Source: a virus (taxonomy: Duplodnaviria > Caudoviricetes). From it: a stretch of 31,147 bases of DNA. The stretch's first letter is position 1. The number at the start of each line of letters is the position of its first letter. The notes below the pieces were generated by a model. The model had not been told where the DNA came from and did no database searches. It saw only the letters and a program-made list of their open reading frames with translations. Positions 1-31,147 of this stretch are shown here, in pieces. The position numbers and the translations under genes were made by a program. The stretch spans positions 1 through 31,147 of IMG/VR virus record IMGVR_UViG_3300011420_000024. The stretch is one strand, 5' to 3'.

Positions 1-1
1 C

Positions 2-415
2 CTCGATGTGCGACTCGGTCAGGAACGGGGCCATCTTCAGCGGCGTGCCGACGATCTGCTCCTTGATGCCAGCCTGGAACTGCGCCCAGTGCGTCGGGAA
101 GCGCCTGATGTGCTGCTCCCACACCTCGGCGGTGACGATGTTGTTCTTGTCGCCGGGGATCATGATTTCGATGTGAGGGACGTCCCTGTAGATCGGGCGG
201 TTCTCCTGCGTCGAGCGCTCGGGGTCGATGCGCGGGCGCATGTAGAAGCGCACATGCAGGTTGTCGTCGTGGCCTGGGCCCATGCCGGGCGGCAGGCCTC
301 CGGGGCCCTGCATGCCGAACTTGCGGGCATCGGCGCCGACGGTCTGGTCGAACTTCGTCCAGTCGGTTGGGACAGCGGTTTGCAGGGCTTCGACCTGCGC
401 GGCATCGAGGGACAT
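2..415 (-). CDS. Conserved phage late protein, truncated at window start
   Basis: Not in ORF track. AAGGAG SD then ATG at 415; open to the edge: MSLDAAQVEALQ...NRPIYRDVPHIEIMIPGDKNNIV...RFPTHWAQF; high GC3 codon use. Confidence 0.8.
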   Translation of the reverse strand, partial: MSLDAAQVEALQTAVPTDWTKFDQTVGADARKFGMQGPGGLPPGMGPGHDDNLHVRFYMRPRIDPERSTQENRPIYRDVPHIEIMIPGDKNNIVTAEVWEQHIRRFPTHWAQFQAGIKEQIVGTPLKMAPFLTESHIE

Positions 416-488
416 GAGGGTTCTCCTTGTACGCGGGATGTTGGGGAATCTCGGACGGGCCATCCCACTGAACCCGCCGTGTAAACGC

Positions 489-1058
489 TCAGATGCCGAT
501 GGTCGGCACGTACTCCACGAAGAAGCGGACGTTCGCCAGTTCGACGTTGTCGGCGCCTCCCGTGACCTTGCTCGCCCTGATCGTGTAGGTGTGATCGAGC
601 GCATCCTCGGCGGTGGTGCCGACGCTGAATGCGGCCTGCACGAAGTTGCCCAGGCCCTGGCCGCTGACCGTCGTGCCGCCAGGGATGTCCACGCCGTCCC
701 TGAACAGGCTGAAGACCACCTCGTCGCCAGCGGGCGCGGCAAGGTCGCAGTTGAATGAGATGCGGTTCACGGTGGACGGCAAGCCGCCCGCCAGCCGCTC
801 GATGGTGCCCAGCACCGGGTCCACGACGTAGCCAGCAGTCTCGGCCAGGACGTCGGCGTAGGTGACGATCTGCGGCGCCACGCCCAGGGCTACAAGGGTC
901 AACGTATCTGACGACAGGATGCCGTAGCCGGGCGTGACCGTGTCGATGAAGTCCTTGACCATGTTGCGGACGTCGGCGGCGGTGATGTCCTGCGTGATGT
1001 TGTCGGGCAGGGTCGCGTCGGCCTGGGCCAGGAGCGCGAGCATCGTCTTGCGGGCCAT
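489..1058 (-). CDS. Putative virion structural protein (189 aa)
   Basis: GGAG SD before ATG 1058 (MARKTMLALL); beta-rich composition; within structural operon. Confidence 0.7.
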   Translation of the reverse strand: MARKTMLALLAQADATLPDNITQDITAADVRNMVKDFIDTVTPGYGILSSDTLTLVALGVAPQIVTYADVLAETAGYVVDPVLGTIERLAGGLPSTVNRISFNCDLAAPAGDEVVFSLFRDGVDIPGGTTVSGQGLGNFVQAAFSVGTTAEDALDHTYTIRASKVTGGADNVELANVRFFVEYVPTIGI

Positions 1059-1059
1059 G

Positions 1060-1452
1060 TCAATCTCCGATGTCGAAGGATGGGTCGAAGGAATCATCGA
1101 ATGCGCCCAGGTCAGGCGGCGGGATGACGCCCGGGGATACAGCCAGGAAGCCCTCGGCGGTCAGCGGCAGGCCCGCGTACCACATCGCAGGCAGGCCAGT
1201 GCTGATGCGAATCTGGCCCAGGCCGTTGGTGACCGGGCCCGTAGGCCCGACCAGGGGGTTGTCGCTGTCGGTGATCTGGCCGTCGTCGAGGTAGCCGATG
1301 CCGCCCAAATGCACATCCGGGTCGAAGCCCGCCGCAGCGGCCAAGCCCCCGTCTGCACCGATGGGCGTGCCGCCATTGAAGTCAACAGCCGGACCGCTCG
1401 ACAGGATGATCCGGCCCTCGGGATCGAACTTGAGTACGCCTGCGATGAGCAT
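1060..1452 (-). CDS. Putative virion protein, Gly/Pro-rich (130 aa)
   Basis: ATG 1452 lies 2 nt after the upstream stop; ends with acidic FDDSFDPSFDIGD. Confidence 0.65.
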   Translation of the reverse strand: MLIAGVLKFDPEGRIILSSGPAVDFNGGTPIGADGGLAAAAGFDPDVHLGGIGYLDDGQITDSDNPLVGPTGPVTNGLGQIRISTGLPAMWYAGLPLTAEGFLAVSPGVIPPPDLGAFDDSFDPSFDIGD

Positions 1453-1454
1453 GA

Positions 1455-2711
1455 TCAGGCGCTCAGGATCGTGTGGATGGCCGCTGCGTTGGCCGCTGAC
1501 AACGCCGTAGTCCACACGACGTCATCGACAAACGTGTAGGGGGAGTTGCCGCCGCCAGTGTGACGCAGCACCACGCCAGCAAGCGTGGTCAAGGTGCCCG
1601 CTGGTGCGTAGTTCTGCGTCAGCCCTGCATTCGCGCCGTTGGTGTAGTAGACGCAGGCGGCGTTGCCCACCAGACCGCAGTTGAAGACGGTCATGCGGGT
1701 TCGCACCAGCGCCGAGATGTCGTAGCTCGGCGACCACAGTCCCACCTTGACGCTCGCGCTCGCGCCGCCGATGTCAACACGGGTCGTGTTCGCCGAACTG
1801 CCGGTGTTGATCATGCCGTTGGCAGCATCGTTCCAGCCCACGCTCTGAAACGCATTGCCTGCATTGCCGCTGTTCGTAGCGGCCAGGATGCCGCGAGCCA
1901 GGACCGTCAACGTTGCGCTGACAGGCAGCGCGTTGGCCGAACGCAGTTCCATGCCGCCAGCGATGGTGACAAGCCCCGTCCCGTTCCACACCAGTTGCCC
2001 GACTGCCGTCGGCGCGAAGTGGTTACCAGCCCCGGTCTGGTCGTAGAGCCGAACCACCTGCCCCGTCGTACCGGCAACGAAGGCATTGAGCGTGGCCGCG
2101 TTGACCGCGCCGCCTGCGCCCGTCACGAACGGGATGTCGGCTTCGGTGAGGTTGTCGGCCCTGCGGATACGCAGGCACGGGCCAGAGCCCGCAGCAAGAC
2201 GGCGCAGCGAGCACGCCGACCACATGCCGGTGGCATACGCATCGAGCAGGCCCGTGCCGCTGCCTGCGGGAGCCGTCGCCGCGAACACCACCGAGTTGCT
2301 GTTGGCGTTGGCGCCGCGAGAGTCTGTAGCCCGGAAGACCACTGCGCCGCCAGGACCGCCCGCCAGCGGCGTGCCCGTGACGCGGCCTGTGCCAGAGCCC
2401 AGCGACAGACCGGGCGGCAGCGCGCCCGAGAAGATCGAGTAGAAAATCTGCGGCGCGCCGTTCTGGAAGTGCGACGCAATGTTCAGGCTATAGGGCGACC
2501 CCTCAAAAGGCTCCGGGGCCGTGATGGGGTCCAGGGCGTTGAACTCGACTGGCGGCAGGACCGGCGCCGAAGCGCCGCCGCCCATCGCCGGGTTGACGAC
2601 GCTCTCCGTTTCAACGGTAGGCAGCGCAACGCCGATGGCTGTCGTGCTGTAGACGTCTTCCGTCGTGCTGAATGGAACCCCAGGCTTCTCGAAAATATCG
2701 ACTACGGCCAT
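1455..2711 (-). CDS. Virion surface protein with Ig-like (He_PIG-type) domain and lectin/LamG-like C-terminal domain
   Basis: GGAGAAGG SD before ATG 2711; SGALPPGLSLGSGTGRVTGTP is a putative-Ig signature; ACSLRRL...CLRIRRADN...LYDQTGAGNH resembles phage concanavalin-like domains. Confidence 0.7.
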   Translation of the reverse strand: MAVVDIFEKPGVPFSTTEDVYSTTAIGVALPTVETESVVNPAMGGGASAPVLPPVEFNALDPITAPEPFEGSPYSLNIASHFQNGAPQIFYSIFSGALPPGLSLGSGTGRVTGTPLAGGPGGAVVFRATDSRGANANSNSVVFAATAPAGSGTGLLDAYATGMWSACSLRRLAAGSGPCLRIRRADNLTEADIPFVTGAGGAVNAATLNAFVAGTTGQVVRLYDQTGAGNHFAPTAVGQLVWNGTGLVTIAGGMELRSANALPVSATLTVLARGILAATNSGNAGNAFQSVGWNDAANGMINTGSSANTTRVDIGGASASVKVGLWSPSYDISALVRTRMTVFNCGLVGNAACVYYTNGANAGLTQNYAPAGTLTTLAGVVLRHTGGGNSPYTFVDDVVWTTALSAANAAAIHTILSA

Positions 2712-2726
2712 GACCTTCTCCGGTGA

Positions 2727-2753
2727 TGCCGCCACTGCGCCGCAGTGGCGGCA
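2727..2753. repeat. Perfect 12-bp inverted repeat TGCCGCCACTGC-N3-GCAGTGGCGGCA
   Basis: Read directly; intergenic; no U-tract on either strand. Confidence 0.85.
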
Positions 2754-2760
2754 AGGCCCA

Positions 2761-3363
2761 TCAGGCCGGGGCCGCGCTTGCGGTGCCGAAGGAACCGAAC
2801 ACCGACTGGCCCGTCACCAGCGCGAGGCCCGAACGGTTTGAGTAGCCCGCCTCGACGGCGCCGCCCGTCACCACGGCGCCCGTGGCCGTCACCAGCTTGA
2901 TGACGAAGCCCGTGAAGGCCGGTCCTGCGCCCGCGTCACGCGAGCCGCCCTGGCCCGCGCCGCCGATGCCCCAGCCCGCCGTGTAGGGCACCGGGGCACC
3001 CGTGGCATCGCTCTTGCCGCCGCCGATGTACATGATCGTGCTGTTGGCCGACGCCGTGCCGTCGGGCTTGGTGATGCCTGGGGTGTAGTCGTCGCTGAAG
3101 CCCGCCGCCTTGATCGAGTCGGGGGCCGTCAGGCCGATGATCGGCGGCGAGCCGAAGCCGATGCCGGTGGACAGGCCACCCGTCGATGCGTTGCCGCTGG
3201 CCGCGAAGCCCGTGCCTGCGGGCAGGCCAAGGTAAGGGACGTCAACGTCACGATCCTTCGGCGAACCCTTCGGGCCCGAGAGCAGATCGAAGATGACGAA
3301 GTTGCCCAGGCTCGGGTTGGCGAGGTTCTGGACAAGCGTGCTGCCGGGAAGTCCTGCGGGCAT
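2761..3363 (-). CDS. Putative capsid decoration/minor head protein (200 aa)
   Basis: AAGGAG SD; Gly/Ala/Ser/Thr-rich; immediately downstream of the capsid gene. Confidence 0.6.
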   Translation of the reverse strand: MPAGLPGSTLVQNLANPSLGNFVIFDLLSGPKGSPKDRDVDVPYLGLPAGTGFAASGNASTGGLSTGIGFGSPPIIGLTAPDSIKAAGFSDDYTPGITKPDGTASANSTIMYIGGGKSDATGAPVPYTAGWGIGGAGQGGSRDAGAGPAFTGFVIKLVTATGAVVTGGAVEAGYSNRSGLALVTGQSVFGSFGTASAAPA

Positions 3364-3381
3364 GGTGTTGCTCCTTGAATG

Positions 3382-3415
3382 AAAAAGGGGCGGGGGCGTT
3401 TACACGCCGCCCGCC
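3382..3415 (-). terminator. Rho-independent terminator after major capsid gene
   Basis: Minus strand GGCGGGCGGCGT-GTAA-ACGCCCCCGCC-CC-TTTTT. Confidence 0.75.
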
Positions 3416-3427
3416 GAATGCCCTTGA

Positions 3428-4399
3428 TCAGGCTCCGACCAACCGGCCCTGGAACTGACGTCCAGAGCAGGTCAGATTCCCCGCCCAGGCCAGGATGCTC
3501 ACCTCGGCGTCCTGGTTCACGGCGTAGCGCTTGTTGGGCGACAACGGCACCATGTCCCGTGCGCTATGGGGGCGCAGGAAGATGTACTTCGTGTTCAGGA
3601 AGAAGGTCGTGTTCGCCGGGCAGAAGCCACCGATGCCGCCGTCGAGCACGACGTCGGCGTCCATGTACTTCACGCTCGGGAAGCCCAGGTTGCCCACCTC
3701 GGGCGAGGTGAAGCGCTGCTGCGCTTGCAGTGACGCAAGGTACACGCCCCAGGCTACGTTGTCCTGCACGATCAGGTCGGGCCTGTCGGTGCCACGGATC
3801 AGCGAGGCCCACATCGTGTTCATGAAGCCCTGGATGTTCGCCGCCGTCTGCGCTGCCGTCAGCGTGTACTTCGACGTCCAGAACAGCCATGTCGAGCCCA
3901 CGATGCCGCCGTAGGCGGTGACCTGCGAGGCTGGCGCCAGCGCGGGCATCGCAGCGCCCAGGCCCGTCAGGGACTTGCCTGCGTAGGTCGTGCCGTCGGC
4001 GTAGATGCCCTCGGCCATCAGGTTCGCCATCGTCGCCTCGGAGACGTTGATGCGGCCTTCCAGCAGGTCGATCATCTGCTCCTTGCCCGCGTTCTGGATT
4101 TGCTCCAGACCGGACATGGTCACCGGGCAGGCGAGTTGCTTGATGTTGAACTCAGCCGCCGAGATGACGTCGCTCGCGGCCACCGGCAGCAGGTCGTACC
4201 CGCTGTACCAGCCACCGTTCGCGTTCTGCGCGAAGGACAGTTCCTGGTAGATCACGTTGCCGCCCGAGAAGGGCTTGCGGTTGCCGCGCTGGTCGAGACG
4301 CATGTACAGCGCGTTGTTCTTGGTCACGTTGTCCGCGATCTTGCGGGTGCGCGACTGGATCGTCGTGGCGACGATGTCGGATACGTTGGGGAATGCCAT
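3428..4399 (-). CDS. Major capsid protein (323 aa)
   Basis: MAFPNVSDIVATTIQSRTRKIADNVTKNNAL start typical of a widespread podovirus-like capsid family; GGAGG SD; follows scaffold; size fits HK97 fold. Confidence 0.9.
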   Translation of the reverse strand: MAFPNVSDIVATTIQSRTRKIADNVTKNNALYMRLDQRGNRKPFSGGNVIYQELSFAQNANGGWYSGYDLLPVAASDVISAAEFNIKQLACPVTMSGLEQIQNAGKEQMIDLLEGRINVSEATMANLMAEGIYADGTTYAGKSLTGLGAAMPALAPASQVTAYGGIVGSTWLFWTSKYTLTAAQTAANIQGFMNTMWASLIRGTDRPDLIVQDNVAWGVYLASLQAQQRFTSPEVGNLGFPSVKYMDADVVLDGGIGGFCPANTTFFLNTKYIFLRPHSARDMVPLSPNKRYAVNQDAEVSILAWAGNLTCSGRQFQGRLVGA

Positions 4400-4538
4400 G
4401 AGGGCCTCCAGACGAAGTTAAGCCTGCGTTTACACGCGCCTATGCTCGCCTGAGGACTGCTTCGCTGGCCTACCCCGCCCGGGGCTGTCCTGGCCGTCAG
4501 TGACGGTGGAGCCCCAGGCGCGGCGGTGCTACTACGCC

Positions 4539-5669
4539 TCAGTACCGCGAATGCGCCTCGATGGCCGCTTCGATGCTCTCGCGGATCGAAGTCGGTTCAG
4601 CCACATTCGGGTTGCCGATGGGGGCCGACCCGGTCACGCTGACTGCGGCTGCGCGTGCGCGCTGGGCCGCTGCCGTCAGTTGGTGAGCGCTCGCCCCCTG
4701 TCGCTGGGCGATCATAACCTTGGAGATTTCGGGGTGCAAGAATGCCGCCCGCTCGTAGGCGTCGGCCAGACTCATGTCGAAGCCCTGGCGCTGGGCCACC
4801 TCGATCATGTCGGCCATCGCCACCCGCAGGTCGGGGAAATACTTATTCTTCGGGTCTGCGGCGAACTGCTCAAGCTCGCTGCGCGTGGCCGTCTCGGCCT
4901 GCTGCTGCACCTGCTGGTGGCGCTGCTGCGCGGCTTGGTACAGCGGCGCCAGGGCCTGCTGCACGGCCTGCTGCACGTACTGGGGATCGGTGCCCTGCTG
5001 CTGCTGCGGCAGCGGCTGGCCCACCAGGGCGTTGTCGAGGGACTGGATGTCCACGCCGTAGGTCTTGATGATCGTCGCCAGGGTCTGCGCCTTCTCGTTG
5101 GGCGTGCCCATCCTCATGCGGGTGGCGAACTGCATCAGGTTGGTGACCGCCGTCAACGGGTCAACCCCCTCGGCCTGGATCGCGGGCATGAAGGGCTGCA
5201 CGGCCTGATGGAAGCGCTCGCCAAGCTGGCGCGCCGGGGCCGTGTCCTGGGCCCACTGCTGCATCTGCGTCTCGCGCCGGGCAATCTCCTGCTGCGCTGC
5301 AACAGGAACCTGGGCCCAGGCCTCCTTGGCGCCGAAGCTCCAGCCATAGGGCGGCTGGATGGCCTGGGAAGGGGCCTGCGGGGCCGCTGGCGCCCCGATC
5401 ACGGGCGCGGTGGCACCTGGGGTGCCTGGAGCCGCTGCGGCGCCTCCTGGGGCCTTTTCGGCCTTCGGCAGGAAGCGGCCCATCGAGTCGCGCACCGGGG
5501 CGCTGCCCTCGGGCTTGGGATCGGCAGGCGGCGTGCCCTCGGGCGGCGTCTCGGGCGCTGGCGTGCCGCCGTCGCCGCTGTCGGGGGTGCCGACGCTGTC
5601 GCCGGGACTATCTTCAGCGGTACTCAGCGCCGACTCGATGTCGCCGCGCAGGTCGTCTTCGGGGCCCAT
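4539..5669 (-). CDS. Capsid scaffolding protein (376 aa)
   Basis: Acidic Pro-rich N-terminus, RDSMGRF motif, Q/A-rich helical core, SIRESIEAAI tail; directly upstream of capsid; AGGAG SD. Confidence 0.8.
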   Translation of the reverse strand: MGPEDDLRGDIESALSTAEDSPGDSVGTPDSGDGGTPAPETPPEGTPPADPKPEGSAPVRDSMGRFLPKAEKAPGGAAAAPGTPGATAPVIGAPAAPQAPSQAIQPPYGWSFGAKEAWAQVPVAAQQEIARRETQMQQWAQDTAPARQLGERFHQAVQPFMPAIQAEGVDPLTAVTNLMQFATRMRMGTPNEKAQTLATIIKTYGVDIQSLDNALVGQPLPQQQQGTDPQYVQQAVQQALAPLYQAAQQRHQQVQQQAETATRSELEQFAADPKNKYFPDLRVAMADMIEVAQRQGFDMSLADAYERAAFLHPEISKVMIAQRQGASAHQLTAAAQRARAAAVSVTGSAPIGNPNVAEPTSIRESIEAAIEAHSRY

Positions 5670-5679
5670 GAATTTCTCC

Positions 5680-6072
5680 TTATGTGCCCGTCATGCGGGC
5701 GATGGTTTCGGCAATATCGTTACGGGTAATTGCTCCACCGGCCTTGCCTTGCCGGTACAGATCGCGGGCGGCTTCGGCCTTGGCCCAGGATTCGGTGTAG
5801 TCGTCGGCGGTGGTCAGGCCGTGGCGCTTCATGTACTCGCGGTGCTTGCTGCGGCTTGAGATGTCAACGCCGTCCAGGGTCCGCAGGCCGTCGTAGGACC
5901 GATCCCCCGACAGCGGGTTGTCGATGGCCCTGAAGCGCACGGGCGGGAAGTAGCGGTCCATCTGCTGCTGGCAGCAGAAGTGCGGCAGGGGGTTGTCGAT
6001 GTGCTCGCGGATCGAGCGCACCGTCTCCTCCTCGCGCCCGCAGGCTTGGCATTTCCAGTTGTAGGTGGGCAC
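5680..6072 (-). CDS. FmdB-like zinc-ribbon protein
   Basis: MPTYNWKCQACG...CC motif; GTG start overlaps upstream stop. Confidence 0.75.
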   Translation of the reverse strand: MPTYNWKCQACGREEETVRSIREHIDNPLPHFCCQQQMDRYFPPVRFRAIDNPLSGDRSYDGLRTLDGVDISSRSKHREYMKRHGLTTADDYTESWAKAEAARDLYRQGKAGGAITRNDIAETIARMTGT

Positions 6073-7667
6073 TACTTCTTCTCCTCGCGCAGGGCGGCAA
6101 TGGTGGCGGCGGTGCCGCCAGTCCCAGCCGCGAGCGCGGCCAGCATCTCGGGGGTGGCAGCGCCCGCGTGGGTCTTGCCCATGATCACCATGTCGCGGGC
6201 CGTCTCAGGCGACACGTTTAAACGCCGTGAAGTGTCCATGATGCGCTGCGCCAGCAACTCCAGCTTGGGCGCGCCGATGGGCGACGTCACGCCCGTGGCG
6301 TTGGAGCCCGCGCCCCACACCACGGCCTGGGCGGGCACCGCCTCAAGCCCCGCCTCGCGGGCGATCTTGTCCTTCCACCACGGGCCCAGCGATACCATCT
6401 CGGGCACGCTCGCGCTGGCGCCCGCCGAGATGGGCGTGGTGCCACCGGCCTTGCCGCGTACGTCGGGCAGGCCCACCAGCCTCGACCAGTGCGCGTCACC
6501 GACAGGCCACTGCGTCTGGAAGCCCGTCTCGGGCACGCCGCTGGCGTGGATGTAGCTCGGGACTTTGGCGCTGCCCATGTCAAGCTCGCCGCCGCCGCGC
6601 AGGTACTTCGCCATCGGGCCCGCCTGGGCGGTCTTGTGGTAGGCGTGGCCCATGACCTTCGCCATGTCGTCGGGCCGGTTGCCGGTCATGCCGCCGCCGT
6701 GGGTCACGAAGTCATCGAAGCGCCCGGCCTTGTCGAGCCAGTTGGCGGCGGTGCCACGGTTCATCTCGGTCAGCACCTCGCTGCCAGGACTCGCCATGCC
6801 CGTCAGGGTGTTGAAGCGCTTGTACTCGGCCACGGCCTGCTCGGGCCCGTACAACTCCTCAAACCGTTTGTATAGCGGGTCCATCGTGTACCAGGAGGCC
6901 ATGCCCTCAAACAGGTCGGGCCGCTTGCGCGCCTCGCTGATGATGTCGAGCAGGCGCTGGTTGTTGCGCGGGTTCATCACCTCGCCCGCATGCGCGGCGC
7001 CCTTGGCGCCCGGGGCTGCGGCGAAGGGCCGCTCGGTCATGTTGCCTGCGCGGCGCCCCTGCTGCGAGATGTCGAACAAGTCGGAGCGGTTCACGCCGAA
7101 CAACTGCTGCATGGCCGGGTCTTCCGGCGCCACCTTCGCGCCCGCGACAAGCTCATCGGGGGCCTTGTAAACCCCGGGGAACATCGCCTCGCGCTTGGGC
7201 CGCATCACCGTGGGCACGACGCCCTTGGCTTGCTTGATGGCCTGCTCGGCGCCCGTCCTGGCGGCGCTGCCAGCGCCCCGCGTCGGCACCTCCAGCAGCC
7301 CCAGGGCGCCCGCCGCCATCATCGGGTTGCTCTCGGCGAACTGGTCCCAGCCCGCCTCGCCCTGGGCCACGCCGGGCACGCGCTCGCGGGCCCAGTCGAT
7401 GCCCTTGCCGATGGTCTGGCCCAGGCCCTGCAAGCGCTCGGCGCCGCGCTGCGTGCTCGGGCCACCGGCCCAGTCCTCGACGGCGCGAACCGTATCGGCG
7501 CCGCCCGACGCCGCCGCCTCGGGGCCCTTGCCGCGCAGCAGGTCAACGATGCCCCGGCTGGCCCCCGCCAAGCCCGCGACGGGCTGGACGGCCATGCCCT
7601 TGAGCAACTGGCCGGTGGCGTCGGCCTGCCCACCCACCTCGCGCAGCAACTCAGCCATGCTCGCCAT
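6072..7667 (-). CDS. 531-aa protein: Ala/Gly-rich N-terminal region plus putative HhH/glycosylase-like domain; possibly an internal virion protein
   Basis: AGGAG SD; motif series WY / ASPGSEV / KVPSY / VGDAHW / PAQAVVW. Confidence 0.6.
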   Translation of the reverse strand: MASMAELLREVGGQADATGQLLKGMAVQPVAGLAGASRGIVDLLRGKGPEAAASGGADTVRAVEDWAGGPSTQRGAERLQGLGQTIGKGIDWARERVPGVAQGEAGWDQFAESNPMMAAGALGLLEVPTRGAGSAARTGAEQAIKQAKGVVPTVMRPKREAMFPGVYKAPDELVAGAKVAPEDPAMQQLFGVNRSDLFDISQQGRRAGNMTERPFAAAPGAKGAAHAGEVMNPRNNQRLLDIISEARKRPDLFEGMASWYTMDPLYKRFEELYGPEQAVAEYKRFNTLTGMASPGSEVLTEMNRGTAANWLDKAGRFDDFVTHGGGMTGNRPDDMAKVMGHAYHKTAQAGPMAKYLRGGGELDMGSAKVPSYIHASGVPETGFQTQWPVGDAHWSRLVGLPDVRGKAGGTTPISAGASASVPEMVSLGPWWKDKIAREAGLEAVPAQAVVWGAGSNATGVTSPIGAPKLELLAQRIMDTSRRLNVSPETARDMVIMGKTHAGAATPEMLAALAAGTGGTAATIAALREEKK

Positions 7668-7676
7668 GATCGTCTC

Positions 7677-7913
7677 CTATGACCCGTCGTCGGGCGGCGC
7701 GTCGAGCACCTCGACGTTTACACGCTCAAGCGGCAACAGCTTGAGCACGCCAAGCTCGGCGCAGCGGCTGTTGAGACACTTGAGCGTGAGCGCAACGGGT
7801 GGCGCCCCGCCCGGGGTGGTGTGCGGCGCGACCTGATGCAGCGAATGGCCGCACGTTGGGCACCAAACACCCCCGGGCAACAGCACCACCTCGGACATCG
7901 GGCGCAGGCCCAT
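7677..7913 (-). CDS. Small zinc-finger protein
   Basis: CPTC...CLNSRC; ATG 7913 just after upstream stop (alternative start 7898). Confidence 0.6.
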   Translation of the reverse strand: MGLRPMSEVVLLPGGVWCPTCGHSLHQVAPHTTPGGAPPVALTLKCLNSRCAELGVLKLLPLERVNVEVLDAPPDDGS

Positions 7914-7914
7914 G

Positions 7915-8196
7915 TCAGGACTCCGGGGCCGGGTTGGAGTAGCCACCCTCGGGCTCCTTCTTGTAGCCCGGCTTGACGCAGTGCTCGGCCTTCCAGGCGT
8001 CGAATTCGGCGGCTGACGCGCCGCCGTTGGTGAAGCGCGCAGGCACCTCCTCGTCGTACTCCTCCACGACGTCGGCGGCGGCGACGTTGAGCGTCTCGTT
8101 GCCGTCCTGGTCGGTGGGGTACTTCTTCTCGGCGGCGGCTTCGGCGGCTTGCTCGGCTTCGTAGTCGGCGTCAGCCTGGGTCTGCTTCTTGGTCAT
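7915..8196 (-). CDS. Acidic hypothetical protein (93 aa)
   Basis: AAGGAGAG SD; typical codon use. Confidence 0.75.
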   Translation of the reverse strand: MTKKQTQADADYEAEQAAEAAAEKKYPTDQDGNETLNVAAADVVEEYDEEVPARFTNGGASAAEFDAWKAEHCVKPGYKKEPEGGYSNPAPES

Positions 8197-8212
8197 GTCG
8201 TCTCTCCTTGGG

Positions 8213-10264
8213 TCATTGCATCGGTGGTCCCGATGCGGGTTGCAATGGTGCTACGTTGGGGCCGGGCTGCATCGGCATGCCGCCGGGGCCCATGCCGCCT
8301 TCGACGGCCAGCATGGCCTCGGCGCCCTTGACACGGGCCTCGGCGAGGTTCTTGACAGCCTGGGTCTTGTTCTTGTCCACGTTGCTGTCCTTCTCGCGCA
8401 CCGTGGCCTCCTCGACGGGGTCGGGCTCGGGCGGCTTGTCGGGCTGCTGCGCGGCGGCGATGGCCTGATCGAGCACCGTCTCGATTTCCTTGGAGATGCG
8501 GAAGCCGCCCAGGCCCCACTTCATCATCTGGAGCACGACGGGGCCAGCCTCGGGCTTGCTCTCGATCAGCGGCGTGACCGCCGTGATGAAGGTGCCGACG
8601 GCGGTCATGAACTGCGAGCGGCTGTCGCGCTCCTGGGCCCAGTCCACCATCGCCATCGACTCTGCCTCGATGGTGATGCGGTAGAACTTGCTGTTGCCCG
8701 GCTCCTTCAGGAAGGCGATGGCCTGCTGCGCCAGCGGCGCGTCGGGCGAATGCTCGATGTTGCTGCGCTCCACGATGGTCTGCGGCTGGAACTTGTCGCA
8801 GATGATCTGCGACCTGATGCGCTGGCCCTGCGCGATCCAGGTGCCGATAGCCTGCTGTTTAAACTGGAGCCTGTTGCCGCCGAACTGGGCCTTCAGTTGC
8901 TGCGCGCCCAGCGTCTCGTCCGGGTCGGTCATGCCGCGCATGATGTCGCCGATGCCCAGCACCTCGTAGAGGTTGGCCTTGATGGCCTCGCGCTGCTGCG
9001 TCAACTGCCCGATCACCGACGCGATCACCTCGATGGGCACGAAGTCCATCTGGCCCTTCAGCCCGCCCTTCTCGGCGAACGCGGCCCAGTTGTCCACCGG
9101 GATCATCTGGTTCTCCATGCCCTCAATGAACACGCGCCCGACGGGCGTCGAATTCTTGTCGTAGACGCCGATCACCTTGCAGGCCTTGATCAGGTACTTC
9201 AGGCGCGTCGTGATTTCATCGATCTGCTGGTACTGATCCTGCGCGAGCAGGTAGTCGGCCCGGGGCATGAAGCGCGACGTCGCCGTGTTCGCCATCAGCG
9301 GCGCCGGGCACGGGAAGAAGCCCCGGAGCCCAAGCGGGTCGGGCTTGTAGTCGCAGATGACGTCGTAGCCCAGGACATGCCAGTACGCGCATTGCGTGGT
9401 CTTGTCCCAAATCTCGAAAACCGCCGCCTTCTCCCACGGGTCGTTCTGCGGGCCCACGCCGTCGTTCTTGGTCTTGCTCTTGCTCACCGGGATCAGCTTG
9501 CCGATCTTCTTGCCGAAGCGGGCGACCAGTTCCTCGCGGTTCATGAAGACCCGGCGCGCAACCCAGCGGACGTCCTGCCAGACCCGCGCAGGCGACCACC
9601 AGAAGTCCTCCCAGTAGACGTAGTCGGCGGGGGCATCCTCGCCCGTGATGGCCTCGTACTTGATGGGCTCGGCCAGTACAGCCCCGGTCTGCTGGTCGGT
9701 GACCGCCTCCGTCTCGGCTTCCTTCGTCTCCACCTCGTAGCGGTACCAGACCTGCCCCAGGCCCACCACCAGGAAGTCGCCGACGGCCTGCTTGGTCACC
9801 TCGGGGTATGTCGATTCGTCGCCGTCTTCGACGTCGTGATTGAGCATGCGCTGGAGGATGTTGCAGCCCACGCGGCTGACGTCGTCTTCGCTGTCCTTGT
9901 AGCTGTTGCTGACGTCCACGTTGGGCGGCTTGGCGTACAGGCTGGCCTTGAGCACCTCGATGTTCGACCAGAACAGGTTGAACTTGCTGTCGGCGCCGCC
10001 GTCCATCGCGCTCGCGTCGCGCTCATCGAGGTACTTCTGCACCAGCCTGCGCCCCAGCGAATGGAACTTGGTCAACTCCTTCTTCGCCGCTTGCAGTTCA
10101 GTCTCCCAGCGCTTCGCCATCTCGGCAGGCGACTTGCCCTTGGCCTCCTTGGGCACCTTGGACTGATCCCCGGGCTTCACAGGCTCGTTGATGTCCTTGG
10201 CGTTGCTGGGGTCGGGGTCGGTCCCGTAGCCCTTTTCGTCACTGGTAGTTGTCTTGCGGGGCAT
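8213..10264 (-). CDS. Portal protein (683 aa)
   Basis: FNLFWSNIEVLKASLYAKPP, WEDFWWSPARVW, GFFPCPAPL motifs; size and position after terL; TGATG coupling with terL stop. Confidence 0.9.
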   Translation of the reverse strand: MPRKTTTSDEKGYGTDPDPSNAKDINEPVKPGDQSKVPKEAKGKSPAEMAKRWETELQAAKKELTKFHSLGRRLVQKYLDERDASAMDGGADSKFNLFWSNIEVLKASLYAKPPNVDVSNSYKDSEDDVSRVGCNILQRMLNHDVEDGDESTYPEVTKQAVGDFLVVGLGQVWYRYEVETKEAETEAVTDQQTGAVLAEPIKYEAITGEDAPADYVYWEDFWWSPARVWQDVRWVARRVFMNREELVARFGKKIGKLIPVSKSKTKNDGVGPQNDPWEKAAVFEIWDKTTQCAYWHVLGYDVICDYKPDPLGLRGFFPCPAPLMANTATSRFMPRADYLLAQDQYQQIDEITTRLKYLIKACKVIGVYDKNSTPVGRVFIEGMENQMIPVDNWAAFAEKGGLKGQMDFVPIEVIASVIGQLTQQREAIKANLYEVLGIGDIMRGMTDPDETLGAQQLKAQFGGNRLQFKQQAIGTWIAQGQRIRSQIICDKFQPQTIVERSNIEHSPDAPLAQQAIAFLKEPGNSKFYRITIEAESMAMVDWAQERDSRSQFMTAVGTFITAVTPLIESKPEAGPVVLQMMKWGLGGFRISKEIETVLDQAIAAAQQPDKPPEPDPVEEATVREKDSNVDKNKTQAVKNLAEARVKGAEAMLAVEGGMGPGGMPMQPGPNVAPLQPASGPPMQ

Positions 10265-11625
10265 CAGAGTCTCCCTTCGTTGGGCCGGGGCCCGACAGTC
10301 GCCCACAACTGGTCGAGGGTGAAGCTGCGGTCAATGGGCGGCACGATTATGGTCTTCGGCTCGGGCGGCGGGTCGAGCACCATCAGGCGGGCGGCGCCTT
10401 CCATGTAGGCGTCGGCGCCGTGGCTCGACCAGTCGTGCTCGGGCTCGCTGCTGAAGGTCTTCGTCTCGTCGTCGTACTTGTAGGCGTAGGCCCGCATCGC
10501 CATCAGGAAGGGCTCGCAGACCGGGGCGTCACTGATGCGGGCGCGGCGCAGCATGACGCGCCCGGCGTTGATGCTGTCGGCCTTCTTGCGCTGCTCGTTT
10601 ACACGCACCTCGCAGCCCTTCCACGGCGGGTTGGCGAGGAACGTCTCGACGGCGGTGCGCTTGCTGGCGAACGTCCTGGCGCGGGCGTCGTGCGGCAGCA
10701 CCAGGACGTTGGCGGGCGGCTGCTTGGACAGGCGCTCGATCCATTCCTCGGCGTCCATGCCGCTGCCGTCGTCGTAGTGGAAGACTTCAAACCCGCCGCG
10801 CATGCGCTTCCACCAAACCCACGCGGCCTTGTCGCGGTAGCCGATGTCCGACGTCACCCACACCTCGTCGTTGGGCCCTGGTGGGTCGATGTGGCAGATG
10901 CGGCCCTGCTTCTCGGCCTGCTCGATGTAGCGCCCGAAGATCGCGCCGACGTTGGCCGCGCTGAAGTCGCAGTCGTACTCCTGCCGGTACAACTCATCGG
11001 GCATCTCGGCGCGCTCGTCATCCAGGACGCTCTGCGCGATGTGCTTCGTGTCCTTGACGCCCAGGTGCGAATGGAACCACGCAGGGTTGGCCTTCGCCAG
11101 CTTGATCAGGTCGTAGAAGTGGTTGTAGCCCCGGGGTGTGCTGATGAATGCCGCCCAGCCGCCGTTGCCTGCCAGGATCGGACGGAATATCTGCCACGCA
11201 CGTGGGTCACTGAGCGCTGCCTCGCTCATCGTCAGGCCGAAGGGGTTCGCGCCGACGATGCTGTCGTAGTAGTCGCTGCCCACCAACTGCCAGATCGCGC
11301 CGTTGCGTAGCGTGATCTTCATCTCGGTCTTGTTCGTGTCCTGCCGGATCGCGGAGGGCATCGCAGTGTCGAGAATCTTGTGGCCGGTGTTGTCGAAGCC
11401 GTCCCATATCACCTTCCTGGCCTGCTTGTGATTCGGGAGCATGTGGAAGTACATGCCTGGACGTTCAAACATCATCTTGACCGTCTGATGCACCATCGTC
11501 AGGTCTTTGCCGTAGCGGCGCGGCCAGCACGCGGCGGCACGCAGGCCACCGTGATCGAAGTAGCGCATCAGGCTGCGCTGCGGTGGCCTGGGCGTGAACC
11601 CGTTGGGCAGGATCAGTTCGCTCAT
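10264..11625 (-). CDS. terL: Terminase large subunit
   Basis: Walker A-like WPRRYGKD, Walker B-like TMSEAA, coupling motif FISTPRGYNHFY, nuclease DIG..D and HDWSSHGADA. Confidence 0.95.
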   Translation of the reverse strand: MSELILPNGFTPRPPQRSLMRYFDHGGLRAAACWPRRYGKDLTMVHQTVKMMFERPGMYFHMLPNHKQARKVIWDGFDNTGHKILDTAMPSAIRQDTNKTEMKITLRNGAIWQLVGSDYYDSIVGANPFGLTMSEAALSDPRAWQIFRPILAGNGGWAAFISTPRGYNHFYDLIKLAKANPAWFHSHLGVKDTKHIAQSVLDDERAEMPDELYRQEYDCDFSAANVGAIFGRYIEQAEKQGRICHIDPPGPNDEVWVTSDIGYRDKAAWVWWKRMRGGFEVFHYDDGSGMDAEEWIERLSKQPPANVLVLPHDARARTFASKRTAVETFLANPPWKGCEVRVNEQRKKADSINAGRVMLRRARISDAPVCEPFLMAMRAYAYKYDDETKTFSSEPEHDWSSHGADAYMEGAARLMVLDPPPEPKTIIVPPIDRSFTLDQLWATVGPRPNEGRL

Positions 11626-11636
11626 CGTTTACACGC

Positions 11637-11759
11637 TCAGTCGCCCCAATACTCGTGCCACGACAGCCAGCGCTCCTCGACCCTGCACGCCAGCAGGTAG
11701 CTCGCCACGGCCACGGTGGCCGTGATGACGACGATGCCGATGGCGACGATGCAGATCAC
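11637..11759 (-). CDS. Micro-ORF, single TM helix (40 aa, MICIVAIGIVVITATVAVASYLLACRVEERWLSWHEYWGD)
   Basis: GTGA start/stop overlap with upstream micro-ORF; hydrophobic N-terminal half. Confidence 0.6.
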   Translation of the reverse strand: MICIVAIGIVVITATVAVASYLLACRVEERWLSWHEYWGD

Positions 11760-11914
11760 GCCAGCCGCCCCATCAACCTCGACAGCAGCGCATTGTCCCG
11801 CGTGACGTTGGCCGCGATGCGCGGCGCGTGCTTACGGAGCACCTCGCTGATGGTGCGAGAGATGTTGAACACGCGGCGGCGCGTGCTGTTGCGACGGCGG
11901 CGCAGACTTGTCAT
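11756..11914 (-). CDS. 52-aa basic protein resembling the major capsid N-terminus
   Basis: ATGA overlap; MTSLRRRRNSTRRRVFNISRTISEVLRKHAPRIAANVTRDNALLSRLMGRLA aligns ungapped to capsid residues 5-35. Confidence 0.7.
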   Translation of the reverse strand: MTSLRRRRNSTRRRVFNISRTISEVLRKHAPRIAANVTRDNALLSRLMGRLA

Positions 11915-12009
11915 GGCCCGTACCACATGCGGTACTCGATGACGCGCTCGATCACGTAGGCCGCGAGCGCGCCCACTGCGATGCCGCCGATGAAGGCCAG
12001 CCAGATCAC
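11911..12009 (-). CDS. Micro-ORF, single TM helix (32 aa, MIWLAFIGGIAVGALAAYVIERVIEYRMWYGP)
   Basis: GTGA overlap upstream, ATGA overlap downstream. Confidence 0.6.
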   Translation of the reverse strand: MIWLAFIGGIAVGALAAYVIERVIEYRMWYGP

Positions 12010-12104
12010 GCCCAGGCCTCCACTGCCGTGATGACCGCAGCGGCGATCAGCGGGCTCGCTGCGATGACCCACAGCATCCAGGCAGGGTCAACGGCGCAGG
12101 TCAC
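12006..12104 (-). CDS. Micro-ORF, single TM helix (32 aa, MTCAVDPAWMLWVIAASPLIAAAVITAVEAWA)
   Basis: GTGA overlaps at both ends. Confidence 0.55.
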   Translation of the reverse strand: MTCAVDPAWMLWVIAASPLIAAAVITAVEAWA

Positions 12105-12415
12105 TGGTCGATCCCCTCGATGCCCTTGTGCCCCGCCACCAGTTCGCGGGCCTTGGCCGTGCCCAGGGCCTCCAGGTCAGTGGCCTGGAGCAGGTCCAGG
12201 CCACTGACGGCCACGCGGGCCTCACCCAGGCGCACCACGACGCTGTCGCTGTCGCTGGCGCCCAGGATGCGGCAGTCGGCCAGCCGATGGGGGCGCAGGC
12301 CCTGCCGGAAGCCCCTGATGAAGGCATCGGGCAGGAACTGGACGTAATTCCCCGTAACGAAACTGCCGGGGCTGCTGGCCCTGGGGTGGAGGCCTTCCGG
12401 CCATGTCGCGCCCAT
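12101..12415 (-). CDS. Hypothetical protein (104 aa)
   Basis: ATG 1 nt after terS stop, AAGGAGG SD. Confidence 0.6.
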   Translation of the reverse strand: MGATWPEGLHPRASSPGSFVTGNYVQFLPDAFIRGFRQGLRPHRLADCRILGASDSDSVVVRLGEARVAVSGLDLLQATDLEALGTAKARELVAGHKGIEGIDQ

Positions 12416-12416
12416 C

Positions 12417-12797
12417 TCAGGCCTCCTTGCGGATCACCACGGTCAATGGCCCGCCACCCTCGCCGACCTGCTCCTGGCGGGACAGCTTGGGCGCTGCGAA
12501 GTCAGCGAGGTGCCCCAGGCGCGTGAGCGCACCAGCGGGGTCAGCGGGCCTGCCCGCCATGATCACTTGGCCCTTGGCGTTGAGCTTGTCGGGCGTGCCC
12601 TCTGCGACCTGCCGCAGCCACAGGGCGACGTTCTCGCGGTTGTCATCGAGCAGGCGCTGCACCGTGACGCGGAACTCCTGCGTGACCTTGTTGGGCACGC
12701 CCTTGACCCGCCCCTTGCCCGCGTTGGGAGGCTTGCGCCTGGGCGTTTCAACAGCAGGCACCAGCACTTTGCTGGCCTTGTCAAGGACTTTCGGCAT
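12417..12797 (-). CDS. terS: Terminase small subunit (126 aa)
   Basis: NAGKGRVKGVPNKVT N-terminal motif and APKLSRQEQVGEGGGPL C-terminal motif typical of TerS; upstream of terL. Confidence 0.8.
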   Translation of the reverse strand: MPKVLDKASKVLVPAVETPRRKPPNAGKGRVKGVPNKVTQEFRVTVQRLLDDNRENVALWLRQVAEGTPDKLNAKGQVIMAGRPADPAGALTRLGHLADFAAPKLSRQEQVGEGGGPLTVVIRKEA

Positions 12798-12802
12798 GCC
12801 GC

Positions 12803-12832
12803 AGTGTAGCCCTCTGCGGGCCACGCCGTCGA
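12803..12832 (-). promoter_or_regulatory. Putative sigma70-type promoter for terS (possibly leaderless)
   Basis: Minus strand TCGACG-N18-TACACT, 5 nt, then ATG; same GGGC-TACA junction as the early promoters. Confidence 0.4.
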
Positions 12833-12965
12833 GCGCTGGACGACGACGGGCTCGCGTGCGCGGGCGCTCGCGCACATGCGATCTATATATATTTAATGTC
12901 CTTATGTCCCTATAGAGGGCCCTACGAACAAGACAAGAGGACCGCAGACCTACATAGACCCCCTC

Positions 12966-13232
12966 TCAAACGGGGCGTTTTTTCGCCAGCTTCAGGCCGT
13001 GGGCAAGCTGCCTGTCGTAGGCCTGCCTGCTCGCCACCGTGACGCAGTACGGTGGGTACTTCTTGATGCGCGCCGCCCGTTCGCTAGTCTTGGCCTGCGA
13101 GGCCACCCGGGCCTTGATGGCCTCGACCAGCACCCGGTGTGAGGCCTGGGCCGTCTTGATGACGTCGGCCAGCGCCGCTTCCTGCTTACGCATGTTGGAC
13201 AGGTTCGTGTCCAGATTCGGGGTCAATTTCAC
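12966..13232 (-). CDS. Basic hypothetical protein (88 aa)
   Basis: GGAG SD before GTG; helical composition. Confidence 0.6.
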   Translation of the reverse strand: MKLTPNLDTNLSNMRKQEAALADVIKTAQASHRVLVEAIKARVASQAKTSERAARIKKYPPYCVTVASRQAYDRQLAHGLKLAKKRPV

Positions 13233-13261
13233 GGTAGGCTCCAGTCAATTTGTGGGCCATC

Positions 13262-13270
13262 AGTATACCA
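13262..13270 (-). promoter_or_regulatory. Putative leftward extended -10 promoter
   Basis: Minus strand TG-G-TATACT in the AT-rich divergence region. Confidence 0.4.
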
Positions 13271-13293
13271 CCCACTTATTTGTGAAATAGTGC

Positions 13294-13323
13294 TTGCGCC
13301 GCCTTGAACATCCGGGCTACACT
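13294..13323 (+). promoter_or_regulatory. Putative early promoter P1
   Basis: TTGCGC-N18-TACACT at the strand divergence; contains operator-like GGGCTACA half-site. Confidence 0.55.
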
Positions 13324-13356
13324 ACGTGCGACGGATCAACAAACAAGGTACTGCAA

Positions 13357-13713
13357 ATGAACACCGCCCCCGCCCTGCTCGACACTGCCGCAGTCGCCGC
13401 CCCCGCCAAGAAGGGCCGCCCCGCCAAGCACGCCGACGCAGCCGCCCGCCAGCGCGCCTTCCGCGCCGCCAACAAGCTCAAGACCCTGCGCCTGGACGGC
13501 AAGGCCGCTGCCACCATCGCCAAGCTCGCCGCCGACTTCGACACCGACGAGACGCATGTCGTCAACAACCTGATCCGCTTCGCCCTGGCGAACCGCAACT
13601 GGATGTCCACCGGCATCGGCGGCTGGGCCATCAAGGACATGCGCGCCACCAGCGGCAAGCGCGAAGCCCCCGCCGAGCGCGACGACTCCCTCGATTCCTT
13701 CTCCCTCGCCTGA
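13357..13713 (+). CDS. Putative DNA-binding protein (AT-hook-like KKGRP plus possible RHH-like region)
   Basis: KKGRPAKHADAAARQRAFR, then KTLRLDGKAAATIAKLA; first early gene. Confidence 0.6.
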   Translation: MNTAPALLDTAAVAAPAKKGRPAKHADAAARQRAFRAANKLKTLRLDGKAAATIAKLAADFDTDETHVVNNLIRFALANRNWMSTGIGGWAIKDMRATSGKREAPAERDDSLDSFSLA

Positions 13714-13733
13714 TCACCCCCAAGGAACCCACC

Positions 13734-13955
13734 ATGGCCCTCACCTTCGTCACCACCGCCAGCGCCCCCTTCGTCAACTACTTCGGCAAGACCACCCGCA
13801 ACCACGGCGTCACCCTGTACCGCGACGGTGCCTACGTTGACAACTACGTCTGCGAGTCGGCCCGCCAAGCCAAGGCCATCGGGCAGGCCTGGGTCGAGCA
13901 GAACGACGCCGACCCCCGCATCTCCCTGACCCTGACCAAGACCCTGATGGGCTGA
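13734..13955 (+). CDS. Hypothetical protein (73 aa, MALTFVTTASAPF)
   Basis: AAGGA SD; strong C3 codon bias. Confidence 0.75.
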   Translation: MALTFVTTASAPFVNYFGKTTRNHGVTLYRDGAYVDNYVCESARQAKAIGQAWVEQNDADPRISLTLTKTLMG

Positions 13956-13999
13956 CCATCGTTTACACGCCAACCACCAACCCCGAGGAACACACCACC

Positions 14000-14272
14000 A
14001 TGAACCGCAACTACCCCGTCGGCGCCCGCGTCCGCAGCTACGACTTCCCCACCCGCGTCGATTGCTACATCGAGGGCCGCGTCCTGGCCGTCAACGACTT
14101 CCAGTACCGCATCCAGGTCGATACCGTCGTCATCGAGGGCCAGCCCAAGCCCACCGACGGCACCCGTGTCGTCACGCCCCCGGTGAACGGCCTGGAGGGC
14201 ATGTACGGCCCCACGCACGGCGTCGTGCTGGCCGACCAGGACGTCTTCCACGCCGCCGCGATCCCCCGGTAG
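14000..14272 (+). CDS. Hypothetical protein, possibly SH3-like (90 aa)
   Basis: GAGGA SD; YPVGARVRSYDF...IEGRV. Confidence 0.75.
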   Translation: MNRNYPVGARVRSYDFPTRVDCYIEGRVLAVNDFQYRIQVDTVVIEGQPKPTDGTRVVTPPVNGLEGMYGPTHGVVLADQDVFHAAAIPR

Positions 14273-14323
14273 CCACCGACCCCCAGGCTCCAATCCATCC
14301 CCATTTCGTTACGGAGAATTGCA

Positions 14324-14596
14324 ATGCTGACCACCCCCAAGACCCCGCACGCCCTGCGCCCCGGCGATCTTGTCCACCATCACGGCGGCGTCTTCCTGAT
14401 CGTCTCCGACCCCGTCGAGTCCCAGGCCCACCGGCCCGAGGGCTACTGGCCCCAGGCGGGCATAGGCCCATCGGCCTGCGTCGTCGCCAGGGGCGTGTGC
14501 CTGACCGGCACCGTGCCCGGCTACTTCGCCCCCGGCAGCGACTGGTCATTCCAGGGCAACCACCTCGCCACGTACCGGGTCCAGGTGACAGCATGA
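14324..14596 (+). CDS. Hypothetical protein (90 aa)
   Basis: SD GGAG lies within the repeated 17-bp motif; LRPGDLV start. Confidence 0.7.
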   Translation: MLTTPKTPHALRPGDLVHHHGGVFLIVSDPVESQAHRPEGYWPQAGIGPSACVVARGVCLTGTVPGYFAPGSDWSFQGNHLATYRVQVTA

Positions 14597-14760
14597 CCAT
14601 CGTCATCGACGCGGGCTCGATCCTGTCAGCCCTGGGCTGGCTGGCCCTGGGAGGCGTAGGCATCGGCGCCCTGTTCATGGTGCCCATCGCCATTGTCAAG
14701 GCCATCAACACCCTGGCCTGTGCCATGCATTGGCTTGGGACCGGCGAATGGCCCACTTGA
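14593..14760 (+). CDS. Small membrane protein (55 aa)
   Basis: ATGA overlap; ILSALGWLALGGVGIGALFMVPIAIV. Confidence 0.55.
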   Translation: MTIVIDAGSILSALGWLALGGVGIGALFMVPIAIVKAINTLACAMHWLGTGEWPT

Positions 14761-14786
14761 CAGCCTTCCAAGCCCCGGGCTACAAT
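14757..14786 (+). promoter_or_regulatory. Sigma70-type promoter P2
   Basis: TTGACA-N18-TACAAT. Confidence 0.75.
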
Positions 14787-14818
14787 CGCATCGTTCGTTC
14801 AACACACCGGAGATTCTG

Positions 14819-15523
14819 ATGTCCTTCAACCCCGCCAACTTCCCCTTCACCATGCCCGCCCTGGCCGTGCCCGGCATAGACCGCACCGCCGCCCGCGCCC
14901 ACGGCGCCGTCGATGACGTTCTAGCCAAGGCCGTCGCCGCCCAGCGCGAGACGGCCGACATGGTGCAGTCCCTGCGCGACGCGGCGAGCCGATTTGAACT
15001 GCGCGGCCAGACCAACAACATGCTGACCTGCAAGGACTTGGCCTCCAAGCTGGCCCACTACGGCAGCTTCGCCAGCGACAAGCAGGCTGGCTACGCCAAG
15101 CAACTGGTCGAATGGAGCAAGCCCCAGGCCGAGGCCCCCGCCGCTGCGAAGCCCCAGGCTCCTGCCGCCGTCGTGCTGCCCAAGCTGTTCGACCTGATGC
15201 AGCGCCTGAGCAAGCTCACCATCGGCCAGATCACCATCGCCCGCAAGAACCAGGACAGCCTGTGCTGGGTCAAGTACGACCTGCATAGCGGCGTGATCGG
15301 CAAGATCGAGAACGGCGTGCTGCACATCTTCAAGCACCGCATCCCGGCTGGCACCAACGGTGCCAACGTCGTGGCCGAACTGCTGAAGATCGAGGCTGAC
15401 CCCGAAGCCGCCGCCGTCCTGCACGGCAAGGCCAGCGGGCGCTGCGCGGTCTGCTCGCGTGACCTGACCGACCCCGAGAGCATCGAGCGCGGCATCGGCC
15501 CCGTCTGTGCCGAGAGGTTCTGA
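14819..15523 (+). CDS. DUF6011-domain protein (234 aa)
   Basis: C-terminal CAVCSRDLTDPESIERGIGPVC; GGAG SD. Confidence 0.85.
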   Translation: MSFNPANFPFTMPALAVPGIDRTAARAHGAVDDVLAKAVAAQRETADMVQSLRDAASRFELRGQTNNMLTCKDLASKLAHYGSFASDKQAGYAKQLVEWSKPQAEAPAAAKPQAPAAVVLPKLFDLMQRLSKLTIGQITIARKNQDSLCWVKYDLHSGVIGKIENGVLHIFKHRIPAGTNGANVVAELLKIEADPEAAAVLHGKASGRCAVCSRDLTDPESIERGIGPVCAERF

Positions 15524-15525
15524 GC

Positions 15526-15819
15526 ATGACCCCCGCCGCCACCCTGGCGGTGGCCTGGGCCCTCGTGGGCCCGGTCACCGCCACCCCGCACGCCGCCGTG
15601 TCGCTGACCACCGAGCAGCGCCTCGTGTACGTGATGGCCGTCGAATGCCGCAGGGGCATCGGCTGGCTGTACCTGTCCGACAGGCACCAGGACGGCGCCT
15701 ACAGGGACGCCTTCTACGCCCTGGGCGCCAAGGATCACGCCAGCGTGATCGCCGCCACCCTCTGCAAGAGTTTCACCACCACGGGCTACCAGCCCATCTT
15801 CCAAGGAGCATCGCAGTGA
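15526..15819 (+). CDS. Hypothetical protein, possible signal peptide (97 aa)
   Basis: Follows previous stop closely; hydrophobic N-terminus. Confidence 0.55.
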   Translation: MTPAATLAVAWALVGPVTATPHAAVSLTTEQRLVYVMAVECRRGIGWLYLSDRHQDGAYRDAFYALGAKDHASVIAATLCKSFTTTGYQPIFQGASQ

Positions 15820-16121
15820 ACAAACCGCAAGAGCAACGCATCGCCGAGGGCGAAGACCACGGCCCCGGCCAGGAGGCCAACGCGGCCCTCAAGGCCGGGG
15901 CCAAGGCCCTCACCGACGTCCTGACAGCCCAGGGCATCACGGGCGCCATCTACCTGATCGCCGTCGTCCTGCCCAAGCACGAGCAGGGCCACGACGTCAT
16001 CCGGCTGGCCTCCAACCTGACTCGCCGCGACGATCTGCACGGCCTGATCCACCACCTCGCCGACAGCCTGCACATGAACACCGGCCCGGCCATCGACCTG
16101 TCCGACAAGGGAGGGCACTGA
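15816..16121 (+). CDS. Hypothetical protein (101 aa)
   Basis: AAGGAG SD, GTGA overlap. Confidence 0.7.
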   Translation: MNKPQEQRIAEGEDHGPGQEANAALKAGAKALTDVLTAQGITGAIYLIAVVLPKHEQGHDVIRLASNLTRRDDLHGLIHHLADSLHMNTGPAIDLSDKGGH

Positions 16122-16122
16122 G

Positions 16123-16368
16123 ATGCCTGTCATCGTCACCATCGCCAGCCCCGTGCTGGAGAACCTCAAGGCCTGCGAGCGTGCATGGCACGCCGTGACC
16201 GACGCCCTGCTCATCGGCAACCCCGACTTCCTGCAAGGCCCGGGCACCGGCATCGACTGCGCCGTGCGCGAGATTGCCCGGCTGCAACGGGCCGACGCGC
16301 TCGCCAGGAAGATGACCGACGCCGTGGGCCGCGCCGCCGCCATCGCCACGATGGGGACCGACGCATGA
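16123..16368 (+). CDS. Hypothetical protein (81 aa)
   Basis: GGAGG SD, coupled to neighbours. Confidence 0.65.
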   Translation: MPVIVTIASPVLENLKACERAWHAVTDALLIGNPDFLQGPGTGIDCAVREIARLQRADALARKMTDAVGRAAAIATMGTDA

Positions 16369-16607
16369 TCCCCGTCCTTCCCGCCTTCAAGGGCAGCATC
16401 CAGCCCGAGCCCGGCAGGGCCCTGCTCGACGCCCGCTTCTGCCGCATCATCATCGCCGTGTTGCTGCTTCGCAACGGGGGCCAGTCGGCCACGATCACCC
16501 AGGCCGACCTGGACGCCGTCGTCGGGCTCCAGGTGATGGAGGGTGGCGACGCCCAGGGCAACTTCATCGTGGGCCTGCGGAACCCGCCCACGGGGGTGCG
16601 GCAATGA
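16365..16607 (+). CDS. Hypothetical protein (80 aa, MIPVLPAFK)
   Basis: ATGA overlaps at both ends. Confidence 0.65.
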   Translation: MIPVLPAFKGSIQPEPGRALLDARFCRIIIAVLLLRNGGQSATITQADLDAVVGLQVMEGGDAQGNFIVGLRNPPTGVRQ

Positions 16608-16942
16608 CCCGCGCCGCCGACGCCGTAGAACGCGCCAGGAGGCGCGAAATCGCCAAGGAGGTAGCCGAGGTAGCCAACGAGCGCCAGAGGGTCGCCACGG
16701 CCCTGGCAGACCCATCCACGGCCCTTCGCAAGCTCAAGGAGCGCACCCGCCAGCGCATGAGGAACCTGCGCGACCCGAAGTGGGGCCCGGCCCGGCGCTT
16801 CCCCGACTTCGTGGCCGGGATGTCAACGAGCACTTACATCGCACTTTTCCAGTCGATGAATGCCAGCGGCATGGGCGACGTCCACCCGCTGACGTTCGAC
16901 TTCAGGACGGCGGGCCCGGCCCCCTGGGAAGGCCAGCCATGA
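16604..16942 (+). CDS. Hypothetical protein (112 aa)
   Basis: ATGA overlaps at both ends. Confidence 0.65.
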   Translation: MTRAADAVERARRREIAKEVAEVANERQRVATALADPSTALRKLKERTRQRMRNLRDPKWGPARRFPDFVAGMSTSTYIALFQSMNASGMGDVHPLTFDFRTAGPAPWEGQP

Positions 16943-17088
16943 CTGAACTCTGGTGGATCGTCCTGCTCGCCGTCGGCTGCGTCATCAGCTTCGGCGTGGG
17001 CTACATCCGGGGCGCCGTGGACGCCACTGACCGCTGCGCCAAGCGCGTGGCCGAACTGATGCACAACATGAGGAAGCCACTGCCGTGA
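16939..17088 (+). CDS. Small membrane protein (49 aa, MTELWWIVLLAVGCVISFGVGY)
   Basis: ATGA overlap; N-terminal TM helix. Confidence 0.6.
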   Translation: MTELWWIVLLAVGCVISFGVGYIRGAVDATDRCAKRVAELMHNMRKPLP

Positions 17089-17300
17089 CCAACAAGACCC
17101 TTCGCTGCCCGCTGTACGACAGCGACATCGACATGATGTACCGCACGGGCGGCAGCTTCGCCCAGGCCATCGCCACCGCCTACACCCGGGCCGACAGCAT
17201 CAACAAGGCCAAGCTGCGCGCTGGCCTGCCGGAACTTTTCGGCAGGTACGAGCACCTCTACGCCGCCTACATGGTGGCCTACAACGAGAGGCGCGCATGA
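17085..17300 (+). CDS. Conserved small phage protein (71 aa)
   Basis: GGSFAQAIATAYTRADSINKAKL...PELF pattern recurrent in phages. Confidence 0.7.
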   Translation: MTNKTLRCPLYDSDIDMMYRTGGSFAQAIATAYTRADSINKAKLRAGLPELFGRYEHLYAAYMVAYNERRA

Positions 17301-17464
17301 GCACCGCCGTGCTGATCGGAGCGGCAGTCGGCGCCATCGTCGGCGCCCTGCTGTTCACCTGGGGCTGGTGCAGCGGCGCCAAGGACGCCGTGGACCGGGC
17401 CGACGCCCTGGCGAAGGCCGAGCGCAGCAAGTGGATCGCCGAGCAGGAGAGGTGGAAGCAATGA
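17297..17464 (+). CDS. Small membrane protein (55 aa, MSTAVLIGAAVGAIVGALLFTWGW)
   Basis: Not in ORF track; ATGA overlaps at both ends. Confidence 0.6.
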   Translation: MSTAVLIGAAVGAIVGALLFTWGWCSGAKDAVDRADALAKAERSKWIAEQERWKQ

Positions 17465-17619
17465 GAACCGACCCACGCATCGCCTGCGCCAACGGCCCCG
17501 AGCGTTGGCACTGGGCCTTCATCCACGACGCCCTGGCGCACCCGCTGATGGCCCTCACGGGCTACAGCGGGTGGGCCCTGGCCTTCCACAACTACACCTC
17601 CAGGAGGGCATGGCCGTGA
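17461..17619 (+). CDS. Small phage protein (52 aa, WAFIHDALAHPLMAL)
   Basis: ATGA/GTGA coupling. Confidence 0.6.
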   Translation: MRTDPRIACANGPERWHWAFIHDALAHPLMALTGYSGWALAFHNYTSRRAWP

Positions 17620-17849
17620 CCCCGAGCACCAAGCCAGTCACCCGGCTGACGTCGGCCTACGTGCGTGACCAGGGCCTGCGGGCCGTCGTCGTCACGATCA
17701 CCGGCAGCTTGATCGAGCTACGCGCCAAGGGGCGCCGACAGGTCGAGGTGGTCGATGTCGTCAGCCTGTACTACCAGACCGTCAAGAACCGTGTAAACGC
17801 CGAGCGTCGGATCAAGAAGGCCGACAAGGCCAAGAGGCGGGTCAAGTGA
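17616..17849 (+). CDS. Hypothetical basic protein (77 aa)
   Basis: GGAGG SD; GTGA overlaps. Confidence 0.65.
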   Translation: MTPSTKPVTRLTSAYVRDQGLRAVVVTITGSLIELRAKGRRQVEVVDVVSLYYQTVKNRVNAERRIKKADKAKRRVK

Positions 17850-18034
17850 GCAAGGCCACCGACCTGCAAGCCGCCGCCGAGGCCCACGCCCGGCTCCAGA
17901 AGGCCCTGAACGACTTCCACGAGCGCCGATCCGACGAATGGACGCGGGCCTCGCTGGAGGCCATCAAGGCCGCTCAACGTCGGATGGCCCAGGCCTCCCC
18001 GCAGTCGAGTTTCGTTACGGAGAATTGCAAATGA
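17846..18034 (+). CDS. Hypothetical protein (62 aa)
   Basis: GTGA/ATGA overlaps. Confidence 0.6.
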   Translation: MSKATDLQAAAEAHARLQKALNDFHERRSDEWTRASLEAIKAAQRRMAQASPQSSFVTENCK

Positions 18035-18225
18035 GCGCCAAGGACTTCAGCCAGATGGTCAAGCGTCTACGGGCCCAGGGCCTCATCACCGACGTCGTCA
18101 GGGGCGCCAAGCACCCGATCCTGATCCTGGCCGGTGGCGCCCGCTACACGATCCCCTGGACGCCGTCGGACTGGCGCGGCATCAAGAATGCCGAAAGTCA
18201 CATAAAAAGGCTTGCACGACGTTAA
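18031..18225 (+). CDS. HicA-like small basic protein (64 aa)
   Basis: KDFSQMVKRLRAQG...RGAKHP...TIPWTPSDWR pattern of HicA-fold phage proteins. Confidence 0.55.
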   Translation: MSAKDFSQMVKRLRAQGLITDVVRGAKHPILILAGGARYTIPWTPSDWRGIKNAESHIKRLARR

Positions 18226-18241
18226 AACCCTGGGCTACAAT
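18212..18241 (+). promoter_or_regulatory. Sigma70-type promoter P3
   Basis: TTGCAC-N18-TACAAT with upstream A-tract. Confidence 0.65.
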
Positions 18242-18279
18242 CGTGGCACGCAATCAGCGTGTAAACAAGGAGATTGAGA

Positions 18280-18873
18280 ATGAAGAAGCAGATCACCCGC
18301 GAGCAGTGGCTTGAGCGCGCCGTCGATGTCATCCGGGCGTCGGTCAAGAAGCGCGTGACGATTCCCGCCGTCAAAGTGTCGTGCTCCTGGCCCGGTGGCG
18401 GCTCCAGCCGCACCCGCATCGGCGAATGCTGGCCCAAGCGCGCATCGAAGGCCGACGTCAACGAGATTTTCGTCTCGCCCAAGATCGAGGATGCTGGCCG
18501 CGTCGTCGGCATCCTGGCCCACGAATTGGCGCACGCCGTGCTCGACTGCAAGCACGGCCACAAGGCCCAGTTCGTCGTCACGGCGGCGCTGATCGGCTGC
18601 GAGGGCAAGCCCACGAACATGGTGCCGCCCGATGCTGTCTCCCAGGCCTGGGCCGACAAGGTCATCGCCAAGTGGGGCCCCTTCCCGCACCGCACCCTGG
18701 ACAAGACCCAGTCTCCGACCAAGCCGCAGACGGCGCGCATGATCAAGTGCCAGTGCAACGAATGCGGCGCGGTCTGGCGCATGAGCGGCACCGTCATCGC
18801 ATCGGCCATCGGCGAGTTGTCGTGCCCGGTCTGCCACACCCAGGAAGAAGGAGCGGTCAATGTCGGCGGTTGA
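18280..18873 (+). CDS. SprT-like zinc metalloprotease with C-terminal zinc ribbon
   Basis: ILAHELAHA (HExxH), HGHKAQF, CQCNEC...CPVC; AAGGAG SD. Confidence 0.85.
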   Translation: MKKQITREQWLERAVDVIRASVKKRVTIPAVKVSCSWPGGGSSRTRIGECWPKRASKADVNEIFVSPKIEDAGRVVGILAHELAHAVLDCKHGHKAQFVVTAALIGCEGKPTNMVPPDAVSQAWADKVIAKWGPFPHRTLDKTQSPTKPQTARMIKCQCNECGAVWRMSGTVIASAIGELSCPVCHTQEEGAVNVGG

Positions 18874-19084
18874 CGTTTACACGCTGCGCCTGACGGGCGC
18901 CGACGCCGAGGTGGTGCGCGTGGCCCTGGTGCTGCGGGCCGCTGCCCTGGAGGAGGAGGCCAAGCAGTTCGTGCCCCTGGGGGCCAACCTGCGGCGGCAC
19001 ATGGACACTGCCGTGGGCCTGCGCCGGATCGCCGAGGCGGTCCATGAGCAGACCCTCGACTACATGCGCCAGCGGACGTACTGA
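18860..19084 (+). CDS. Hypothetical protein (74 aa)
   Basis: AAGGAG SD. Confidence 0.65.
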   Translation: MSAVDVYTLRLTGADAEVVRVALVLRAAALEEEAKQFVPLGANLRRHMDTAVGLRRIAEAVHEQTLDYMRQRTY

Positions 19085-19085
19085 C

Positions 19086-19331
19086 ATGGCCCACCTCAGT
19101 CGCAGCCTGACCCGCTTCAACTTCGCGCCCGGTGGCCCCCGGCCACCGCTGCGGACCTGCTGCGAACTGGCCGAGGAACTGGGCACGACGCCGATGGCGC
19201 TGGGCAAGGCCCTGCAAAAGGCTGGCATCCAGCCGCTGATCGACAACCGCAAGGTGGGCGCCGCCAACCGGGCGGTCTGGTACGACCCGCGCATCGTGCG
19301 CGCCTTCTGGAAGGAGAAAAATAGCGCTTGA
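19086..19331 (+). CDS. Putative HTH DNA-binding protein (81 aa)
   Basis: LRTCCELAEELGTTPMALGKAL HTH-like segment, WYDP. Confidence 0.55.
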   Translation: MAHLSRSLTRFNFAPGGPRPPLRTCCELAEELGTTPMALGKALQKAGIQPLIDNRKVGAANRAVWYDPRIVRAFWKEKNSA

Positions 19332-19358
19332 CAGTCACTTGTAGCCCTGGGCTATAAT
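19328..19358 (+). promoter_or_regulatory. Sigma70-type promoter P4 overlapped by a near-perfect palindrome
   Basis: TTGACA-N19-TATAAT; TGTAGCCC-T-GGGCTATA at 19340-19356. Confidence 0.75.
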
Positions 19359-19410
19359 ACGCCCAGGGATTCACCCTGACCGGCCCAGCCGGGTAACCTG
19401 AAGAAGGAAG

Positions 19411-19752
19411 ATGAAGATGAACAACGCCGTGATCGCCCCCTCCAGCACCGCCACCGGCCAACTGGTTGACCGCTTCGGTCGCCTCAAGGCCGAGGCCTCC
19501 GACATCGCCACCGAGCTTGACACCATCAAGGACGTCCTGATCGAGCGCGAAGGCGAGAGCAAGCTGGAAGGCGAACTGTTCCGTCTGGCGCTGTCGAACA
19601 CCCTGCGCTCGACCACTGACTGGAAGGCCGTCGCCCTGGCGATGGCGAAGAAGGCCGGTGTGTCCGACAAGGTCTTCGACAACGCCGTGGCGCTGAACAC
19701 CAACTGCACCGCGATCTGGACCGCAAGGCCCGCCGCCCGCGTCACCAAGTAG
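19411..19752 (+). CDS. Hypothetical phage protein (113 aa)
   Basis: AAGGA SD; LVDRFGRLKAEASDI...TTDWKAVA. Confidence 0.75.
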   Translation: MKMNNAVIAPSSTATGQLVDRFGRLKAEASDIATELDTIKDVLIEREGESKLEGELFRLALSNTLRSTTDWKAVALAMAKKAGVSDKVFDNAVALNTNCTAIWTARPAARVTK

Positions 19753-19761
19753 CCAACCCCC

Positions 19762-19782
19762 GGCCCCTTCGGGGGCCTATTT
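19762..19782 (+). terminator. Rho-independent terminator
   Basis: GGCCCC-TTCG-GGGGCC then TATTT. Confidence 0.65.
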
Positions 19783-19797
19783 CGTTACGGAGAATTC

Positions 19798-20931
19798 ATG
19801 TCAGGACACGCACCCTTCCCACCGTCTGCCGCCAAGCGGTGGATGACCTGCACCGCCAGCTTCGGGCTGTCGCTGCAAGTGCCCGAGCAGGCATCGAGCA
19901 GCTACGCCGACGAGGGTAGCCGTTTACACGATCTGGCCGCGACCTACCTGACCCGCGAAGACGGCGCGACGACGATGTGCGCCGAGGACTACGCGACCCT
20001 CAAGCCCTACCTGGAGTACGCCAGCAAGCGCATGAAGGACGCCGTCGTCAGCCGGGTCGAGGAGCGCATCGAGCATTCGCAACTGCTCAACGGCACCGCC
20101 GATCTGGTGATCCTGGAGAAGATCGCCAAGGTGGGCACGCTGCTGGAGGTGGCCGACCTGAAGACCGGGGCAGGCATCATGGTCGATCCCGTGGACAACC
20201 ACCAGATGCTGACCTACGCCTACATGCTGCTGTCCAAGCTGATCTGGCGCGGCGAGCGCCAGCCCGACATCATCCGGCTGACCGTCGTGCAGCCGCCCAA
20301 CGAAGCCGAGCCCGTGCGGTCCTGGGATACCGCCTCCAGCGTCGTGCTGCGGCACGGTGCAGCCGCCGAGGAGGCGATCACGATGGCGGTCACCGGCCAG
20401 GGCGAGTACGTCGTCGGCGATCACTGCCGCTTCTGCCCGGCGAAGTCGATCTGCCCCAAGCTGCGCGGCGAGATGGTCGAGGCCCTGGGCGGTGCCCTGC
20501 CCGCGACGATGACGCCGCTGGCCCTGTCAAGCTGGCTGGACCGCGCTGACCGTATGGAGGCCTTCATCAAGTCGCTGCGCGAGACGGGCCACGAGGTGGC
20601 CTCGCTGGCCGCTCGCCAGGGCAAGCCCGGCATCCCAGGCTGGGGCCTGAAGCCCAAGCGTGCGATGCGGCAGTGGGTCGATGAGGAGAAGGTGATCGCC
20701 TTCGCCCGCCAGCGCAAGATCAAAATCTGGCAGGACAAACTGCTCTCGCCCGCGATGGCCGAGAAGGAGCATCCCAGCCTTCCGAAGGAGTTGCGCGACA
20801 TGATCGTTGCTGTATCCTCCGGGATGAATCTCGTCAGGGTTGAAGACCAGGGCGAGGTTAAGCAGGCCGAGGATGGATCGAAGATGGAACGTCTGATGGC
20901 TAATTTTGACTTGATGAAACACAGGAGATGA
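19798..20931 (+). CDS. DUF2800 family Cas4-like PD-(D/E)XK nuclease
   Basis: PSAAKRWMTC, ADEGSRLH, GTADL, ADLKTG, NHQMLTYA, HCRFCPAKSIC. Confidence 0.9.
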   Translation: MSGHAPFPPSAAKRWMTCTASFGLSLQVPEQASSSYADEGSRLHDLAATYLTREDGATTMCAEDYATLKPYLEYASKRMKDAVVSRVEERIEHSQLLNGTADLVILEKIAKVGTLLEVADLKTGAGIMVDPVDNHQMLTYAYMLLSKLIWRGERQPDIIRLTVVQPPNEAEPVRSWDTASSVVLRHGAAAEEAITMAVTGQGEYVVGDHCRFCPAKSICPKLRGEMVEALGGALPATMTPLALSSWLDRADRMEAFIKSLRETGHEVASLAARQGKPGIPGWGLKPKRAMRQWVDEEKVIAFARQRKIKIWQDKLLSPAMAEKEHPSLPKELRDMIVAVSSGMNLVRVEDQGEVKQAEDGSKMERLMANFDLMKHRR

Positions 20932-21626
20932 GCAACATGGCTACGAACGGCAAGAGCAACGGTGCGATGGTCACCTTCGACGCGAGCAAGTTCCAGGCGA
21001 GCGTCAACAACATGACCCGCAGCGTCGGGGGTCGGGCTGACTTCCTTCGCATGGACAAGAGCGGCGACTGGTACTTCGGCAAGGACGATACCCCGGTGGG
21101 CGAGAAGGACTTGATCTACATCGACCCGATGGGATCGGTCCACGGCTGGCAGTGCTGGGCCGACACTGACCTGGACGGCGTCAACGCCGAACTGCTGGGC
21201 GACAAGGTGGTCCCGGCCTTCGACCCCCTCCCCGAGATGCCCGATCAGGTGCCGAAGAACGGGCGCGAATGGACCGAGATGCGTGGCCTGTCGGCGGTGC
21301 TGGGCGATCACAAGCTCACGTACACGACGACGTCGCTGGGCGGCAAGGAAGCCGTTGCAGCCCTGGGCGTTGCCCTGCGCGAGCAGTACGGCACCGACAA
21401 GACCAAGCTGGTGGCCGTCGTGAAGCTGTCCAGCGACTGGTACAAGCACAAGAAGTACGGCAAGACCTACGTGCCGGTCTTCGACATCGTTGACTGGGTC
21501 GCGGGCCCGCCCCCGGCCACCGAGGCGGTGCCGATCAGTCCCGCCGCCAAGGCCAAGGCCAAGGCTGAAGTTGCGGGCAAGACCCCGGCGAAGAAGACCC
21601 CCCTCAAGCGCCCAGCCGCCCGCTGA
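20928..21626 (+). CDS. Putative single-stranded DNA-binding protein
   Basis: Sits between DUF2800 and PolA; FLRMDKSGDWYFG, YKHKKYGKTYVPVFDIVDW. Confidence 0.6.
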   Translation: MSNMATNGKSNGAMVTFDASKFQASVNNMTRSVGGRADFLRMDKSGDWYFGKDDTPVGEKDLIYIDPMGSVHGWQCWADTDLDGVNAELLGDKVVPAFDPLPEMPDQVPKNGREWTEMRGLSAVLGDHKLTYTTTSLGGKEAVAALGVALREQYGTDKTKLVAVVKLSSDWYKHKKYGKTYVPVFDIVDWVAGPPPATEAVPISPAAKAKAKAEVAGKTPAKKTPLKRPAAR

Positions 21627-21633
21627 AGTACCG

Positions 21634-21661
21634 AGGCCCCGGGCTGTCCCGGGGCCTTTTT
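21634..21661 (+). terminator. Rho-independent terminator
   Basis: AGGCCCCGGG-CTGT-CCCGGGGCCT-TTTT. Confidence 0.85.
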
Positions 21662-21692
21662 CGTTACTGGTAGTTAAGCCCGGAGCTTCACA

Positions 21693-23783
21693 ATGAACCG
21701 CACCCCCATCCTGTGGCTCGATACGGAGACACGGTCCCGCGTTGACCTGAAGAAGCACGGCGCGTACCGCTACGTGCAATGCCCCGACCACCGCATCCTG
21801 ATCGCAAGCTGGGCCCTGGGCGACGGGCCCATCGAGACGGCGATCCTGAAAGACGGCGTGCTGCCGCTGAAGCTACGCAACATGCTGGCCGACAAGCGCC
21901 TCCAGGTGCGAGCCCACGGCGCCCAGTTCGACAGGCTCCAGTTGAAGGGTGAGGCCCCACCCATCGACCGCTGGTACTGCACGATGGCCCAGGCCCGTGG
22001 CGTGGCGATGCCGGGTAGCCTGGAGAACCTGGGCCGGGCGATGGGCTCCAAGGTGCAGAAGGATCACCGGGGCATGCAACTGATCCGGCAGTTGTCGATC
22101 CCCGGCAAGGACGGCAACTTCGACAACGACCCGGTGGCGATGGCCGAATTCGCCCGCTACTGCGCGCAGGACGTCAGGACGATGCGGGCCAACAGCCGGA
22201 ACCTGCCCGACCTGCGCGATGAAGACCTGGAGGTGTACCACGCAAGTGAGCGTGTAAACGACAGGGGCCTGCCCATCGACGTCGAGTTGTGCAGGCTCGC
22301 GGTGCAGTACGCCGAAGTGGAGAAGGTCGAGGCCAGCGAGCGCGTGCTTGAGTTGTCGATGGGCGCGTTACGCTCTGTGCGTAGCCCCAAGCTGACCGAC
22401 TGGGTCTATGACCGCCTGGACCCGGCATTGCGGCGGTACATGGACACCATCACCGTGGGCCTGCAAGGGCGCGTTTCCGGATCGGCAGGCGACGTCAAGA
22501 ACGCGCCGCAGACCGGCGAGGGCACTGGCACCGGCATCGTGATGGGCGGGCGCAAGGGCATCAGTCGCGCCAACAAGAAGGCCAAGGTGAGCAAGGGCCG
22601 GTCCCTGGCGACGGGCGTGCGCGATACGCTGCTGGACATTGTCGAGGGCAACCCCAGCGCCATCGACCCCGAAGTGGTCGAGATGATCGAGGCCAAGGAA
22701 GCCGGGTCGCTGTCGAGCACGGCGAAGTTCCAGACCATGCTGAACCGGGTCAGCGCCGACGGGCGGCTGCGCGGCGCCTTTGTCCTCAACGGCGCCTACC
22801 AGACGAACCGCTGGACGTCAGTGGGCGCCCAGGTGCATAACTTCCCCCGGCTGGTGGCCGAAGACCCCGAGGCGATCCTGGCCCGCATGCGCCGGGGCGA
22901 GTCGCTGCCGGGCGTGCTGAAGACGCTGAAGTCGATGCTGCGCCCGGCGATCTGCCCGGGCCAAGGCCGCGTGATCGTGCGCGCCGACTGGAATGCCGTC
23001 GAGGCCCGTGGCCTGCCCTGGCTGGCCGACAACGGCGGCGCCCGGAGTTACATGGAGGCCTTCAACGACAGCGAGCGCGACATCTACATCGAGCAGGCCG
23101 AAGCCGCTGGCCTGGGCCGAGAGCGCCAGCCGGGCAAGGTGGTGGTGCTGTCGCTGGGATACGGCGGCGGCGTCGGCGCGCTGGGGGCGATGGCGAAGAA
23201 CTACGGCGTCACCATCGAGCAGGCCCAGGCCGTCGTCACCCGCTGGCGCCGGGCCAACGGCTGGGTGGCCGACAAGAAGACCGGGTGGTGGGCCTCCCTG
23301 GGCCGCTGCGCCATGCAGGCCATGCGTAACCCTGGGCGCCAGTACCGGGCGGGCCGCGTCGTGCTGGCGCACCTGGGCTCCAATCTGGTCATGCAACTGC
23401 CCAGCGGGCGCTGCGTGCAGTACCCGATGGCCGAGGTGGTCGATGGCGACTTCGGCCCCGAGATTGCCTACCTGAAGGCGTCGTGGAAGCCCACCGCCGA
23501 CGCGACTGAATGGCCGAAGGCACGCCTGTGGCACGGCATCCTGGCCGAGAATGCCGACCAAGCCGCCTGCGCCGACCTGCTGCGCGATGCCCTCGTGAGG
23601 GCCGACAGGCAGGGCCTGGACGTCATCGGCCATGTGCATGACGAGATGATCACCGAGGCCCCTGTACGCCAATCCAAGGCCAAGGGCAAGGCCTTGCAGC
23701 GCTGTATGCTGGATTCCGCTGCCTGGGCCGACGGGTTCCCCCTGAAGGCCGAGGTGGACATCTCCCCACGGTTCCGCAAATAA
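21693..23783 (+). CDS. Family A DNA polymerase with 3'-5' exonuclease domain
   Basis: ExoI LDTETRS, ExoIII YCAQDV, motif A ADWNAVEAR, motif B RQPGKVVVLSLGYG, motif C HVHDEM. Confidence 0.95.
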   Translation: MNRTPILWLDTETRSRVDLKKHGAYRYVQCPDHRILIASWALGDGPIETAILKDGVLPLKLRNMLADKRLQVRAHGAQFDRLQLKGEAPPIDRWYCTMAQARGVAMPGSLENLGRAMGSKVQKDHRGMQLIRQLSIPGKDGNFDNDPVAMAEFARYCAQDVRTMRANSRNLPDLRDEDLEVYHASERVNDRGLPIDVELCRLAVQYAEVEKVEASERVLELSMGALRSVRSPKLTDWVYDRLDPALRRYMDTITVGLQGRVSGSAGDVKNAPQTGEGTGTGIVMGGRKGISRANKKAKVSKGRSLATGVRDTLLDIVEGNPSAIDPEVVEMIEAKEAGSLSSTAKFQTMLNRVSADGRLRGAFVLNGAYQTNRWTSVGAQVHNFPRLVAEDPEAILARMRRGESLPGVLKTLKSMLRPAICPGQGRVIVRADWNAVEARGLPWLADNGGARSYMEAFNDSERDIYIEQAEAAGLGRERQPGKVVVLSLGYGGGVGALGAMAKNYGVTIEQAQAVVTRWRRANGWVADKKTGWWASLGRCAMQAMRNPGRQYRAGRVVLAHLGSNLVMQLPSGRCVQYPMAEVVDGDFGPEIAYLKASWKPTADATEWPKARLWHGILAENADQAACADLLRDALVRADRQGLDVIGHVHDEMITEAPVRQSKAKGKALQRCMLDSAAWADGFPLKAEVDISPRFRK

Positions 23784-23785
23784 GA

Positions 23786-23811
23786 CAGGCCGGGGCGTCA
23801 ACCCCGGCCTG
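23786..23811. repeat. 10-bp inverted repeat CAGGCCGGGG-N6-CCCCGGCCTG
   Basis: Between pol and primase genes; no U-tract. Confidence 0.75.
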
Positions 23812-23842
23812 AATCCATCCACGTTTACACACTGAGAGCGCC

Positions 23843-25678
23843 ATGCCAAGGACGCAACGCAATGCAAGCCTACCACTTAATCCACAGATGCTGCGCGAGC
23901 CCAATTGGCTCCTGCACCAGGACAAGCACCCGATCTGCGCGAACGGCAGACCCCGCAGCGGCACGCTCGATACCCCCAGGGACATCGCCCGGCTGGTGCC
24001 GTACACCGAGGCTGTAGCGGCCTTCGCCAACGGCAGCTACAGCGGCCTGGGCTTCGCCATCACCCCGGGCTTCCAGTTCATCGACCTGGACAAGGTTGTC
24101 GATGACGGTGTCGTGCAGCCCTGGGCCCAGGCGATCATCGACGCGGCCCGCAAGCTGGGGGCCTTTGTCGAGGAGAGCATCAGCGGCAACGGCATCCATG
24201 TCCTGGGCCACGGCGGCGCCGACTTCCCGACGTCCCGAGGCGCCCATGTCGAGACGTACGGCCACGGGCGCTTCATGGCCCTGGGGCGCCGGGTGATCTG
24301 CACCGGCAAGAAGAAACTGCCCGACCTGACGCCGCTGCTGGGCCTGCTGGCGGTGCAGCAGAAGCCCGTGCGGCCCAAGCCTGCCCTGCGGCTGGTGGGC
24401 AAGGCCCCGCCGCGCTGGCTGGTCGAGCGCTACAAGGTCAAGGAACTGCTGGCCGAGTTGAACCCCGACATGGACTACGAAGACTGGCGCAATGTCGGCA
24501 TGGCGATCCACGACGCTTCAGGCGGCGCCGAGGAGGGCCTCCAGATGTGGGACCAGTGGAGCAGCGAAGGCGAGAAGTACAAGCAGAACGAATGCGCGGC
24601 GAAGTGGGCCGGATTTAAGCCCGGGGGAGGCATCACGATGGGCACCCTGGTACACATGGCCCAGGCCGATGACAAGCCCATTTCGTCACCAGTAATTGTC
24701 TCGGGGCGGCGCAAGGAACTGTCCGACGACGAACTGGTCGAGACGGTCCATGTGCCGGTGCCCTGGCCCGTCGAGGGTCTGGTGCCCCCGGGCCTGACCC
24801 TGCTGGCCGCGCCGCCCAAGATGGGCAAGTCCTACTTCGTGCTCCAGATGGCCCTGTGCGTCGGGGCTGGTAAGCCCTTCCTGGGGCGCGAGACGTCGCC
24901 CATGCGGGTGAGCTACTTCGACCTGGAGGAATGGGAGGAATTGCTCCAGAAGCGGCGCAAGCGCATCGGGCTCGCGCACCACATCGGCAAGGCTAACGTC
25001 CACTACGTGATGGAACTGTCGGGCGGCGACGTCGAGGTGATGGACGACATCCAGCGCCACATCGACGGCGGCTCCAAGCTGATCATCATCGACCTGCTGG
25101 CCCGCGTGCGCGACGAACTGGGCGAAGACGCCAAGAAGAACGCCTACGCCCGCGACTACGCTGTACTCCGGGGCTTCGCCGACTTCGTCGTCCAGGGCAA
25201 CCCCGACGTCGCCATCGTCATGGTGCATCACACCAACAAGGGCCAGCACGACGACTGGCAGAACCGCATCAGCGGTTCGCAGGGGCTGGCCGGTGCCACG
25301 CACGCCAACATGCTGATGACCCATGTCGATCTGCGCGGCCTGGACGACGACGCCCGCAAGGAGGCCCTGAAGTACCGGCGCCTGCATGTGACCGGCAAGG
25401 CCGTCGAGCCCGACGAGATGATGCTCACGATGCTCGATGACGGTGGAGGCTGGGGCATCAGCGACAAGACCACCGACGAAGTCAAGATGCAGGGCAAGCA
25501 CGCCCACTGCCTCCAGGTGCTGCGCGAAGCCGACGGCGCCTGGGTGACCGCCAAGGAGGTGCATGCCCAGGTCGAGGGCACGCTCGACAGTGTCAAGAAG
25601 ATGCTGATGCGTATGGCGAAGAAGGGCGAGATTGAGTCCAGCGGCAGCGGCGGCGCCGGGTACCGGGTGTTCAAGTGA
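23843..25678 (+). CDS. Primase-helicase (prim-pol N-terminus, PriCT-2, AAA_25/RepA-like helicase, C-terminal wHTH)
   Basis: FIDLD...EESISGNGIH; DYEDWRNVGMAIH...WDQWS; Walker A APPKMGKS; IIIDLL; MVHHTNK. Confidence 0.9.
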   Translation: MPRTQRNASLPLNPQMLREPNWLLHQDKHPICANGRPRSGTLDTPRDIARLVPYTEAVAAFANGSYSGLGFAITPGFQFIDLDKVVDDGVVQPWAQAIIDAARKLGAFVEESISGNGIHVLGHGGADFPTSRGAHVETYGHGRFMALGRRVICTGKKKLPDLTPLLGLLAVQQKPVRPKPALRLVGKAPPRWLVERYKVKELLAELNPDMDYEDWRNVGMAIHDASGGAEEGLQMWDQWSSEGEKYKQNECAAKWAGFKPGGGITMGTLVHMAQADDKPISSPVIVSGRRKELSDDELVETVHVPVPWPVEGLVPPGLTLLAAPPKMGKSYFVLQMALCVGAGKPFLGRETSPMRVSYFDLEEWEELLQKRRKRIGLAHHIGKANVHYVMELSGGDVEVMDDIQRHIDGGSKLIIIDLLARVRDELGEDAKKNAYARDYAVLRGFADFVVQGNPDVAIVMVHHTNKGQHDDWQNRISGSQGLAGATHANMLMTHVDLRGLDDDARKEALKYRRLHVTGKAVEPDEMMLTMLDDGGGWGISDKTTDEVKMQGKHAHCLQVLREADGAWVTAKEVHAQVEGTLDSVKKMLMRMAKKGEIESSGSGGAGYRVFK

Positions 25679-25959
25679 GGGAGGCGAGCATCGAGGGATC
25701 ATGCCGGGCCTACGCCCTGGCGCGGGGCGTGCCCAGCATCAAGCTGCAATCGGGCGTGGCGGGCGACCCTGACCGGGGCTTCCTGCTGCCCGAGAGGCGC
25801 ATCTGGCTGGTCGAATTCAAGACGCCCACCGGGCGCCTGTCACCCCGGCAGGTGGTACGCCACGCTGAACTGGCGCGAGTCGGGCATGTGGTGAGCGTGA
25901 TACGCAGCACGAGAGTATTCAAGGAGGCGCTTGACTTGATGCTCGGGGCTACAGCATAA
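25675..25959 (+). CDS. VRR-NUC domain nuclease
   Basis: EASIE...GDPDR...VEFKTPTGRLSPRQ. Confidence 0.9.
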   Translation: MREASIEGSCRAYALARGVPSIKLQSGVAGDPDRGFLLPERRIWLVEFKTPTGRLSPRQVVRHAELARVGHVVSVIRSTRVFKEALDLMLGATA

Positions 25960-25960
25960 T
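25931..25960 (+). promoter_or_regulatory. Sigma70-type promoter P5 with two operator-like sites
   Basis: TTGACT-N18-CATAAT; palindrome variants at 25937-25953 and 25969-25985. Confidence 0.6.
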
Positions 25961-25987
25961 GGAGTCTCTGTAACCCGGAGCTACAAC

Positions 25988-27385
25988 ATGCAATACAACC
26001 CCCACCCCTTCCAGATCAAGGCGATCCAACTGGCGTGCGACAAGGCTGGCAGCGCCCTGTTCCTCGACCCCGGCATGGGCAAGACGTCGATCACCCTGGC
26101 CGCGCACTGCGTGCTCCAGCATCACGGCCTGATCGAGGCCACCCTGGTGATCGCGCCGATCCGGCCCATGTACCTGACATGGCCCAACGAGGTGGCGAAG
26201 TGGGACCAGTTCAAGCACCTCCGCGTGAGCATCGTCCACGGCACGCCCAAGCAGCGCGAAGCTGCAATGCGTACGCCCGCCGACGTCTACCTGATCAACC
26301 CCGAGATGGTCGATTGGCTGGCGGGCTACGGCCTGGACAAATTCGCCGTCACGCCGACGCTGCTGGTGGTCGATGAGTCCACCCGCTTCAAGAACGGGCG
26401 CAGCACCCGCTTCAAGGCCCTCCAGACCATGCTGCCGTCGTTTACACGCCGCATCATCCTGACCGGCACCCCTGTGCCCCAGGGCATCGAAGACCTGTTC
26501 AGCCAGATTCAAATCCTGGACGACGGCAAGCGCCTGGGCCGCTTCATCACCCACTTCCGCAAGAACTTCATGGACCCCGAGGAGATTCGTGTCGGCGGTG
26601 GCCGCACCGTGACCAAGTGGCACGCCCGCCCCGGCGCGATGAAGATGGTGGCCGGGCAGATCGCCGACATCTCGCTGCGCCTCCAGGCCGAGGACTACCT
26701 GACCATGCCGCCGATCATCTACAACGTGATCCCGGTGGAAATCGGCAAGCCCGCCCGCAAGGTCTACGACGCCCTGGCCGACGATCTGGTGGCGAAGACC
26801 GCCGACGGCGCCACCCTGACGGCGGCGACAGCGGCAGCGGCCACGATGAAGCTGCGCCAGATCACCAACGGCTGGGCCTACGGCGAGGAAGGCAGCGTGC
26901 CGATCCACACCGCCAAGCTGTCGGCCCTGGCCGATCTGGTCGAGGAGCAGAGCGGCACGCCGCTGCTGGTGGCCGTGGCCTTCCTGCACGAGGTGGATGC
27001 GATCCGCGCCGCCCTGAAGGATGTCCTGCCCGAGGGCACCGTCGTGCCGTACCTGGGCGGTGGCGTCAGCCGCGAGGTGGCTGACCGTGTCGTGGCCGAC
27101 TGGAACGACGGCGAGCACCCGGTCCTGCTGGCCCACCCGACGTCGGTGGCCCACGGCCTGAACCTCCAGGCTGGCGGTCACGCCGTCTGCTGGTTTGGCC
27201 TGACCTGGAGCCTGGAGGAGCACATCCAGTTCAACGCCCGGGTCTACCGCCAGGGGCAAGACAAGACCGTCGTTGTCCACTACATTACAGCCCAGGGCAC
27301 CGTTGACGAGGACATCGCCAAGGCCCTGATCGGCAAGGGCGACGTCCAGGCCGCGATCCTCAACCGCCTGAAAGGTACGACATGA
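25988..27385 (+). CDS. SNF2-family helicase
   Basis: LDPGMGKT, VVDES, LTGTP, HGLNLQ, QFNARVYRQGQ. Confidence 0.95.
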   Translation: MQYNPHPFQIKAIQLACDKAGSALFLDPGMGKTSITLAAHCVLQHHGLIEATLVIAPIRPMYLTWPNEVAKWDQFKHLRVSIVHGTPKQREAAMRTPADVYLINPEMVDWLAGYGLDKFAVTPTLLVVDESTRFKNGRSTRFKALQTMLPSFTRRIILTGTPVPQGIEDLFSQIQILDDGKRLGRFITHFRKNFMDPEEIRVGGGRTVTKWHARPGAMKMVAGQIADISLRLQAEDYLTMPPIIYNVIPVEIGKPARKVYDALADDLVAKTADGATLTAATAAAATMKLRQITNGWAYGEEGSVPIHTAKLSALADLVEEQSGTPLLVAVAFLHEVDAIRAALKDVLPEGTVVPYLGGGVSREVADRVVADWNDGEHPVLLAHPTSVAHGLNLQAGGHAVCWFGLTWSLEEHIQFNARVYRQGQDKTVVVHYITAQGTVDEDIAKALIGKGDVQAAILNRLKGTT

Positions 27386-27729
27386 CCAAGACCAAGACCC
27401 CCGCCAAGCCCAAGCTGAAGGGCGGCACGGGCCCCGGCTCGCGCCAGCCCGTGCTCAAGCTGCCCTCGACGCTGCCCAGCGGCCAGCGCATGCGCGGCCA
27501 CCCGCTGCTGCACCTGATGACGATCCACATCGGCCTGGACCCGGAGAACCGCAACAAGTCGAGCATCGCCCGCGCCCTGGGCATCGCGCCCCAGTCTCTG
27601 TACAAGTGGGAGCGCGCCTGCCGCGCTGACCGCAACTTCCCCCTGCCGGTCCTGCGGGCCCAGCAGTTCGCCCAAGTGTTCAAAGTACCCCCGGCCATTT
27701 TTCGGCCTGACTTCCCCTGGAGCAATTGA
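27382..27729 (+). CDS. Cro/YdaS-like HTH transcriptional regulator
   Basis: NKSSIARALGIAPQSLYKWE...IFRPD. Confidence 0.75.
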   Translation: MTKTKTPAKPKLKGGTGPGSRQPVLKLPSTLPSGQRMRGHPLLHLMTIHIGLDPENRNKSSIARALGIAPQSLYKWERACRADRNFPLPVLRAQQFAQVFKVPPAIFRPDFPWSN

Positions 27730-27730
27730 G

Positions 27731-27949
27731 ATGAAGATCGAACTGAACGACCAAGAAGCAAACCTCGTGCTGCAAGCCCTGGGCGAGATGCCCGCCAGGG
27801 TCAGCTACATGCTGCTGCAAAACCTGGGCAACCAGATCGCCGCCGAGAACCGGCGCCGCCAGGAGCAGACGACCGAGGCGCCGAGGCCCCACATGCCGCC
27901 GTGGCCCGGCAACAGCGCGGGGGATGACCCGGCGCCCGGCCCGCAGTAA
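27731..27949 (+). CDS. Small conserved phage protein (72 aa)
   Basis: IELNDQEANLVLQALGEMP; GGAG SD. Confidence 0.7.
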   Translation: MKIELNDQEANLVLQALGEMPARVSYMLLQNLGNQIAAENRRRQEQTTEAPRPHMPPWPGNSAGDDPAPGPQ

Positions 27950-28016
27950 CATCGTGACGCAAAGGCCTTACCGGGGGCCTCCATCCCACCCCGGCACACA
28001 CACCTGGAGAGACGCA

Positions 28017-28850
28017 ATGAAGAAGACACTTTTGGCAGGGGCGCTTCTCGCCCTGGCCTTCGCAGCGCAGGCCGAGGTTTGCAGCCTGCTGGCGAAGGAC
28101 GGCACCTGCACCTTCGCCACCGACACAAGCGGCGGCACGACGATCTTCCAGAACCCGACGAACCTGTCGAACATCGGCTCTGGCTCGATCACGCCCTTCC
28201 TGGGCACGCAGGCCAACGGCATCGAATTCGGGGTCAGCACCGACACGCCGCTGGTGAACCTGCTGCCGCTGGACGGCAAGCGCGACAACATCAACACGTT
28301 CACGCGCACGTTCACGCGCAACGATCTGGCCTTCGTCAATGTCGCGGGGATCGACTACTACGCCTTCTTCCTCGACACGAACGAACCCAACGGCCCGAAC
28401 GACTTCCTGATCAGCATCGACACGATCCGTCTGTGGGACGCCAATTCGGTGGCGCAGCAACTGCTGACCCGCGACAACGTCACCTCGCTGGCCGACGTCG
28501 ATGGCCTGTTCCCGTCGCTGATCTACGCCCTGGGGCCGACGAACACCCTGGTCATGGACGGCACCCTGTTCGCCGGTAGCGGCCTGGGCTACGACCTGTC
28601 GATGCTGATCCCCGTGTCGCAGTTCGCTGGCGTGGACATGGACAGCCGCATCATCTTCGGCACGGGCTTCGGCGCCTTCTCGGGGGCCGACACGGGTGAC
28701 GGGTTTGAAGAATGGGCCTACCTGCGCGCAGTGCCCGCGATCCCGGAGCCTTCGACCTACGCCCTGATGCTGGCCGGTCTTGGCGCCGTGGGCTTCATGA
28801 GCAAGCGCCGCCGCCGCGCCGCCGATCCGATGCTGATGGCACCCGCCTGA
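28017..28850 (+). CDS. PEP-CTERM sorting-domain protein (277 aa, secreted)
   Basis: GGAG SD; signal peptide MKKTLLAGALLALAFAAQA; C-terminal IPEPSTYALMLAGLGAVGFMSKRRRR. Confidence 0.92.
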   Translation: MKKTLLAGALLALAFAAQAEVCSLLAKDGTCTFATDTSGGTTIFQNPTNLSNIGSGSITPFLGTQANGIEFGVSTDTPLVNLLPLDGKRDNINTFTRTFTRNDLAFVNVAGIDYYAFFLDTNEPNGPNDFLISIDTIRLWDANSVAQQLLTRDNVTSLADVDGLFPSLIYALGPTNTLVMDGTLFAGSGLGYDLSMLIPVSQFAGVDMDSRIIFGTGFGAFSGADTGDGFEEWAYLRAVPAIPEPSTYALMLAGLGAVGFMSKRRRRAADPMLMAPA

Positions 28851-28903
28851 GTTTGGGAACCCCTGGCGCCGGGACATCTCCTCCCTCACACCGGCACCAG
28901 CCC

Positions 28904-28929
28904 AAGGCCCCCGCAAGGGGGCCTTTTTT
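28904..28929 (+). terminator. Rho-independent terminator at the convergence of the two arms
   Basis: AAGGCCCCC-GCAA-GGGGGCCTT-TTTT. Confidence 0.85.
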
Positions 28930-28933
28930 ACGC

Positions 28934-29128
28934 CTACAGCTTGAGCACCGGCAGGGCCATCGTGCCGGTCAGCAGCCCCAGCAGCACGATGATGCAGATG
29001 ATGGCGAAGACCACCTGTGCAGCCATCTTGAAGGGTGGGGGCATGGGTATCTGCGAGATGACCCACCAGACCAAGCCGAAGATCAGGCCCAGGATGAGGA
29101 TCGTGATGAGCAGGCTGACGAGGGACAT
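28934..29128 (-). CDS. Two-TM small membrane protein (Thivi_2564-like; holin candidate)
   Basis: GGAGG SD; LLITILILGLIFGLVWWVISQIPMPPPFK pattern; last late gene. Confidence 0.7.
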   Translation of the reverse strand: MSLVSLLITILILGLIFGLVWWVISQIPMPPPFKMAAQVVFAIICIIVLLGLLTGTMALPVLKL

Positions 29129-29199
29129 TTAAGCCTCCGGTTTTGTCGGCCTGCACCCCAGGCCAGGGACCGCCCCAAGGCGAGTTTCGTTACGGGGAA

Positions 29200-29370
29200 T
29201 TACCCGCCGCGCAACAGCTTCAGCCGGGCCTTCTTCATCAGGGAGTCGAGCATCGAGTCCTTCGCGGGCTCGGCCTGCTTGGGCGGTGGCGGCGGTGGCG
29301 TCTCGCCCTTCTCGGCGGCGTCCATCTGCTCCTGGCGGCGGCGCCGCGCTTCTTCAAAGATCGTAGCCAT
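29200..29370 (-). CDS. Hypothetical protein (56 aa, MATIFEEARRRRQEQ)
   Basis: Not in ORF track; AAGGAG SD; TAA at 29200-29202. Confidence 0.65.
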   Translation of the reverse strand: MATIFEEARRRRQEQMDAAEKGETPPPPPPKQAEPAKDSMLDSLMKKARLKLLRGG

Positions 29371-29512
29371 GTTGCTTGCTCCTTTTGGGCTCGGTGGCGT
29401 CGATGTCCACGCTGGGGTAGCTGTTGATCTTGACGTCGCTGGTGGCCCGGCTGTTGTCGCCCAGGGCTACAGCGCAGCCAGCCAGGAACACCAGGATCAG
29501 AGCGTAGCGCAT
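29354..29512 (-). CDS. Small lipoprotein (52 aa)
   Basis: MRYALILVFLAGC lipobox; TGATG coupling with upstream stop. Confidence 0.65.
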   Translation of the reverse strand: MRYALILVFLAGCAVALGDNSRATSDVKINSYPSVDIDATEPKRSKQHGYDL

Positions 29513-29949
29513 CAGGGCTCCGACACGGCTTCCAGCATAAACTCGTTGCTGCTGACGATGTTCGCCATGCCCGCGTCGGTAGCAATCTCCAGCCGTGCGG
29601 TGGTGGTGCGAATGCCGATGCCGACCTGGGTGTAGCCGAACTGCCGGAAGGTGGTCAGCGCATAGATCGTGCCGAAGGTGAGGCCCACGTTGAGCGCGAG
29701 CCCGCCGCCGACGTTGACCAAGCGGCACCAGTAATTGTTGCCCGCGCCCACCGTCGTCGGCAGGTACCAGTTGGCGTCGGCAAGGGACGCATTACCGACC
29801 TTGCTGATGGTCCCGTCGGTGTTCAGGGTGAAGGACGCCGTCGCCGTCGCGGGCGCGATCTTGGAGTCCCGGATTACACCGATCAGGTCGTTGGGCGGGA
29901 CCGGCCCCGAGCCACCGCTAGCGAGCAGCATCTGGTGACAACTGGTCAT
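29512..29949 (-). CDS. Tail fibre-associated protein (145 aa, MTSCHQMLLASGG)
   Basis: ATGA overlap with tail fibre stop; beta-rich. Confidence 0.65.
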   Translation of the reverse strand: MTSCHQMLLASGGSGPVPPNDLIGVIRDSKIAPATATASFTLNTDGTISKVGNASLADANWYLPTTVGAGNNYWCRLVNVGGGLALNVGLTFGTIYALTTFRQFGYTQVGIGIRTTTARLEIATDAGMANIVSSNEFMLEAVSEP

Positions 29950-31145
29950 GTCAGCCCCGATCCCTGGATGATGGCCTCGGTGGGCGTGCGGTACCAGACG
30001 CTGACAAGGCCCTTGTTCGCCAGTGTGCGAGCGCCCGTGAGCGCGGTGCCGCCCAGGCGCAGCGTCAGCCCACCCGTGGGGGTCAACGTGATGGGCCCGC
30101 CAGCTTCGTTGTAGACGCTGACCAGCGCGTTCTGCGCCATCGAGGGGATGGTGAAGTTGCCGAACAGCACGCAGCATTGGCCGCGCTTGTACTCAACGAT
30201 TGCGCCCAGGTCTTTCCAGCCCACTTCGATACTGTTGTAGTAAAGGTAGCCCTCGTAGCCCGTCTCGACAGCACCAACCCCGCCGCCACCGGGGGTGAAG
30301 ATCGCGCCTCCACCTTCGTTGATGTGGAGGGCTGCAATGATGCCGCCCCCATAAACCGAAATGGTGCCGCGGTGCTGTGCAGCGAAGAAGGCGTAGCCCA
30401 ACTGCATGCGGTACAGGACATTGCCCGATGCTTCACCGACGCTGATCTGCTTGGCGTCGGCGGCGCTGCCGGGGGTCGTATTCGGGACCACGCCCAGCTT
30501 GCCGCCGTAGTCGCTGGCGGCGGTGCCGAAGGTGACGTTGGTCGTCTGCCACGCCCGCATGACCTGCGTCTCGACGTTGGCCGCGAGCACGCTCAACATG
30601 AAGCCTGCGTTGTTGTTGTCGCCGCCGTGGAGGACTCGCCATGTAGGCCCAAGGTTCACGGTGGCCCAACCCAACCTGATGCCGCCATGGGGCGTGAAGA
30701 CGCCGCCACCGGAGTCGTGGAAGGCGCTGAAGTAGGGGTTGCCGACGCCCGCGTCGCCCAGGCTGACGGTCAACAGGTTGGGGCTGACGGCGTTGAGGTT
30801 GTTGCCGACAGCGAGGCGCCCGGCGCTGTTGAGATACATGCGCGGGGTGGGCGCGAAGCTGCCACCCGCTGGCAGTGTGTCGTTGTTGTAGAAGACGATG
30901 TTGCCGCCATGCATCTGGATCATCGCGGACGTCGTCACGGTAGCGTCAAGCTGCCAGTTGCCGCCACCGATGGGCTTCGCGCCCGCGTTGAACTGCAAGC
31001 CCCCAGCCCCAGGCAGTTGCCCGATGTGGCCCTTGATCGCGCCGTCGCCGTCGATGCGAAGCGCCGCGTTGTTGCCGCCGAACTGGAACAGGTTGGTGAG
31101 CAGCAGCGGCAGGCCGAAGCCCGTATTGATCGCCAACTGGCCGGT
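29946..31145 (-). CDS. Tail fibre / receptor-binding protein, N-terminally truncated by window end
   Basis: Frame open to the edge; Gly/Asn-rich repeats such as PRMYLNSAGRLAVG; C-terminal LTLRLGGTALTGARTLA...IQGSGLT fibre-end pattern. Confidence 0.8.
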   Translation of the reverse strand, partial: TGQLAINTGFGLPLLLTNLFQFGGNNAALRIDGDGAIKGHIGQLPGAGGLQFNAGAKPIGGGNWQLDATVTTSAMIQMHGGNIVFYNNDTLPAGGSFAPTPRMYLNSAGRLAVGNNLNAVSPNLLTVSLGDAGVGNPYFSAFHDSGGGVFTPHGGIRLGWATVNLGPTWRVLHGGDNNNAGFMLSVLAANVETQVMRAWQTTNVTFGTAASDYGGKLGVVPNTTPGSAADAKQISVGEASGNVLYRMQLGYAFFAAQHRGTISVYGGGIIAALHINEGGGAIFTPGGGGVGAVETGYEGYLYYNSIEVGWKDLGAIVEYKRGQCCVLFGNFTIPSMAQNALVSVYNEAGGPITLTPTGGLTLRLGGTALTGARTLANKGLVSVWYRTPTEAIIQGSGLT

Positions 31146-31147
31146 CA

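Follow-up and report, generated by a model that had tools for sequence, protein, structure and literature searches.

The window, the whole stretch of DNA that was analysed (31,147 nucleotides), represents part of a GC-rich tailed phage genome, with a head module on the minus strand (terL, portal, probable scaffold and a phrog_9953 capsid gene) and replication genes on the plus strand. The features at issue are the following:

3428-4399, minus strand: major capsid protein of phrog_9953 (Mx8-like) with the HK97 fold, from PHROGs, a structure model and a fold match
4295-4387, minus strand: capsid segment matched by the module, residues 5-35, the flexible N-terminal arm (N-arm) and the helix before the E-loop, from the alignment and the capsid model
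4539-5669, minus strand: probable scaffolding protein and candidate partner, called by position and acidity without a family match, with an Arg-containing amphipathic motif at both ends
10264-11625, minus strand: terminase large subunit (phrog_2, E 4.5e-34)
11637-11759, minus strand: 40-residue hydrophobic ORF whose GTG overlaps the stop of the 52-residue ORF (GTGA), with a weak match to phrog_5607
11756-11914, minus strand: 52-residue ORF, an Arg-rich leader plus a capsid N-arm module, from translation, alignment, dN/dS, contigs of other runs and a capsid-only profile
11774-11866, minus strand: capsid N-arm module, residues 17-47, from alignment and profile, with three predicted short helices (18-28, 30-39 and 42-51)
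11870-11908, minus strand: Arg-rich leader, residues 3-15, of low pLDDT, in which each of three pairwise comparisons shows 4-5 synonymous differences and no non-synonymous one
11911-12009, minus strand: 32-residue hydrophobic ORF whose stop overlaps the ATG of the 52-residue ORF (ATGA)
12417-12875, minus strand: probable terminase small subunit, called by position only, matching two PHROGs of unknown function; the same ORF lies upstream of terL in relatives

The 52-residue translation of 11756-11914 quoted in the first-pass annotation, which was made from the DNA letters alone, was reproduced. That annotation set the ORF between terS and terL and described it as coupled to both neighbours. The identity of terL is borne out by PHROGs, whereas the terS call comes from position only; the ATGA and GTGA overlaps are present, but the genes that they join to the ORF are the two small hydrophobic ORFs rather than terS and terL. 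The 52-residue ORF is probably translated by coupling to these neighbours; a search of 11400-13400 yielded no sigma-70-like promoter. As an alternative start, a GTG lying four codons before the ATG would give 56 residues. The GC3 of the ORF is 0.88, with neighbouring genes at 0.84-0.97. In two runs that carry no mark as a possible source, contigs span the ORF completely (X13) or for the most part (X23), and since these contigs show no difference an assembly error is excluded. No RNA data set was listed among those containing the sequence.

Three small ORFs form a coupled chain at 11637-12415. In relatives the terS-terL interval is hypervariable (L009-L063), many having a methyltransferase-like gene together with changing sets of hydrophobic ORFs of 25-55 residues, and across the 44 loci listed a changing set of small ORFs fills the interval. 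Within the head module, a 531-residue ORF without a PHROG match (6072-7667, minus strand) lies between the portal and scaffold genes. A scan of 30 window ORFs, many of them without any match, gave no match to a prohead protease. The scaffold candidate has one Arg-containing amphipathic helix motif at each end in 31 of 42 relatives, and these two ends may possibly be two capsid-binding hooks.

Resemblance to and divergence from the capsid arm

The alignment first reported between module residues 17-47 and capsid residues 5-35 was recovered as a gapless match with 12 of 31 residues identical, 10 of 16 in the core. It is significant against shuffled controls: none of 20,000 shuffles against the capsid reached its BLOSUM62 score of 61 (maximum 56), while against the six-frame window 1 of 500 did. 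A profile of 87 capsid N-termini, built without any free-standing sequence, scored the ORF at 25.1 bits compared with a shuffle maximum of 14.1 (17,889 of the 20,000 shuffles reported), and within the window it found the capsid and the 52-residue frame alone (E 1.3e-6). By itself the 52-residue protein had no PHROG match at E 0.01. The first-pass annotation had argued from codon usage for conservation at the protein level rather than a recent DNA duplication, and this holds, as codons differ at six of the 12 identities and the phage's own capsid is no closer than average. By the same token, mimicry of that capsid in particular is not upheld, the own capsid sharing 12/31 residues with the module and the 87 capsids a mean of 12.7/31. 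Where both genes were available from one genome (six cases), the own capsid was equalled or surpassed in its match to the module by 23-94% of the other capsids, which agrees with the expectation for a family-wide epitope.

Structures matched by the capsid model (mean pLDDT 74.6) include the HK97-fold capsids of SU10, Mic1 and HK97. In the monomer model residues 1-27 fall below pLDDT 50, a helix occupies 30-38 and the E-loop strands start at residue 49; given this layout, the copied part corresponds to the flexible N-arm and the helix before the E-loop. The N-arm is unpacked in the monomer model. The model of the 52-residue protein (mean pLDDT 79, pTM 0.43) shows three short helices behind a loosely structured leader, and a fold search with this model returned nothing significant. 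The protein lacks the full HK97 fold of about 320 residues (E-loop, P and A domains) that the phage's capsid possesses.

Compared with its close homologues L193 and L220, the ORF has a dN/dS of 0.36-0.40 over 45 codons (terL control 0.24), a value in the purifying range that is based on three sequences. Regionally, dN/dS is 0.23-0.44 in the core and 0.64-0.80 in the middle of the module, and the Arg-rich leader has no replacements against 4-5 silent differences per pair; for another pair, L205 and L215, dN/dS is 0.62. On this small sample the ORF does not look like a decaying capsid fragment, the alternative that the first-pass annotation had raised, and judged from sequence comparison it is confirmed as a real gene under selection.

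The free module and the Mx8-like capsid N-arm (phrog_9953; NF033394) are homologous over about 31-35 residues, with a profile-profile probability of 98.7% to the phrog_9953 arm. Unlike the capsid, however, the free module has no capsid body, has a foreign leader in front, mostly loses Thr12 and Asp23, gains Arg15 and clusters separately on a tree. Thr12 and Asp23 are invariant in 30 aligned capsids. (A separate figure of 100% Asp23 among capsids was discarded, as its extraction rule demanded Asp or Asn at position 23.) Among free modules, Thr12 is kept in 18%, position 23 is Asp in 10% and Ala in 62%, the Ala share being inflated by a seed pattern that demanded Ala, and Arg was gained at position 15 in 74%; the 52-residue protein has Glu and Ala in the places of Thr12 and Asp23. 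Because both residues are mostly lost, free modules do not appear to be built like lattice subunits. Acids occupy both positions 8 and 23 in 86 of 87 capsid arms compared with 20 of 118 free modules, while the 52-residue protein has neither, and the net charge of the module is +4. What the module keeps are the hydrophobic positions and Asn24, Asn29, Leu31, Arg34 and Leu35, which are best kept in capsids as well.

Of the 118 modules, 89 have another module rather than a capsid as their closest sequence, and the 52-residue ORF reaches 20/31 with another free module. On a tree of the 31-residue segments (unrooted and without support values), the label changes between capsid and free 4 times, compared with a mean of 66 when shuffled. 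The phage's own capsid is of a sub-type with Asp8, Ile14 and Gln15, whereas the family's commonest residues are those of the other sub-type at five diagnostic positions, of which the 52-residue protein matches two. A score that placed 117 of 118 modules in capsid sub-type B was set aside because it favoured the broader sub-type profile, and single positions were used instead.

A family of free-standing arm modules

Single-sequence searches returned only the 52-residue protein itself, identical phages or a chance match in a tail gene (L005). A tblastn search of this protein and P0131 against 50,697 GenBank phage records found capsid genes and, for P0131, two further weak matches (E 7-10); the protein Atlas gave no usable match for the former, and all leads for P0131 were below 0.9. 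With a capsid-weighted profile, the best 120 of 398 matches held truncated capsids only. A motif that allowed any codon at the place of capsid Asp23, scanned over 5 of the collection's 64 parts, matched 119 times, namely in 118 capsids (117 with Asp) and the 52-residue ORF. When Ala was demanded at that position, the capsids dropped out and short ORFs ending just past the motif appeared. Chance pattern matches were discarded (3 of 12 in one scan, most of 40 in another), and L212, at a contig edge, was left uncounted. A variant pattern with a purine-ending codon at the Asp position found nothing new, and the strict pattern found one chance match across bacterial genomes. One match in a plasmid collection was rejected as an ordinary prophage capsid.

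A profile from 11 short ORFs, run against 1.84 billion representatives, gave 338 matches at E <=0.001. The best 150 of these comprise 121 short proteins without a capsid-like start (including 7 query or seed sequences), 28 with capsid-like starts and 1 unrelated protein, so that the family counts at least 121 clusters at 50% identity among the best 150 of 338 matches. The search by profile for which the first-pass annotation had called thus brought out standalone short relatives. Of its wider interpretation, protein conservation, a selected gene and the want of a described family have stood, whereas the link to the own capsid gives way to a likeness to the capsid family at large, and the gene proves to be one member of a large modular family with several leader types. 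Full-text literature searching, which covered few subscription papers, found no paper on free-standing capsid-arm proteins, and the family apparently has not been described. Models other than those for capsid and Tat signals were found neither in PHROGs and NCBIfam (74 members scanned) nor in Pfam (27 proteins scanned); 38 of the 74 members match phrog_9953 and 20 match NCBIfam NF033394 (capsid_maj_Podo).

Family members have a median length of 82 residues, and in 82 of 118 the C-terminus lies no more than 10 residues from the Leu35 position. Their leaders, classed by crude in-house rules, are twin-arginine-like with a hydrophobic stretch in 55 of 121, Arg/Lys-rich in 22, Trp/His-rich in 20, membrane-like in 5 and other or short in 19. 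The Tat signal model PF10518 matched 7 of 27 proteins scanned, only 1 of them over the curated cut-off, and TIGR01409 matched 10 of 74; the window's 52-residue protein has no twin-arginine motif, and from its composition the Arg-rich leader likely binds nucleic acid. Several members are nearly without a leader, which suggests that the module is the working part, and the module rather than the leader would be the effector. Some members (P0159, P0197, P0202, P0215, P0226, P0229, P0233, P0252, P0264 and P0274) also contain short motifs from around the capsid E-loop, which in a few proteins precede the arm module, and hence the mosaic extends past the arm. In the 48-residue P0137 the Arg-rich arm and first helix are kept while the end is unrelated, and the arm and core are thus separable. 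One weak member is fused to an HTH_39 domain and adjoins replication genes.

The proteins found by profile come without genomic context. Context was available for 16 other loci, two of them weak members. At nine of the 16 the gene adjoins terminase or portal genes on the same strand (eight by PHROGs, L220 by resemblance); at the other seven it follows the capsid module on the opposite strand, closes a nucleotide-metabolism module or has other surroundings. In the carriers L240 (1171-5552) and L255, the genes just upstream of the arm gene, among them one resembling thymidylate synthase, hint at a cluster for DNA base modification. Among 10 carrier records searched with the capsid family, four have a full Mx8-like capsid gene and the other six are fragments at most 30% complete; L194 also carries an Mx8-like capsid gene, and wherever a capsid gene lay on a carrier contig it was Mx8-like. 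In 91 contigs picked by capsid or terL, the capsid was found in 89 along with one second, weak and divergent match, with 3 of 3 positive controls detected. The 52-residue peptide occurs in none of 55 non-identical terL relatives whose DNA was fetched, some with little upstream DNA. The arm gene is a rare accessory of the Mx8-like phage group.

Possible roles of the arm module

Bacterial immune systems count capsid proteins among their major triggers, and head assembly is driven by the interface of arm and scaffold. Each candidate mechanism for the family has a known analogue. The reading that we tentatively favour, while rating it at somewhat less than an even chance, is that the 52-residue protein is an anchored decoy that occupies a host protein able to recognise the N-arm while the capsid is still unassembled. 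Under this scenario, the protein would be made from the late operon and its module would capture a host protein specific for the arm of Mx8-like capsid subunits before their assembly, while the leader would hold the bound host protein on nucleic acid; in relatives with twin-arginine-like or hydrophobic leaders, the host protein would be held on the membrane instead. The leader would accordingly serve as a nucleic-acid or membrane anchor and the partner of the module would be a host sensor. For the family at large, a portable arm module on exchangeable membrane or nucleic-acid anchors acting as a decoy across a large environmental phage group is possible, and we hold that view with more reserve.

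A decoy would account for one module joined to several unrelated leaders, a few members being almost leaderless, for the rare and patchy distribution and hypervariable slot, and for a module that does not track the own capsid, has lost Thr12 and Asp23 and copies an arm left unpacked in the capsid monomer model. Precedents exist for its parts. A 29-residue peptide in the first quarter of T4 gp23 sets off Lit via EF-Tu, so that a short peptide (Gol) of the capsid's N-terminal quarter suffices for host recognition (PMC3014915, available text). Gol, however, lies within the capsid protein itself and sets off defence, and it is comparable to the arm module at least in its N-terminal location. DSAD1 is a phage protein that blocks DSR2 by filling the site where this defence protein senses a virion protein (PMC11087589, available text), which resembles the proposed decoy, but the DSR2 trigger is the tail tube rather than a capsid arm and a sequence link is not expected. 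According to the available text on CapRel (PMC9712102) and Avs7 (10.64898/2026.01.04.697583), both touch the capsid in its P and A domains and E-loop and not in the arm; a decoy would therefore need a different sensor, and of CapRel and Lit, the two systems to which the first-pass annotation had pointed, Lit with Gol is the closer precedent. Against the decoy, no sensor of the N-arm segment and no host of the phage is known, and the strictly conserved Arg-rich arm and the nine of 16 loci beside terminase or portal genes would suit a packaging role equally. In addition, the Asp-to-Ala shift is inflated by the seed pattern, the dN/dS comes from three sequences and reaches 0.80 in mid-module, and head-internal accessory proteins would fit the rarity as well.

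A close rival, to which we give a slightly lower chance than to the decoy, is a procapsid tag or tether, in which the module would replace the capsid arm on the scaffold or in the groove of capsid subunits, carrying the leader in or tying DNA or membrane to the phage's own procapsid. An N-arm helix binds the scaffold in 80alpha (PMC5644958), SPP1 (PMC6813328) and P22, in the last with Arg/Lys of the scaffold pairing with acids of the arm (PMC12005531), according to the available text of each. The probable scaffold of the window's phage is acidic with an amphipathic motif at both ends (31 of 42 relatives) and the module is basic (+4), and more than half of the loci adjoin head-packaging genes. 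There is also a precedent in T4 IPI-III, diverse defence proteins that share one conserved capsid targeting sequence (PMC3012670, available text) and, like the present family, are small, basic, varied accessories with one peptide linked to head assembly. In the arm family, however, the conserved part is C-terminal and capsid-derived and the N-termini vary. Nothing points to removal of an N-terminal signal by cleavage, the head genes include no recognisable prohead protease, and leaders resembling membrane or export signals, which make up about half, are awkward for a packaged protein. A P22-type contact needs the arm acids that are both kept in only 20 of 118 modules and wholly missing from the 52-residue protein. 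Furthermore, the own capsid is not tracked and several members have almost no cargo. Given their rarity, interchangeable anchors, lack of own-capsid tracking and loss of lattice-invariant residues, the decoy fits the modules somewhat better than the tag.

It is improbable that the module is a weapon against competing Mx8-like phages, titrating a rival's scaffold or swapping into its capsid subunits and so spoiling head assembly. The family is rare and diverse, its commonest residues match a sub-type other than the own capsid's at the five diagnostic positions, and competing scaffolds are known, such as SaPI CpmB, a small protein acting at the arm-scaffold interface (PMC5644958, available text). 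However, CpmB copies the scaffold side and belongs to a satellite, whereas the module copies the capsid side and belongs to a phage; the carriers L190 and L198 have a capsid of the very sub-type that the family resembles, implying self-harm, the 52-residue protein matches that sub-type at only two of five positions, and late co-expression with the own capsid would be risky. Quite improbable, too, is a co-opted helical module with a job unrelated to capsid recognition, such as binding DNA or membranes as a basic peptide. The predicted three-helix basic peptide, the weak member fused to HTH_39 by replication genes and the seven of 16 loci away from head genes would suit this reading, but the best-kept positions are those of capsids, five members run on into the next capsid motif and the capsid on carrier contigs was always Mx8-like. 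Neutral, decaying capsid fragments arising repeatedly by recombination are very improbable and already largely refuted, as the singletons, the hypervariable slot, the members with other capsid motifs out of order and the coreless P0137 are outweighed by the purifying dN/dS with no replacement in the Arg-rich arm, the 4 rather than 66 label changes, the common end point near Leu35 in 82 of 118 members and the lack of any excess match to the own capsid.

If the decoy is correct, bacteria would possess a sensor for the N-arm of capsid protein not yet assembled, and anti-defence genes made from pieces of a phage's own immune triggers would form a general class. The more than 100 small arm copies are ready-made bait for a new capsid sensor or a new head-loading route, and cultured phages with the same capsid family (Mx8, Mx9 and ppBjS10J-1) make the family testable. 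Arm genes are short enough to escape annotation or to be mislabelled as capsid fragments.

Two further observations concern the Mx8-like capsid gene. A Burkholderia cenocepacia record (L326:6177-13549) holds an unannotated Mx8-like prophage head module, with a capsid gene and no free module in the 24 kb read. Many Mx8-like capsid genes break off at one of a few common sites and end in a common set of short tails, in some cases inside long contigs (L071:623-814, L090:629-814 and L125:623-841; P0009, P0014, P0028, P0039, P0048, P0050, P0058, P0062, P0063, P0085, P0086, P0114 and others), and these recurrent positions and shared tails suggest site-specific mobile introns or insertions in the gene.
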